Shown here piece after piece: positions 1 to 64,000 of a stretch of 64,000 nt of DNA (the first letter of the stretch is position 1; every line of letters starts with the position of its first letter). Source of the DNA: Clostridia bacterium (GTDB taxonomy: Bacteria; Bacillota; Peptococcia; Peptococcales; BICA1-8); assembly GCA_012720075.1 (NCBI GenBank), contig JAAXZE010000030.1:24734-88733 (forward strand), in the 5' to 3' direction. The notes under the pieces were generated by a model. The model ran no database searches and had not been told where the DNA came from. It saw nothing but the letters and a program-made list of their open reading frames with translations. Both the position numbers and the translations under genes were made by a program.

Positions 1-905
1 GGGCCTGGGCCGGCCAAATTGCTGCCCTGGCCGGACAAGTGATAAATATTACCCCCGATAAGGGCGTATTGGTGATTTTTAACCATCGCATCACCAACCG
101 GGTTTTGAATCATTTGCGTCCTCCCGGTGACGGCGATATTTTTGTGCCCCACGGCAGTGTGACCGTTTTCGGCACAACTTCCAAAATGACGGATAATCCT
201 GAGGATAATGAAGCCAGCCGGGAAGAAGTTTTAGCCCTTTTGGACGAGGGAACCCATTTAATACCGGAATTAAAAGATATACGCCTGATCAGGGCTTTTG
301 CCGGGGTGCGGCCCCTTTATCAACCTGATGGCGGGGAAGTGGGAAGAGAGGCTACCCGTGATTTTTCCATCATCGACCATCAGGCCCTGACCGGGCTGGA
401 AGGCATGATTTCCGTAGTGGGGGGCAAGCTGACAACCTACCGGCTGATGGCTAAGGCCGCTGTTGATAAGGTTGCGCCCTTTTTAGGCAATGATAAACCT
501 TGTATTACCCATAAGGAAAGGATTTATGCGCCTGTACCCAAAAATACGGGAAAGGATGCCCACTACCTTTGTCAGTGTGAAAGGGTAACCAAAAAAATGC
601 TGGACCAGGCCGTGCAAAACAAAGAGCGGTTTTCCCTAAGTGATGTACGGCGATTGACCCGTCTGGGTATGGGTCCCTGCCAAGGCACTTTCTGTACCTT
701 TAGAGCCGGAGCCTATTACCATGAAACTCGGGGTTTAAGCCCGGAGGCAGCCAATAAACTTTTGAAGGACCATATTGAGGAACGGTGGAAAGGAAGCAAA
801 GCCATCCTTTGGGGACAACAAGCCCAGGAAGCCCAGCTTACCCGGGGTATCTATCTGGGGCTACTGAATTTGGAACGATTGGACAGTGATAGCCATGAAA
901 TATGA
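1..905 (+). CDS. glpA: anaerobic glycerol-3-phosphate dehydrogenase subunit A, C-terminal part (5' end outside window)
   Basis: Frame is open from base 3 to the stop at 903-905. GlpA-like core (PHGSVTVFGTTS, VGGKLTTYR) plus Cys-rich C-terminal segment (CQCERVT...GMGPCQGTFC). Followed by glpB and glpC. Confidence 0.8.
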   Translation, partial: AWAGQIAALAGQVINITPDKGVLVIFNHRITNRVLNHLRPPGDGDIFVPHGSVTVFGTTSKMTDNPEDNEASREEVLALLDEGTHLIPELKDIRLIRAFAGVRPLYQPDGGEVGREATRDFSIIDHQALTGLEGMISVVGGKLTTYRLMAKAAVDKVAPFLGNDKPCITHKERIYAPVPKNTGKDAHYLCQCERVTKKMLDQAVQNKERFSLSDVRRLTRLGMGPCQGTFCTFRAGAYYHETRGLSPEAANKLLKDHIEERWKGSKAILWGQQAQEAQLTRGIYLGLLNLERLDSDSHEI

Positions 906-2163
906 TGTAGTAGTAATCGGAGCAGGCTTAGCCGGATTTAGTTCTGCCTTGGCTGCCGTAGAACTGGGGAAAAAGGTTATTGTGGTGGCAAAAGGCCTGG
1001 GTAACCTTTATTCGTCTTCGGGTTATATTGACTTTTTAGGCTATTATCCCACCACCACCTCCTGGCCTGTTACAAATCCCCTGCAGGCTTTGGAAGGGCT
1101 TGTTTCCGAAAATCCGGAACACCCCTATGCTAAAGTGGGAAAAGAGAGTATTATTCGGTCCGTTAATGCTTTTCTCAAAGCCAGTGGGGAGATGGGGCTT
1201 TCTTATGCCGGTTCCCTGGATTCCAATCTTCTGATGCCCACTGCTGCCGGAGCCTTGTCCCCTACCTCCCTTTACCCCGGCGCTAACGGCAAAGATGTGA
1301 AAAAGGCCCGGGAGATGGTAGTTGTTGGTATTAAAGAATTGATTGACTTTTATCCTCTAATTGTAGCCCAAAACTTAGAAAGACAATTAGGGAAAAAAGT
1401 TGAAGCCCTTTGGGTAGAGTTAGGCCTTGATTTAGGCCGGGAATTAAACAGCTATGACCTGGCTTTAACTCTGGAACAAGAAAAAAATGTCATTGGATTA
1501 ATAAATAAACTTAAAAGTTGGGGCGTAAAAGACAAACTTGTGCTTATTCCGGCTGTTTTGGGTATTAAAGACTGGCAACAGGTAATTAATAGGCTGGAAA
1601 GCCAGCTTGAGTGCCAGGTTATGGAGATCCCCACTCTTCCTCCTTCGGTAATGGGGTATCGTCTGGCCCAGAGTTTTATGCACTACCTTAAGAAAAAAGG
1701 GGTTGAGTTTATTATCGGTCACCCCGTTGTCCATGTGGATTGCCGGGCGGGCCGATGCAGAGAAATAGCCATTGAAACGGCTGCCCATAGGCTGAAAAAA
1801 ATTGCCGGAGAGGCTTTTTGCCTGGCTACCGGCGGTATCTTGGGCGAGGGGCTCCAGGTCTTTCCCAAAGGCATTAGGGAAGTTGTTTTTAACCTTCCGG
1901 TAAAAACGGCGGAAACTCATTCCTTGGAGGATTTCTTCAGCCTGGAGGAACAGCCCTTGGCTTTGGCGGGGGTTATGACAAATGAGTTTTTGCAGCCGGT
2001 TGACGTTGAGACCGGAGAAGCGGCACTTACCAACGTCTTTGTTGCCGGGGCAACCTTAGCCGGATATGACCCCTTTTTGGAAAAGAGCGGCAATGGGGTG
2101 GCCCTTGCCACCGGTTATAGAGCGGGGCAATTAGCAGCGGGAGGGGGGAAGGTTAATGAGTAA
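895..2163 (+). CDS. glpB: anaerobic glycerol-3-phosphate dehydrogenase subunit B
   Basis: N-terminal FAD dinucleotide fold MKYDVVVIGAGLAG. Sits between glpA and glpC and overlaps both. ATG 895 preferred over the ORF-track GTG 886. Confidence 0.75.
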   Translation: MKYDVVVIGAGLAGFSSALAAVELGKKVIVVAKGLGNLYSSSGYIDFLGYYPTTTSWPVTNPLQALEGLVSENPEHPYAKVGKESIIRSVNAFLKASGEMGLSYAGSLDSNLLMPTAAGALSPTSLYPGANGKDVKKAREMVVVGIKELIDFYPLIVAQNLERQLGKKVEALWVELGLDLGRELNSYDLALTLEQEKNVIGLINKLKSWGVKDKLVLIPAVLGIKDWQQVINRLESQLECQVMEIPTLPPSVMGYRLAQSFMHYLKKKGVEFIIGHPVVHVDCRAGRCREIAIETAAHRLKKIAGEAFCLATGGILGEGLQVFPKGIREVVFNLPVKTAETHSLEDFFSLEEQPLALAGVMTNEFLQPVDVETGEAALTNVFVAGATLAGYDPFLEKSGNGVALATGYRAGQLAAGGGKVNE

Positions 2164-3346
2164 TGAAAAAGAACGGAATCTGGACTATTGTCTGAAATGC
2201 AGTACCTGCCATACCCAGTGTCCTGTCGTAAAAAGTCACTTACCTTTCCCCGGTCCCAAGCAAATGGGTCCCGAACTGGAACGGCTTCGTTTAGCCAGGG
2301 GCAATAAAGAGACTCTGGAAATTGATGAGGCGCTCAATTATTGTACCAATTGCAAACGCTGTGATCTGGCTTGTCCCCATGGTGTCAAACCTTCCTTTTA
2401 TAATTTGAAGAACAAAGGGAAATTGCAAAACAAATTTTTGATAAGATTTAGAGACTGGATTTTGGCTCATAATGTCTGGTGGAGTAAAATGGCCGGCAGG
2501 GTTCCTGCCCTAGCCAATTTAGCCTTGAGGCTTTCTTTAACTAAAAGGGCAATGGGGATGGTAGGCATTGCTGACCGGGATTTCCCCATTTATCGCAAAC
2601 ATCCTATTAAAATAAGTAAAGCGGTGCGGGATAAAAAGGCCTTATATTATGCCGGCTGTTATGCCTCCTATAATGAGCCTCAAATCATTCAGGCCGCCGT
2701 TAATATACTGGAGTCCTGCGGTTATCAAGTGGAATTGGCCCCGGTAGCCTGCTGCGGTACTCCCATGGTCAGCAACGGACTTTGGGATGAAACGGCCCGA
2801 TTAGCCGGGAAGAATACCGATATTTTCTTAAAATATATCGAGCAGGGCTATAAAATTGTTACCACCTGCCCCAGCTGCGGTTTGGCCCTCAAGGAGGAAT
2901 ATGAGCAAATTATCCCCGGGGAAAAATCCAAAATCCTTAAAGCCAATGTCTGGGAGTTGTTTGAACTTTTGGAGGAAGAGGATAATTTGCCCTTTGAACC
3001 TGCTGAAAAATTGGCTGATAAAGCTTATTATCACGTTCCTTGCCATTTGAAGGCCCAGGGTATAGGAATTCCCGCTGCCAATCTCTTAAAGGATTTAGCC
3101 GTCGATGAACTGGTAGTCGATGACAATTATTGTTGCGGTATCTCGGGCACCTATGGCTTTAAGAAAGAAAAGTATCCTATAGCCATGGATATTGGCAAGC
3201 CGTTATTTGATGATATTAAAAAAAGCCGGGCAACATTAGTCATTTCCGACTGCGGGACATGTAAGCTGCAAATAGTCCACGGTACAGGAATAGAAGTCAA
3301 ACACCCGGCCGAAATATTGGCCCGGTATCTTAAAAAGGCACAGTAA
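2156..3346 (+). CDS. glpC: anaerobic glycerol-3-phosphate dehydrogenase subunit C (Fe-S/CCG-domain protein)
   Basis: Two 4Fe-4S motifs (CLKCSTCHTQCP, CTNCKRCDLACP) and two Cys-rich CCG-type halves. GGGGGAAGG RBS. Confidence 0.85.
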   Translation: MSNEKERNLDYCLKCSTCHTQCPVVKSHLPFPGPKQMGPELERLRLARGNKETLEIDEALNYCTNCKRCDLACPHGVKPSFYNLKNKGKLQNKFLIRFRDWILAHNVWWSKMAGRVPALANLALRLSLTKRAMGMVGIADRDFPIYRKHPIKISKAVRDKKALYYAGCYASYNEPQIIQAAVNILESCGYQVELAPVACCGTPMVSNGLWDETARLAGKNTDIFLKYIEQGYKIVTTCPSCGLALKEEYEQIIPGEKSKILKANVWELFELLEEEDNLPFEPAEKLADKAYYHVPCHLKAQGIGIPAANLLKDLAVDELVVDDNYCCGISGTYGFKKEKYPIAMDIGKPLFDDIKKSRATLVISDCGTCKLQIVHGTGIEVKHPAEILARYLKKAQ

Positions 3347-3364
3347 CTGCTGTGCCTTTTTTTA
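3337..3364 (+). terminator. intrinsic terminator after glpC
   Basis: Stem GGCACAG/CTGTGCC, 6-nt loop, then TTTTTTTA. Overlaps the stop codon. Confidence 0.8.
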
Positions 3365-3409
3365 TGGTTTTTTCAACGGGTTATTCCCGATTTTTTGCAA
3401 TAATTTTTA

Positions 3410-3438
3410 TTGAACTTTTTGGTATTTTATGTTATCAT
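3410..3438 (+). promoter_or_regulatory. sigma-A-type promoter for the his operon
   Basis: TTGAAC, 17 nt, TATCAT. Lies 55 nt upstream of the hisZ ATG. Confidence 0.6.
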
Positions 3439-3493
3439 CTAACTAATATAATAACACTTTAATATGATAAATTATTAAACGGAGTGGGTACAT

Positions 3494-4498
3494 ATGCCTG
3501 TCAATTTCGAAAAACCCATTGGTACAGGTGATGTTTTACCGGAAAAGCTTAAATTAATCAAAAAAGTATCCTTTGATATTAAAGAAATTCTGGAGCGGTG
3601 GGGATATGAGGAAATAGATACGCCTCTTATTGAGTATCAAAAGACCGTAGGCCTTTTTTCGAAAATTCCTGATGAAAAGCTGATAAAATTCTTGGATCCC
3701 CTGGGTAATACGGTAATCTTAAGGCCGGACTTTACTACACCCATTGCCAGGTTTGTAGCTTCCACTTATAAGGATGTGGAGTTTCCAATAAGGCTCATGT
3801 ATCAGGGCAAGGTTTATACCAATTTGGGCCGCAGGGGAATCAACGAAAAGAATCAGATAGGGCTGGAACTGATTGGTTTATCTTCTTTGGAAGGGGATGC
3901 GGAAGTAATCAGCTTGGCAGTCCAGATTTTTCTAAAGACCACGGGGACCCGGTTTAAGGTTGCGGTAGGGCATACAAATTTTTTGCGACTCCTTTTAAAA
4001 GAGGTAGGATGTGAATTTTCTGTTTATGAGAATTTATCCCAAGCTTTACTGGAACGCGATTATGTAGCTTATAGAAATCTGGTAAATAACCTTGAATTAA
4101 GTGAATTTTTAAAAGACCGTCTATTAAGAATATTAAAAATGCGAGGCAGTCTGGAGAGTATCTGGGAGGGGAGAAGCTGGTTTGACTCCTTAAAATGGCA
4201 GTCGGTTTTTAAGGAGTTCTCCGGGTTGTGGGCCATACTTGGAAAATATCAGGCTACTGATTATGTTAATTTTGATTTAAGTCTGATGGGGCAACAAAAT
4301 TATTACACCGGCATGATTTATCACGTTTACTGCGAGGGTCATCCTCGGCCTGTTTGTTCCGGAGGAAGATATGATAACCTTTTGGAAAATTTCGGTCGTC
4401 CCGGCCCGGCAACCGGGATGGCCGTAAATCTGGATGACCTTCTGGCAGTAATAATAAAGGGAAAGGGAGTAAGTAATGTTAACGATAGCCATTCCTAA
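3494..4498 (+). CDS. hisZ: ATP phosphoribosyltransferase regulatory subunit
   Basis: 334-aa HisRS-like protein overlapping a short-form hisG by 23 nt. RBS GGAGTGGG. Confidence 0.8.
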
Positions 4499-5096
4499 AG
4501 GGAGAATTTTGGAAGAAGCCAATGAACTGTTAATATGTTCCGGAATTATTAAAAACTCCGTCAAAGAAAGCCGAAAATTGGTTATCGAAAGTCCGGAAGA
4601 AAAAATTCGCTTTATCCTGGCTAAGCCCCTAGACGTACCCATATATGTAAGGTACGGAGTTGCCGATGTAGGCATTGTCGGAAAAGATGTTCTTCTGGAA
4701 GATAACGAGGGTTTGTATGAGGTGATGGATTTGGGGATAGGCGCCTGCCGCTTATCTATCTGTTCCCGGCCCGGCACGGTTTGTCAGCGGGGAGAATTGC
4801 CCAGGGTAGCCACCAAATACCCCAAAACATCCTTGAGATACTTTTGGGAAAAAGGAGAACAGGTAGAAATAATTAAACTTAACGGTTCTGTTGAATTAGC
4901 CCCCCTCCTTGGTTTAAGTCATTATATTGTGGATATAGTTTCTACCGGACGGACTTTAAAAGAAAATGGATTGGTAGAGCTGGAAGTAATTGAGGAGATC
5001 ACTTGCAGGCTGATAGTGAATCAGGCAACATTTCATTTGAAAAATACCGTTATTGAAGATTTAATTGAAAGATTAGAAGCGGGTGTAAAGGTATGA
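4476..5096 (+). CDS. hisG: ATP phosphoribosyltransferase, short form
   Basis: 206 aa. [11 protein letters not shown]-terminus and [10 protein letters not shown] motif. Confidence 0.9.
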
Positions 5097-5695
5097 TTGG
5101 CATTATTGATTGCGGTGCAGGAAATATCTTTAGCCTTCAGGCGGCTTTTGAAAGGCTGGGAACCAGCCATAGGCTGATAACAAAAAGAGCGGATGTTTTA
5201 GATTTGCGGGCTTTGGTTTTGCCCGGCGTAGGCGCCTTTGGTGATGCTATTCATAGTTTAAAAGCAAATGGGATGGATGAGGTTATTTTGGAATGGATAG
5301 GCTGGGGGAAACCCCTCTTGGGCATTTGCCTGGGAATGCAGCTCTTATTTGAAAAAAGCGAGGAACATGGAGTTCATGAGGGGCTGAAAATTCTGCCTGG
5401 AACCATTAGAAAAATTACCGGTCCGGTTAAGGTGCCCCATATGGGATGGAACCGGTTGAATATTAGGCAAAGCCATACACTCTTTCAGGATTTTACAGAA
5501 GGTTATGTCTATTTCGTCCATTCCTACTATGCTGCTACCATCCCGGAGGTAATTTTGGCAACCACAAAATATAGTGAGGAGATGCCGGTTATTGTGGGCA
5601 AAGATAATGTTTTGGGCATGCAGTTTCATCCGGAGAAAAGCGGTCCCGTCGGAATGAGATTGTTAAGCAATTGGCTTAAGTTGGTAGAAGGATGA
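5093..5695 (+). CDS. hisH: imidazole glycerol phosphate synthase, glutaminase subunit
   Basis: GICLGMQ nucleophile elbow and FHPEKS motif. 200 aa. Confidence 0.9.
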
Positions 5696-5720
5696 CGGTT
5701 AAGGTTAAAGGGGGTATATT

Positions 5721-6458
5721 ATGTCTTTTACAATCTATCCTGCCGTCGATATCAAAGACGGTAAATGTGTTCGGCTTTTTCAAGGAGATTATAACCTGGA
5801 AAGCAGATATTTTGAAAATCCCCTGGAAGCGGCGGAAAAATGGTGCCAAGGGGGGGCCCGTTGGCTGCATATTGTTGATTTGGATGGCGCCAAAACAGGC
5901 AAACCGGATAATATGGATTTAATCAGAGAAATCCTGGCTAGATTTAAAATAAACATTCAGGTCGGGGGCGGCATAAGAAATTTAGAAACCGTTGAGTCCT
6001 ACCTTAAAAGTGGGGCGGCCAGGGTCATTATCGGCTCTCAGGCTTTAAAGGATATTAAATTTGTGGAGGAACTGCTGGCCCTTTACGGAGCAGAGAAAAT
6101 TGTAGTTTCTTTAGACGGCAGAAGTAACCAGGTTTTTAGTGACGGTTGGTTAAAGGATACCGGTGATAATTTGTTCAGCATGGCCCGGAAATTAACCATG
6201 GCCGGAGTTAAGCGGTTTATTTACACCGATATAGAAAAGGACGGCACCTTAACCGGCCCCAATATTACCCAGGCTTTGAACCTGGCTGCTTTCACCAATC
6301 AAGAAATCATAGTTGCCGGGGGAATTAGTGATATTAACGATGTTTTGGCCTTGGCCAGATATTACAATTTGGGTATCAGAGGGGCTGTTATCGGTCGAGC
6401 TCTTTATACCGGCGATATAAACCTGCAGTCTTTAATTTCTCAGCTGGGGAGTGCTTAA
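5721..6458 (+). CDS. hisA: ProFAR isomerase
   Basis: [16 protein letters not shown]-terminus and GGGIR motif. 245 aa. Confidence 0.9.
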
Positions 6459-7228
6459 TGATGTTAACCAAAAGGATTATTCCCTGTCTGGATGTCAAAG
6501 AAGGAAGGGTTGTCAAAGGAGTAAGTTTCGCCAATCTCAGGGATGCCGGTGACCCTGTGGCTCTGGCAGCTTATTATGACCTCGGCGGTGCTGATGAATT
6601 GGTGTTTCTTGATATTTCAGCCAGCATCGAAGGCCGAAAAACCATGCTGGAGATTGTCAAAAGAACGGCCCAAGCTATCAGCATTCCTTTTACCGTCGGC
6701 GGGGGAATCAACAGTACGGAAGATATGAAAAAGGTCCTGCGGTCCGGAGCCGATAAAGTAAGCTTAAATACCGCCGCCGTTCATAAACCCCGGCTTATTA
6801 CGGAAGGGGCTCATATCTTTGGCAACCAGTGTATTGTAGTTGCTATTGACGCCAAATTCAATGATGCTTGGGGACCCTGGGAAGGTTATACCCACGGCGG
6901 TACACGCCCTACCGGGCTTAGAGTGCTGGACTGGGCTTGTGAAGCCGTTGAGAGAGGAGCCGGAGAAATCCTTTTAACCAGTATGGATTGTGACGGCCAT
7001 AAAAAAGGCTTTGATTTGGAACTGACCAGAGCTGTAGGAAAAATGGTGCCGGTGCCGGTGATTGCATCCGGTGGTGCCGGTGCTAAAGAGGATTTTCTGG
7101 AGGTTTTCCAAGAAGCCGGTGCTGATGCTGCCCTGGCGGCTTCCATTTTTCATTATCAGGAAACATCCATAAAAGAGATAAAAAGGTATTTGAAAGACAG
7201 GGGGGTACCGGTAAGATGGATAGATTAA
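6458..7228 (+). CDS. hisF: imidazole glycerol phosphate synthase, cyclase subunit
   Basis: [27 protein letters not shown] and ASGGAG motifs. Confidence 0.95.
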
Positions 7229-7818
7229 AAACAGCGGAAATCAACTGGAACACAGAAGGCTTAATTCCTGCAGTGATCCAGGATTATCTGACGGGTCAGG
7301 TATTGATGGTAGCCTATATGGATGAAGAAGCTCTGCAAAGGACCGTGGAGACGGGAGAAACATGGTTTTGGAGCAGGTCCCGGAAGGAACTTTGGCATAA
7401 AGGCTCCACTTCAGGAAATATTCAAAAGGTAATCAATGTTGGGCTGGATTGCGACCGGGACACCTTATTGATTGAAGTGGAACCCCGGGGGCCGGCCTGT
7501 CACTTGGGTACTGACAGTTGTTTTAACGAAGACAGCAGCACATTTCTGGATTCTTTACAAAGAGTAATAAAAGAGAGAAAACAAGAAAGGCCCGAAGGTT
7601 CGTATACTGCTTATCTTTTTGAGCGGGGACTGGACAAAATCCTCAAAAAGGTAGGGGAAGAAGCGGCAGAGGTTATTATCGCCGCCAAAAATCCAGACCC
7701 CAAGGAATTAATCAGAGAATCTGCCGATCTGCTTTATCATTTGCTGGTTCTCTTGGAAGAGCGGCAAATTGCTTTTCGGGATGTTCTCGGTGAATTAAAG
7801 GACAGAAGAAACCGCTGA
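7216..7818 (+). CDS. hisI: bifunctional phosphoribosyl-AMP cyclohydrolase / phosphoribosyl-ATP pyrophosphatase
   Basis: N-terminal HisI ([23 protein letters not shown]) fused to C-terminal HisE ([17 protein letters not shown]). Confidence 0.9.
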
Positions 7819-7879
7819 TTGACGGGAATTAATTGTTGTTGAGTTAAATTGGAAGTATTGGGGAAGGGATGATTGATAA

Positions 7880-9169
7880 ATGAAGATATATAGATGGACC
7901 CAAATGAGTGAGAGAGAGAAAGAACGGTTGCTTAGAAGGGCTGAATTGGATATCAGCCAACAAATGCCGGTAGTCCTGAACATTATTGATGAGGTCAAAA
8001 AAGGCGGAGATAAAGCTCTTTGTAGGTTCACGCAGCAATTTGATCAGGTTTCTTTGACCCCTGAAAACCTTAAGGTCACTGCAGAGGAAATTGACAAGGG
8101 GTACGAAAGGGTAAGCGAAGCTTTTCAACAAACTCTCCGGTTTGCCGCTAATAATATAAGGAAGTTTCACGCCCAACAGATGCCCAAACCCCTTTGGTTT
8201 ACTGAAACAGCCCCAGGGGTAATGGTCGGGGAACAAACTAACCCTATTCCTGACGTATGCATCTATGTTCCCCGGGGAAAAGGCAGTTTTCCTTCGGTAC
8301 TTTTAATGCTGGCCATACCGGCTGTGGTGGCCGGTGTTCCCCGGGTGGTAGTGGTGACCCCGCCCAACTCAGACGGCAATTTGGACGATGCTGTATTGGC
8401 GGCGGCTAAAGTTGCCGGAATCTCTGAAATTTATAAGGTAGGGGGTGCCCAGGCGGTAGCTGCCGTTGCTTATGGTACTGAGACCATACCTCGCTTAAGT
8501 AAAATCATTGGACCGGGAAATTCTTATGTCACGGCCGCTAAAAGAATATTGAACGGCGTCCTAGATGTAGGCCCTCCGGCGGGACCCAGTGAAGCAATCA
8601 TTCTGGCCGACGAAACGGCTCAACCCCAAAAAGTGGCTTTGGACTTAATGATTGAGGCTGAACACGGGCCCGATTCCGCCAGCTTGTTGGTAACCCATGT
8701 CTCTGCATTGGCCGAAAAAGTGCCGGCAATAATTGAAGAACAACTGGCTAAGCTTTCGGAAAAAAGAAAGAGCTTTGTCAGTACGGTTTTTAACAGCTAT
8801 GGGGGAATAATTTTAACCGAAAGCTTGGAGGAATCTATTGACGTTGTAAATCGTTACGGTCCGGAGCATATGGAGATTATGACCGGGGACCCCTGGGCTG
8901 TGTTACCCAAAATCAAAAATGCCGGGGAAATTTTATTAGGACAAAACACTCCTATCACTTTAGCCAACTTCCTTTTAGGACCTAATGCCATTTTGCCTAC
9001 CGGAGGCTTTGCCAGGACATATTCCAGTGTTTCGGTTTTTGACTTTTTAAAACGTTCTTCGGTAGGTTATGTAACTGAAACGGGCTTTCAAAAACTTAAA
9101 GATATGGCTGCCCTTTTTGCTCGGCAGGAAGGTTTTGAAACCCATGCCTTAGCTGTGGAAGAAAGATGA
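7880..9169 (+). CDS. hisD: histidinol dehydrogenase
   Basis: 429 aa. GPGNSYVTAAK and IEAEHGPDS motifs. Confidence 0.9.
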   Translation: MKIYRWTQMSEREKERLLRRAELDISQQMPVVLNIIDEVKKGGDKALCRFTQQFDQVSLTPENLKVTAEEIDKGYERVSEAFQQTLRFAANNIRKFHAQQMPKPLWFTETAPGVMVGEQTNPIPDVCIYVPRGKGSFPSVLLMLAIPAVVAGVPRVVVVTPPNSDGNLDDAVLAAAKVAGISEIYKVGGAQAVAAVAYGTETIPRLSKIIGPGNSYVTAAKRILNGVLDVGPPAGPSEAIILADETAQPQKVALDLMIEAEHGPDSASLLVTHVSALAEKVPAIIEEQLAKLSEKRKSFVSTVFNSYGGIILTESLEESIDVVNRYGPEHMEIMTGDPWAVLPKIKNAGEILLGQNTPITLANFLLGPNAILPTGGFARTYSSVSVFDFLKRSSVGYVTETGFQKLKDMAALFARQEGFETHALAVEER

Positions 9170-9235
9170 GCTTTTTGGTTGGGCGGTAAAAAAGTCAGGC
9201 CAAAAGGCTACATACTAGTTAAAATGGAGGTTATT

Positions 9236-9871
9236 ATGCAAGTAAAAGTTAAAAGACAAACGGCGGAAACCAGGACGATTGTTATTCTGGATGACGGGCC
9301 CCGGGACCCCGAAGCTAAGAAAAAGCTTAAGACTCCCCTGGAATTTTTAAATCACATGCTGGAGCATATTGCCTGGCGCAGCGAGTTAAATATTGCCGTC
9401 GAAGTGGAGATGGACCACTTTTCTTTAAATCACCTGGTTGGAGAAGATGTTGGGATAACTTTGGGTCGGGCCTTTAAAGAGCTTTTAGAGCGAAGATTGG
9501 AACAGGGAGGTACCGGTTATGGTTTTGCCCTGGCCGCTATAGATGATTCGTTAGCCCGGGCCGTTGTCAGTTTTGAGGGGAGAGCTTATCTGGATCTTAA
9601 TTTCAACAACATTATTGTCCCAATGGCAACGGAAGGAGTAAACTCCGAGGATCTGGTGGCTTTTTGGGAAGGCTTTGTCCAGGGTGCTCAGGCTACTTTA
9701 CATCTGGATCTCCTTAAAGGGCGGGACAATCATGGCCATCATCATTGGGAAAGCCTTTTCAGGGCTGCCGGTCAAGCCTTAAGGGATGCCTTAAACATTC
9801 GCCCCTGGCGAAAAGACATGACGGCCGGAGTGGCCGGCAGGATTAATTTTTCCGTTGAAGTAAATCCATAA
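9236..9871 (+). CDS. hisB: imidazoleglycerol-phosphate dehydratase, divergent
   Basis: FLNHMLEH and NHGHHHWESLFRA resemble IGPD metal motifs, but the usual D-x-HH-x-x-ED reads LNHLVGED. ATG 9236 lies 5 nt after GGAGG. The ORF-track start 9179 looks too long. Confidence 0.65.
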   Translation: MQVKVKRQTAETRTIVILDDGPRDPEAKKKLKTPLEFLNHMLEHIAWRSELNIAVEVEMDHFSLNHLVGEDVGITLGRAFKELLERRLEQGGTGYGFALAAIDDSLARAVVSFEGRAYLDLNFNNIIVPMATEGVNSEDLVAFWEGFVQGAQATLHLDLLKGRDNHGHHHWESLFRAAGQALRDALNIRPWRKDMTAGVAGRINFSVEVNP

Positions 9872-10031
9872 ATGTCCGCAGGCTTTCCAAACTTTAGCCA
9901 ATTTAGACAATGATAAACCCATTTATTTTAAAAATGAAGCAAATGAACCCATGCAAAACCTGCCAAAACTTCTAATCATACCATTTTTTGTCAATAATAT
10001 AAGAAGAAATAATTACTTTGGAGGTTTTGTT

Positions 10032-10379
10032 ATGGAATACATGTTTTTTCTTATCTCCGTAATTACCATTTTCGGAGGGTTTAGTGTAGCCATTCTGGCC
10101 ATAGTAAGCGACCACAAGCAGAAAATGCTTTTAATTGAAAAAGGCTTAATCGAACAAAAGAAGACTTTGCCGGGGTTGCGCAGCGGACTGCTTTTTAGCT
10201 TTTTGGGCACTGTTTTTCTGCTTGTTTTCTGGGAATGGCGGAGTATGCTGGGAACAATTCCCTGGTATTCTGTGGGCGGTATCTTAATGGCTTTTGGACT
10301 GGCCCAACTTGGTTATTTTATCGTCTTAAAAAGAGAAGGCAGAAAATCCGGTAAAGAGCGGCCGGCATCAACTTTTTGA
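10032..10379 (+). CDS. small membrane protein, unknown function
   Basis: Three hydrophobic helices. GGAGG RBS before ATG 10032. Terminator follows. Confidence 0.5.
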   Translation: MEYMFFLISVITIFGGFSVAILAIVSDHKQKMLLIEKGLIEQKKTLPGLRSGLLFSFLGTVFLLVFWEWRSMLGTIPWYSVGGILMAFGLAQLGYFIVLKREGRKSGKERPASTF

Positions 10380-10401
10380 AAAATTTTGGGATAATAAGCT
10401 A

Positions 10402-10434
10402 AAACTATGCTTAGTCAGGCATAGTTTTTTTTTA
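10402..10434 (+). terminator. intrinsic terminator
   Basis: Stem AAACTATGC/GCATAGTTT, 8-nt loop, long T-run. Confidence 0.75.
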
Positions 10435-10480
10435 TTTACAAATAATATTTTAAAAATTAGCAAGGAGAGGAGGTAATATT

Positions 10481-11170
10481 TTGCGGGATAAGCTGCTGGT
10501 AAAAACTCTCACTGTTGTCTTACTTTTAACAATTTTCATCGTAATGGCGGGGATGGATTTTTTCAGCGTAATAGACAATAGAACTTTGCTATATGGTACA
10601 ACAGGGCAGGATGTGCAGGAACTCCAAATTAAATTGAAAGATCTGGGCTATTACACAGGGGAAGCCGATGGTATATTTGATCTTGAAACCCATAGTGCGG
10701 TGAAATGGTTTCAGAAAAGGTTTTGTCTTCGCAATGACGGAGTAGTTGATACTTTAACCTGGGCTATGTTAAATATTATTGGCCCGGGACAGGCCTTTGC
10801 CCAAAACAGCACAACCAGCAGTAATGATGTATATATATTGGCCAAGATGATTACCGGGGAAGCCCGAGGTGAGCCATACATAGGACAGGTTGCGGTAGGG
10901 GCGGTAATAATGAACCGGGTTAAGAGTTCCAAATTTCCTAACAGTGTTTATGCTGTCTGCTTTCAGCCGGGCGCTTTTGACGCCGTAAGAGACGGCCAGT
11001 ATTATTTGCCTCCTACTTCCACAGCCCTAAAAGCAGCCAGGGCAGCCATCAGCGGTTGGGATCCTACCAATGGCGCTTTATATTATTGGAATCCTGCCAC
11101 CGCTACATCTAAATGGATTTGGTCCAGAAGAATCTTGTTGCGGATAGGCAAGCACGTTTTCGGTATATAG
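10481..11170 (+). CDS. sleB: spore cortex-lytic enzyme (PG-binding domain + SleB/CwlJ hydrolase domain)
   Basis: PG_binding_1-like segment (QELQIKLKDLGYYTGEADGIFD) and cell-wall hydrolase segment (GEARGEPYIGQVAVGAVIMNR). Followed by ypeB. Confidence 0.8.
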   Translation: MRDKLLVKTLTVVLLLTIFIVMAGMDFFSVIDNRTLLYGTTGQDVQELQIKLKDLGYYTGEADGIFDLETHSAVKWFQKRFCLRNDGVVDTLTWAMLNIIGPGQAFAQNSTTSSNDVYILAKMITGEARGEPYIGQVAVGAVIMNRVKSSKFPNSVYAVCFQPGAFDAVRDGQYYLPPTSTALKAARAAISGWDPTNGALYYWNPATATSKWIWSRRILLRIGKHVFGI

Positions 11171-11184
11171 GGGAGGAATAACCT

Positions 11185-12537
11185 TTGCGAAAAATTATTA
11201 TTCCTGTTCTGTTAGGTTTGCTGCTTTGGACGGGTTATTTTGGGTATACTCAACACAAGATGAATGAGGATTTAGCCCGCAGGACTGAAAATCAGTACCA
11301 AAGAAGCTTTCATGAATTGGTATGGAATGTTGAAACTATTAACTCTCAGCTGGCTCAGACCTTAATTAGTTCCAGTCCTGAGCAGGTAATGTTAAGTTTA
11401 ACCAACCTTTGGCGGGAAGCCTTTGCCGCCAGTTCCAACCTGGGCGGGATACCTATTGCCATGGTTGAACTGGATAAAACTGAAGAATTAATTAATGATA
11501 TAGCCGATTATAGTTATTTTATCCTCAAAAAAAATAATTTGGAAAATAAAAAGCTGACGGAAAAAGAATGGGATAAGCTCCAGGAATTATACGAAAGGTC
11601 CCTGGTAGTCAGGGATGAGCTGCAAAAAATAGAGTCAACGGTATTAAACCGGGATCTGAGTTTTGTTGAAGTGGAAACCGTTGTTTTGCGTAACGGCAAG
11701 AAATTGGATGACAATACCATTGTTGAGGGGTTCCAAACTATTGAGCAAAAAGTCAAAGCTTTCCCTGATTTGCAATTTGATGAAGGTGTCCATAAAATTG
11801 AACCCGAACCGAGATCCATTGATGGCAAGGAAATAACGGAAGAAGAAGCCGTTCAAATCGCCCGCAGGTTTATGAATGATCATGACGGACCCATTGCTGC
11901 TGCTGAAATGAGTTTTAGCGCCGACGGCAAGATCCCTGTTTTTGGCGTAAAAACCGTTAAAGAAGGGGAGAAAATACCTACCTATCTGGAAATAACTAAA
12001 AAGGGCGGCCATGTTATCCAGATGTATATGGAGCGGGCCATTAACGAATCCAAGCTTGATTTCCGGGCCGCTGAAGAAAAAGCCCGCCAGTTCTTAGAGA
12101 AACATGATTTTAAAGATATTGATCTGGTGGACATCAATACTGATACCAATACCGCTATCTTTACCTTTGTGCCTACCCAAAAGGGTGTCCGTCTCTACTC
12201 GGATATGGTCAAGACCCATGTTGCGCTGGATAACGGGCAGGTAATCGCCTTTGACCAAACCAGTTATCTTTCCTATCACCATGAACGGAACATAGGGACC
12301 CCTAAAATCAGAGAAGAAGAGATCACTAAAAGTATGAACCCCAATTTTGAAGTGCAACAAATAGCTCTGGCCTATGTCCCTTCGGAATTTAAAAAGGGTC
12401 TTGAAGTTCTATGTTATGAGGTGAGGGGTAAAATAAAGGAAGAAAGATTTATCCTTTTTGTCAACGCCGATACCGGAGAAGATTTTCGGATTGTGCGAAT
12501 TACCAAACCCCGGGAATTTGAAGTAACAGTTCGTTAA
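11185..12537 (+). CDS. ypeB: germination protein YpeB
   Basis: 450 aa with N-terminal anchor, YpeB-like N-domain and C-terminal PepSY-like repeats. Classic sleB-ypeB pairing. Confidence 0.8.
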   Translation: MRKIIIPVLLGLLLWTGYFGYTQHKMNEDLARRTENQYQRSFHELVWNVETINSQLAQTLISSSPEQVMLSLTNLWREAFAASSNLGGIPIAMVELDKTEELINDIADYSYFILKKNNLENKKLTEKEWDKLQELYERSLVVRDELQKIESTVLNRDLSFVEVETVVLRNGKKLDDNTIVEGFQTIEQKVKAFPDLQFDEGVHKIEPEPRSIDGKEITEEEAVQIARRFMNDHDGPIAAAEMSFSADGKIPVFGVKTVKEGEKIPTYLEITKKGGHVIQMYMERAINESKLDFRAAEEKARQFLEKHDFKDIDLVDINTDTNTAIFTFVPTQKGVRLYSDMVKTHVALDNGQVIAFDQTSYLSYHHERNIGTPKIREEEITKSMNPNFEVQQIALAYVPSEFKKGLEVLCYEVRGKIKEERFILFVNADTGEDFRIVRITKPREFEVTVR

Positions 12538-12553
12538 AAATAAATACGAAAAA

Positions 12554-12585
12554 TAGCAAAAAAAGGGCCGGTTTCATACCGGCCC
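12554..12585 (-). terminator. intrinsic terminator for the minus-strand ORF (possibly bidirectional, also ending ypeB)
   Basis: Stem GGGCCGG/CCGGCCC, 7-nt loop. The A-run on the + side gives a T-run in minus sense. Confidence 0.65.
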
Positions 12586-12619
12586 AAAACTTTGCCTCAA
12601 AGGCCCACTAGCCTCAAAT

Positions 12620-12976
12620 TTATACTAAACCTTTGTTTTGTTTAATTATATTTACACATTCTTCAACCTTATCCTCTGAAGTGACAATGGTCAGCAGAAT
12701 ATTTCTTGAACCTATCCTTTCTCCGCTCAATCCACTGGAGGCAGTCGAAGCGGCCAATAAAGGTCCAACATCACCGGCTGTTCCCTGACCGCCCGTATGG
12801 GTTAGAGAAGCAAGTGAATAGGCTTCATTTATTGGACTGTTGTATCCTCCGGTATCTTCAGTTGGGACCTCGCTTATTCTGTCTATCTGGATTGTGTTTA
12901 TACCTTTTTCCTGCAGGATATTTTTTACCTTTTGCGCTGTTTCCATAGTTTCAAAAAAGGCCAGTATTGAGGACAA
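12620..12976 (-). CDS. hypothetical protein
   Basis: 118-aa ORF. TTG start lies 9 nt after GGAGG (complement of 12986-12990). A terminator follows in minus sense. No family recognised. Confidence 0.45.
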   Translation of the reverse strand: MSSILAFFETMETAQKVKNILQEKGINTIQIDRISEVPTEDTGGYNSPINEAYSLASLTHTGGQGTAGDVGPLLAASTASSGLSGERIGSRNILLTIVTSEDKVEECVNIIKQNKGLV

Positions 12977-13133
12977 TATTCATAACCTCCTTACAAAAAC
13001 GTTGGCTCTCGTCTATTAGTCATTATTGCTCCTTTATCTTTCCCCATATCTGATAAATTATCCCACAAATATCATCCATTTATGTTATTATTATTCTAAA
13101 AACGTAGTAGCAATAACAGGTGAGGTGATAGAG

Positions 13134-13415
13134 TTGTGGTTAATAGTGGGAGCTTTGGCCTTAGGAGTTTTAGTGGGTTATTCCGATATACTTCCCAATG
13201 GCATCTTTAAATGGAATAATAGAATTACAATGGTTGGTTTGGCCGTTCTTTTATTTACAATGGGAATTAGTATCGGCAGTAATAACGAAATAATAAGCAA
13301 CCTTGATACCCTTGGTTTAAAAGCCTTCTTGCTGGCCCTGGGCAGTGTCATAGGCAGTATTTTTTTGGCTTGGTTTTTACAAAATAACTTTTTTAGAGGT
13401 GGAGATAAGAGGTGA
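13134..13415 (+). CDS. LysO-family (DUF340) membrane protein, small subunit
   Basis: Hydrophobic 93-aa product. TTG 13134 follows GGTGAGGTG. Overlaps the larger DUF340 partner. The ORF-track start 13026 is implausible. Confidence 0.55.
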   Translation: MWLIVGALALGVLVGYSDILPNGIFKWNNRITMVGLAVLLFTMGISIGSNNEIISNLDTLGLKAFLLALGSVIGSIFLAWFLQNNFFRGGDKR

Positions 13416-14014
13416 TTTGGCTAATCTTAGGATCTTTATTTTTGGGAATGCTAATAGGTAAATTAGGAATGCCGGTAATCCTGGCCGGCCATTTAGACTT
13501 AATCAGTAATATGGCATTATATATTTTGTTATTCACCATCGGTTTGGACCTGGGACAAAACAAGGAAGCCTGGGTTAAAATAAAAGGCTTTGGCTACCGG
13601 ATCCTTTTATTGCCTTTAGGAATAGCCCTTGGCAGCATTTTAGGCGCTCTTGCCATTTGCCTGCTGATTAATTTTCCTTTTAATTACGGGGCCGCCGTAG
13701 GGGCTGGTTTTGGGTGGTATAGTCTTTCCGGAGTGCTTCTTAAGGAATTGGTAAATGTAGAATTGGGAACCATTGCCTTTCTGGCAAATGTCTTTAGAGA
13801 ACTAATGGCTGTGATAATAATTCCCTTTATTGCCTTGCATTTGGGGGGAATTACTGCAGTGGCTCCCGGAGGCGCTACTTCTATGGATACTACCTTGCCA
13901 ATAATTACAAAGACTGCGGGTGTTGATGTTGCGGTAATGGCCTTTATAAGCGGTGCCGTCTTATCAGGATTGGTGCCTATATTGGTGCCGTTATTGGTGA
14001 ATTTGCCTATTTAG
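13412..14014 (+). CDS. LysO-family (DUF340) membrane protein, large subunit
   Basis: 200-aa polytopic membrane protein. 4-nt overlap with the upstream small partner. Confidence 0.65.
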   Translation: MIWLILGSLFLGMLIGKLGMPVILAGHLDLISNMALYILLFTIGLDLGQNKEAWVKIKGFGYRILLLPLGIALGSILGALAICLLINFPFNYGAAVGAGFGWYSLSGVLLKELVNVELGTIAFLANVFRELMAVIIIPFIALHLGGITAVAPGGATSMDTTLPIITKTAGVDVAVMAFISGAVLSGLVPILVPLLVNLPI

Positions 14015-14032
14015 AAAAGTCTCCCCAGAATA

Positions 14033-14061
14033 TTGACAGAATAAAATCGTAATATTAAGCT
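14033..14061 (+). promoter_or_regulatory. possible promoter upstream of the C-A-B composite and argS
   Basis: Perfect TTGACA, 17 nt, weak TAAGCT. If real, the argS 5' UTR is about 340 nt of repeat modules. Confidence 0.3.
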
Positions 14062-14094
14062 AAAGGATATTGGATGGCAATTATATAATGTAAT

Positions 14095-14127
14095 AAGGTT
14101 AAGGTTTCACTTCGCTAGGTTAAGGTA
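14095..14127 (+). repeat. Family C block (GGTTAAGG..TTCGCT-TCGCTAGGTTAAGG)
   Basis: AAGGTTAAGGTTTCACTTCGCTAGGTTAAGGTA. Confidence 0.8.
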
Positions 14128-14153
14128 ATTGTGATATTGGGTATACATTAGAC

Positions 14154-14350
14154 AATGTATCCGATGAAAGTAGGTCTTTCGGGATGCATCAGCTTATATG
14201 CAAAATGCATGATGCATCCGATGAACGCCAATTAAAATTGATGCATCCGAAAAATATTACTTAAAAGATGATGCATCCTTTAAGCTAAACCTAGATGCAG
14301 ATGGGTCAGAGATAGTTTAACATTCATGAGATACATCCCAAAAAGTTTCC
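14154..14350 (+). repeat. Family A element, full copy (GATGCATC-rich imperfect palindrome, about 195 bp)
   Basis: Four exact GATGCATC boxes. Ends are inverted: ATGTATCCGATGAAAG at the 5' end, CATTCATGAGATACATCCC at the 3' end. About 88% identical by eye to the inverted copy at 17985-18190. Confidence 0.85.
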
Positions 14351-14358
14351 TTAAACCT

Positions 14359-14394
14359 AGTCACACTTACGCACTAACCCACTTACACACTTAA
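14359..14394 (+). repeat. Family B array (CACACTWA 8-mers) abutting the argS RBS
   Basis: AGTCACACTTACGCACTAACCCACTTACACACTTAA, then AATTGAGGTG and ATG. Confidence 0.8.
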
Positions 14395-14410
14395 TAATTG
14401 AGGTGTTGAA

Positions 14411-16087
14411 ATGAGTATTGTAGAAAAATTAAAAAATAATATCAAAGAGCGGATTATTAATGCCCTTGAATTAAACAGGGCGGAAGGCAAGCTGAATTTT
14501 AGTGAAATTCCCTCTTTTGTTTTGGAGGTTCCCCGGGAAAAGGCCCATGGCGATTTCGCCGCCAATGTTGCCATGCTGATGGCCAAAGAGGCCAAAATGA
14601 ATCCTCGGGCTATAGCCCAATTAATAGTCGACAAACTTTCATTAGAAGGAACCTGGGTGGAAAAGGTTGAAATTGCCGGACCGGGATTTATAAATTTTTA
14701 TTTGGATTTCCGGTGGCTTTATGATGTTTTGCCTTTGGTAGAAGAACAGGACGAGGATTACGGTTCCAGTTATGTAGGGCAAGGAACCAAAGTACAGGTT
14801 GAGTTTGTCAGTGCCAATCCTACCGGTCTCTTACATATGGGAAATGCCCGTGGGGCAGCTTTAGGTGATACTTTGGCCAATCTTTTAAAGAAAGCGGGCT
14901 AATCGGTGACCAAAGAATTATATTTTAATGATGCCGGCAATCAGATAGAAAACTTCGGCAAATCTTTGGAAGCCAGGTTTTTGCAGCAACTAGGATATGA
15001 TGTTCCTTTTCCTGAAGAGGGCTATCATGGGGAAGACATTATCGATACCGTAAAGAGAATTATTGAAAGGGACGGTCGGGTCTATTTAGAAATGGACCCC
15101 GAAGAACGGAGAAAGAAGCTGACTGAAATAGCCCTTGAGGAAAAAATTGCGGCAATAAAAGCCGCTTTGGAAAACTTCGGCGTCATTTATGATGTTTGGT
15201 TCAGTGAGAGTACTTTGCATCAATCAGGGGCCATTGATAAGGTTATTCAAGAATTAAAGGAAAAAGATTTAGTATATGAACATGAGGGGGCCTTGTGGTT
15301 CCGCTCCAGTCGTTTTGGGGCCGATGATAAAGATGAGGTAGTCGTCCGTTCCAACGGAGTGCCTACTTATTTTGCAGCCGATATTGCCTACCATAAAAAC
15401 AAATTTGAGCGGGGATTTGATTGGGTTATCAATATTTGGGGCGCTGACCACCATGGTCATGTTGCCAGGATGAAAGGTGCTTTGGAGGCAGTTGGCTATG
15501 ACCCCGACAAATTAACGGTTATACTGATGCAATTGGTTCGTCTTTTCCGGGGCGGGGATATTGTGAGAATGTCCAAGCGGACCGGCCAGTATGTCACTTT
15601 AACCGAATTGGTTGAAGAAGTAGGCAAAGATGCCGCCAGGTACTTCTTTGTAATGCGCAATCCCGACAGCCACCTGGACTTTGACCTGGATTTGGCTAAA
15701 CAGGAATCTTCGGAAAACCCTGTCTACTATGTTCAATATGCCCATGCCAGGATTTGCAGCATCTTAAAGTCCATAGGCCAAGAACAGCCGATGGCAGCCA
15801 ATACCAGGCTCGATCTTTTAAAAGAACCGGCCGAATTGGAATTGCTTAGAAAAATCGCCGATTTGCCTGATGAAATAGCTCAAGCGGCCAAAGCTTTGGA
15901 ACCCCATCGTATTGCCAGGTATGCCCACGATTTGGCCGGAGCTTTTCATACCTTTTATAACAGTTGTCGTGTACTGACTGATGATCAAGAGTTAAGGGAT
16001 GCCCGGCTGGTATTGGTTAATGCAACCAGGATTACCCTCCGCAACGTCTTAACCCTCTTAGGAGTCAGTGCTCCCGAAAGAATGTAA
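14411..16087 (+). pseudogene. argS: arginine--tRNA ligase interrupted by one in-frame TAA (14900-14902)
   Basis: ORFs 14411..14902 and 14906..16087 share one frame. Junction reads [23 protein letters not shown], where ArgS normally has Gly-Tyr-x-Val. HMGNARG (HIGH) and MSKR (KMSK) motifs are present. Confidence 0.85.
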
Positions 16088-16126
16088 TCTAAAATTTAGC
16101 GAGGTTTGGTAAAATCGTGAACATGG

Positions 16127-16169
16127 AGAGTGTACAAGCTGTTTTCAGTTTGTATACTCTACTTTTTTG
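16127..16169 (+). terminator. intrinsic terminator after argS
   Basis: 11-bp stem AGAGTGTACAA/TTGTATACTCT with one G-T pair, 11-nt loop, then ACTTTTTTG. Confidence 0.7.
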
Positions 16170-16192
16170 TGGTATAAACTAGCTATATATGC

Positions 16193-16221
16193 TTGACAGT
16201 ACAATTGCAGAAAGATAGAAT
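16193..16221 (+). promoter_or_regulatory. sigma-A-type promoter for pyrG
   Basis: TTGACA, 17 nt, TAGAAT. Confidence 0.75.
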
Positions 16222-16226
16222 TGTAA

Positions 16227-17885
<1,659 letters not shown>

Positions 17886-17891
17886 TCTAGG

Positions 17892-17918
17892 CCCTGGAGG
17901 AATTTTCTCCGGGGTTTT
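17892..17918 (+). terminator. probable terminator after pyrG
   Basis: Stem CCCTGGAG/CTCCGGGG with one wobble pair, 7-nt loop, TTTT. Confidence 0.5.
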
Positions 17919-17932
17919 CGCTATGTCCATTT

Positions 17933-17980
17933 GTCTGTGAGTGTGTTAGTGTGTAAGTGTGTTAGTGCGTAAGTGCGACT
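17933..17980 (-). repeat. Family B array, inverted
   Basis: The + strand reads GTGTGTTAGTGTGTAAGTGTGTTAGTGCGTAAGTGCGACT, the complement of CACACTWA words. Confidence 0.8.
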
Positions 17981-17984
17981 AGAA

Positions 17985-18190
17985 CTAAGGTAACTTATTA
18001 GGTTGCATCTCATGCATGCGAAATAATCCCTGACGCATCTGCATCTGGGGTTAGCTTAAAGAATGCATCATCTTTTTAGTAATATTTTTCGGATGCATCA
18101 ATTTAAATTGTCATTCATCGGATGCATCATGCATTTTGAGTATAAGCTGATGCATCCCAAAAGACCTATTTTCATCGGATACATCATTTA
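17985..18190 (-). repeat. Family A element, full copy, inverted orientation
   Basis: The reverse complement aligns end to end with 14154-14350, including the internal segment GATGCATCCGAAAAATATTACT.AAAAGATGATGCAT that the other copies lack. Confidence 0.85.
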
Positions 18191-18212
18191 ATGTCGCTTT
18201 CATGTTATTATA

Positions 18213-18316
18213 CTTACCTTAACCTAGCGAAGCGTAATCTAGTCAACGAAGTTGACGTAACCTTTGATCTACCTTTCCAACTCTTCCAACATTCCAACTT
18301 TTCCAACTGAAAATTT
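18213..18316 (-). repeat. Families C and F, inverted (with the B and A copies at 17933-18190 this completes an F-C-A-B composite read on the minus strand)
   Basis: CCTTAACCTAGCGAAGCG...GTCAACGAAGTTGAC, then CCTTTCCAACTCTTCCAACATTCCAACTTTTCCAACTGAAAAT. Confidence 0.8.
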
Positions 18317-18357
18317 GCGTTCTTGATTGAAAGTCTGAAAGGATGGTGGTAGTAATT

Positions 18358-19434
18358 ATGCAGGCCCGGTTAATCAATGAAAATGAACGAGAATATTTTA
18401 ACAATTTTGTGGCCTCCGTTCCGAAAGGACACGTTCTTCAGTCCTATGAATGGGGAGAGATTAAAGCAAAAACAGGATGGAAACCTTTAAGGATGATTGT
18501 TGAGGAGAACGGTCAACCAATTGCTGCCATTTCCATATTAAAGAGAACTATTCCGGGGCTGAAAAAAGCGATTTTTTATGCTCCTCGAGGTCCTGTTGTT
18601 GATATCAATAACCAAAAAGTTTTTGATTTTTTAATGGCTGAAGTAAAAAAACTGGCGCAAAAGCATAAGGCCATTTTTCTAAAAATTGACCCTGATATAC
18701 CGTCAGAAAATAAAGCTTTCAAAGAACTTCTTTTCTCCCGTGGGTTTCGTTCCGCTGAGAAAGGAGAAGGTTTTGAAGGAATTCAGCCCAAATATGTTTT
18801 TCGTTTGGACATTACCCCTGATGAAGAAACCCTATTAGCCAATATGCACAGTAAAACCCGCTATAATATCCGTTTGGCTGAGCGGAAGGGCGTAACAATA
18901 AAAACCGATTGCACTAAAGAAGATTTAAAGGTCTTTTATGACATTTTGTTGGAAACATGTGAAAGGGATAAATTCCTGGTCCGGTCTTACAGCTATTTTG
19001 AAGACATGTGGGATTTCCTGGTAGAACGGGGTTACGGCAAGTTGTTTTTGGCTCAATATGAAGGAAAATATATAGCAGGTACCCTTGCCTTAAATTTCGG
19101 CGAAAAGGCTTGGTACCTTTATGGAGCTTCCAGCAACAATTATCGCAATGTTATGCCCAATTATCTCATTCAATGGACCATGATAAAATGGGCCAAAGAA
19201 ATAGGCTGTACCCTGTATGATTTCCGTGGAGTTCCCGGCGACCTCTCAGAAGATAATCCTTTGTACGGTCTATATAAATTTAAAAAAGGTTTTAACGGTG
19301 TTTATACCGAATTTGTCGGTGAATATGATTTGATTTACTCTCCTTTTTATTATTGGTTATGGCATACCGCCGAACCTATCTATCAAAAAGGGATTCGAAA
19401 ATTTATAGCGTTGAAAAAGAAAATTAAAAAATGA
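18358..19434 (+). CDS. FemAB-family peptidoglycan interpeptide-bridge aminoacyltransferase
   Basis: About 360 aa. FemAB-like sequence (HSKTRYNIRLAERKG, WYLYGASS..YRNVMPNYL). Confidence 0.75.
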   Translation: MQARLINENEREYFNNFVASVPKGHVLQSYEWGEIKAKTGWKPLRMIVEENGQPIAAISILKRTIPGLKKAIFYAPRGPVVDINNQKVFDFLMAEVKKLAQKHKAIFLKIDPDIPSENKAFKELLFSRGFRSAEKGEGFEGIQPKYVFRLDITPDEETLLANMHSKTRYNIRLAERKGVTIKTDCTKEDLKVFYDILLETCERDKFLVRSYSYFEDMWDFLVERGYGKLFLAQYEGKYIAGTLALNFGEKAWYLYGASSNNYRNVMPNYLIQWTMIKWAKEIGCTLYDFRGVPGDLSEDNPLYGLYKFKKGFNGVYTEFVGEYDLIYSPFYYWLWHTAEPIYQKGIRKFIALKKKIKK

Positions 19435-19442
19435 AACTGTAT

Positions 19443-19539
19443 AAGATGCATCAGATGAATGTAAGTCTTTAGGGATGCATCTGCTTTTTAGAAAAAAGCA
19501 TGATGCATCCGATGCATGACCGGTAATTTTGATGCATCG
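19443..19539 (+). repeat. Family A element, 5' half only
   Basis: AAGATGCATCAGATGAATGTAAGTCTTTAGGGATGCATCTGC...CATGATGCATCCGATGCATG...TTGATGCATCG, then switches to family E. Confidence 0.75.
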
Positions 19540-19552
19540 ATTATCTACTATT

Positions 19553-19627
19553 TGACATCGTGTCATCGTGTCACAGTGACATCAATTTTTAGTTGGAAAA
19601 GTTAGAATGTCGGAAGAGTTGGAAAGG
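19553..19627 (+). repeat. Family E (GTGACATC/GTGTCATC/GTGTCACA) plus family F (GTTGGAAAA-type) arrays
   Basis: TGACATCGTGTCATCGTGTCACAGTGACATC, then AATTTTTAGTTGGAAAAGTTAGAATGTCGGAAGAGTTGGAAAGG. Confidence 0.8.
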
Positions 19628-19664
19628 AACATATTCTTTGTCATAGAATAATAGATACCTAAAA

Positions 19665-19803
19665 AATAATTCTCAACTCTCCACTCACACACTTAAATGT
19701 TCCAGTCACCAGTCACCAGTCACTAATTGGTAGATTACTGGGCACAGGGCACTGGTCACTTGGCACGGGACAAAAATTTTAACCCAAAAGTTCAGACAAG
19801 CCA
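19665..19803 (+). repeat. Composite G(inverted)-B-H-I upstream of alr
   Basis: AATTCTCAACTCTCCACTC; CACACACTTAA; CCAGTCACCAGTCACCAGTCACTAAT; TACTGGGCACAGGGCACTGGTCACTTGGCACGGGACAAAAATTTTAACCCAAAAG. Confidence 0.8.
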
Positions 19804-19826
19804 GCCCCTAATCCCTTAAAGAAGAG

Positions 19827-21017
19827 GTGTTCCTGTTGTACAAGTGGATAGAAATTGACTTGGATGCAATTAAAAATAACTTTTTACAGGTTAGGCAGTA
19901 TATAAATGCCCAAACTAAAATCTTAGGGGTTGTTAAAGCTGATGCCTATGGCCATGGATTGGTGGAGGTAAGCAAAGAATTGGAGCGGCAAGGCATTGAC
20001 TACCTGGGAGTTACGGAGATTGCCGAGGGTATTAAACTTAGAGAAGCCGGGGTAAAAACTCCCATCCTGGTCTTCGGTCCTTTTTTGCCCGAAGACGCCG
20101 GTTCTTTTCAGCAGTATCAGTTAACTGCCACTTTGTCCTCACTATCTATGGTCGAAAAGCTGATTGATTTGGGCTTGAGCCTGACGGTCCATTTAAAAAT
20201 AGAAACCGGTTTTGGCAGGACCGGATTAAAATATGCAGAATTGGATAGGCTTGTTGAACTGCTTAATAATAATGAAAACATAAATATTGAGGGGATCTAT
20301 TCCCACCTGGCGACCGGTATGTGGGCCAATCCTTCCTTTGCCAAACAACAGTTTAGTGTTTTTTTGCAAGCTGTTGAATTTTTAGAAGACAAAGGTTTAA
20401 TGATTCCCCTTAAACATATCTGTAACAGTGCAGCCTTGGTAAAATTCCCGGAGATGCACCTGGATATGGTCCGAGCCGGGACAATCCTTTATGGTCAAGA
20501 AGCGGCGGGTCGGGAAGATTTTAAAGGCCATTTGCAAAATGCCTGGAGTTTAAAAGGACAGGTTACATATATTAATGAATTGCCTAAAGGCCATTCTATC
20601 GGTTATGAGCGGACTCATATTTTAAAGGCTCCCTCCAAAACGGCTATTGTTCCCATAGGGTATAGCCATGGCTTTTCCGTAGAGCCTGTTCCCAAACCTA
20701 AGGGGGTTTTGGACTTAATAAAAGTTGTTGGTAAAATAATTCTCCGGTTTTTTGATCATCCAAAAGTTAAAGTTTATGCTCAAATAAGAGGTAAAAGTGT
20801 CCCTGTTCTGGGGAAGGTGGGCATGCAGATGACCGTTTTTGATGTTACCTCCATACCCGACTTGAAAATAGGGGAAATTGTCCAGCTCCCGGGAAGACGG
20901 ACCAATATAAGTCCCTTGCTGCCGAAGGTGTATTTAAAGGACAAAAAACCTGTGAGTGTCAGCAAAATCGATGAAAAATATGAGCAAATTGGTAATATTT
21001 TTTCTTTGCAGGATTAA
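19827..21017 (+). CDS. alr: alanine racemase
   Basis: GVVKADAYGHG PLP-lysine motif and W.EIDLDAIKNN N-terminus. Start is uncertain: GTG 19827 or TTG 19836. Confidence 0.85.
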   Translation: MFLLYKWIEIDLDAIKNNFLQVRQYINAQTKILGVVKADAYGHGLVEVSKELERQGIDYLGVTEIAEGIKLREAGVKTPILVFGPFLPEDAGSFQQYQLTATLSSLSMVEKLIDLGLSLTVHLKIETGFGRTGLKYAELDRLVELLNNNENINIEGIYSHLATGMWANPSFAKQQFSVFLQAVEFLEDKGLMIPLKHICNSAALVKFPEMHLDMVRAGTILYGQEAAGREDFKGHLQNAWSLKGQVTYINELPKGHSIGYERTHILKAPSKTAIVPIGYSHGFSVEPVPKPKGVLDLIKVVGKIILRFFDHPKVKVYAQIRGKSVPVLGKVGMQMTVFDVTSIPDLKIGEIVQLPGRRTNISPLLPKVYLKDKKPVSVSKIDEKYEQIGNIFSLQD

Positions 21018-21138
21018 TGAAATTTATCAAGAAATAATAACCCGGAAATGTCTCATATGTCATTGATTTGCCGCGACACAGAAAGGAAGTCGACTCTTCC
21101 AAAAAGTCTGTTCACCAGTCTAGCAAGGAGTGTTTGCA

Positions 21139-21501
21139 ATGAGTGGTAGAAAAAAAATCCTTGTCGTTGATGACCAATATGGAATTCGTGCTCTTTTGAC
21201 CATGGCTTTGGATAAATATGACGTCAAAGAGGCATGCAACGGTAGGCAGGCTTTGGAACTGGCAAGAACATGGGAACCCGACCTAATGATCATTGATATG
21301 AAAATGCCCATTTTAAACGGTGCAGAAACCATTATGAGCTTGAAAAATATCGACTGGAAATGTAAGGTATTGGTAATGACTGCCTACGATAATAATTACC
21401 GATTGGATAATTCTCAAATTTCCGGATTTATTAGCAAGCCCTTTGATATTGACGAATTAATATCCATGGTCGATGACATCTTGCAAAATTCCGAAGAGTA
21501 A
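21139..21501 (+). CDS. spo0F: single-domain response regulator, Spo0F-like
   Basis: KILVVDDQYGIR and SKPFDIDEL match Spo0F signatures as I recall them. Position upstream of fba-tal-glpX-rho matches Bacillus. AAGGAG RBS. Confidence 0.7.
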   Translation: MSGRKKILVVDDQYGIRALLTMALDKYDVKEACNGRQALELARTWEPDLMIIDMKMPILNGAETIMSLKNIDWKCKVLVMTAYDNNYRLDNSQISGFISKPFDIDELISMVDDILQNSEE

Positions 21502-21557
21502 GGCAGGAATTTAGGTTTGTATCAAGAATCTTTTAATGGAAAGGAGGTTGCCACAAG

Positions 21558-22226
21558 ATGATTATTTCCACCTATAAAACTATTGCCATTCGCTGTCCTC
21601 AGTGCGGGAAGATGGATTTTTATGCCTTGTCGCGGTTTAGTATGAGTGGAACTAGCGTAGCTTCCATAGATTGTGAATGTGGTACAAACCTCCTGAAGAT
21701 GGGACGTAATAAAGGAAAAAATTTTTGGCTTCAAGTTAAGTGCAGCATGTGTGAGGACACTCACTTATTTGTTTTTAATTATAAGGAATTATGGCTGGGT
21801 AATCTTCAGACATTGCTCTGCGAAGAAACGGGTGTGGAAATCGGCTTCATCGGAGAACGTGAACCTGTTCGGAAAAATGTGCAAAATATGAACAAATCGG
21901 TACAGGAAATGGCGGAAGAATTAGGCTATGGTGAATATTTCAACAATCCCGAAATCATGTACAGAGTATTGGAACACTTGCATTCCCTAGCCGATTCCGG
22001 CCGTCTCTATTGTGATTGCAATAATCACAATTTGGATGTTGAAGTATACCCCGATCGGATGGAGTTGCATTGCAATGATTGTGGAGCAACGGGGATAGTC
22101 TTTGCCGAATCCTTTAAAGATTGGGAAAATGTAAGACACCTGGGCGAAGTGGTGTTAAGCCAAGGAAGCTTTAAATATTTTGATGACAGGAAACCCAAAA
22201 AGCGCCGGAAAAGAATCAAAAAATAA
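21558..22226 (+). CDS. hypothetical Zn-ribbon protein with basic C-terminal tail
   Basis: Cys pairs CPQCG..CECG, CSMCE and CDCN..CNDCG. Tail is RKPKKRRKRIKK. AAGGAGG RBS. Confidence 0.55.
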   Translation: MIISTYKTIAIRCPQCGKMDFYALSRFSMSGTSVASIDCECGTNLLKMGRNKGKNFWLQVKCSMCEDTHLFVFNYKELWLGNLQTLLCEETGVEIGFIGEREPVRKNVQNMNKSVQEMAEELGYGEYFNNPEIMYRVLEHLHSLADSGRLYCDCNNHNLDVEVYPDRMELHCNDCGATGIVFAESFKDWENVRHLGEVVLSQGSFKYFDDRKPKKRRKRIKK

Positions 22227-22385
22227 AATAAATAAAATAAGAAATACTACTACTAGTGAAGAAAAGGGGCTTCTACGGCCTCTTTCTTAGGCTTTAAAGG
22301 GGGACTTAATACAAAATCATTCTTTTATCTAAGGAAGGATTTTGTTTTTATTTTGCTTATATTTAATTTTGAGGAGGAATTTCTT

Positions 22386-23240
22386 ATGCCATTAGTTAAT
22401 GTCGACCGGTTATTAAGCAAAGCGGAAGCAGAAGGATATGCGGTGGGAGCGTTTAACTGCAATAACATGGAAATAGTCCAGGCAATAGTTGCCGCAGCCG
22501 AAGCGGAAAAGGCTCCGGTAATAATTCAGGCCAGCCAGGGAGCAATAAAATATGCCGGCCTTAACTACATAGTAAAATTGGTAGAAGTTGCGGCAGACAG
22601 TGTATCAGTACCGGTTGCTTTGCATCTGGATCATGGTACCAGCTTTGAACAGGTAGTTAAATGTATTCGGTATGGTTTTTCTTCAGTAATGATTGACGGT
22701 TCTAAATTACCTTTGGAGGAGAATATAGCTATTACTAAGAAAGTATTGGAAGTTGCCAGACCTTTGGGTGTTTCCGTAGAAGCCGAATTGGGTAAAATCG
22801 GAGGAACGGAAGATGATATCAGTGTTTCGGAGAGAGAGGCCATGTTTACCGACCCCCAAGAAGCCAAAACTTTTGTTGAGGCAACGGGAGTAACTTCACT
22901 GGCTGTTGCTATCGGTACAGCCCACGGTCAGTATAAAGGCAAACCGGAACTGGATTTCGAAAGGTTGGAAAAAATAAAGAAACTGGTTGGAATTCCTATT
23001 GTTTTACACGGCTCCTCCGGTGTTCCCGATGCTGATATTCAAAAAGCTATCAAATTGGGAGTAAGAAAAGTAAATATTGATACTAATATTCGGGAAGCCT
23101 TTATGAAAGGAGTTAAAGATGCCTTAGCCAAGAACCCGGCTGAAATCGATCCCAGAAAAGTCTTAGGTCCTGCCCGGGAAGAAATGATAGCTATAGTTAG
23201 AGAAAAGATACGGATTTTTGGAAGCAGCGGAAAAGCATGA
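22386..23240 (+). CDS. fba: class II fructose-bisphosphate aldolase
   Basis: VALHLDHG and VLHGSSG motifs. ATG 22386 follows GAGGAGG. Confidence 0.9.
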   Translation: MPLVNVDRLLSKAEAEGYAVGAFNCNNMEIVQAIVAAAEAEKAPVIIQASQGAIKYAGLNYIVKLVEVAADSVSVPVALHLDHGTSFEQVVKCIRYGFSSVMIDGSKLPLEENIAITKKVLEVARPLGVSVEAELGKIGGTEDDISVSEREAMFTDPQEAKTFVEATGVTSLAVAIGTAHGQYKGKPELDFERLEKIKKLVGIPIVLHGSSGVPDADIQKAIKLGVRKVNIDTNIREAFMKGVKDALAKNPAEIDPRKVLGPAREEMIAIVREKIRIFGSSGKA

Positions 23241-23284
23241 TTATTTAAGGAAAATTTCTCCCTGTCACCAGGAAACTTTTCCGT

Positions 23285-23346
23285 GGCTACAGTTCCCGTT
23301 CTACAGTGCTAAAGAAAAAAGGTTAAGGTTTCGCTTCGCTAGGTTG
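23285..23346 (+). repeat. Family D (CTACAGTG-type 8-mers) plus family C block
   Basis: GGCTACAGTTCCCGTTCTACAGTGCTAAAG, then AAGGTTAAGGTTTCGCTTCGCTAGGTTG. Confidence 0.8.
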
Positions 23347-23538
23347 TATTCGATAAAAGCAAGTTTTTACAGATGCATCTGCTTTTAAGCAAAATGCATG
23401 ATGAATCCGATGCATGGCAATTTTAATTGATGCATCCCATAAATGTTATCCAAAGATGATGCATCCTTTAAGTTTTACTCGGATGCAGATGCGTCAGGGA
23501 TGGTTCAACATGCATTAGATACAACCCAATAAGTCACT
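23347..23538 (+). repeat. Family A element, full copy
   Basis: CAGATGCATCTGCTTTTAAGCAAAATGCATGATGAATCCGATGCATGGCAATTTTAATTGATGCATCCC...GGATGCAGATGCGTCAGGGATG...CATGCATTAGATACAACCCAATAAGTCAC. Confidence 0.85.
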
Positions 23539-23546
23539 TGAAACAA

Positions 23547-23603
23547 AGCCACACTTACACGCTATCACACTTAATTTACTAGTCACCAGTCACTAATCAC
23601 TAA
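23547..23603 (+). repeat. Family B plus family H (CAGTCAC 7-mers) abutting the tal RBS
   Basis: AGCCACACTTACACGCTATCACACTTAA, then CTAGTCACCAGTCACTAATCACTAA, then ATGGGAGG. Confidence 0.8.
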
Positions 23604-23618
23604 ATGGGAGGTCATTTA

Positions 23619-24266
23619 ATGAAACTCTTTCTGGATACCGCCAATGTTGAAGAAATTCGTCAGGCCGTGGAATTAGGCGTGATTTGCGGTGTTACCACAA
23701 ATCCTACTTTAATAGCTAGGGAAGGCCGTAATTTTAAAGAGGTTATTACCGAAATCGCCGGTATAATTGATGGTCCTATTAGTGCCGAGGTGGTAAGTGT
23801 AACAAAAGAAGAAATGGTTAAAGAGGCCCAGGAAATGGCAAAAATACATAAAAATATTGTTGTTAAAATTCCGCTGATTCCGGAAGGGTTAAAAGCCATA
23901 AACGAACTTTCCAAAAGAGGCATAAAGACCAACGCTACTTTAATTTTTACCGTTAATCAGGCAATTTTGGCCGCCAATGCCGGTGCAACCTATGTCAGTC
24001 CTTTTATCGGGAGACTGGATGATATCAGTCATGACGGTATGGATTTAATTGCCGATGTTTGTCAGGCCTTTGCCAATTACGCTTATGATACGGAGATCAT
24101 CGCGGCCAGCGTCCGGGACCCAATACATGTCGCCCAAGCCGCCAAGTTAGGAGTAGATATTGCTACCGTCCCTTATAAATTAATTCTCCAAATGGCCAAA
24201 CATCCTTTGACTGATTTAGGTCTGGCAGCTTTTCTTAAAGATTGGGAAAAGGTGAAGGATAAGTAG
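23619..24266 (+). CDS. tal: transaldolase / fructose-6-phosphate aldolase family (short TalC/Fsa type)
   Basis: [10 protein letters not shown]-terminus and VVKIP, VSPFIGR motifs. About 215 aa. Confidence 0.85.
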
Positions 24267-24272
24267 CATTAG

Positions 24273-24446
24273 TTAGGTTAAGGTTGTTGAGGTTAAGATA
24301 TATTGTAGTTCTGCGGTGCTACATTTCTACAGAAAGAATTAATTTAGATTAAAGGTTGGAGATTTCGCTCACTTTGTTCGCAAGCTTTTGCTTCGCTGGA
24401 TTTAAGTTTTCGACGCCACGGCGTCATGGTGACAAGATGACACGTC
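24273..24446 (+). repeat. Composite C-D-C'-E, paralogous to 38322-38520
   Basis: TTAGGTTAAGGTTGTTGAGGTTAAG; TTGTAGTTCTGCGGTGCTACATTTCTACAGAAAGAATTAATTT; GAGATTTCGCTCACTTTGTTCGCAAGCTTTTGCTTCGCTGGATTTAAG; GACGCCACGGCGTCATGGTGACAAGATGACACG. Confidence 0.8.
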
Positions 24447-24485
24447 TTTATCAGGCGCAAAATTTATATCAATAATAATAGTCTA

Positions 24486-24565
24486 TTCACTGGGCACAGG
24501 GCACAAGACCAAAAGTCTGGCCCTAAAGTACAAACATGTGCAGTCATTAGTCGCTTGTCACTAAT
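24486..24565 (+). repeat. Family I plus family H upstream of glpX
   Basis: TTCACTGGGCACAGGGCACAAGACCAAAAGTCTGGCCCTAAAGTACAAACATGTG, then CAGTCATTAGTCGCTTGTCACTAAT. Confidence 0.75.
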
Positions 24566-24589
24566 TATTAGTTATGGAGGAGACATAGA

Positions 24590-25561
24590 ATGGATAGAGA
24601 ATTAGCATTGGAGTTTGCCAGAGTAACGGAAGCTGCCGCTTTAAACTCCGCCCGTTGGATGGGCAAAGGTGATAAAATCGCCGCCGACGACGCGGCCGTT
24701 AAAGCCATGCGGGCCATGTTTGATACTATAAATATTGATGGTACTGTAGTAATTGGTGAGGGAGAAATGGATGAAGCCCCTATGCTTTATATCGGGGAAA
24801 AAGTGGGTTTAGGCAGAGGCCCTAAGGTCGACATAGCCGTTGATCCTTTAGAAGGAACCAATCTGGTAGCCAAAGGCATGAACGGTGCCATTGCGGTCTT
24901 GGCCGTTGCCGAGGAAAACGGTCTTCTTCATGCTCCCGACATGTATATGGAAAAAATCGCCGTGGGACCGGGAGCCAAGGGTGCCATCAGCTTGGCTTAC
25001 AGTGTTGAAGAAAATGTAATAAATGTCGCCAAGGCATTAGGTAAAAGTGTGCAAGATGTAACTGTTGTTTTGTTGGATCGTCCTAGGCATGAGAAGCAAA
25101 TTCAAGCTATAAGAAAATTAGGCGCAAGAATTAAGCTTATTAGCGATGGCGATGTTAACCCTGCGGTAGCTACAGCTTTCCCGGAATCCGGTGTGGATAT
25201 CCTTATGGGTATCGGCGGTGCTCCCGAGGGAGTGCTGGCTGCTGCTGCCTTAAAGTGTATGGGCGGCGATATGCAAGGCAGACTTGTTCCGGAAAATGAT
25301 GAAGATATTGCCAGGGCAAAGAAGCTCGGTATCGAGGATATTAATAAAATCCTTACTTTAGATGACTTGGTACGAACTGATGACGTAATCTTTGCCGCAA
25401 CGGGTATCACTGACAGTGAAATGTTGAGGGGAGTACGCTTTCATAAAGACAGAGCAACAACTCACACCGTAGTAATGCGGGGTCAAACCGGTACTGTCCG
25501 TTTCATTGAAGCCCAACATTTCTTTGCCAAAAAGCCCAAATATGTAAAAATGGAAGGGTAA
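24590..25561 (+). CDS. glpX: class II fructose-1,6-bisphosphatase
   Basis: GKGDKIAADDAAV, DPLEGT and GIGGAPEGV motifs. Confidence 0.9.
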   Translation: MDRELALEFARVTEAAALNSARWMGKGDKIAADDAAVKAMRAMFDTINIDGTVVIGEGEMDEAPMLYIGEKVGLGRGPKVDIAVDPLEGTNLVAKGMNGAIAVLAVAEENGLLHAPDMYMEKIAVGPGAKGAISLAYSVEENVINVAKALGKSVQDVTVVLLDRPRHEKQIQAIRKLGARIKLISDGDVNPAVATAFPESGVDILMGIGGAPEGVLAAAALKCMGGDMQGRLVPENDEDIARAKKLGIEDINKILTLDDLVRTDDVIFAATGITDSEMLRGVRFHKDRATTHTVVMRGQTGTVRFIEAQHFFAKKPKYVKMEG

Positions 25562-25568
25562 TTTATTA

Positions 25569-25600
25569 ATTGAGAATTGAGAATGGAGAGTTGAGAATTT
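25569..25600 (+). repeat. Family G array (GAGAATT/GAGAATG/GAGAGTT 7-mers)
   Basis: ATTGAGAATTGAGAATGGAGAGTTGAGAATTT. Confidence 0.85.
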
Positions 25601-25630
25601 AATTAAAAAGGAGGGCAAGACGGGGTCTTT

Positions 25631-25665
25631 TCCTGCTTCTTGCCTCCTGCATCTTGCTTCTTGAT
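25631..25665 (+). repeat. Family L array (TCYTGCN 7-mers) in the rho leader
   Basis: TCCTGCT TCTTGCC TCCTGCA TCTTGCT TCTTGAT, ending directly at the rho RBS AGGAGG. Confidence 0.8.
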
Positions 25666-25672
25666 AGGAGGT

Positions 25673-26935
25673 ATGAATGTGGCTTTTACCACCGCAGAGC
25701 TTGAAGCAAAAACCATTGCCGAGCTCTATAAAATAGCCCGTGAAATGGAATTGACGGGCTATTCTAAACTGAGAAAAAAGGAATTAATTTTTGAAATTCA
25801 AAAAGCCAGTACCCAAATGGATGGGCTGCTTCAAGCCCAGGGGGTTTTGGAGATAATGCCGGACGGTTACGGCTTCCTTCGACCTTTCGCGTATTTGCCC
25901 AGCCAGGATGATATCTACATATCGCCTTCCCAAATCCGCAAGTTTGACCTGAGAACCGGTGACAGGGTAGCGGGACTTGCCCGTAAACCTAAAGAAGGTG
26001 AGCGATATTTCGCGCTGCTGCGTGTAGAAGATGTTAACGGTGAACCTCCTGACAAATCTCCCGAGCGTTTGCATTTCGATGGTCTTACCCCCATTTATCC
26101 CCTTGAAAAACTCCACCTGGAAACTGATAACGACAGCATCTCACCGAGAATAATCGATCTTATCTCCCCTGTAGGCAAAGGACAAAGAGGGCTTATAGTG
26201 GCGCCGCCCAAAGCGGGAAAAACAGTACTTTTAAAGGAAATTGCCAACAGTATTTCTATAAACCATCCCGAGATTGAGATCTTAATTCTGTTAATCGATG
26301 AACGCCCGGAAGAAGTAACCGATATGCAGCGTTCTGTCAAAGGGGAGGTAATTAGTTCCACTTTTGATGAACCGCCGGAAAACCATGTAAAAGTGGCGGA
26401 AATGGTTTTGGAAAGGGCCAAGAGGCTGGTTGAGCATAAAAGAGATGTGGTAATCCTGATGGATAGCATTACAAGACTTGCCCGTGCCTATAATTTGGTA
26501 ATTCCTCCCAGTGGACGAACCTTATCGGGGGGAGTTGACCCCAGCGCCCTGCATAAACCCAAGCGTTTTTTTGGCGCTGCTCGGAATGTTGAGGAAGGGG
26601 GCAGTCTTACTATCCTTGCTACAGCTTTAGTGGATACCGGCAGCAGGATGGATGATGTAATTTTTGAGGAGTTTAAAGGAACCGGCAATATGGAGCTGAT
26701 TTTGGACAGAAAACTGGCTGAAAGAAGAATTTTCCCTGCCATAGATATCAAAAGATCAGGCACAAGAAAGGAAGAGTTGCTCCTCTCCAAAGAAGAGCTA
26801 ACTTTTGTCTGGCAGTTTAGGAAAACCTTTAGCAACTCCGATACGGTAGAAGTTGCGGAAATGCTGATTGATGCCTTGAAAAAGGGGAAAACCAACAAAG
26901 ATTTGGTTCGAGCCTGGCCTAAGCTGATGAAGTAG
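25673..26935 (+). CDS. rho: transcription termination factor Rho
   Basis: GYGFLR RNA-binding domain and Walker A PPKAGKT. Start is ATG 25673 or GTG 25679; the latter is better spaced from AGGAGG. Confidence 0.95.
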
Positions 26936-26946
26936 CTTAAATAGCT

Positions 26947-27078
26947 TTTGGGTGAAAATTATGGGTCGGCAGTAAATCTTCCGTGTAAAGTTCCGAGGTC
27001 AGTGTGACGGCTTACGGGTCAGGCTTTTGGGACGGTGTGACGTCTTCCGGGATAGTCTCACGGTCGGTCTTGGACACC
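26947..27078 (+). repeat. Family J array (core GGTCRGYRTGACGKCTTAC), left-arm orientation
   Basis: GGGTCGGCAGTAAATCTTCC..GAGGTCAGTGTGACGGCTTACGGGTCAGGCTTTTGGGACGGTGTGACGTCTTCCGGGATAGTCTCACGGTCGGTCTTGG. Confidence 0.7.
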
Positions 27079-27260
27079 ATTGCATCATACTGAACGAGGA
27101 ACGAGCAAAAGACCTAAACTCTTTATCCCTTTGGCCTTTGGAGATTGTTAGGTTGATGGCTTGCCTTTAGGTAGAATTTTCCAGGAATAATATGTATAAA
27201 ATCTCTGCTCTTCACCCCAAAATATTGAAGATGTTAATTTTTTTAAATGGAGTGAAGAGA

Positions 27261-28139
27261 ATGAAGAGTTTAAGAGTTAAAAGCAAGGGGATAATCCTGT
27301 TAATATTTTTATTTTTCCTGTTGGTGCCATTGGTAGTGGAGGCCAAGGAATATAAACCTCTGGTTTTGGACTTGCCGGCAGAGAGTCAAAATGAAGCCGG
27401 AACAGTAAAATATGTCATTAAAAAGGGAGATACCCTTTATAGCATCGGCCGCAAATTTAACTGTACCGCCGATCTGATTGCCGCTATTAATGGTATCAGC
27501 AATCCCCATCTAATCAAACCAAATCAGGAAATATTGATCCCCAAAATTATGGAGGTAACCCATGAGGTTACGGCCGGTGAAACAATCTGGAGTATTGCTG
27601 CTCTTTACGGTGTCTTACCCCAGCAAATAATATTTGCCAATGATATATGGTTTCCCGACCGGTTAGTACAGGGAACTTTTCTGGAAATCCCTATAACTGC
27701 TCAGGTTACTATTGCCGGCAATACCGTCAATAAAATTTCATCCCGTGAGAAAGGAAGCTTTATGTATACACCTACGGTGGGAGTTTTATCATCCGTTTTC
27801 GGATCTCGGGGGAAAGAATTTCATACAGGTATCGACTTGGCCAATAAGCAAGGTACGGCTATTAATGCTGCTCAGGCCGGAAAGGTAACCTTTGTCGGCT
27901 GGAAAGGAAATTACGGTTGGACCGTTGTCATAGACCATCTCAATGGCTATAAGACCCTTTATGGCCATAACAGTAAAATACTTGTCCAAAAAGGACAGTG
28001 GGTGGAGAAAGGTCAAAAGATAGCTTTAATGGGCAATACGGGACGTTCCACCGGTCCCCACCTGCATTTTGAAATTTACGAGAACGGTAAAGTGGTAGAT
28101 CCGTTAAAATATATTTATCTGAGGGACAATGACTATTAA
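27261..28139 (+). CDS. secreted LysM-domain M23 peptidase
   Basis: Signal peptide, two LysM repeats (YVIKKGDTLYSIG, HEVTAGETIWSIA) and M23 motifs (HTGIDLA, GPHLHFE). Confidence 0.8.
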   Translation: MKSLRVKSKGIILLIFLFFLLVPLVVEAKEYKPLVLDLPAESQNEAGTVKYVIKKGDTLYSIGRKFNCTADLIAAINGISNPHLIKPNQEILIPKIMEVTHEVTAGETIWSIAALYGVLPQQIIFANDIWFPDRLVQGTFLEIPITAQVTIAGNTVNKISSREKGSFMYTPTVGVLSSVFGSRGKEFHTGIDLANKQGTAINAAQAGKVTFVGWKGNYGWTVVIDHLNGYKTLYGHNSKILVQKGQWVEKGQKIALMGNTGRSTGPHLHFEIYENGKVVDPLKYIYLRDNDY

Positions 28140-28140
28140 A

Positions 28141-28252
28141 ATGAATGCCATTTTTTATTGATGCATCCGATGAAATCGGTCTCTTGGGATGCATCTACTA
28201 TTTAGTGATACTGAATGATGCATCCGATGAATGATAATTTTTTGGATGCATC
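28141..28252 (+). repeat. Family A element, rearranged partial copy
   Basis: Four GATGCATC boxes. Starts with the central box (ATGAATGCCATTTTTTATTGATGCATCC) followed by the 5' box. Confidence 0.7.
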
Positions 28253-28271
28253 TTACTAAAGAAGTTATCAT

Positions 28272-28331
28272 TGTACACTCATACACTAAAACACTTACAC
28301 ACTTAAGCACTAACATACTATCACACCAAAC
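28272..28331 (+). repeat. Family B array upstream of the radical-SAM gene
   Basis: TGTACACTCATACACTAAAACACTTACACACTTAAGCACTAACATACTATCACACCAAAC. Only a few G on the + strand. Confidence 0.8.
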
Positions 28332-28353
28332 ATTTTCGGAGGAGTAAGAAAAG

Positions 28354-29607
28354 ATGTTCCATTTTGTATATGCAGATGAACATGGCAACGCCTTTGACCA
28401 TCCCGGGCTATTTGCTTTAGGAAGATTAGGCAATTCCTTTGTAGAGCCGACGGAAGACGAATTTATTCCGATGCCTCAAGGCACTTCTCTGACATTGATC
28501 CCGAATCGTACCGCAGTAGTCATGGATAAAAAGGGACAATTTAAAAAATACCGGGGAAAAGGGTGGGCAGTGGGTGCACTATTGCCCCAAGGTTATACCA
28601 GGACTTTACTGCCGGCTTTTGTCAATGATGCAAAAGCCGGCCCTTTGCCTTTGTTTGGTTATACCGCAGTAGGCTATAAAGACGGACGTTTTTATGTAGC
28701 CGCTCGACCTACGGACATCGATGATAAATGGAACCCTAAACATTTTAATACCGCCGTTCTAAAAGAAAAAGTAAACCGATTAGTTGAAAAATTTCCGCAA
28801 AACCGCATTATCCGGCAATTAAGCTTTTGTGCCCTGGAATACGGCTGTTTTACTGCCCAAAATATTTTTTATGAGAGATGGGAAGGGGGTATCCCTGCTT
28901 CTCCTGCTTGTAATGCCCGATGTTTAGGCTGTATTTCCCTCCAGCCAGCGGAGTGTTGCCCTTCACCTCAAGCCAGGATTAATTTTGTGCCCGATGTCAA
29001 AGAAATTGTGGAGTTAGGTGTCCATCACCTTAATACTGCCCAGGAAGCCATCATCAGTTTTGGCCAGGGCTGCGAAGGCGAACCGTCCTTACAGGCTGAT
29101 ATAATTGTCCAATCTATCATTAAAATCCGGGAACAGACCGGTAACGGTACCATAAACATGAATACCAATGCCGGTTATACAAAAGGGATTGAGAAGATTT
29201 GCCGGGCAGGGATAAATTCTTTGCGGGTTAGTTTAAACAGTGCCCGAAAGGGAACTTATCATGCTTACTACAAACCCCAGAATTATACTTTTGAGGATGT
29301 CAAGGCCTCATTAAAGGAAGCGGACGGGCAAGGGGTTTATACATATCTTAATCTTTTGTTTTTCCCCGGCGTCAATGACTGTGAAGATGAAGTTGAAGCT
29401 CTCCTGGATTTGGTAAATACCACCGGTGTTAAAGCTATCCAAATCAGAAATCTTAATATTGACCCCGATTGGTTTTTAGCCAATATACCCCTTCCCCAGG
29501 GAGAGCCGCTAGGTGTTCCCGCCTTTTTGGAGGTTTTGAAACAAGAATTGCCCCATGTGGAAATTGGGAATTACACAAAACCGGTGGGGACATACAGAGA
29601 AGATTAA
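28354..29607 (+). CDS. radical SAM protein, unknown function
   Basis: CNARCLGC is a CxxxCxxC cluster motif. Also a GQGCEGEP glycine-rich motif. 417 aa. No partner genes nearby. Confidence 0.65.
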   Translation: MFHFVYADEHGNAFDHPGLFALGRLGNSFVEPTEDEFIPMPQGTSLTLIPNRTAVVMDKKGQFKKYRGKGWAVGALLPQGYTRTLLPAFVNDAKAGPLPLFGYTAVGYKDGRFYVAARPTDIDDKWNPKHFNTAVLKEKVNRLVEKFPQNRIIRQLSFCALEYGCFTAQNIFYERWEGGIPASPACNARCLGCISLQPAECCPSPQARINFVPDVKEIVELGVHHLNTAQEAIISFGQGCEGEPSLQADIIVQSIIKIREQTGNGTINMNTNAGYTKGIEKICRAGINSLRVSLNSARKGTYHAYYKPQNYTFEDVKASLKEADGQGVYTYLNLLFFPGVNDCEDEVEALLDLVNTTGVKAIQIRNLNIDPDWFLANIPLPQGEPLGVPAFLEVLKQELPHVEIGNYTKPVGTYRED

Positions 29608-29960
29608 GGGATGGCATTATGGCTTTGGGGTTAAAGAATCGGTCTGCTTGACGGCTAAAAGACCAATTTTTCTGGACCGCATGACGTCTTCTAAGCAAAA
29701 TTATAGGTCAGCATGACGTCTGCCGGGAAAACTTTTCCGTCAGCTTTTGTAATTCATTAAAATTAGATTTTTCGGTCGCTTCTTCCCCGGATAGCACACT
29801 GTTAACTGTATAAATTAAGGACCGACCCAGGGAATTAGCCTATAAGACGTCACACCGTCCTGCATTTTAACCCCAGAGCCGTCACACCGACCAAAAATTT
29901 AACCCGTAAGCCGTCATACCGACCTAAAAAATAACCCGAAAGGCATAATATCGGCCTGCA
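29608..29960. repeat. Family J inverted array (left arm about 29608-29745, right arm about 29815-29960; right arm has a 32-33 bp period)
   Basis: Left arm: TTGACGGCT, CGCATGACGTCTTCT, GGTCAGCATGACGTCTGCC. Right arm: GACGTCACACCGTCC..., then GTCACACCGACCAAAAATTTAACCCGTAAGCC, GTCATACCGACCTAAAAAATAACCCGAAAGGC and ATAATATCGGCCTGCAAAATAACCC, with cores at 29848, 29881, 29913 and 29945. Confidence 0.8.
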
Positions 29961-29992
29961 AAATAACCCATATAGGCCATAAGCACTCCCTC

Positions 29993-30021
29993 TTGACTCA
30001 TAAAAATAAAGAATATATAAT
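29993..30021 (+). promoter_or_regulatory. sigma-A-type promoter for rpmE
   Basis: TTGACT, 17 nt, TATAAT. Lies immediately downstream of the family J right arm. Confidence 0.8.
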
Positions 30022-30062
30022 GTAATAAGTGTTTTGATACCGATGGAAAGAGGTGAACCCGA

Positions 30063-30263
30063 ATGAAAGAAAATATTCATCCAAAATATGGTGTTGCTAA
30101 GGTTATTTGCGCCTGTGGTAATGAATTTGAAACCGGCTCTACTAAAAAGGAGTTAAGGGTTGAAATTTGTTCCAAGTGTCACCCTTATTTTACAGGAAAA
30201 CAGCGTACTGTTGCAGCTGCCGGTCGGGTAGAAGCATTTAAGAAAAAACATGGCATTCAATAA
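30063..30263 (+). CDS. rpmE: 50S ribosomal protein L31
   Basis: [10 protein letters not shown]-terminus with CxC..CxxCH zinc motif. Strong promoter and terminator. Confidence 0.95.
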
Positions 30264-30275
30264 AAGCATTTAATT

Positions 30276-30301
30276 CTGCCGACACTTGTCGGCAGTTTTT
30301 T
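30276..30301 (+). terminator. intrinsic terminator after rpmE
   Basis: Stem CTGCCGAC/GTCGGCAG, 4-nt loop, TTTTTTG. Confidence 0.85.
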
Positions 30302-30470
30302 GTTTATAACAATAGGAATGTTTTTATGCAAGCATACCAGGCAATTATATTTTTTTATTGGACTAAAAAAATTTTTTGTTTTTTTAATAAAAAAAGAAGG
30401 TATTTTTTGTTGTTTAGCAAATATTAAAATTAATTTTCTTTAACCCATTAATTGGATTTGGCTTCAAACA

Positions 30471-30500
30471 TTGACTCACAGCAAAGTTGTCTGTTATGCT
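30471..30500 (+). promoter_or_regulatory. candidate extended -10 promoter for the mrp cluster
   Basis: TTGACT, 18 nt including TGT, then TATGCT. About 190-nt AT-rich leader. Confidence 0.45.
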
Positions 30501-30695
30501 ATATTTGGTTTTTATCTTTTTTTTACCGGCCATGTTCCCAAGCTGGTTTTTTTCTTATTCGGGACAGGCATTTAAATAGATTTTTTATAATTTTATTTTA
30601 TTTATTTGGTGTGAAGGGAGGTAATATTTTATTTTTTCTTGCTGTAAAAAATTTTACAATAATTTAAAAACAACTTTATTTAGGTGGTAATGCGG

Positions 30696-31268
30696 ATGAA
30701 AAAAGTAAACAATTCTATTGGATCATCTAAAATAAAACACTGCATCGTTTTATCATTGGTTTTAATGGCTTTCTGGCTTTTATTGTCCGGAAAGACAGAA
30801 ATAAAATATTTATCGATGGGTGTGGCTACGGTATTGGTTACTGTCTGGGCCACATTACCCCTATTGCGCATACCTTCCGAGGATGGCAAAAAGTATTTTT
30901 ATGCTTTTGATTTTCCTTTTATAAAATATGCCCTTTACTGGATTTATTTATCTAAAGAAATTGCAAAAGCCAGTATTGATGTTGCCAAAATAGTGTTAGA
31001 CCCTAAACTTCCAATTAATCCTCAGGTTGTTCAATTCAAGCGGCCTATGGATAATCCTTTGGCCCATGTAACCTTAGCTAACTCCATTACTCTGACTCCC
31101 GGAACAATTACTATGGATATCGATAACGGGGTATATACAATTCATGCCCTCAGTGATGGTGCGGCAGAAGGTTTGGAAAACGGACAAGCTGAAATGATGC
31201 AACGGGTCAGCGCTGTTTTCGGCGAGAATCAGGAAGGCAGTTATAAAGAAAGGGGGCATGTCAAGTGA
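30696..31268 (+). CDS. mnhE: Na+/H+ antiporter subunit E (MrpE/MnhE, MbhA-like)
   Basis: MnhE-like membrane protein. First gene of an E-F-G-B-C-D ordered cluster. Confidence 0.7.
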   Translation: MKKVNNSIGSSKIKHCIVLSLVLMAFWLLLSGKTEIKYLSMGVATVLVTVWATLPLLRIPSEDGKKYFYAFDFPFIKYALYWIYLSKEIAKASIDVAKIVLDPKLPINPQVVQFKRPMDNPLAHVTLANSITLTPGTITMDIDNGVYTIHALSDGAAEGLENGQAEMMQRVSAVFGENQEGSYKERGHVK

Positions 31269-31540
31269 CCATGGATCACTTTTTTATGGCTTTAATAGTG
31301 GGAATAGGCATAGTAATTTTTGCTATGATGTTTCGTGTTTTTCAGGGACCCAGTGTCTATGACAGATTAAATGGTCTGGGAGTAATCGGTGCCGACACAA
31401 TACTGTTGCTAATTCTCATTGGTTTTATTGACAAGCGCCCCGATATGTATGCCGATATATCTATTTCGTATGCCATATTGGGTTTTATCAGCTTAGTTGT
31501 CATAGCTAAATATGTTGGAAGGAAGGGGGATGCGGAATGA
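31265..31540 (+). CDS. mnhF: antiporter subunit F (MrpF/MnhF)
   Basis: 91-aa three-helix membrane protein. Overlapping starts and stops suggest translational coupling. Confidence 0.7.
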   Translation: MTMDHFFMALIVGIGIVIFAMMFRVFQGPSVYDRLNGLGVIGADTILLLILIGFIDKRPDMYADISISYAILGFISLVVIAKYVGRKGDAE

Positions 31541-31839
31541 TTAGCACTATTATTGCTATAATTTTTCTTTTGGCAGGTTTTTTCTTTATAGCCGTAGCTG
31601 CCATTGGAGTCCTACGCCTTCCGGATTTTTATTCCCGTTTACACGCCTCAGGTAAAAGTGAAACATTGGGTATGATGCTCTGTTTTACCGGTTTAGCTAT
31701 CTATGAGGGACTCAGTATTACCAGTGTGAAATTTTTGATCATAGCTTTCTTTATACTTTTTGCTAATCCCATTGGTACCCATATTATTTGTCGGGAAGCT
31801 TACAGATCGGGTCTTAAACCGTGGACGAAGGGGGATTAG
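31537..31839 (+). CDS. mnhG: antiporter subunit G (MrpG/MnhG)
   Basis: 100 aa. LRLPDFYSRLHA motif is typical of MnhG. Confidence 0.75.
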   Translation: MISTIIAIIFLLAGFFFIAVAAIGVLRLPDFYSRLHASGKSETLGMMLCFTGLAIYEGLSITSVKFLIIAFFILFANPIGTHIICREAYRSGLKPWTKGD

Positions 31840-31843
31840 GCAA

Positions 31844-32086
31844 ATGCATGTTTTTATTATTGAAACAATTCTCTTGCTATTGTTAATTGCGACCGGTATT
31901 TTTGCTTTAACTTCAAAGGACCTTTTAGCTTCCATCATCCTCTTTGGTGGCTTTAGCTATTTTGCGGTGCTTACCTATTTGATTGTCGGAGCGGCAGACG
32001 TGGCCTTTACCGAGGCAGTGGTTGGCGTCGTTTCAACTATCTATCTGGTCACCGCCCTCAATAAACTTAAGAGGAGGTGCCGCTAA
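31844..32086 (+). CDS. DUF4040 / MrpA-C-terminal-like (MbhD-like) membrane subunit
   Basis: 80-aa hydrophobic product from ATG 31844. The ORF-track start 31760 overlaps mnhG implausibly. Confidence 0.6.
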   Translation: MHVFIIETILLLLLIATGIFALTSKDLLASIILFGGFSYFAVLTYLIVGAADVAFTEAVVGVVSTIYLVTALNKLKRRCR

Positions 32087-32374
32087 ATGAAAAAATATGC
32101 AGCATTGTTAACTATCGCTTTAGCTTTTGTATTTTTTTATGCAGCCGGTGATTTGCCTCAGATAGGAGATAAAGATTCACCTGCCAATGTTCATGTTTCT
32201 CCCAGGTATATCGAAGATGCCATGGAGGAAATCGGTTCACCTAACCTTGTTACCGGTGTTCTGGCTGACTACAGGGGCTATGATACTTTAGGTGAAACTA
32301 CTGTTATCTTTATAGCCGGTATTGCAACCGCTATGATCTTACGGGGCAAAAAGGAAGGTGACGATGCAGAATGA
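32087..32374 (+). CDS. MnhB-related small subunit (MbhE-like)
   Basis: NLVTGVLADYRGYDTLGE motif is typical of the MnhB family. Confidence 0.6.
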   Translation: MKKYAALLTIALAFVFFYAAGDLPQIGDKDSPANVHVSPRYIEDAMEEIGSPNLVTGVLADYRGYDTLGETTVIFIAGIATAMILRGKKEGDDAE

Positions 32375-32820
32375 AACCGGGTTTCATTAGTTTTGTTTTA
32401 GATACCGCCTTTAGGGTCCTTGTACCTTTTACCCTTGTCTATGGGGTGTACGTTTTGATTTTCGGTGAATATGGCCCTGGCGGAGGATTCCAAGCCGGAA
32501 CAGCTCTGTCTGTCGGCGTAATTTTGTCCAAGCTTATTCAAGGAAAGGAAAAAGCCCAGTTTAACATCAGAGGCAGCATGGCTTTAATTCTGGCAGGTAT
32601 AGGTACTTTTATTTATGCTGCTGTAGGTTTTACCACGATGATCTTTGGCGGGAAGTTTTTAGAATATGAATTTTTGCCTATTCCGGTACACGAACTGACT
32701 GAATTGCATGTCTGGGGCATTTTAGGAATAGAAATCGGCGTAACCATTTGCGTCATGACTACCTTTATTGCTATTTTTTCAGCCTTAACAGGAGAGGAGG
32801 GGCCTTTTAAAGATGCTTGA
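32371..32820 (+). CDS. mnhB: antiporter subunit B (MrpB/MnhB)
   Basis: 149-aa polytopic protein with GPGGGFQAG motif. Confidence 0.7.
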   Translation: MKPGFISFVLDTAFRVLVPFTLVYGVYVLIFGEYGPGGGFQAGTALSVGVILSKLIQGKEKAQFNIRGSMALILAGIGTFIYAAVGFTTMIFGGKFLEYEFLPIPVHELTELHVWGILGIEIGVTICVMTTFIAIFSALTGEEGPFKDA

Positions 32821-33178
32821 CTTTCTAACAAACTCTCTTATTTACTGGCTTTTTGCCATACTCTTCTTGTTAGGATTTTTCGGGATTTTGGCCAATAACA
32901 ATTTTATGAAAAAACTAATGGCCATGAACATTATGCAGGTGGCAGTTATCATATTTTTCTTGCTTTTGGGTCAAAAACTAGGAGGAACTTTACCTGTTAT
33001 TTGGGGCACTGATTATGTTGTCGAACATTATATTAATCCACTTCCCCATGCTTTAATGCTGACGGCTATCGTTGTTAGCTTAAGCACTACCGGTGTTGCT
33101 TTGGCTCTGATGATGAGGATCCAAGACCATTACGGAGATTTGGAGGAAGATGAAATTCTACGGAGGATGAACAAATGA
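32813..33178 (+). CDS. mnhC: antiporter subunit C (MrpC/MnhC, NuoK-like)
   Basis: 121 aa, NuoK-like, with conserved-looking LTAIVV segment. Confidence 0.75.
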   Translation: MLDFLTNSLIYWLFAILFLLGFFGILANNNFMKKLMAMNIMQVAVIIFFLLLGQKLGGTLPVIWGTDYVVEHYINPLPHALMLTAIVVSLSTTGVALALMMRIQDHYGDLEEDEILRRMNK

Positions 33179-34659
33179 GAGAACAATTTCCGTCATTAAT
33201 TGTTGTTGTGCCCCTGGCGGCTGCCCTCCTATCTCCTTTTATAGCCTATTTTTCAAAAACTCTGGTCAGATGGCTGGCAATAGCTGCGCTTTTGGTCTCC
33301 AATATAAGTGCAGTAGCTGTATTGATACGTGTCCTAAATGGCGGTGTCTGGCACTATCATTTTGGCGGATGGGCACCACCGTGGGGCATTGAATATGTTT
33401 TAGATCCACTGTCCGCAACCATGGCTATTTTAGTATCCTTTGTTGCGCTTGTCGTGGCCATTTATTCAGGACCATATGTCAAGGATTACGCAAAGCTAAA
33501 AGCGGGAATTTTTTATTCGCTGTTTTTGCTATTATCTGTTGGTCTAGTAGGGATGATGATTACCGGTGACGTCTTTAACCTCTATGTATTTTTGGAGATT
33601 TCTTCTCTCGCCGGTTATACTTTGATAGCTGCCGGAGGTAATAAGGCGACGGTAGCGGCATTCAGGTATTTATTAGTTGGAACTATCGGCGCTTCTTTTT
33701 ACCTTTTAGGTATTGGGTTTTTATATGCGGTTACCGGCTCTCTAAATATGGTGGATTTAGCCGAAAGGCTTCTCCCGTTATTGGATTCAAGGGTCGTGAT
33801 TGTAGCTATTGTAATGATTATGTTGGGATTTGGCATTAAAATGGCAGCTTTTCCCCTTCATGGATGGCAGCCTGATGCTTACACCTATTCCCATCCGGCG
33901 GCAACACCGTTAATCGCCGGAGTAATGGGTAAAGTACCGGCTTATGCCGCCCTAAGATTTTTCTTTTTCATCATGCCTGCTACTGCCGGTCCGGTCCATA
34001 AAGCTTTACAGGTAATGGGCATATTGGCTGCAGCGGGGATTATCATTGGTTCCGTTATGGCTATAGCCCAGAAAGATTTTAGAAGGATGCTGGCATACTC
34101 CAGTGTGGCTCAGATAGGCTATATCGTGGTTGGTTTAGCCATTGGCAATTCTTTGGCTCTCATTGGGGGAGTGCTGCACATTATTAACCATGCTTTCATG
34201 AAAAGCTGTTTGTTTGTGGTCGCCGGCGGCATAAGGTGGCGTACCGGTGAATACCGAATAGATAACTATATGGAACTTAATAAAAAAATGCCGTTAACTA
34301 TGGGAGCATTGATTATAGCCGCTCTTTCCATGGTTGGTCTTCCCCCGACAGCGGGCTTCTTCAGTAAATGGTATCTGGTATTGGGTGCCATTGAAGAGGG
34401 CATGTGGTTTTATGTGGCTATAATAATTATCAGTAGTTTATTAAACGCTATTTATTTCTTCAGGGTTCTTGAAAATATTTATATGAAAAAAGCCGAAAAA
34501 GAATATAAGGATATCTATAAAGGCAGAAAATTGGAGTTGCCTTTACAGATGTTAGTTCCTGTTGTTGTTTTAGGTATAGGTATTTTAGTCTTAGGCATCT
34601 TCAATGAAAGTCTTGTTACACAGGTAATACAGTTTGCTATTCCAGGGGGTGGACTATAG
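33175..34659 (+). CDS. mnhD: antiporter-like subunit D (MrpD/NuoN family), copy 1
   Basis: 494-aa proton-conducting membrane transporter fold (PLHGWQPDAY, HIINHAFMKS). Confidence 0.8.
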   Translation: MREQFPSLIVVVPLAAALLSPFIAYFSKTLVRWLAIAALLVSNISAVAVLIRVLNGGVWHYHFGGWAPPWGIEYVLDPLSATMAILVSFVALVVAIYSGPYVKDYAKLKAGIFYSLFLLLSVGLVGMMITGDVFNLYVFLEISSLAGYTLIAAGGNKATVAAFRYLLVGTIGASFYLLGIGFLYAVTGSLNMVDLAERLLPLLDSRVVIVAIVMIMLGFGIKMAAFPLHGWQPDAYTYSHPAATPLIAGVMGKVPAYAALRFFFFIMPATAGPVHKALQVMGILAAAGIIIGSVMAIAQKDFRRMLAYSSVAQIGYIVVGLAIGNSLALIGGVLHIINHAFMKSCLFVVAGGIRWRTGEYRIDNYMELNKKMPLTMGALIIAALSMVGLPPTAGFFSKWYLVLGAIEEGMWFYVAIIIISSLLNAIYFFRVLENIYMKKAEKEYKDIYKGRKLELPLQMLVPVVVLGIGILVLGIFNESLVTQVIQFAIPGGGL

Positions 34660-36177
34660 ATGGCACCGGAAATTGTACTCGATTACAGGCCCTTATGGGC
34701 AGTCTTGATCTCCCTTGTGGCGGCAGTACTGATTCTTTTGACCGGAGAAAAAAATAGAAATCTCCGGGAAACCTGGACCATATTGGCGGCCTTTGGCAAA
34801 GTAGCCATAGTATTTTCCATGCTACCCATGGTTTTGGGAGGACAGGTGCTGGAAAGCGCTCCTCTCTATGTTGCTAAAGGAATTGTTCTTCAGTTGAGGG
34901 CCGATACGGCGGGAATGCTGTTTGCAGCTTTAGCCTCCTTTTTATGGGTGATAACATCTTTTTATTCCATCGGCTATATGCGGGGTCATCACGAAAAGCA
35001 CCAAACAGGCTATTTTGCCGCATTTGCCGTTTGTTTATCGGCAACTATGGGTATAGCCTTTGCCGCTAACCTTCTGACATTCTTTGTTTTTTATGAAATC
35101 TTGACTATTGCAACCTATCCTCTGGTAATTCATAAACGTAATCCGGAGGCAATCAGGTCCGGTCGAAAATATTTGGCTTATACCTTAATTTCCGGACAGC
35201 TGTGTTTAATTGCCATTATCTGGACTTATGTTGTTGTAGGTCATGGCAACTTCCAGGCCGGCGGGTTTTTGACACTGGACCACGCTTCCCGCGGGATGCT
35301 GCAGTTTATGTTTTTCATGATGAGTATTGGTGCAGCCGTTAAAGCCGGCGTAATGCCCTTGCATGGCTGGTTGCCTGACGCTATGGTTGCTCCTACTCCC
35401 GTTAGTGCCTTACTACATGCCGTGGCCGTAGTTAAAGCCGGAGCCTTTGGTATTTTAAGGGTAGTTGGTTATGTTTTTGGACCCGAACTGTTAAAACAAA
35501 TCGGAACCGCTGAGGTTTTAGCCTGGTTTGCAGCTTTTACCATCATAGCATCCTCTCTGATTGCAATGAATCAGGATAATTTAAAAAGGAGATTGGCTTT
35601 CTCTACCGTTGGTCAGTTGTCTTATGTGGTATTGGGAGTATCACTGTTATCTCCCCTCGGTTTGTTAGGTGGCATGTTTCATATTATTGCCCATGCTTTC
35701 ATGAAGATTACCCTCTTCTTCTGTGCCGGCGCCATTTATGTCACAACTCATAAAGAAAATATCAGTGAGATGCATGGAATCGGCAAGCAGATGCCTATAA
35801 CCATTGGAGCCTTTACCATAGCTTCTTTAGGTATTGCCGGGGTTCCCTTTATTGTAGGTTTCATCAGCAAATGGAACATTGCATTGGGCGCATTACAGAC
35901 AGGACAATGGCTTTATATCGTTGTCTTAATTGCCAGTGCCATGTTGGCTTCTACCTATTTGCTGCCGTTGGGTTATCTGGGCTTCTTTAAGAAATCGGAC
36001 AAATTTACTCATTACGGTGAAGCCCGCAAGGATATGCTGATACCTATTGTAATAACTGCCACCTTTTCCATAGTGTTAGGTATTTTACCCAACTTTGGAG
36101 CGCATTTTTATGATCTGGCAGCAATGTCGGCGCAGAGCATTATCGATGGTATCCAGTTGATAGGGGGAGGGTGGTAA
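34660..36177 (+). CDS. antiporter-like subunit (MrpD/NuoM family), copy 2
   Basis: 505 aa. PLHGWLPDAM and HIIAHAFMK motifs. Confidence 0.8.
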   Translation: MAPEIVLDYRPLWAVLISLVAAVLILLTGEKNRNLRETWTILAAFGKVAIVFSMLPMVLGGQVLESAPLYVAKGIVLQLRADTAGMLFAALASFLWVITSFYSIGYMRGHHEKHQTGYFAAFAVCLSATMGIAFAANLLTFFVFYEILTIATYPLVIHKRNPEAIRSGRKYLAYTLISGQLCLIAIIWTYVVVGHGNFQAGGFLTLDHASRGMLQFMFFMMSIGAAVKAGVMPLHGWLPDAMVAPTPVSALLHAVAVVKAGAFGILRVVGYVFGPELLKQIGTAEVLAWFAAFTIIASSLIAMNQDNLKRRLAFSTVGQLSYVVLGVSLLSPLGLLGGMFHIIAHAFMKITLFFCAGAIYVTTHKENISEMHGIGKQMPITIGAFTIASLGIAGVPFIVGFISKWNIALGALQTGQWLYIVVLIASAMLASTYLLPLGYLGFFKKSDKFTHYGEARKDMLIPIVITATFSIVLGILPNFGAHFYDLAAMSAQSIIDGIQLIGGGW

Positions 36178-36179
36178 GA

Positions 36180-36416
36180 ATGAGTACTAAAAAAGTAATT
36201 ACTATTGCTTCACTTGTGCTTATACTCTCGATAATTGTAGAAGTACTATTTGTTCACCCCCATGCGGAGTTTTGGTGGCACGAGGTAATCGGCTTTGATA
36301 TGATTTTTGGTTTTTTGGGCTGCCTGCTATTGATAGTAGGAGCCAAGACCTTTGGGAAGGAATTTGTTCAACGGCCTGAAGACTATTACGCAGGAGGTGA
36401 AGAAGACCATGACTAA
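36180..36416 (+). CDS. small membrane protein of the mrp cluster
   Basis: 78 aa, two helices, acidic tail. Its 8-nt overlap with the next gene suggests coupling. Confidence 0.5.
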   Translation: MSTKKVITIASLVLILSIIVEVLFVHPHAEFWWHEVIGFDMIFGFLGCLLLIVGAKTFGKEFVQRPEDYYAGGEEDHD

Positions 36417-38127
36417 TTTACATCCAGGGTTGATTTTAATCATAGGCGGTTTGTTAGCGGGGATATTGCCTAAACGCCTCCGCCAGTTGGTTATGGTTTC
36501 GGCACCTGCTTTAGCTATTTTCACTGTTTTCAACACTCCGTTAGGAACGGTATGGACCATCCCTTTTATTAATGATTTAGAACTTACGCTGCTGAAAGTG
36601 GATCGTTTATCTTGGGTTTTTTCTCTAATTTTCACCATCATAGCCTTCTTGGGCAATATTTATGCTTTGCATAATGAAAACCGCGGAGAGGCAACGGCCA
36701 GCCTTCTTTATGCCGGGAGTTCCCTGGGCGTGGTTTTCGCCGGTGATTGGGTAACCCTCATTTTCTTCTGGGAACTGATGGCTGCTTCCTCGGTCTTTCT
36801 GATTTGGTATCGGGGTACTGCTCAGTCCCGTAAAGCCGGCTTTAGATATTTATTGATCCACTTGTTTGGGGGAAATCTGCTGTTAGCCGGGATATTCCTC
36901 AAAGTATATCAAGGTTTGCCGGAAATAACCAGTCTTACCGGAACCGGAGATGCCGCCTTTTGGTTGATTTTACTGGGGGTTAGCATTAACGCTGCTATTC
37001 CGCCTCTTCATTCCTGGTTAACCGATGCTTATCCGGAAGGGACTATTACCGGAAGTGTATTCCTGAGTTCCTTTACAACTAAAGTTGCAGTTTATTGTTT
37101 GCTGAGAATTTTCCCTGGCACCACCTTACTACTATGGGCCGGATGCATCATGGCTTTATATGGGGTAATTTTCGCCATATTGGAAAATGATATCCGTCGC
37201 CTTCTGGCTTATCACATAGTCAGTCAGGTCGGCTTCATGGTTGCCGGTGTCGGAATGGGTACGGAGTTAGCCATTAATGGTGCGACTGCCCATGCTTACA
37301 GCCACATTCTATATAAGTCCCTGCTCTTTATGGGAGCCGGTGCTGTAATTTATGCCACGGGGTACAGAAAGCTTACCGAATTGGGCGGTTTATATAAGAA
37401 AATGCCCTGGGTTACTTTGTTTTTTGCCATTGCCGCATTCTCCATTTCCGGGATACCTATTTTCAACGGGTTTATCAGTAAGTCCATGACTATTTCGGCT
37501 GCGGCTGAAGCCCATTTGCCAACGGCAGAGTTATTGTTGTACTTGGCAAGCATAGGTACCTTCCTCTCTATTGCTTTAAAACTGCTTTACTTTATGTTCT
37601 TTGGAAAAGATAAAGGTTTAGAGACAGTTAAGATACCAATGAATATGAACGTAGCTATGGCCGGAGGAGCATTGCTGTGTACCCTGTACGGGGTTGTACC
37701 CGACCTTCTCTATAGATATTTGCCGTATCCCGTGGATTACCATCCCTATTCCTTAAACCATATTATTGATACGGTGCAGTTATTAACTGCGGCTTTGATT
37801 GTGTTCTGGATTTTCTTACCCAAATTAAAAACCCACGATACTATTTCCCTGGACACCGATTGGGTCTTAAGAAAGCCTTTCAAAGCAACGGTTTATGGTT
37901 TAGTGAACATTGTCTGTTATATCCGGGAGTTTTCGGCAGCCAAATTACTGCTGGCTTTAAAGAGCACCTTGCCTTTCTTTGCTAATCCTGTTAAATGGGC
38001 TGCTCAAACAGCGGCAGGTCCTAAAGAACTATATGATGAGGATCGTTATCGTTTCCCCATTGGAATGACGGTAATGATGAGCATTGTTGTGTTCCTGGTT
38101 ACATTCTCATATATTGTGTTTGTTTAA
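36409..38127 (+). CDS. antiporter-like subunit (MrpA/D, NuoL family), copy 3
   Basis: About 570 aa. PPLHSWLTDAYPEG and AHAYSHILYKS motifs. ATG 36409 preferred over ORF-track 36352. Confidence 0.8.
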   Translation: MTNLHPGLILIIGGLLAGILPKRLRQLVMVSAPALAIFTVFNTPLGTVWTIPFINDLELTLLKVDRLSWVFSLIFTIIAFLGNIYALHNENRGEATASLLYAGSSLGVVFAGDWVTLIFFWELMAASSVFLIWYRGTAQSRKAGFRYLLIHLFGGNLLLAGIFLKVYQGLPEITSLTGTGDAAFWLILLGVSINAAIPPLHSWLTDAYPEGTITGSVFLSSFTTKVAVYCLLRIFPGTTLLLWAGCIMALYGVIFAILENDIRRLLAYHIVSQVGFMVAGVGMGTELAINGATAHAYSHILYKSLLFMGAGAVIYATGYRKLTELGGLYKKMPWVTLFFAIAAFSISGIPIFNGFISKSMTISAAAEAHLPTAELLLYLASIGTFLSIALKLLYFMFFGKDKGLETVKIPMNMNVAMAGGALLCTLYGVVPDLLYRYLPYPVDYHPYSLNHIIDTVQLLTAALIVFWIFLPKLKTHDTISLDTDWVLRKPFKATVYGLVNIVCYIREFSAAKLLLALKSTLPFFANPVKWAAQTAAGPKELYDEDRYRFPIGMTVMMSIVVFLVTFSYIVFV

Positions 38128-38129
38128 AT

Positions 38130-38151
38130 AACGCCTTCGGGCGTTTTTTTT
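38130..38151 (+). terminator. intrinsic terminator after the mrp cluster
   Basis: Stem AACGCC/GGCGTT, TTCG loop, T-run. Confidence 0.85.
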
Positions 38152-38165
38152 ATAGCCGTTTTCCC

Positions 38166-38194
38166 TTGCAAAAATTCTAGGCCATGTATATACT
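38166..38194 (+). promoter_or_regulatory. candidate promoter upstream of the prfA repeat composite
   Basis: TTGCAA, 17 nt, TATACT. Lies just after the mrp terminator. Confidence 0.5.
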
Positions 38195-38267
38195 ATAGTT
38201 TAGATATTTATGACCGATCCGCCAGGGTCGGTCATTCTAAATAATGGATTAATGATAAAACACTATA

Positions 38268-38606
38268 TTGTGACACCTAGACATCAATTTTCAGTTGGAA
38301 GGCTTGGAAAAATAGATAATAGTAAGATTAAGGTTTCGCTTCGCTAGGTTGAGGGTAATAAATGTAGTTCCACAGTGCTAAAGTTCTACCGTTCTACAGA
38401 AAGAATTAATTAAGTTTAAAGATTAGAGATTTCGCTCACTTTCGTTCGCTAGTTTCCGCTTCGCTAGATTCAAGCTTTAGATGTCACAGTGTCACAATGA
38501 CACTATGGAACGATGTCACGAAATCCTGGTCACTGGACACGGAACCAAACAATTTAACCTGAGGGTCACTTAAACACTCACACACTTTCAAACTAAAACA
38601 CTTAAC
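38268..38606 (+). repeat. Composite E-F-C-D-C'-E-I-B filling the prfA upstream region
   Basis: TTGTGACACCTAGACATC; AATTTTCAGTTGGAAGGCTTGGAAAAA; GATTAAGGTTTCGCTTCGCTAGGTTGAGGG; TGTAGTTCCACAGTGCTAAAGTTCTACCGTTCTACAG; GAGATTTCGCTCACTTTCGTTCGCTAGTTTCCGCTTCGCTAGATTCAAG; GATGTCACAGTGTCACAATGACAC; CTGGTCACTGGACACGGAACCAAACAATTTAACCTGAG; CACTTAAACACTCACACACTTTCAAACTAAAACACTTAAC. Confidence 0.85.
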
Positions 38607-38639
38607 ATGCCAGTCGCGGACAGGAAGGTCGGTGAAATA

Positions 38640-39707
38640 ATGTTTGACAAACTACAACATCTCGAAGATAGATATGAAGAATTAAATGCTCTGATGAGTA
38701 ATCCTGAGATAATTAACAATCCTGTTGAACTGCAAAAACATGCCAAAGCCCAGGCTGAATTGACTGATATAGTTGAAACTTTCCGTAACTATAAAAAAGT
38801 TGTAAACGAATTGGATGAAGCCAAAGCTATGTTAGATGAAAAACTTGAGCCGGAAATGAAAGAAATGGTCCAGCAGGAGATTGAAGAATTAGAAGAAAAA
38901 AGGGAAAAACTGGAGGAAGAATTAAAGATCTTGCTCTTACCTAAAGACCCCAATGATGAAAAGAACGTTATCATGGAAATCAGGGCAGGAGCCGGCGGCG
39001 AGGAGGCCGGTCTTTTTGCCGGTGACTTGTACCGGATGTATACCCGTTACGCTGAAAATAAAGGTTGGAAAACCGAGTTAATGAGTGCCCATTATTCCGA
39101 TCTGGGAGGTTTTAAAGAAGTCATATTTTTAGTTCAGGGGCAGGGTGCCTATAGTAAGCTGAAGTTTGAAAGCGGTGTGCACAGGGTACAACGGGTTCCA
39201 ACCACGGAATCTGGGGGCAGGATCCATACCTCAACGGCTACGGTAGGCGTTTTACCGGAAGCTGAGGAAGTAGACGTGCAGATTGATCCCAATGATTTAA
39301 GAATAGATGTCTTTTGTTCCAGTGGTCCGGGTGGACAGTCGGTTAATACTACCCAATCGGCCGTCCGGGTCACTCATATTCCAACCGGTTTGGTAGTATC
39401 CTGTCAGGACGAAAAGTCCCAACACAAAAACAAGGATAAGGCTTTAAAGGTTTTGAGGGCCAGACTTTTGGAAAGGGCTCAAAGCGAACAGGCCGGTGAA
39501 CTGGCTCAAGCAAGAAAAAGTCAGGTCGGTACAGGGGACAGAAGTGAGAGAATTCGCACTTATAATTTCCCCCAAGGTCGGGTAACGGACCATCGGATAG
39601 GTTTAACCCTGCATAAACTGGACCAAGTTCTTTTGGGGGAATTGGATGAAATAATAGATGCTTTAATAACTACCGATCAAGCTGAAAAATTAAAGCAAGT
39701 GGAATAG
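38640..39707 (+). CDS. prfA: peptide chain release factor 1
   Basis: MFDKLQ N-terminus, [12 protein letters not shown] (PxT) and SGPGGQSVN (GGQ) motifs. Confidence 0.95.
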
Positions 39708-39709
39708 TA

Positions 39710-39791
39710 TTAATGGAGAGTTGAGAATTGAGAATGGAGAATTATTAAAAATAATTGAAAGTGGTGAATGGAGAACTGAGAGAGAGTTGAT
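39710..39791 (+). repeat. Family G array (long) between prfA and prmC
   Basis: TTAATGGAGAGTTGAGAATTGAGAATGGAGAATTATT...GTGGTGAATGGAGAACTGAGAGAGAGTTGAT. Confidence 0.85.
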
Positions 39792-39819
39792 ATATAGACC
39801 TTGAGCAATAGCGAAAGGA

Positions 39820-40692
39820 ATGACAGATTTGATGAAAAACCAAAATAAGCCGCAAACTGTTCAGCAATGGTTACAGTGGGCGGCTATTTTTTTAGGAACG
39901 GAAAAAAGAATAGAAGCAGAGCTGTTATTAGCTAAGGCCACAGGTTTTTCCCGGGCTAAATTACTGGCTTATCCCGAATTAAAATTAGCTGACAATGAGG
40001 CAGCACGGTTCAGGAAGCTTATTGAACTCAGGAAAAATGACGAGCCTTTGCAGTATCTGCTAGGGCAGACCAGCTTTATGGGGTTGGATTTTATAGTTAA
40101 TAAACATGTTTTAATACCCCGCTCCGATACCGAAGTTCTGGTAGAGCACACTCTAAACTTAGCGGCAGAGACGGAAGGCCCATTATCTATTCTGGATTTA
40201 TGCACCGGAAGCGGTGCCATAGCCATAAGTCTTGCCAAATATCTTCCTCAGGCTTTAGTAACCGCCGTGGATATTTCACCGGCAGCTTTGGAGGTAGCCA
40301 AAAGCAATGCCCGACTGAATGGCGTTGCGGATCGAGTTCAATTTCTCCAGGGTGATTTATTTGCTCCCGTAGTGGAGAATAGTTTTAATATAATAACCGC
40401 TAACCCTCCTTATATTTCCTCGGCTGAAATGGCAGACCTTCCCGGTGATGTAAAAAAAGAGCCTGCTCTTGCCCTTTGGGGCGGAACGGATGGATTGGAT
40501 TTTTATCGTAGAATAACCGGCGAAGGCAAAAAGTTTTTGGCAAATCACGGATGGTTAATCATGGAAATCGGCTGGAAACAAGGGCGGAAAGTTAAAGAGA
40601 TGCTTATTAACAACGGGTTTACCCATTGCCAGGTTATCCGGGATTGGGCCGGGCATGACCGGGTTGTTTCCGGCAAAATACATCATTTTTGA
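39820..40692 (+). CDS. prmC: release factor glutamine N5-methyltransferase
   Basis: ILDLCTGSG SAM motif and ITANPPY catalytic motif. Start may instead be 39832. Confidence 0.9.
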   Translation: MTDLMKNQNKPQTVQQWLQWAAIFLGTEKRIEAELLLAKATGFSRAKLLAYPELKLADNEAARFRKLIELRKNDEPLQYLLGQTSFMGLDFIVNKHVLIPRSDTEVLVEHTLNLAAETEGPLSILDLCTGSGAIAISLAKYLPQALVTAVDISPAALEVAKSNARLNGVADRVQFLQGDLFAPVVENSFNIITANPPYISSAEMADLPGDVKKEPALALWGGTDGLDFYRRITGEGKKFLANHGWLIMEIGWKQGRKVKEMLINNGFTHCQVIRDWAGHDRVVSGKIHHF

Positions 40693-40710
40693 TAAAAACC
40701 CCTGTTAACC

Positions 40711-40739
40711 TTGTTTATCTTTCAACTAATTCGTATAAT
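40711..40739 (+). promoter_or_regulatory. sigma-A-type promoter for the GntR/TrkA-C gene
   Basis: TTGTTT, 17 nt, TATAAT. About 125-nt leader. Confidence 0.6.
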
Positions 40740-40871
40740 ATAGAAAGACTAACTCACATGTCCAGGGAATAAGCTTCTGTTTGCCCAAGTAGGCTCATTC
40801 CTGATAGATTACCGCTGGGGCTTGTTCGCGGATAAAGTGGAGTTAATTTCTTTGAATTTGAGGAGGAAATT

Positions 40872-41507
40872 ATGAGCCAGTATAAGGATTTAACCGAAGT
40901 CGCACGGTACGAACAAATTGCGGTAGATTTGGCTTCCAAGATTGCCCATAATGAATATAAGCAAGGAACCAAATTATATGGCCGTTCCACTTTGGCGGGG
41001 CAATATAATGTATCCCCGGAGACTATCCGGCGGGCGGTAGCTTTATTGCAAAGCATGAATATTGTTGAGGTAGTAGCGGGAAGAGGAATAATCGTTTTGG
41101 ATGCTGAAGCAGCCAAACAGTATATAGAAAACTTTAACCAGAGGAGGGTATTGGCCCAGGCCCAACAGGAATTTACCGAGTTATTGGAAAAGCGGCGGGA
41201 GTTGGATATTGCCATCGAAAACCAGATTAAAAAGATTATGACCTTTAGCTCCCGGCTGATTAATATTTTGCCCAAAGTGGATGAGGTTCAAATAACGAAG
41301 GGTTCTCCGCTCATTAATAAAAGTTTAAAAGAGGTAAATTTCCGTTTCCATACCGATGCCACCGTGCTGGCTGTTGAAAGAAGCGGCGAAGAGTATCTTT
41401 CCCCCAATTCCGATATGATTATCCGAGAAGGGGATATTCTGGTTTATATTGGCCCAGAAGGTTCAAAAGAAAAGGTCGATGCTTTTGTTACAGGAAAACT
41501 CACTTAG
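40872..41507 (+). CDS. GntR-family wHTH regulator fused to a TrkA-C domain
   Basis: N-terminal GntR HTH (LYGRSTLAGQYNVSPETIRRAV), a coiled linker, and a C-terminal TrkA-C-like segment (GSPLINKSLKEVNFR..GDILVYIG). Confidence 0.7.
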   Translation: MSQYKDLTEVARYEQIAVDLASKIAHNEYKQGTKLYGRSTLAGQYNVSPETIRRAVALLQSMNIVEVVAGRGIIVLDAEAAKQYIENFNQRRVLAQAQQEFTELLEKRRELDIAIENQIKKIMTFSSRLINILPKVDEVQITKGSPLINKSLKEVNFRFHTDATVLAVERSGEEYLSPNSDMIIREGDILVYIGPEGSKEKVDAFVTGKLT

Positions 41508-41585
41508 TTTTTTAATAGATTTTTGACTTATTGGCCATGTTTTTGAATGAACAAAAACTAATGGCCTATAGGTCTGTTTTTCTCT

Positions 41586-41616
41586 AAAAAAAATCGCTCC
41601 GGGGCGATTTTTTTTA
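41586..41616 (+). terminator. intrinsic (bidirectional-looking) terminator after the GntR/TrkA-C gene
   Basis: A-run, stem AAATCGC/GCGATTT, then TTTTTT. Confidence 0.8.
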
Positions 41617-41623
41617 TTTAAAG

Positions 41624-41632
41624 TGATATAAT
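41624..41632 (+). promoter_or_regulatory. extended -10 element (TGaTATAAT) upstream of tsaC
   Basis: TGATATAAT directly after the terminator. No good -35. Confidence 0.45.
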
Positions 41633-41659
41633 ATTTAAGATTAATTAAAGAAAATTCAG

Positions 41660-42721
41660 TTGGTGATGGACCAAATGGAAACGAAAATCTGGAAGATCCG
41701 GGGTGAGGGAACCGATTTGGCTAAACTCAGTGAGGCCGCAGAACTTTTAAAAGCGGGGGAAGTGATAGCATTTCCTACCGAAACGGTTTATGGCTTGGGA
41801 GCTAATGCCCTGGATGAAAAGGCTGTGGAGAAGATTTTTCTGGCTAAAGGCAGGCCCGGTGATAATCCCCTTATCGTACATATTTGTTCCGTTGATAACG
41901 TCCGGCAATTAGCCAGTGATATTCCTGAGAAAGCTATAAAAATAATGGAGGTTTTTTGGCCCGGACCTTTAACCCTGGTTCTGCCAAAAGCCGAGATAAT
42001 TCCAGATATTGTAACGGCGGGCTTAGATACGGTGGGTATTCGTTTTCCCTCTCACCCGGTGGCTATAAAATTGATAGAATTGGCCAAGTGCCCGATAGCG
42101 GCTCCCAGTGCTAATCTGTCAGGCAAGCCCAGTCCCACTACGGCCGAGCATGTCTGGCAGGACTTAAACGGAAAGATTGCCGGCATTGTTGATGGAGGCA
42201 AAGCCAATGTCGGTGTGGAGTCAACGGTTTTAGACGTAACGGGCTCAGTGCCTGTTATTTTAAGACCCGGTGGAATAACCAGAGAGCAGTTAGAGAGTGT
42301 CATCGGGGAAGTAAAACTGGATGCAGTCCTCCATGATTTAGATGCCGTGCCAAGGGCACCGGGAATGAAATATACCCATTATTCCCCGGAAGCCGATGTT
42401 TATATACTTAAAGGCTCAACCCGGGAAAAGGTTGATAAAATAATGAACATATTGGAGAGCTCAAAAGGGAAGGGTATCGGCATCATGGCTTCTCAGGAAT
42501 TAATTGGAGCATTGCCCAAAGATTTGCCTGAGAATGTTTTGACCAAGGTTTTAGGCAGTGAGCATGATTTGGAAACTATAACCGCTAATCTTTTTGATAC
42601 TTTGCGCTGGTTTGACCAAAAAAAGGTTGAAGTAATTTATGGGGAAAGTTTTCCCGATAATAATATCGGCGCGGCTTTGATGAATCGACTCATCAAAGCG
42701 GCAGGGGGAAAAACTATTTAA
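41660..42721 (+). CDS. tsaC: L-threonylcarbamoyladenylate synthase (Sua5/YwlC type, with Sua5 C-domain)
   Basis: PTETVYGLGANA and SANLSGKPSPT motifs. Start is ambiguous: TTG 41660, ATG 41666 or ATG 41675. Confidence 0.85.
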   Translation: MVMDQMETKIWKIRGEGTDLAKLSEAAELLKAGEVIAFPTETVYGLGANALDEKAVEKIFLAKGRPGDNPLIVHICSVDNVRQLASDIPEKAIKIMEVFWPGPLTLVLPKAEIIPDIVTAGLDTVGIRFPSHPVAIKLIELAKCPIAAPSANLSGKPSPTTAEHVWQDLNGKIAGIVDGGKANVGVESTVLDVTGSVPVILRPGGITREQLESVIGEVKLDAVLHDLDAVPRAPGMKYTHYSPEADVYILKGSTREKVDKIMNILESSKGKGIGIMASQELIGALPKDLPENVLTKVLGSEHDLETITANLFDTLRWFDQKKVEVIYGESFPDNNIGAALMNRLIKAAGGKTI

Positions 42722-42724
42722 GAA

Positions 42725-42956
42725 AAGTGACATTGTGTCATCGTGCCATCGTGACATCGATTTTCAGTTGGAAAAGTGGGATGTTGGAAGAGTTGGAAAA
42801 GAAGATTAAAGGTTACGTCAACTTCGTTGACTAGTTTTTGCTTCGCTAGGTTGAGGTTGACTAATTGTATTAGGGCAGCGAACAAAAAGCCAGTCACAGG
42901 GCACAAGACCAAAAACATAGCCCAAAAGTACAAACAAGCTCGGTCACCAGTCACAG
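42725..42956 (+). repeat. Composite E-F-C-I-H upstream of mntP
   Basis: AAGTGACATTGTGTCATCGTGCCATCGTGACATCG; ATTTTCAGTTGGAAAAGTGGGATGTTGGAAGAGTTGGAAAAG; AAAGGTTACGTCAACTTCGTTGACTAGTTTTTGCTTCGCTAGGTTGAGG; CAGTCACAGGGCACAAGACCAAAAACATAGCCCAAAAG; GGTCACCAGTCACAG. Confidence 0.85.
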
Positions 42957-42972
42957 ATTTTAGGGGGTCATT

Positions 42973-43533
42973 ATGAATCTTATTACGATTATTGCCATAG
43001 CTTTTGCTTTAGGAATAGATGCCTTTTCTCTTTCCATCGGGATAGGCTTATGTGGGATAAAAAGAGGGCAAATATACCTTGTTTCCGGAGTTGTGGCTAT
43101 TTTCCATGTAATAATGCCATTGACGGGATTATTCCTGGGGCAGATTTTAGGGAAAATTATCGGGCCCATTGCCAGTAGTTTTGGAGCAATAGTTCTGATT
43201 TTTATCGGAGCCCACACCATCTGGAAGAAGATTAAAGAAAGCAGGGATCCTTCCTGTGGTTCCGGTTTTGATTGTATTTCAATTAGTCATCCCCTTAGTC
43301 TTATTTTGATGGCTATAAGTGTATCTTTGGATGCCTTAACCGTTGGTTTGGGTTTAGGGGCTTTAAACTTTGATTTAACTCTGACTGTTATAATAATGGG
43401 TATTGTAGCCGGTTTAATGACTTTCGGCGGTCTGGTCTTTGGCAAAAGGCTTAGCTGTACCGTAGGAGAGAAAGCCGAGATGCTAAGCGGATTAATTTTA
43501 ATTGCCATAGGTATAAAGCTTCTCTTTATGTAA
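42973..43533 (+). CDS. mntP: manganese efflux pump MntP
   Basis: 186 aa. Duplicated DAFS / DALTVG half-motifs typical of MntP. Confidence 0.8.
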   Translation: MNLITIIAIAFALGIDAFSLSIGIGLCGIKRGQIYLVSGVVAIFHVIMPLTGLFLGQILGKIIGPIASSFGAIVLIFIGAHTIWKKIKESRDPSCGSGFDCISISHPLSLILMAISVSLDALTVGLGLGALNFDLTLTVIIMGIVAGLMTFGGLVFGKRLSCTVGEKAEMLSGLILIAIGIKLLFM

Positions 43534-43583
43534 ATTTATCAATTACAATGACCGGATTACAGGGTTACCCCGGGAACGGATCC

Positions 43584-43630
43584 AGCACACTCAAAAACTT
43601 AAACACTAGCACACTTTTACACTTCATAAC
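43584..43630 (+). repeat. Family B array abutting the ywlE RBS
   Basis: AGCACACTCAAAAACTTAAACACTAGCACACTTTTACACTTCATAAC, then AAGGAGG. Confidence 0.75.
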
Positions 43631-43642
43631 AAGGAGGTATAT

Positions 43643-44131
43643 ATGGCTACGAAAATCCTTTTCGTCTGTACGGGAAATACTTGCAGAAGCAGTATGGCTG
43701 AAGCAATCGCTTTTAAATTAATTGCCGAAAACAGAGAAAAGTTTAAAGACCTTTTTGTGACTTCGGCAGGAACTTTTGCCTGGGAAGGCAGTTCAGCATC
43801 TGCTAATGCCATAAAAGTAGCCCAAGAAAAAGGAACGAGCCTGGAAAATTTCAGGTCTAAGCCTGTTACTCCTGAATTAGTAAAAGAGGCTGATATAATT
43901 TTTACCATGGGTAATTCCCACAAACAGCAAATCTTGGCAATGGTCCCTGAAGCAAAAGATAAGGTTTTCCTTTTGAAGGAATATATAAATGAAAAGGGAA
44001 ATTTAGAGATCAGCGACCCCTTTGGGCAACCTCTGGAAGGTTACCGTGCGTGTTATCATGAATTATATGAGGCTATTGAAAAAGCCTTCAACAAAATTGT
44101 GGGGGACGGGTCCCAAAACGATGTAAAATAA
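43643..44131 (+). CDS. ywlE: low-molecular-weight protein phosphatase (YwlE-type arginine/tyrosine phosphatase)
   Basis: ILFVCTGNTCRS P-loop and DPFG motif. Bacillus ywlE position. Confidence 0.8.
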   Translation: MATKILFVCTGNTCRSSMAEAIAFKLIAENREKFKDLFVTSAGTFAWEGSSASANAIKVAQEKGTSLENFRSKPVTPELVKEADIIFTMGNSHKQQILAMVPEAKDKVFLLKEYINEKGNLEISDPFGQPLEGYRACYHELYEAIEKAFNKIVGDGSQNDVK

Positions 44132-44261
44132 GCAGTTTCCCAAGCACCCAGGGGCTTTGTAATTACTGAGAAATGCTTGATATCAAGACGTCTTAAGACG
44201 TCATTAATATATAAAGAATTTTATTACCAGTCGTTGGTAACTTTTTAGAGGGGGTGATTTA

Positions 44262-44702
44262 ATGCGTATAGCACTAGGTTCTGATCATGGAGGGTTTCTT
44301 TTAAAAGAAGAAATCAAAAAATATTTGGAGAAAAAAGGAATAGAGTACAAGGATTTTGGCACCAACAGCACCGATTCCTGCGATTATCCTGATATAGCCC
44401 TTCCGGCAGCTCAAGCCGTAGCTTCCGGTCAGTTCGATCGAGGGATTTTAATCTGCGGGACCGGTATCGGGATCGGTATAGCCGCCAATAAGGTTCCTGG
44501 GATTAGAGCCGCTTTATGCCATGATACTTTTTCCGCCCGGGCCAGCAGAGAACATAATAATGCCAATATTTTAACTATGGGGGAAAGAGTTATCGGCAGG
44601 GGACTGGCCCTTGATATTGTAGACGTCTGGCTTAATACTGAATTCGCCGGGGGCCGCCACCAAAGAAGGGTGGAAAAGATTCATCAGATTGAAAATAAAT
44701 AA
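44262..44702 (+). CDS. rpiB: ribose-5-phosphate isomerase B
   Basis: GSDHGG, LICGTGIG and HNNANIL motifs. Confidence 0.9.
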   Translation: MRIALGSDHGGFLLKEEIKKYLEKKGIEYKDFGTNSTDSCDYPDIALPAAQAVASGQFDRGILICGTGIGIGIAANKVPGIRAALCHDTFSARASREHNNANILTMGERVIGRGLALDIVDVWLNTEFAGGRHQRRVEKIHQIENK

Positions 44703-44721
44703 GCCAAGGCTTATTTATTTT
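44692..44721 (+). terminator. hairpin overlapping the rpiB stop, possible terminator
   Basis: Perfect 14-bp AT-rich palindrome AAAATAAATAAGCC-AA-GGCTTATTTATTTT. Confidence 0.5.
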
Positions 44722-44722
44722 C

Positions 44723-44828
44723 AAAGGTTAAGGTTCCGCTCACTTCGTTTCGCTAGGTTAAGGTAAAAGGTAAACATAATTTTTGGTTACTGAATATTGG
44801 GCACGGTCCCGAAAAATGCCGTCAAAGG
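44723..44828 (+). repeat. Family C block plus a degenerate family I unit
   Basis: AAAGGTTAAGGTTCCGCTCACTTCGTTTCGCTAGGTTAAGGTAAAAGGTAAAC, then GGTTACTGAATATTGGGCACGGTCCCGAAAAATGCCGTCAAAGG. Confidence 0.7.
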
Positions 44829-44845
44829 ATATATGGGGTGAGAAT

Positions 44846-45394
44846 ATGTTTAGCCTTGAGCATATAAAATCTGACACCCAAAAGGCTGTAAAAGAATTAT
44901 TAAAGGTAGCAAATCTTAAGGCCGGCCAGGTCCTGGTAGTGGGGTGCAGTACCAGTGAAATAGCCGGTCAAAAAATAGGTTCGGCCGGCAGTATCGAAAT
45001 CGCTGAAGCGGTTTTTTCCGGTTTGCTGACTTATCTTTGTGAACAAGGCATTTATTTGGCTGTTCAGTGCTGTGAGCACTTAAACAGGGCCTTGGTTGTA
45101 GAACAAGAGGCCCAGGAAAAGTATGGCTGGGAAGAGGTAACCGTTGTACCCCATCAAAAAGCAGGTGGATCCCTGGCAACAGTTGCGTATAGAAAATTTG
45201 AAAAGCCTGTTGTGGTAGAAGAAATAAAAGCTCATGCAGGTATAGATATCGGAGATACTTTTATTGGTATGCATTTAAGGAAAGTAGCGGTACCGGTTCG
45301 CTCTGAGATAAAATCCATTGGCCATGCCCATTTGACCATGGCTCGAACTCGTCCTAAGTTAATCGGCGGTGAGAGAGCAAAATATTGTTTGTAG
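44846..45394 (+). CDS. ywlG: TIGR01440/YwlG-family protein
   Basis: VVGCSTSEI and QCCEHLNRAL motifs. Bacillus ywlG position. ATG 44846 follows GGGGTGAG. Confidence 0.7.
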   Translation: MFSLEHIKSDTQKAVKELLKVANLKAGQVLVVGCSTSEIAGQKIGSAGSIEIAEAVFSGLLTYLCEQGIYLAVQCCEHLNRALVVEQEAQEKYGWEEVTVVPHQKAGGSLATVAYRKFEKPVVVEEIKAHAGIDIGDTFIGMHLRKVAVPVRSEIKSIGHAHLTMARTRPKLIGGERAKYCL

Positions 45395-45412
45395 CTTTTT
45401 GGTCATCATTGA

Positions 45413-45769
45413 GCGACAGACAACTGCTTCTTGGTTAATTTGTCCCGTCAGACAATTGCTCTTAGGTTTTCATTTTGCGACAGACAATGGCGCTAGGTTA
45501 ACATATTCCGTTAGACAATTTCTACTAGGTTTTAATTTATTCCGTCAGACCATTGCTTAAGGGTTGATTTTTCCGTCTGACAATCTGGTATTTGGTTTGA
45601 AATATGATAACTGTAGAAATATCTGACGGAATAAACAGTCCAAATATTATATCAGACGCAAAAATATGGCAATATAGAAAATCTGACGGAATAGTAAGAC
45701 GTAAGGGTATGTCTGACCTAATAGCAAAGTTTAAAAGCAAAGTCAGACGTAAAAGCTTAACCCAATGAG
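45413..45769. repeat. Family K inverted array: about 5 left-arm units (CGTCAGACAAttgc...) and about 5 right-arm units (cTGACGgaa/caaaa...), period about 30-33 bp
   Basis: Left unit starts near 45413, 45446, 45478, 45509 and 45543. Turn at 45574-45622. Right unit starts near 45623, 45653, 45683, 45713 and 45742. The last unit, GTCAGACGTAAAAGCTTAACCCAATGAG, runs into the glyA RBS. Confidence 0.85.
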
Positions 45770-45790
45770 TAAAAAAAGGAGGATACCATT

Positions 45791-47029
45791 TTGGACTACA
45801 TAAAAGAATTTGTATTGCCTACAGATCCTGAATTAGCTGAAGCGATTTTTAAGGAGGAGGAGAGGCAGCATAACAAAATTGAATTGATTGCGTCCGAGAA
45901 TTTTGTCAGCAAAGCGGTCATGGCCGCCCAAGGTTCGGTAATGACCAATAAATATGCCGAAGGATATCCCGGCAAAAGATACTATGGCGGTTGCGAGTTT
46001 GTTGATATAGCTGAAAACCTGGCCAGAGAGAGGGCCAAAAAGCTTTTCGGAGCGGAACATGTTAATGTGCAGCCCCATTCGGGGGCCCAGGCCAATACTG
46101 CCGTATATTTTGCCATTCTTAAACCTGGTGATACGGTATTAGGAATGAATTTGAGCCATGGCGGTCACCTGACCCATGGAAGTCCTGTCAACCTTTCGGG
46201 TATGTATTTTAATTTTGTGGCCTATGGCGTTGATAAAGAAACGGAAACCATTGATTATGATCAGGTAATGGCTATTGCCAAAGAAGCAAAACCAAAACTC
46301 ATTGTTGCCGGGGCCAGCGCTTACCCCCGGGTAATCGATTTTGCCAAGTTCAGAGAAATTGCTGATGCCGTTGGAGCTTATTTAATGGTGGATATGGCCC
46401 ATATCGCGGGATTGGTTGCGGCGGGACTTCATCCCAGTCCCATTCCCTATGCCCATTTTGTGACTACTACAACCCACAAAACCTTAAGGGGTCCCCGGGG
46501 CGGCATAATCCTTTGCAAAGAAGAGTTTGCCAAGGATATTGATAAGGCCATCTTCCCGGGAATTCAAGGGGGACCGCTGATGCATGTCATTGCCGCCAAA
46601 GCGGTAGCCTTCCATGAGGCATTGCAACCGGAATTTAAAAAATACCAGCAACGGATATTGGAAAATGCGCAGGCTTTGGCTCAAAATCTTCAGGAAAAAG
46701 GTTTCCGGCTGGTTTCCGGTGGTACCGACAACCATCTTATGCTGGTAGATTTAAGACCTAAGGGGCTAACCGGCAAAGAAGCCGAAAAATTATTGGATGA
46801 AGCCGGAATCACCGTAAATAAAAATACAATTCCTTTTGACACGGAAAGTCCCTTTGTGACCAGCGGCATCCGCATTGGTACACCGGCGGTAACAACGCGG
46901 GGTATGGGAACTGCCGAGATGGCTGAAATAGCTAATCTAATCAACACCGTTCTTGTTGAGAAAAAAATTGATGAAGCCAAAGCAGGTGTCAAGGCCCTGA
47001 CCCAGAAATTCCCACTGTTTCAATACTAG
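45791..47029 (+). CDS. glyA: serine hydroxymethyltransferase
   Basis: ELIASENF and [14 protein letters not shown] (PLP-lysine) motifs. TTG start after AAGGAGG. Confidence 0.95.
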
Positions 47030-47032
47030 CTA

Positions 47033-47067
47033 TAGTGATATTGTGTCACCGCAACACCGTGACATAG
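47033..47067 (+). repeat. Family E block
   Basis: TAGTGATATTGTGTCACCGCAACACCGTGACATAG, i.e. TGTCAC N9 GTGACA. Confidence 0.7.
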
Positions 47068-47076
47068 AAAGGTAGC

Positions 47077-47250
47077 ATTAACGGATGCATCCGATGAAAG
47101 TAAGCCTTTGAGGATGCATCTGCTTACAAGGAAGATGCATGATGCATCCGATGAATGCCAATTTAAATTGATGCATCCTTTAAGCTATACTCAGATGCAG
47201 ATGCGTCAGGGATGATTTTCATGCATGAGATACAACCCAATAAGTCACCT
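47077..47250 (+). repeat. Family A element, full copy with short internal deletion
   Basis: CGGATGCATCCGATGAAAGTAAGCCTTTGAGGATGCATCTGC...ATGCATGATGCATCCGATGAATGCCAATTTAAATTGATGCATCC...CAGATGCAGATGCGTCAGGGATG...CATGCATGAGATACAACCCAATAAGTCACC. Confidence 0.85.
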
Positions 47251-47254
47251 AAAT

Positions 47255-47276
47255 CCAGTCACACTTAAACACTTTT
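47255..47276 (+). repeat. Family B, short, upstream of upp
   Basis: CCAGTCACACTTAAACACTTTT. Confidence 0.6.
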
Positions 47277-47303
47277 TTCAGTTACCAAGAAGGAGGTAAA
47301 ATT

Positions 47304-47933
47304 ATGTCCCAAGTATTTGTATTAGATCACCCTATGATTCAACATAAACTTACCTATATTCGTTCAGAAGAAACCGGTCCCAAGGAATTCCGTGAATTGG
47401 TTGAAGAAGTAGCTATGTTGATGGCTTATGAAGTAACGCGGGATTTGCCTCTGGAGGATGTTGTTGTAAAGACTCCCGTTGGTGAAGCAAAATGCAAAGT
47501 AATATCGGGCAGGAAGGTGGCTTTTGTACCTATTTTACGGGCAGGTTTAGGTATGGTCGGCGGTATGCTGAAACTTATTCCTGCCGCAAAAGTCGGTCAT
47601 ATAGGGTTATACCGGGATCCGGAAACCTTGGAGCCTGTTGAATATTACTGCAAATTGCCAACCGATTTAACAGAACGGGAATTAATCGTTATTGATCCTA
47701 TGCTGGCCACAGGAGGCTCAGCTGCAGCGGCAATCAGGTTCCTTAAAGAACGGGGTGTCAAAAATATTAAGCTTACATGTTTGATTGCCGCTCCGGAGGG
47801 AATCAAAAGAGTGCAGGACGAGCATCCCGATGTCAATATCTATGTAGCAGCCGTTGATGAGAAGCTTAATGATCATGGTTACATAGTACCGGGCTTGGGT
47901 GATGCAGGGGATAGGCTTTTCGGAACCAAATAG
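47304..47933 (+). CDS. upp: uracil phosphoribosyltransferase
   Basis: [17 protein letters not shown] and DPMLATGGS motifs. Confidence 0.95.
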
Positions 47934-47935
47934 CT

Positions 47936-48173
47936 CACGGGTTAATTTTTTGGTCAGCATGACGGCTTAAGGGATATTTATTTGGGTCAGCATGACGGCT
48001 TACCGGTTAAAATGCACGTCAGCGATTAAGTTTTTTATATTAATACTGAAGCTATTCCTTTAAATATCGGGCTGACGGAAAATATAAACCACAGAGACGT
48101 CATGCTGACATTCTGAATAGCTTAGGAGACGTCAGGCGGACCCAAAATGTTAGCCCAGAAGTAAAAACGGGGG
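47936..48173. repeat. Family J inverted array between upp and comEB
   Basis: Left arm: GGTCAGCATGACGGCTTAAGGG (47952) and GGGTCAGCATGACGGCTTACCGG (47984). Right arm: CTGACGGAAAATATAAACC, GACGTCATGCTGAC (48096) and GACGTCAGGCGGACCCAAAATGTTAGCCCAGAAG, which runs into the RBS. Confidence 0.85.
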
Positions 48174-48180
48174 TGCTTTT

Positions 48181-48624
48181 ATGCGTCCTGATTGGGATGA
48201 ATATTTTTTAGAGATAACGCAGGTGGTGGCCAAAAGGTCCACTTGTCTGAGGAGACAGGTGGGAGCGCTGATTGTCAAGGATAAGCATATCCTGTCTTCC
48301 GGCTATAACGGCGCCCCTTCAGGTCTCTTGCACTGCTCGGAGACAGGTTGCACTCGTGAACAAATGCACATTCCTAGAGGAGAGCGGCATGAGCTTTGCC
48401 GGGGTATCCACGCCGAACAAAACGCCATTATTCAGGCTGCAGTCCATGGCGTCAGCATAAAGGGGGCTACCCTGTATACGACAACCTTTCCCTGTGTATT
48501 GTGCGCCAAAATGCTAATCAATGCGGGAATAGTAAAAATAGTATATCAGACTGGCTATCCGGATAAGCTTTCTTTAGATATTCTAAAAGAAGCAAAAATT
48601 GCGATACAAGAATGGGGCAAATAA
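48181..48624 (+). CDS. comEB: dCMP deaminase (ComEB type)
   Basis: HAEQNA and PCVLCAKM zinc motifs. 147 aa. Confidence 0.85.
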
Positions 48625-48638
48625 GGGTGATGTTAAAA

Positions 48639-48825
48639 TTGTAGTCCTACAGTGCTACAGTTCTACCGTTCTACAGTAAAAAAGGTTGAGGTTTCGCTAC
48701 GCTAGATTAAGGTTGAGAATTCACACTAACACACTAACACACTTAATTATTACTGGGTACTGGTCACTGGACACTGGGCACAAGACCAAAAAAGTTAACA
48801 CATAAGTCCGGCCACCGGTCACTAA
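48639..48825 (+). repeat. Composite D-C-B-I-H upstream of the MazG-like gene
   Basis: TTGTAGTCCTACAGTGCTACAGTTCTACCGTTCTACAG; AAGGTTGAGGTTTCGCTACGCTAGATTAAGGTTGAG; TCACACTAACACACTAACACACTTAA; TACTGGGTACTGGTCACTGGACACTGGGCACAAGACCAAAAAAGTTAACACATAAG; CCGGTCACTAA. Confidence 0.85.
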
Positions 48826-48841
48826 AAAGGGGTGAATACCA

Positions 48842-49153
48842 TTGGAACACAAAGTTATAGCATTGCCGAAACTTAATAATCTCGCTCCTACCATGGAGTC
48901 AACAGCCCTAAAGCTAATGGAGGAAGCCGGGGAACTGGCTCAAGCCATAGGAAAGTTTCGGGGATTAAGCGGTGAGTCGAATGTTGTTTCCGAAGAAGAA
49001 GTTATGAAGATGATAACCAGGGAGCTTTTGGATGTTGCCCAGACCGCTGTTTCTATGATGTATGTGCTGGAGGAATATTATAACGTGGATATAGGCGCTA
49101 TGCTGGAAGAACATATTCAAAAGCTCATTAACAAAGGATATCTCACCAGGTAA
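48842..49153 (+). CDS. MazG-like nucleotide pyrophosphohydrolase domain protein
   Basis: 103-aa all-alpha protein with EEAGEL..E..D acidic pattern. TTG start after GGGGTG. Confidence 0.55.
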   Translation: MEHKVIALPKLNNLAPTMESTALKLMEEAGELAQAIGKFRGLSGESNVVSEEEVMKMITRELLDVAQTAVSMMYVLEEYYNVDIGAMLEEHIQKLINKGYLTR

Positions 49154-49200
49154 TTGCAGATTGAGAACAATGCTTTGTATCTACATTGCCGCAGAGAATA

Positions 49201-49347
49201 AGATTGAAGATTAAGATTTCGCCAACTTTGTCGGCTAGTTTACGCTTCGCTAGGTTGAGGTTGAGAACTTAAATAATTCTCAACTCTCCATTCTCAATTC
49301 TCAATTAATCTTAAGCACTTACACACTAACACACTCACACACTAAAA
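49201..49347 (+). repeat. Composite C-G(inverted)-B upstream of wecB
   Basis: GATTAAGATTTCGCCAACTTTGTCGGCTAGTTTACGCTTCGCTAGGTTGAGGTTGAG; AATTCTCAACTCTCCATTCTCAATTCTCAATT; CTTAAGCACTTACACACTAACACACTCACACACTAAAA. Confidence 0.85.
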
Positions 49348-49361
49348 TAAGGAATGATTCT

Positions 49362-50516
49362 ATGACCCGGAAGAAAATAATGAGTATTTTCGGCACCAGG
49401 CCGGAAGCAATTAAAATGGCCCCTTTAATAAAAGCCCTGGAAAAGGAAAAAGATTTTCAAAGCATTGTGGTGGTTAGTGCTCAACATCGGGAAATGCTGG
49501 ACCAGGTCTTGGACCTTTTTCAAATAAAGCCCCAGTATGATTTAAACATTATGCAGGCAGGTCAAACCCTTTCCGACATCACCTGTCGGGTGTTAAAAGG
49601 TCTGGAACCGGTACTGGAAAAAGAAAAACCAGATATGATTTTAGTCCACGGCGATACCACTACCACCTTTGCCGCGGCCCTGGCCGCCTTCTACCATAAA
49701 ATTCCGGTAGGCCATGTGGAGGCCGGGCTGCGGTCCGGCAACATGTATTCTCCATTCCCTGAAGAAATTAACCGCAAGCTGACGGCAGGTTTGACGACTT
49801 TGCATTTTGCGCCTACACCTACTGCCAAAGAAAACCTCATTGGTGAAGGTGTAAGGGAAGAGCAAATTTTCGTTACCGGTAATACTGTTATTGATGCTCT
49901 GTTGGCTACCGTAAAACCCGATTATAAATTTAACCATTCTGAACTTCAGGCCATTGATTTTGCTAATAAGCGGGTAATTTTGGTTACCGCTCACCGACGG
50001 GAAAACTTAGGAGAGCCTATGAAAAATATTTTTCAAGCTCTGGTCCAATTGCATGAAGAATTTAACGATATAGAAATTATTTTTCCCGTCCATAAAAATC
50101 CCGCAGTGCGAAATTTGGCCTTTGAAATTTTAGGAGATTATAAAAGGATTCATCTTATAGAGCCTTTAGATTATGAGCCTTTTGCCAACCTTTTGGCCAA
50201 GTGTTATTTTATTCTGACCGATTCGGGAGGATTGCAGGAAGAAGCTCCTGCATTGGGCAAACCTGTACTGGTTTTAAGGGAAAACACCGAAAGGCCGGAA
50301 GCCGTTGCCGCGGGTACCGTAGCACTGGTCGGTACCCAAAAGCAAAAAATCTTTTATCATTCTTATAATCTACTGGTAAATCTAGAAATTTATGCTAAAA
50401 TGGAAAGGGCCGTAAATCCATACGGTGATGGAAAATCATGTTCCAGAATTATTGAAGCCCTGAAGTTTTATTTTAAATTTATAAGAATTCGTCCAAGAGA
50501 TTGGTTTTGTTTGTGA
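49362..50516 (+). CDS. wecB: UDP-N-acetylglucosamine 2-epimerase (non-hydrolysing)
   Basis: FGTRPEAIKMAPL, VHGDTTT and TDSGGLQEEAP motifs. Confidence 0.9.
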   Translation: MTRKKIMSIFGTRPEAIKMAPLIKALEKEKDFQSIVVVSAQHREMLDQVLDLFQIKPQYDLNIMQAGQTLSDITCRVLKGLEPVLEKEKPDMILVHGDTTTTFAAALAAFYHKIPVGHVEAGLRSGNMYSPFPEEINRKLTAGLTTLHFAPTPTAKENLIGEGVREEQIFVTGNTVIDALLATVKPDYKFNHSELQAIDFANKRVILVTAHRRENLGEPMKNIFQALVQLHEEFNDIEIIFPVHKNPAVRNLAFEILGDYKRIHLIEPLDYEPFANLLAKCYFILTDSGGLQEEAPALGKPVLVLRENTERPEAVAAGTVALVGTQKQKIFYHSYNLLVNLEIYAKMERAVNPYGDGKSCSRIIEALKFYFKFIRIRPRDWFCL

Positions 50517-50611
50517 AAACCTGTACAAATTGTTTAAAATGTGCTAAATTATAACTTGACATTTAAAATTAGTTTGATAATTTTATCTTGTAATAAAATT
50601 TGGAGGAAAAG

Positions 50612-50842
50612 ATGGCTAATAACAAAGGGGCATTCAAGTATGTTCACTTTGGCCTCTCCTTCGGCTCAACCATGGCTGTCAGTATTTATTTTGGTTTTAA
50701 GGGCGGCATGTGGTTAGACAATTATTTTAATTCCGAGCCCCTTTTTTTGATTTTAGGTATACTGCTGGGGATAGGTGCTTCATTTAGAAGCCTGTTGGAA
50801 AATCTAAAAAGATTGGATAGGAAAAATAAAAGTCAAAATTAA
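50612..50842 (+). CDS. atpZ: AtpZ/AtpI-family small membrane protein of the F-ATPase operon
   Basis: 76 aa, two helices. GGAGG 5 nt upstream of ATG 50612. Confidence 0.65.
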   Translation: MANNKGAFKYVHFGLSFGSTMAVSIYFGFKGGMWLDNYFNSEPLFLILGILLGIGASFRSLLENLKRLDRKNKSQN

Positions 50843-50860
50843 GGAATAGATTTTAACGGT

Positions 50861-50930
50861 TATCGCGTCACAGTATGTTGTGGTTGTGAAGTGAATTTAC
50901 ATATCTAAATTACCGGCCACAGGACACAGG
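50861..50930 (+). repeat. Degenerate E/I-like words inside the atp operon (atpZ-atpI spacer)
   Basis: TATCGCGTCACAGTATGTTGTGGTTGTGAAGTG ... CCGGCCACAGGACACAGG. Confidence 0.35.
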
Positions 50931-50958
50931 AAATTGGCTAAGAGTCATAAAAAATGGG

Positions 50959-51252
50959 ATGATAGTCATGTTAACCTCGTTTATTATAGGTTTCAGTTTG
51001 GGACTAGCCGGGAGCCTTGTTAATCATTGGCTTTCCCTCCGGTCTTTAAAAAAACTGGATAAAAATTCTCCCACCATAAAAATAAAGAGGGGCTTTACCG
51101 GCGATTTTATACTACGACAGTTCATCAATGTCTTTGTCCTATTTTTGGTTCGCAAGGATGTAACTATGTTAGTTGCAGCCGCCATTGGTTTAACTATGGT
51201 TAAAAACTATTTGTTAGTATATTACACTTTAGGCAGGAAAGGGGTGAGATAA
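50959..51252 (+). CDS. atpI: ATP synthase protein I
   Basis: 97-aa hydrophobic protein immediately upstream of atpB. Confidence 0.6.
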   Translation: MIVMLTSFIIGFSLGLAGSLVNHWLSLRSLKKLDKNSPTIKIKRGFTGDFILRQFINVFVLFLVRKDVTMLVAAAIGLTMVKNYLLVYYTLGRKGVR

Positions 51253-51254
51253 TT

Positions 51255-51968
51255 TTGTTTGGGGCAAAGGCTGCTTATGCTGCAGAAGCAGGCGGAGATC
51301 ATGGTCCGCAAATTTTATTTAACTTATTTGGTTTGCCTGTCACCAGTGAAGTCACAACCACATGGGGAATTATTCTAATTTTAGGCTTAGCTTCTTATTT
51401 TGCCACCCGTAATATGAAAAGGATACCATCCGGCATTCAAAATGTGATGGAATATGCTGTTGAATCATTAATCAAACTCTTTGCCGGAGTAATGGGTGAG
51501 AAAAAGGCTAAAAGGTTTTTACCTTTATTGGGAACCCTGTTTCTTTTTATATTACTGTCTAATTATTCCGGTTTATTGCCGGGAGCCGGCCATACACCCG
51601 GATTGAAAGCGCCTACCAGCACCTGGAGTGTTACTCTGGGATTGGCATTGGTGGTAATAATTTCGGTGCAAATTTATGGTGTTAAAGAACGGGGATTGGA
51701 TTATTTCAAGCATTTTGTTCAACCTATACCTGTAATGTTGCCGATGAATATTATTGAACAGTTTACGAGACCATTATCCCTTTCTTTGCGTCTTTTCGGT
51801 AATGTTTATGGAGAAGAAATGGTTGTAGCCGGATTGTTTGCTTTGGTACCGCTGATTTTACCTTTACCAATGATGTTTCTGGGGCTTCTCTTTGGTTTTA
51901 TACAGGCTTTTGTATTTACTTTATTAGCAACTGTTTATATTGCGGAAGCCACTGAAACTCATCATTAA
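51255..51968 (+). CDS. atpB: F0F1 ATP synthase subunit a
   Basis: LSLRLFGN motif with the essential Arg. 237 aa. Confidence 0.9.
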   Translation: MFGAKAAYAAEAGGDHGPQILFNLFGLPVTSEVTTTWGIILILGLASYFATRNMKRIPSGIQNVMEYAVESLIKLFAGVMGEKKAKRFLPLLGTLFLFILLSNYSGLLPGAGHTPGLKAPTSTWSVTLGLALVVIISVQIYGVKERGLDYFKHFVQPIPVMLPMNIIEQFTRPLSLSLRLFGNVYGEEMVVAGLFALVPLILPLPMMFLGLLFGFIQAFVFTLLATVYIAEATETHH

Positions 51969-52008
51969 TATTGCAATACCAGTAATAGTTTTGACTGCAA
52001 TTTGATAA

Positions 52009-52263
<255 letters not shown>

Positions 52264-52281
52264 GGTAAAAGGGCCTAGGGC

Positions 52282-52308
52282 AGGCGATTGGAGCTTTTCC
52301 AATCGCCT
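52282..52308 (+). promoter_or_regulatory. stable hairpin between atpE and atpF (no T-run)
   Basis: Perfect 10-bp stem AGGCGATTGG/CCAATCGCCT with a 7-nt loop. Candidate mRNA-stabilising or processing element. Confidence 0.5.
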
Positions 52309-52349
52309 CCGTGATATTTTAAAGCCCGGTAACGAGAGGGGGTCAATTA

Positions 52350-52835
52350 ATGAGCATTCATGTTCCTGACATAGTATGGGCTATCATAAACTTTCTTATT
52401 TTGGTAGCCGTTTTAAATAAATTCCTCTACAAACCAGTAGTTAAAATGCTGGACGATCGAAAGAATGAAATTGTCGGCAACCTGGACCAGGCAGCCCAAG
52501 CAAAAGTGGAAGCAGAAAAATTAAAAGAAGAATATATGACTCATTTGCAGAATGCTAAAGCGGAGGCCCAGGAAATAATTTCCCGAGCTAATAAAATAGG
52601 TGAAGAAACTAAGAATGAAATAATTGCCCAGGCCAAGGCTGAAGCTCAAAAAGTCAGTGCTAAAGCCCAGGAAGAAATTCGCTTGGAGAAGGCCAAGGCT
52701 TTAGCCCAATTAAGGGACGAAGTAGCGTCTTTAGCTGTTTTAGCCGCTGAAAAGATAATAGCCAAGAGCATAGATATCAACGATCATGAAAAGATGGTCA
52801 AAGACTTTGTTAAAGAGGTAGGGGAAATACAGTGA
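52350..52835 (+). CDS. atpF: F0F1 ATP synthase subunit b
   Basis: N-terminal anchor plus a long charged helix. Operon position. Confidence 0.85.
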   Translation: MSIHVPDIVWAIINFLILVAVLNKFLYKPVVKMLDDRKNEIVGNLDQAAQAKVEAEKLKEEYMTHLQNAKAEAQEIISRANKIGEETKNEIIAQAKAEAQKVSAKAQEEIRLEKAKALAQLRDEVASLAVLAAEKIIAKSIDINDHEKMVKDFVKEVGEIQ

Positions 52836-53389
52836 ATAACAAAACGGTAGCTAAACGCTATGCACAAGCCCTCCTCCAGATTGCCCATGAAAAAGATGCC
52901 ATTGACCTTTATGAAAAAGATTTAAATGACTGTCTTAATGCAATAAATTCCGATGAACATCTTCAACATATTTGGTACAGCCAACAGGTATTATCGGAAG
53001 ATAAAAAGAAAGTAGTTAAGGACTTATTGGCAAAAAATTTATCCAACATGGTGGCTAACCTATTGATGCTGATTATTGATAAAAAGCGGGAAGCTTTTCT
53101 TCCGGATATAGTTTCCGAGTACAAAAAGCAGGCTGATATCACCCGCAATATTATTAATGCGGAAGTCCGGTCGGCTGTAGCTCTTACCGATAAGGACTTT
53201 AATGAACTGGTGGAAAAACTTTCGGCGATGAGCGGTAAAAAGGTCCGTCTTCATTCCGTTGTAGACCCCAGTTTGATAGGCGGTTTGGTAGTGAAAATGG
53301 GTGATAAAGTAATCGACGGCAGTGTTATCAAACGCTTAAGCATTTTAAAGAAAAACTTGAGTAATATACAGTTTTCAAGATTGGGGTGA
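52832..53389 (+). CDS. atpH: F0F1 ATP synthase subunit delta
   Basis: OSCP-like. AKRYAQAL N-terminus and IGGLVVKMGDKVIDGS C-terminus. Confidence 0.85.
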   Translation: MNNKTVAKRYAQALLQIAHEKDAIDLYEKDLNDCLNAINSDEHLQHIWYSQQVLSEDKKKVVKDLLAKNLSNMVANLLMLIIDKKREAFLPDIVSEYKKQADITRNIINAEVRSAVALTDKDFNELVEKLSAMSGKKVRLHSVVDPSLIGGLVVKMGDKVIDGSVIKRLSILKKNLSNIQFSRLG

Positions 53390-53397
53390 GGGACTAA

Positions 53398-54912
<1,515 letters not shown>

Positions 54913-54944
54913 CCTTGAAGCCCCATGAGAAGGTGGTGAAATGA

Positions 54945-55802
54945 TTGGCAACCGTTAGTGATATTAAAAGAAGGATACGCAGTGTAAAAAGCACCCAACA
55001 GATTACCAAGGCTATGAAGATGGTGGCCGCAGCCAAGCTTAGAAGAACTCAAACGGCGGTTGTGGCTGCTCGGCCATATTCGGCCAAATTAAAAGAAGTT
55101 CTGTCCCGTTTAGTGGCTTCCTCGCCTGATTTCAAGGATCCTCTGTTAGAAGTGCGGGAGCCAAAGAAAGTCGGCTTTGTTGTGGTTTCAGCCAATAAAG
55201 GCTTGTCCGGCGGCTACAATGCCAATGTTATCAAAAAAGCGGTTGTAGCCATGGCCCAGCACCGGGATCAGGAAGTCGGCATCCTGGCAGTAGGTAGAAA
55301 AGCCAGGGATTTTTTCCGCAAGAGAAACTACCGGATAGAAGGTGAATTCTTGGGCATCTCCGATGTTCCTACTGTGGTTGAAGCCAAAGAATTGGCTGAG
55401 GTGGTAAAAACCTTTTATACGGAAGGCATATATGACGAAGTATATATTGTGTATACCGAGTTTATTAATGCCATATCCCAAAGACCGACTATTAAAAAAC
55501 TGTTACCAATAGAAGCCCCTCAGGAAAAAACCGAGGGAGAACTGGATTACCTCTTTGATCCTAATCCTCAATTGGTTTTAAACCAATTACTTCCGTTATA
55601 TCTTATCAATCAAATATTTAGTGCTTTGATGGAAGCCAAAGCCAGTGAGCATGGTGCAACCATGACTGCTATGGGTTCGGCTACCGACAATGCTGCTGAA
55701 TTAATTGAACAGTTGACCTTAAGCTTCAACAGGGCTCGTCAAGCCGCCATTACCCAAGAAATTGCCGAAATTGTCGGCGGTGCCAATGCCCTTTCCGGTT
55801 AG
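54945..55802 (+). CDS. atpG: F0F1 ATP synthase subunit gamma
   Basis: IKRRIRSVKSTQQITKAMKMVAAAK N-terminus and ITQEIAEIVGGA C-terminus. TTG start. Confidence 0.9.
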   Translation: MATVSDIKRRIRSVKSTQQITKAMKMVAAAKLRRTQTAVVAARPYSAKLKEVLSRLVASSPDFKDPLLEVREPKKVGFVVVSANKGLSGGYNANVIKKAVVAMAQHRDQEVGILAVGRKARDFFRKRNYRIEGEFLGISDVPTVVEAKELAEVVKTFYTEGIYDEVYIVYTEFINAISQRPTIKKLLPIEAPQEKTEGELDYLFDPNPQLVLNQLLPLYLINQIFSALMEAKASEHGATMTAMGSATDNAAELIEQLTLSFNRARQAAITQEIAEIVGGANALSG

Positions 55803-55908
55803 CAGGCCTAAGACCAAAGCTAAAGTGGGCTGAATGCCGAAAAACTGGATAGTTTCTTAAACACAGAAAAACTCTGAATTGTGTTTTTTTAGTGACAACT
55901 AGTAGCTA

Positions 55909-57394
<1,486 letters not shown>

Positions 57395-57397
57395 AGC

Positions 57398-57805
57398 GTG
57401 ATGGCTGGCAAAACCCTCAGGTTGGAGGTTGTGACTCCAGAACGCATGGTATTATCGGAAGAAATTGTTTCTTTAATTGTACCTGCTATTGAAGGCTATA
57501 TGGGTATCTTACCTAACCATGCTCCTATCATTTCCGGTTTAGAGCCGGGAGTAGTAAAATATAAAGTTGACGGCAATTATAAAAAGATGGCTATTAGCGG
57601 CGGTTTCCTGGAGGTTTCCGACAATAAGGCCACTATTTTGGCCAATACCGCTGAGTTGGCCGAAGAAATTGATGTCAAACGAGCCCAGGCTGCTAAAGAA
57701 CGGGCTGAAAAAAGGTTGCACGACAAAGGGGACATAGACGTATTAAGGGCTGAATTGGCCTTAAAACGGGCTTTGGCAAGACTTAAGGCAGCGGGGCAAG
57801 GTTAA
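57398..57805 (+). CDS. atpC: F0F1 ATP synthase subunit epsilon
   Basis: 135 aa, beta-sandwich plus helical hairpin. Last gene of the operon. Confidence 0.9.
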   Translation: MMAGKTLRLEVVTPERMVLSEEIVSLIVPAIEGYMGILPNHAPIISGLEPGVVKYKVDGNYKKMAISGGFLEVSDNKATILANTAELAEEIDVKRAQAAKERAEKRLHDKGDIDVLRAELALKRALARLKAAGQG

Positions 57806-57865
57806 TTGTTTTTAGCAAAGGAAAATATTCCTTGAAGGGATATTTGTAAATTTAATAGAATAAAA

Positions 57866-57950
57866 AATTGCTTATTGTGCTAAGCAATTAGCCTAAAACA
57901 GATACACCGCAGTCTATATATATAGACTGCGGTATATCTGTTTTAGGTTT
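57866..57950 (+). terminator. tandem hairpins after atpC (9-bp stem, then a 56-bp near-perfect palindrome)
   Basis: AATTGCTTA/TAAGCAATT at 57866-57889. CCTAAAACAGATACACCGCAGTCTATAT / ATATAGACTGCGGTATATCTGTTTTAGG at 57892-57947 with one mismatch, then TTT. Confidence 0.55.
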
Positions 57951-57985
57951 AAAACCAATACTAATTATATAAATAAAAAACAAAA

Positions 57986-58107
57986 GGCTGACGGAAAATG
58001 AAACCAATTAGCCGTCATGCAGACCCCAAAAATGGCTTCCAAGTTGTCATGCGGACTTGAAAAGTTTGCGTGAAAGCCGTCATGCCGACCCCATAATAAC
58101 CCGAAAG
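57986..58107 (+). repeat. Family J right-arm array (4 units) upstream of the yueI-like gene
   Basis: GGCTGACGGAAAATGAAACCAATTAG / CCGTCATGCAGACCCCAAAAATGGCTTCCAAGTT / GTCATGCGGACTTGAAAAGTTTGCGTGAAAG / CCGTCATGCCGACCCCATAATAACCCGAAAG. Confidence 0.8.
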
Positions 58108-58124
58108 AAATATGGGAGGATACA

Positions 58125-58487
58125 ATGGAAAAATCCGAACTGGAGAAATTTTTAGAAGTAGGAATTCATGGAACCCCTGAACTAAAAAGTGAAGAAAAAA
58201 AGATTTATCTCGGGTGCTTCCGGGAAAGGATTCTTAAGGTTCTAACCAAGAAGCAAGTGACGGAGAAAGGAACATATAAAGAAATTTTAGACGCCATTCG
58301 GGACAAGCGGGCTAAAAGACTGATTGTTTCCAATGACGTTCAGCTTTCGTCCGCCATGGATTATATAAACCTTGCAAAAGATAACGGTTTGGAATTTACG
58401 CTGGTAGACGGTGATGATTATACCGGTGATATTGGCTTGGTGGTTGTCAGTGATACTGCGGTGGATGAAGAAAACATTTTTGTCTAA
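58125..58487 (+). CDS. YueI-like (DUF1694) protein
   Basis: 120 aa. FLEVGIHGTPELKSEEKK..LG.FRERI pattern is recalled from the DUF1694 family. Confidence 0.55.
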   Translation: MEKSELEKFLEVGIHGTPELKSEEKKIYLGCFRERILKVLTKKQVTEKGTYKEILDAIRDKRAKRLIVSNDVQLSSAMDYINLAKDNGLEFTLVDGDDYTGDIGLVVVSDTAVDEENIFV

Positions 58488-58501
58488 TAGGTTAAAGTTT
58501 T

Positions 58502-58848
58502 CCGACAGATAATTACTCTGGGGTTAAATATCCCGTCAGACAACTGCATTTGCTTAAAGTTATCGGGACAGACATGGCTAAAGGGTCAAACTCTTGCGTC
58601 TGACAAGGCTTCTTCGCAGATAATTACTTGTCAGACCCAAAATGTTCACTGAGCAGTAAGTTAGACGGAAAAGTAGTTATATTTTTTTGTTAGACGCGAA
58701 AATAAAACCTGTCAGTCAATGTCAGACCCAATATGTTAACCGTAAAGGTAAATGTCAGACGCAAAAGCTAAACCTATAAGTCAAATCTGACTAAATATAA
58801 TAATCATAAAGTATTTATCTGACGCAAAATCTAAACCCACAAGTACCC
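58502..58848. repeat. Family K inverted array (about 3-4 left-arm units, 7 right-arm units) between convergent genes
   Basis: Left arm: CCGACAGATAATT.., CCGTCAGACAACTGC.., GGGACAGACATGGC.. . Turn: CGTCTGACAAGG. Right unit starts near 58630, 58662, 58691, 58721, 58754, 58787 and 58819, e.g. GTCAGACCCAATATGTTAACCGTAAAGGTAAAT. Confidence 0.85.
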
Positions 58849-60384
58849 TCATTCTATCTTTATAGTCACTTCCGGCACTACCTTTGCTTCAAAGGTCCTG
58901 CTCCAAGGCAGTTCAATAAGGGCTGAAATATTTTCCACCCGGAATTTTATCTTTCCTATAGTATATTCCCCTAGAAAAACCTGTCTTAACTTTTCCTCAT
59001 AAGGAATAAATAATTCAGCCAGGATTTTATTGCCGGTGCTGTGTTTTTCACCTATATTAAGGGGATCAATATTTAATTGGGTCAATCTTTCATTTAATTC
59101 TTGCCGTAATATTCCCTGGTATATTAAATCTTCCGCCAACCTAATATATCTAAACTTTATATAAGCCTCCAGAGCTTCAATTTGTTCCTTCTTAGTAAAT
59201 CTTGGGTATCTTTCCTCCAAATATTGATAGGCGGCTGCATGGGATAATTCGGTCCCTATGGTATTTCCGGCAGTGTTCCATCCTGCATACCCTTTCACCT
59301 TTGGCCAATTATCCGGAGAAAGCAAAATTTCCAGCAACTCGATATCTCCTTTATTGGTAAAGGCAATATCCATAACACCCAGATAAGAAGCTTGGCTTTT
59401 CTCCAGCATATGTAGCAAGGCATCGACCTTTTGGGGGTCGGTATGAACAATGAAGTTTACATCCGCTCCGACATCTTTGGAAAAACCTAAATAATCAAGT
59501 TTTGTATTGATTACTTCCTCCAATGGAGCAGCCTCAAAAGGAAAATAAACATTTAGGAATTCTTTATTGGTATAGCCCGGGGTAAAATTTGGTTTTTCTT
59601 TAAAGGCAAGCTCCCGGACTAAAGCCAGCATGGTCAGTTCATCGGCACCATGGACAAATCGTACCTTTTCGTTAAACAGGGGCTTTAAATCCCGGATTAT
59701 TTTGTTGCTTAAGCCGTATTGTTCCGCATCATCCTGACCTATTAGGTAATGGTCGATTAAACCTTCTTCCGTAAATTCAATTAAACTCTTTACTAAGTCA
59801 TAGGTATTTTCATAAATACTAAAATACTCTTTCCAAATATTTTCCGGCAATTGCCCGGGAATATCAGGAAAAGGTTTTCCCTCCAGGCTGTTTTTATCTA
59901 TTTGCTGAGCGTAATCAATTAAAAGCTCTTGATAATCCCAAAGATGGGTAAATTGACTGGGCAGCAATCTGGGAAGAATGGTTATTACGATAATCTTTTT
60001 CCCCCTGTTTTGCCTGCAGAAAGCTTCCAGCCGGGATATTTTTCCCTTTATTTCCGTATAGGATTGGGGTTCACGGGAGGCAATAAGACCGCCGTTAAAA
60101 AGTTGGTTTGTATTAATGATAATTTTTTCAAAACTTTTCCCGTTTGCTTCCAACCACGACCAGAGACTTTCAGTCTCGGCAGGCTCTAAAAAGTTATCTA
60201 AATAATTGTAGGGAATAACAATTTGTTTATTGGTCATCTGACCCAGGAGCTCAGGAAATTGGGTATTGCAGGGCCTGCTATCCAGAGGAATCAAAGCCAC
60301 TTTCTCCGGGGCCTGTTTCCATAACCCATAGCCTATGGATATGATAAAAAATAAGACAAGCAATGTAATTACTAATTTTTTCAT
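58849..60384 (-). CDS. DUF4127-family protein with N-terminal signal/anchor
   Basis: About 510 aa from ATG 60384 (MKKLVITLLVLFF), after GGAGTG. The ORF-track start 60495 lacks an RBS. The family call is from memory. Confidence 0.55.
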   Translation of the reverse strand: MKKLVITLLVLFFIISIGYGLWKQAPEKVALIPLDSRPCNTQFPELLGQMTNKQIVIPYNYLDNFLEPAETESLWSWLEANGKSFEKIIINTNQLFNGGLIASREPQSYTEIKGKISRLEAFCRQNRGKKIIVITILPRLLPSQFTHLWDYQELLIDYAQQIDKNSLEGKPFPDIPGQLPENIWKEYFSIYENTYDLVKSLIEFTEEGLIDHYLIGQDDAEQYGLSNKIIRDLKPLFNEKVRFVHGADELTMLALVRELAFKEKPNFTPGYTNKEFLNVYFPFEAAPLEEVINTKLDYLGFSKDVGADVNFIVHTDPQKVDALLHMLEKSQASYLGVMDIAFTNKGDIELLEILLSPDNWPKVKGYAGWNTAGNTIGTELSHAAAYQYLEERYPRFTKKEQIEALEAYIKFRYIRLAEDLIYQGILRQELNERLTQLNIDPLNIGEKHSTGNKILAELFIPYEEKLRQVFLGEYTIGKIKFRVENISALIELPWSRTFEAKVVPEVTIKIE

Positions 60385-60570
60385 GGTTCGCACTCCGGTT
60401 TTCTTTTTCGCTTTTCCAATACCAACCTCTGTTTTGCTTGCTGCTATCGGTAATATTAACACATTTTTTTCTTTGTACGCACCGTTTAATTCCAATAAAG
60501 TAATTATAATAAATAGTCTGCCCTTTTTCTATTAGATTTTGAATAATATAGCAATTAATGGAAAGAATAA

Positions 60571-60610
60571 GATAATGGAGAATGGAGAATTGAGAATGGA
60601 GAGTTAAAAG
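60571..60610 (+). repeat. Family G array
   Basis: GATAATGGAGAATGGAGAATTGAGAATGGAGAGTTAAAAG. Confidence 0.85.
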
Positions 60611-60634
60611 ATTTAATTTTGAAGACTGTTAAGG

Positions 60635-61393
60635 TTGGTGTTTGTTGTGAAAAGCTACTCCTCGGTTATTGCATTTTTAGGAATTTTAACCTTAATATTT
60701 TTTCCCCTTTATGAGTACAATTCTTCCCATCAGGATTATTTAGACATTGTTACTAAAAGTTTTCATGCTACCCAAGGGGATTTTTACGAATTATATATTG
60801 AAGCCTGGGCACAAATAAAAAAAGAGGGTATCTCCGAAAAAGAATTATTAGCCCTATCTGAGGAAATCTTGAATAAATGGGGCTTAAGCTTGGCCGACTG
60901 CACCATCGACCGGTATGCTGATTTTATAAGTGTCTATTGTTCTGAGGTGCTGGACGATAACGCTTATTTTCAGTTATCCTTGCAAAGCCTCCAATGGGAA
61001 GGCGCAGAATCCGGAACGTTTATGGGAATTCAAGTCATTCTTGATGATTTGAAAAACGGCAGAAAATATTATCAACTGGTAAATCAAGTGTTTCAGGAAC
61101 AAAACATAAGAACTGATGTGGGAGTTACAATTGTCGGAACATTAGCCGGTCAATTAACCCAAGAAGATTTACAAGCACAAGCGGATTTAGCCTTTAATGC
61201 CGTAGAGGCCAGGGTTAAGGAGGGGATTTTCACCCATGAGCTATTAAGCTTGAGCGGCTTCACCCCTTATTGCCATAAATACTTAGATGTAGAAGGTAAA
61301 AAAATTAATTTAAATGTTGCCTTGCGCTATCATTCAATGGATGATACTACTTATATACACATCGGAGCCCCCCTTATCTTTCAGGAATACTGA
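60635..61393 (+). CDS. ywmB: YwmB-like (TATA-box-binding-fold) protein
   Basis: About 250 aa with an N-terminal anchor. Lies between the atp operon and murA, as Bacillus ywmB does. Confidence 0.55.
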   Translation: MVFVVKSYSSVIAFLGILTLIFFPLYEYNSSHQDYLDIVTKSFHATQGDFYELYIEAWAQIKKEGISEKELLALSEEILNKWGLSLADCTIDRYADFISVYCSEVLDDNAYFQLSLQSLQWEGAESGTFMGIQVILDDLKNGRKYYQLVNQVFQEQNIRTDVGVTIVGTLAGQLTQEDLQAQADLAFNAVEARVKEGIFTHELLSLSGFTPYCHKYLDVEGKKINLNVALRYHSMDDTTYIHIGAPLIFQEY

Positions 61394-61443
61394 TAATCGC
61401 ATTTTTCAGGAAGGATTTGGATTGATTTTAACGAATATTATTC

Positions 61444-61472
61444 TTGACATAACCAAGCAAATATCACATACT
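61444..61472 (+). promoter_or_regulatory. candidate promoter upstream of the G-B modules and murA
   Basis: TTGACA, 17 nt, CATACT. Confidence 0.4.
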
Positions 61473-61494
61473 TATCACGAATGCCAATTCTTAA

Positions 61495-61573
61495 AATAAT
61501 TGAGAATTGGAGAGTTGAGAATGGAGAATTCCAATTTCTATACACTAACTCACTTAAACACTCACACACTAAT
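61495..61573 (+). repeat. Family G plus family B upstream of murA
   Basis: AATAATTGAGAATTGGAGAGTTGAGAATGGAGAATTCC, then TATACACTAACTCACTTAAACACTCACACACTAAT. Confidence 0.85.
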
Positions 61574-61643
61574 ATTAGGGAAGGAGGTGCAACCTGTAGC
61601 AAAACCATTCATTTTTTGCGGGTTTTGTAAGCAGGAATAATTA

Positions 61644-62894
61644 TTGGATAAAATCATCGTTACAGGCGGCGCCAGATTGGAAGGCAAAATTACTATCAGC
61701 GGTGCAAAAAATGCCGTATTACCTATTATTGTGGCCTCATTATTATCCTCCGGAAAATGCAAGATACAAGATGTTCCCCGGTTGGCTGATGTCAGCACAA
61801 TAACAGAAGTTTTGGAGATCTTAGGGGCAAAGGTAATCAGTGAGGGGAACACTTTGGATATAGATAGTAGTAGTGTAAATAATTTTGAAGCCCCTTATGA
61901 GTATGTACGAAAAATGCGTGCCAGTGTTCTCGTAATGGGACCATTATTGGCCCGCATGGGCAAAGTGAAAATTTCCATGCCGGGTGGATGCGCTATAGGC
62001 ACAAGACCCATTGATTTGCATCTGAAAGGTCTGGAGGCATTGGGAGCGACTATTTCCCTGGATCACGGAACTATTGAAGCCCGGGCTGATAAACTGACCG
62101 GAACCAAAATCTACCTTGATTTTCCCAGTGTTGGCGCAACGGAAAACATTATGATGGCAGCTGTTTTAGCCGAAGGTACCACTATTATAGAAAATGCCGC
62201 TGAAGAACCGGAAATAGTTGATTTGGCTAATTTTTTAAACAGCATGGGCGGTAAAGTAAAAGGGGCAGGCACCAATGTCATCAGAATTGAAGGTGTAAAG
62301 GAGTTGGGTGAGACAACCCATACCGTCATTCCAGACAGAATTGAAGCCGGAAGCTATTTGGTTGCCGGGGCTATGACCGGAGGCAATCTGCTTCTCGATA
62401 ATGTTATTATTGATCACCTTAAACCCGTAATTGCCAAGCTCAAAGAGTGCGGTGCCCAAATTTATGAGGAAGGCAATTGTTTGAGGATAATCGGAAGTGA
62501 ACAAATTAAAGCAGTTGATATTAAAACTTTGCCTTATCCGGGCTTTCCTACCGACATGCAGGCTCAGTTTATGGCCCTAATGACTAAAGCCAATGGTACA
62601 AGCCTTATTACCGAAACGGTGTTTGAAAACCGTTTCATGCATGCCGATGAATTAAAAAGAATGGGTGCAGATATTAAAATTGAGGGCAGAAGCGCTGTAG
62701 TAGAAGGAACTAAAAAACTTTACGGTTGTCCGGTCAAAGCTACCGACCTGCGGGCCGGTGCAGCCCTTATTATCGCTGCTTTGGCTGCTGAAGGTGATAC
62801 TGAAATCAACGGTGTTCATCATATCGACCGGGGCTATGAAAATATTGTTGACAAACTGCGCTCGGTAGGAGCAAAAATTGAAAGGATTGACTAA
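61644..62894 (+). CDS. murA: UDP-N-acetylglucosamine 1-carboxyvinyltransferase
   Basis: [11 protein letters not shown], catalytic PGGCAIG and [11 protein letters not shown] motifs. TTG start. Confidence 0.95.
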
Positions 62895-62910
62895 GTAATG
62901 CATGGCATTA

Positions 62911-62980
62911 TTTAGGTTAAGGTTTCGCTGCGCTAGGTTAAGGTTAATATTAACGTGATTTCGTGTTGCCTGTGACATCG
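62911..62980 (+). repeat. Family C block plus family E fragment downstream of murA
   Basis: TTTAGGTTAAGGTTTCGCTGCGCTAGGTTAAGGTTAA, then CGTGATTTCGTGTTGCCTGTGACATCG. Confidence 0.75.
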
Positions 62981-62990
62981 AAAGGAATTA

Positions 62991-63165
62991 TTAAATGATG
63001 CACCCGATGAAAGTTAATCTTTGGAGATGCATCTGCTCTTAAGTAAAATGCATGATGTATCCATTGCATGCCAATTTAAATTGATGCATCCCTTTAAGTA
63101 ATTCCAAGGAGCAGATGCGTCAGGAAATATTTAACATCCATGAGATACATCCCAATAAGTTTACT
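62991..63165 (+). repeat. Family A element, degenerate full copy between the murA stop and its terminator
   Basis: Same box order as the other copies, with point changes (GATGCACC, GATGTATCC). Followed by the intrinsic terminator at 63194-63219. Confidence 0.8.
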
Positions 63166-63193
63166 CAAACCCATTTACTAGTGACAAAAAAAT

Positions 63194-63219
63194 GGCCTAC
63201 TTATGTAGGCCGTTTTTTT
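63194..63219 (+). terminator. intrinsic terminator downstream of murA and the family A element
   Basis: Stem GGCCTAC/GTAGGCC, TTAT loop, then GTTTTTTT. Confidence 0.85.
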
Positions 63220-63325
63220 ATTCTATTTTACGGATTACATTCATAGAATTAATAGACAACCTTAACCAAACCTAGCGAGGTAGAAGGGCAGGTTTCTCTA
63301 CATGCCCTTCTGCCAAGGGAAACCT

Positions 63326-63350
63326 AACAAAATTGCATTACAATTTTGTT
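63326..63350 (+). promoter_or_regulatory. hairpin immediately upstream of the spoIID RBS
   Basis: Perfect 10-bp AT-rich stem AACAAAATTG/CAATTTTGTT with a 5-nt loop, ending 2 nt before the AACGAGGTGG RBS region. Confidence 0.4.
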
Positions 63351-63363
63351 AACGAGGTGGCTT

Positions 63364-64000
63364 ATGGGTAGATATATGGGTAAATATAGTAGATATATGT
63401 TATGGGGAATTATTTTTATGGTTTTTATAGTTATCATTATCCCGCTTCTAACCATATCTTTTCTGGAAAAGAATTATACCAAGGTGGAGATAGAAAAAAT
63501 GGGAAAAACAATAAATGTTTTTGATTACCAAACTAATAAGCTAATGACTTTGGATTTGGAAGAATATATTGTGGGGGTAGTAGCAGCCGAAATGCCCGCA
63601 GTTTTCGACATAGAAGCCTTAAAGGCCCAGGCGGTGGCAGCCCGGACATACGCTTATAAACGGCTTCTCGAGCCTGACCCAACAATCAGGCAATACCATC
63701 CCCTGGCCGATGTCATTACTAACCCAGCCATCTGTCAGGCTTGGGCCGGTGATGATGAACTAAAAGAAAAATGGGGCCGGCTCAATTATATTAAATACAA
63801 AAAGAAAATTGTTGAAGCCGTGGAAGCTACAAAGGGACAAATTCTCCTTTTTGAGGATAAACCCATTGACCCGGTCTATCATGCCAGTTGTGGCGGGTTA
63901 AGGACCGAAGATTCCGGAGATGTCTGGAAATATAGTTTTCCATATCTAAAGAGTGTTCCCTGTTCAGGTCATGAAGACAAACATATCCGTGATACCAAAA
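63364..64000 (+). CDS. spoIID: stage II sporulation protein D (3' end outside window)
   Basis: My own translation from ATG 63364 (not in the ORF track): MGRYMGKY...VGVVAAEMPAVFDIEALKAQAVAARTYA...YHASCGG. Open to the window end. GAGGTGG RBS. Confidence 0.85.
   Translation, partial: MGRYMGKYSRYMLWGIIFMVFIVIIIPLLTISFLEKNYTKVEIEKMGKTINVFDYQTNKLMTLDLEEYIVGVVAAEMPAVFDIEALKAQAVAARTYAYKRLLEPDPTIRQYHPLADVITNPAICQAWAGDDELKEKWGRLNYIKYKKKIVEAVEATKGQILLFEDKPIDPVYHASCGGLRTEDSGDVWKYSFPYLKSVPCSGHEDKHIRDTK

Follow-up and report, generated by a model that had tools for sequence, protein, structure and literature searches.

Family J, an intergenic repeat with inverted arms of 32-33 bp tandem units in uncultured relatives of Desulfonispora

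The 64-kb stretch of DNA analysed here (the window) carries, at four loci, copies of an apparently undescribed repeat family, J, whose complete form consists of two inverted arms of head-to-tail units around a short AT-rich centre. More than 15 copies were found over four genomes of one clade. These copies are probably mobile, interspersed intergenic DNA, and a role as operators for a regulator is not supported. The more specific reading, that J is a fold-back variant of the BOX/BIME/MITE-type interspersed repeats which spreads in trans and is resized by slippage, seems to us about evenly poised between right and wrong. REP/BIME, BOX and Correia elements and MITEs shape operon expression and genome plasticity, few architectures of such repeats are known, and hardly any of these are from anaerobic Firmicutes. 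To these J adds a fold-back plan with minisatellite arms, a 32-33 bp unit and ends at fixed phase, and at least one genome has elements whose two arms differ in unit type.

Unit and arm architecture

The family J unit, 32-33 bp long, comprises a 16-bp core, GGTCGGCRTGACGKCT, and a semi-conserved spacer of 16-17 bp, NNNGGGTTAAnnTTTTG. From 38 seed units drawn from the window and related genomes we derived the core-spacer consensus GGTCGGCATGACGGCT-TATGGGTTAAATTTTTG, in which the core columns are conserved at 86-100% (position 8 being R and position 14 K), and the spacer is marked by a G at position 22 that never varies, by A at position 25 and by a run of T. The initial annotation had described the core as a GTCA-N3-TGAC palindrome. 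This would need an A at core position 5, which is present in 31% of the 38 units (60% have G), and the core that is actually conserved has a fixed asymmetry. Around the central CATG, five of the seven pairs are symmetric and two positions are fixed and asymmetric; the core is therefore an oriented site and no true palindrome.

That these sequences form one periodic repeat family, as had been proposed, stood up to formal analysis. TRF returned a period of 32 (3.1 copies, score 107) at 29844-29942, and a repeat search found direct copies every 32-33 nt at 47900-48200, 29580-30000 and 57950-58130, as well as inverted pairs linking the two halves of the first and of the second of these regions. 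A loose core pattern matched 28 times in the window as compared to 4.45 +/- 2.63 times in shuffled sequence, with none of 100 shuffles reaching 28, and nhmmer with the J unit profile placed about 12 window units at E < 0.01, all of them inside the four loci. Copies are heterogeneous, with units about 65-90% alike, and among the copies compared there were no near-identical ones that would point to recent movement.

Several other descriptions of the unit were considered and set aside. A higher-order structure of four octamers (GTCGGCAT/GACGGCTT...) was not significant, the self-similarity at lag 8 being 0.328 against a null-maximum mean of 0.332. Nor is it a REP/REPIN stem-loop, since its core pairs at five of seven positions around CATG without a loop, and the GTAG that stands beside the palindrome as the REP hallmark does not occur in the J unit consensus GGTCGGCATGACGGCTTATGGGTTAAATTTTTG. 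A CRISPR array is likewise inappropriate, as J spacers have a common consensus (the invariant G22 and the T-run) and the arms are inverted.

To read arm structure we chained cores lying 29-37 nt apart. All 15 complete elements (13 independent) have inward-pointing arms, with forward units on the left and inverted units on the right; the reverse was never seen. The outermost core lacks GGTC and starts at (G)GCATGACGKCT in 12 of about 20 arms, while the innermost core retains GGTCGGCAT(G) and has lost ACGGCT, making GGTCGGCATG the inner arm end. An arm can thus be written as (GCATGACGKCT-spacer-GGTCG)n-GCATG. Because the arms end at a fixed phase, the element has defined terminal inverted repeats, GGCATGACGKCT...AGMCGTCATGCC, and these are present in most copies, as in MITEs. 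The centres, 10-130 nt long and AT-rich, are unrelated from copy to copy, and some hold other short arrays. Elements measure 120-520 bp and contain no ORF.

In BICA1-8, and partly in BRH_c20a (the two related genomes introduced below), the two arms of an element are built of different unit types. Type A has the core GGTCGGC and a spacer ending in TTTTTG; type B has the core TGTC/TGAC/AGAC-GGC and the spacer NNNGGGaTAAnCTGmA. The window and the genome GCA_012728695.1 (locus L024) have both types intermingled. The idea that A and B arms keep a fixed orientation, with respect either to transcription or to the contig, was rejected, as both orientations occur; in two elements only 3.5 kb apart on one BICA1-8 contig (L004) the A/B polarity is opposite.

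Copies in the window and among relatives

The initial annotation had placed the family at five loci. Four of these were recovered by nhmmer and the repeat finders, at 26964-27078, 29609-29988, 47936-48161 and 57986-58107. The remaining one, a GACGTC doublet at 44185-44203, was rejected as a J unit, matching the profile at positions 8-19 only and with E = 6; it is a 10-nt tandem, AAGACGTCTT/AAGACGTCAT, outside family J. The J copies of the window are flanked by rho, an M23/LysM peptidase gene, a radical-SAM gene, rpmE, upp, the dCMP-deaminase gene comEB, atpC and yueI (DUF1694). As had been noted, left arms directly follow stop codons, beginning 1-3 nt after those of the radical-SAM gene (at 29609) and of upp (at 47936), and right arms end at the downstream ribosome-binding site (RBS) of the dCMP-deaminase gene (about 48161) and of yueI (58107), or, in a third case, about 5 nt ahead of the -35 box of the rpmE promoter. 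Arms of this one family thus span from stop codon to RBS or to promoter.

Between upp (stop codon 47931-47933) and comEB, the left arm (47936-48023, forward strand, 2.5 units) opens with a partial outer unit reduced to the spacer (47936-47951), continues with two full units (47952-47984, 47985-48017) and closes with the inner half-core GTCAGC (48018-48023). An AT-rich centre, or loop, follows at 48024-48070, and the right arm of inverted units (48071-48161, reverse strand, 2.5 units) runs from the inner half-core GCTGAC (48071-48076) through cores at 48095-48110 and 48127-48142 to an outer partial spacer that ends at 48161. Unit spacing in these arms is 33/32, and the comEB Shine-Dalgarno sequence (SD) lies at about 48169-48173, with the ATG at 48181. 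We found no promoter-like or terminator-like site inside this spacer, and the element is therefore probably co-transcribed.

The larger element lies between the radical-SAM gene and rpmE. Its left arm (29609-29744, forward strand, 4 units) has unit starts at 29609 (outer and degenerate, GGATGGCATTATGGCT), 29641, 29674 and 29706 and ends in the half-core GTCAGC at 29739-29744. The centre occupies 29745-29818, and the right arm (29819-29988, reverse strand, 4-5 units) contains the inner half-core GGACCGACC, cores at 29845, 29877 and 29909, and degenerate outer units at 29941 and 29973. The promoter-like TTGACT-17-TATAAT before rpmE (29993-30021, forward strand; 11/12 match) stands outside the J element.

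The other two copies are half elements. Downstream of rho, 26964-27078 (forward strand) holds forward units only and no right arm, with units at 26964 (degenerate), 26997 and, 30 nt further on, 27030, and the inner half-core GGTCGGTC. Between the atpC terminator and yueI, 57986-58107 (reverse strand) holds inverted units only and no left arm: an inner half-core GGCTGACGG, cores at 58010-58025, 58042-58057 and 58075-58090, and an outer spacer up to 58107, followed by the yueI ATG at 58125. This half element sits 3' of the strong atpC terminator.

Directly after atpC we also observed a two-hairpin element (57862-57945), in which a 9-bp hairpin is followed by a 21-bp hairpin between an A-run and a T-run, with TAGAAT in front. 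It is highly conserved, with one compensatory pair change, and recurs in relatives (L019:14672-14760, L020:14338-14422, L021:14825-14906, L022:14784-14868, L025:12400-12483 and L026:9510-9598), in contrast to the fast-evolving arrays around it. It has no match in Rfam, and could be a bidirectional terminator or a small RNA.

To place J among genomes we scanned one genome per species with a strict two-core pattern. True matches came from Peptococcaceae bacterium BICA1-8 and Clostridiaceae bacterium BRH_c20a, both MAGs from Opalinus Clay boreholes; two actinobacterial tandems that also matched are unrelated to J. Chance GC-rich tandems turned up by the two-core search lie at L003:4170-4420 (Streptomyces tendae), L018:1880-1935 and L015:780-880, and such tandems include CCGACGTCACA repeated five times and GGTCCGCGTGACGGC at about 35-nt spacing. 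In a metagenome scan the sole true matches were to the BRH_c20a organism, the rest being again chance GC-rich tandems. Syntenic loci, gathered via AtpA and YueI homologues from relatives' genomes sampled as fragments, added J elements in GCA_012728695.1 between glyA and upp, between mazG and wecB, and 3' of atpC. As the strict two-core pattern had missed this genome, distribution and copy number are to be read as lower bounds.

The four J-bearing genomes are therefore the window's own MAG, BICA1-8, BRH_c20a and GCA_012728695.1, all of one clade. The AtpA of the window is 100% identical to a protein of an NCBI 'MAG: Clostridia bacterium', and the closest named relative by this protein is Desulfonispora thiosulfatigenes, at 85%. 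No J cores occur in the syntenic loci, 13-21 kb each, of five related MAGs and Desulfonispora, and viral contigs, plasmids and phages gave no match. J is lineage-restricted, found in a few uncultured relatives of Desulfonispora. Rfam 15 had no match to the whole window at gathering score and none to 47900-48200 at E <= 1.

J sites are found only between genes, and the flanking genes are housekeeping genes in tandem, convergent and divergent pairs, with no common function or regulon; the position of J relative to promoters, SDs, stop codons and terminators varies. Occupancy of a given site differs among relatives. The upp-comEB spacer contains J in the window only, relatives having other inverted-arm arrays, heptamers, or, in L023 and L024, a spacer of just 12-19 nt. 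The hisD-hisB site has a 350-bp J element in BICA1-8 as compared to a 67-nt spacer in the window, and at atpC-yueI the window has a J arm, L024 a full element and BICA1-8 GTGACTA/TAGTCAC arrays. In L024 we also observed a J left arm followed by CA-rich arrays of other families, which fits a more general array-forming process in these genomes.

The arrays that occupy the upp-comEB spacer of three relatives (L019:4481-4606, L020:4898-5046 and L022:4203-4525) consist of a left arm GGTTAAGGT... and a right arm ...ACCTTAACC. At this site the inverted-arm plan has thus been kept across relatives, with the repeat family exchanged.

Two J sites, clpC-radA and M23 peptidase-spoIIID, are common to BICA1-8 and BRH_c20a only, whose flanking genes are about 92% identical by a by-eye estimate from the alignments. 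At these sites one arm matches unit for unit, the centres have been replaced, and the copies differ by exact indels of whole units, one unit at clpC-radA and about four at spoIIID.

Candidate explanations and known systems

With its defined termini, its two-arm plan, and copies in both orientations and only in intergenic DNA, J fits the BOX, BIME/REPIN and MITE class of interspersed repeats, which are small and probably mobile and non-autonomous. Lineage-specific sites, persistence with changes in unit number, lack of coding capacity and the absence of any regulon logic likewise point to a mobile repeat, and, as MITEs are, J is small, non-coding, multi-copy and dispersed. Target-site duplications were found in no copy inspected, inspection of the flanks revealed no conserved insertion target, and no transposase, RAYT, nuclease or other candidate partner lay beside J copies in about 250 kb of loci. 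The heterogeneity of the copies, the half elements and the mixed-family array of L024 also count against this reading. Since target duplications and a partner enzyme, which a MITE would be expected to have, were not found, we hold the mobile-repeat reading near the midpoint between belief and disbelief.

The mobile-repeat reading implies that an enzyme supplied in trans would recognise the repeated core and spread copies between intergenic sites, in the manner put forward for MITEs, BOX elements and REPINs, and that the arrays would then lengthen or shorten by slippage or unequal recombination. Proteins such as a transposase-like enzyme or an architectural protein may bind the conserved core. 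Where no terminator intervenes, as at upp-comEB, the element would be co-transcribed and its cores would pair arm to arm, and the resulting long, interrupted hairpin would draw the stop codon close to the next RBS. Such folding would probably make insertion inside operons tolerable, and any effect on mRNA decay or coupling may be an unselected by-product.

It is also conceivable, if rather unlikely, that the hairpin is itself what selection maintains, with J acting at the RNA level as an mRNA stabiliser, an RNase III site or a long-spacer device for translational coupling. The predicted arm-to-arm hairpins are long (-78.5 kcal/mol and z = -5.3 for 47934-48180; -98.3 kcal/mol and z = -2.8 for 29608-29975), the arms reach from just past the stop codon to just short of the SD, the upp-comEB spacer has neither promoter nor terminator, several elements lie within operons (e.g., hisD-hisB in BICA1-8), and effects on transcripts have precedents in BIME, ERIC, Correia and BOX elements (PMC3049150). 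However, over 14 elements cognate arms pair no better than arms taken from different copies (-0.730 and -0.735 kcal/mol/nt, respectively) and no co-evolution of arms within a copy was seen, indicating that the hairpin potential stems from the family consensus alone. For elements between co-directional genes the minimum free energy favours the sense strand in 6 of 11 cases and the antisense strand in the other 5; the mean difference is about zero, so a G.U signature of transcript-level selection is lacking. The spacers of A-type and B-type arms are not complementary either. With no cognate advantage and no sense bias, J lacks the signs expected of a selected RNA hairpin. A dedicated hairpin function is also hard to reconcile with half elements, which are unable to form the hairpin, and with copies lying between convergent or divergent genes; other copies lie 3' of terminators, and two relatives (L023 and L024) do with 12-19 nt in place of the upp-comEB spacer.

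The initial annotation implied that the arrays are operators, at which a dimeric regulator bound to GTCAnnnTGAC/GACGTC cores would control the flanking promoters or translation. The 16-bp core is indeed far more conserved than the spacer, a spacing of 32-33 bp is close to three helical turns and would put the sites on one face of the DNA, and one right arm abuts the near-consensus rpmE promoter. Yet the palindrome on which such a dimer would sit is present in only about a third of the units, J lies between tandem, convergent and divergent genes beside unrelated housekeeping genes with no constant place relative to promoters, SDs, stop codons or terminators, the same intergenic sites elsewhere hold other repeats or hardly any spacer, and orthologous copies in close relatives have had their centres replaced and differ freely by whole units. 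For these reasons operators are an improbable account of the family. Some E. coli BIMEs have been reported as sites for nucleoid proteins or gyrase, and J could by analogy be a set of phased host sites whose T-tracts bind such proteins in chromosome organisation. Consistent with this, tracts of T5-6 recur every 32-33 bp along the arms, the signal shows DNA-level symmetry and favours neither strand, and BICA1-8 and BRH_c20a have retained copies at the same site; on the other hand, many array families of different sequence occupy equivalent places in these genomes, and J is absent from close relatives, so we give an architectural role little credence. We think it just as improbable that the arrays are of purely local origin, made in place by slippage and template switching without transposition, within a genome-wide tendency for spacers to fill up with arrays that are GT-rich past stop codons and CA-rich ahead of start codons. 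Whole-unit indels, the mixed-family spacers of L024, the failure to find target-site duplications, and the fact that the 7-9 nt arrays and family K (see below) have the same polarity and inverted-arm plan all speak for local origin. What decides against it is that one complex unit, with the same core, the same G22 and the same arm-end phase, recurs at more than 15 unrelated sites in four genomes; such a unit cannot arise independently that many times, and copying between sites is therefore required.

In the literature searched we found no bacterial description of a fold-back plan with tandem-array arms. The closest structural analogue overall is the Foldback (FB) element of Drosophila, which has long inverted arms of tandem sub-repeats, with 31-bp inner units and variable arm length, around a loop that is short or absent. 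FB elements are kilobase-sized, make 9-bp target duplications and in some copies carry a transposase; as FB is eukaryotic, the likeness is structural only. The ends of Tn7, Mu and Tn402/IS21-type elements each carry several direct transposase-binding sites, lie in inverted orientation and differ from one another in site number and type. J resembles them in its direct site copies per end and in its unlike ends (compare the A and B arms). Their sites are about 19-22 bp long and not strictly periodic, and these elements have TG...CA ends, make 5-bp duplications and carry genes; no such features were found for J.

BIMEs contain two unit sub-types, Y and Z, in opposite orientation, and their units alternate in orientation. 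The A and B arms of J resemble these sub-types, while J units are direct repeats within an arm. A REP is a stem-loop of 20-40 nt with a conserved GTAG, whereas the J core has dyad symmetry with no loop and no GTAG. What J has in common with REP/BIME and REPIN-RAYT systems, which are high-copy extragenic palindromic repeats in inverted, hairpin-capable pairs (PMC3116915, PMC3337134), is this abundance of extragenic inverted pairs able to form hairpins, along with, as in REP/REPIN, vertical persistence combined with spread within the genome.

The closest bacterial analogues, as far as architecture can be compared, appear to be BOX and the BrickBuilt MITE. BOX elements of Streptococcus pneumoniae and S. 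suis, of the form boxA-(boxB)n-boxC, are intergenic and non-coding, fold when transcribed, and are regarded as non-autonomous, largely dormant mobile repeats or parasites (PMC3049150). BOX and J both belong to Firmicutes, are intergenic, have variable tandem sub-units and terminal inverted complementarity, and are predicted to fold when co-transcribed. In BOX, however, the tandem boxB (45 nt) is central and lies between unique end modules, while in J it is the arms that consist of tandem arrays, around a short and variable centre. The BOX module order, with boxA and boxC as ends around boxB, is not found in J, whose architecture sets it apart, and no IS with similar ends is known for J. The BrickBuilt MITE of Porphyromonas gingivalis contains an internal 23-nt minisatellite between leader and tail sub-units (PMC4596501). 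It is like J in being intergenic, with small inverted-repeat ends, a tandem array of variable copy number and a limited host range, and unlike it in having a single direct array rather than two inverted ones, of another unit length and sequence.

Other repeats in these genomes

The main wider value of J lies in its being part of a repeat-rich intergenic landscape in this clade, and the genomes that host it have intergenic DNA unusually full of polar tandem arrays. J may throw light on the origin and spread of such arrays and on their tolerance in operons. It accounts for several long spacers of the window without invoking regulation, and serves as a warning to annotators not to take arrays of this kind for operators, CRISPR-like arrays or riboswitches.

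A second family of inverted-arm arrays, K (45394-45790), has a period of 31-32 nt and the core CCGTCAGACAATTGCT. Its right arm is degenerate, with CTGACGG every ~32 nt, and its spacer cttaGGTTttcATTTTg looks by eye like the J spacer (GGTT...ATTTT), although the J profile did not match it. Judging from these sequences, K is a probable sister of J.

Intergenic tandem arrays of 7-8 nt were observed in the window at 14362-14393, 17936-17975, 25568-25599, 28275-28320, 38567-38605, 39712-39743, 42727-42759, 48643-48781, 49275-49345, 55925-55955 and 61498-61530. Arrays just 5' of RBSs are G-poor and CA-rich (CACACTTA, CACTAACA, CACCAGT, AATTCTC), and complements of them lie just past stop codons (TGTAAGTG, AATTGAG, GTGACATC); ACTGGGC arrays are exceptions to this polarity. 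The same polarity is seen in related genomes, including 5' of the minus-strand radA in L006.

Short arrays of this kind have known counterparts. Cyanobacterial STRRs are short tandem heptamer arrays, and the TAACTGA repeats of Beggiatoaceae are intergenic tandem repeats near start codons (PMC4679880); the many 7-8 nt arrays that lie beside J in the window and its relatives recall both. J has in common with STRR and TAACTGA its abundance as an intergenic tandem repeat and a patchy phylogenetic distribution, and differs from these heptamers in its 32-33 bp composite unit and two-arm architecture.

In four relatives a small gene for a four-helix-bundle protein of the 23S_rRNA_IVP/bAvd-like type is inserted in the atp operon, between atpG and atpD (L019:12395-12785, L021:12400-12945, L024:12400-13045 and L026:7087-7622). 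In the three that were read, L019, L021 and L024, it stands between inverted heptamer arrays whose sequence differs by genome, namely (GTGACTA)n...(TAGTCAC)n, (GTGGCTA)n...(TAGCCAC)n and (TAGTCGA)n...(TCGACTA)n. The gene together with its arrays looks like a cassette with array arms. The atp operon of the window has no such gene, while a CCAGTCA array remains at 55925-55955.

It is tempting, though quite a long shot, to view J, K and the 7-9 nt arrays as one gene-polar repeat system produced by dedicated machinery and acting on mRNA. Such a system would place GT-rich arrays behind stop codons and the complementary CA-rich ones ahead of ribosome-binding sites, its machinery might be linked to the IVS-protein/bAvd-like cassettes, and the arrays would act through coupling, Rho access or RNase III processing. 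If this were true, J would offer a tractable handle on the long-unexplained repeats of the STRR/TAACTGA type.

A further dispersed and periodic intergenic repeat of 90-170 nt, with GATGCATCC motifs every ~30 nt, is common to the window (14150-14345, 18080-18190 on the reverse strand, 19455-19550, 23340-23450, 47080-47250 and 62995-63165) and to BRH_c20a (L007:1050-1215). Finally, one relative only has a stand-alone small GIY-YIG gene (L022:16298-16585) between yueI and a DUF4127 gene, and this insertion is another sign of intergenic invaders in the clade.
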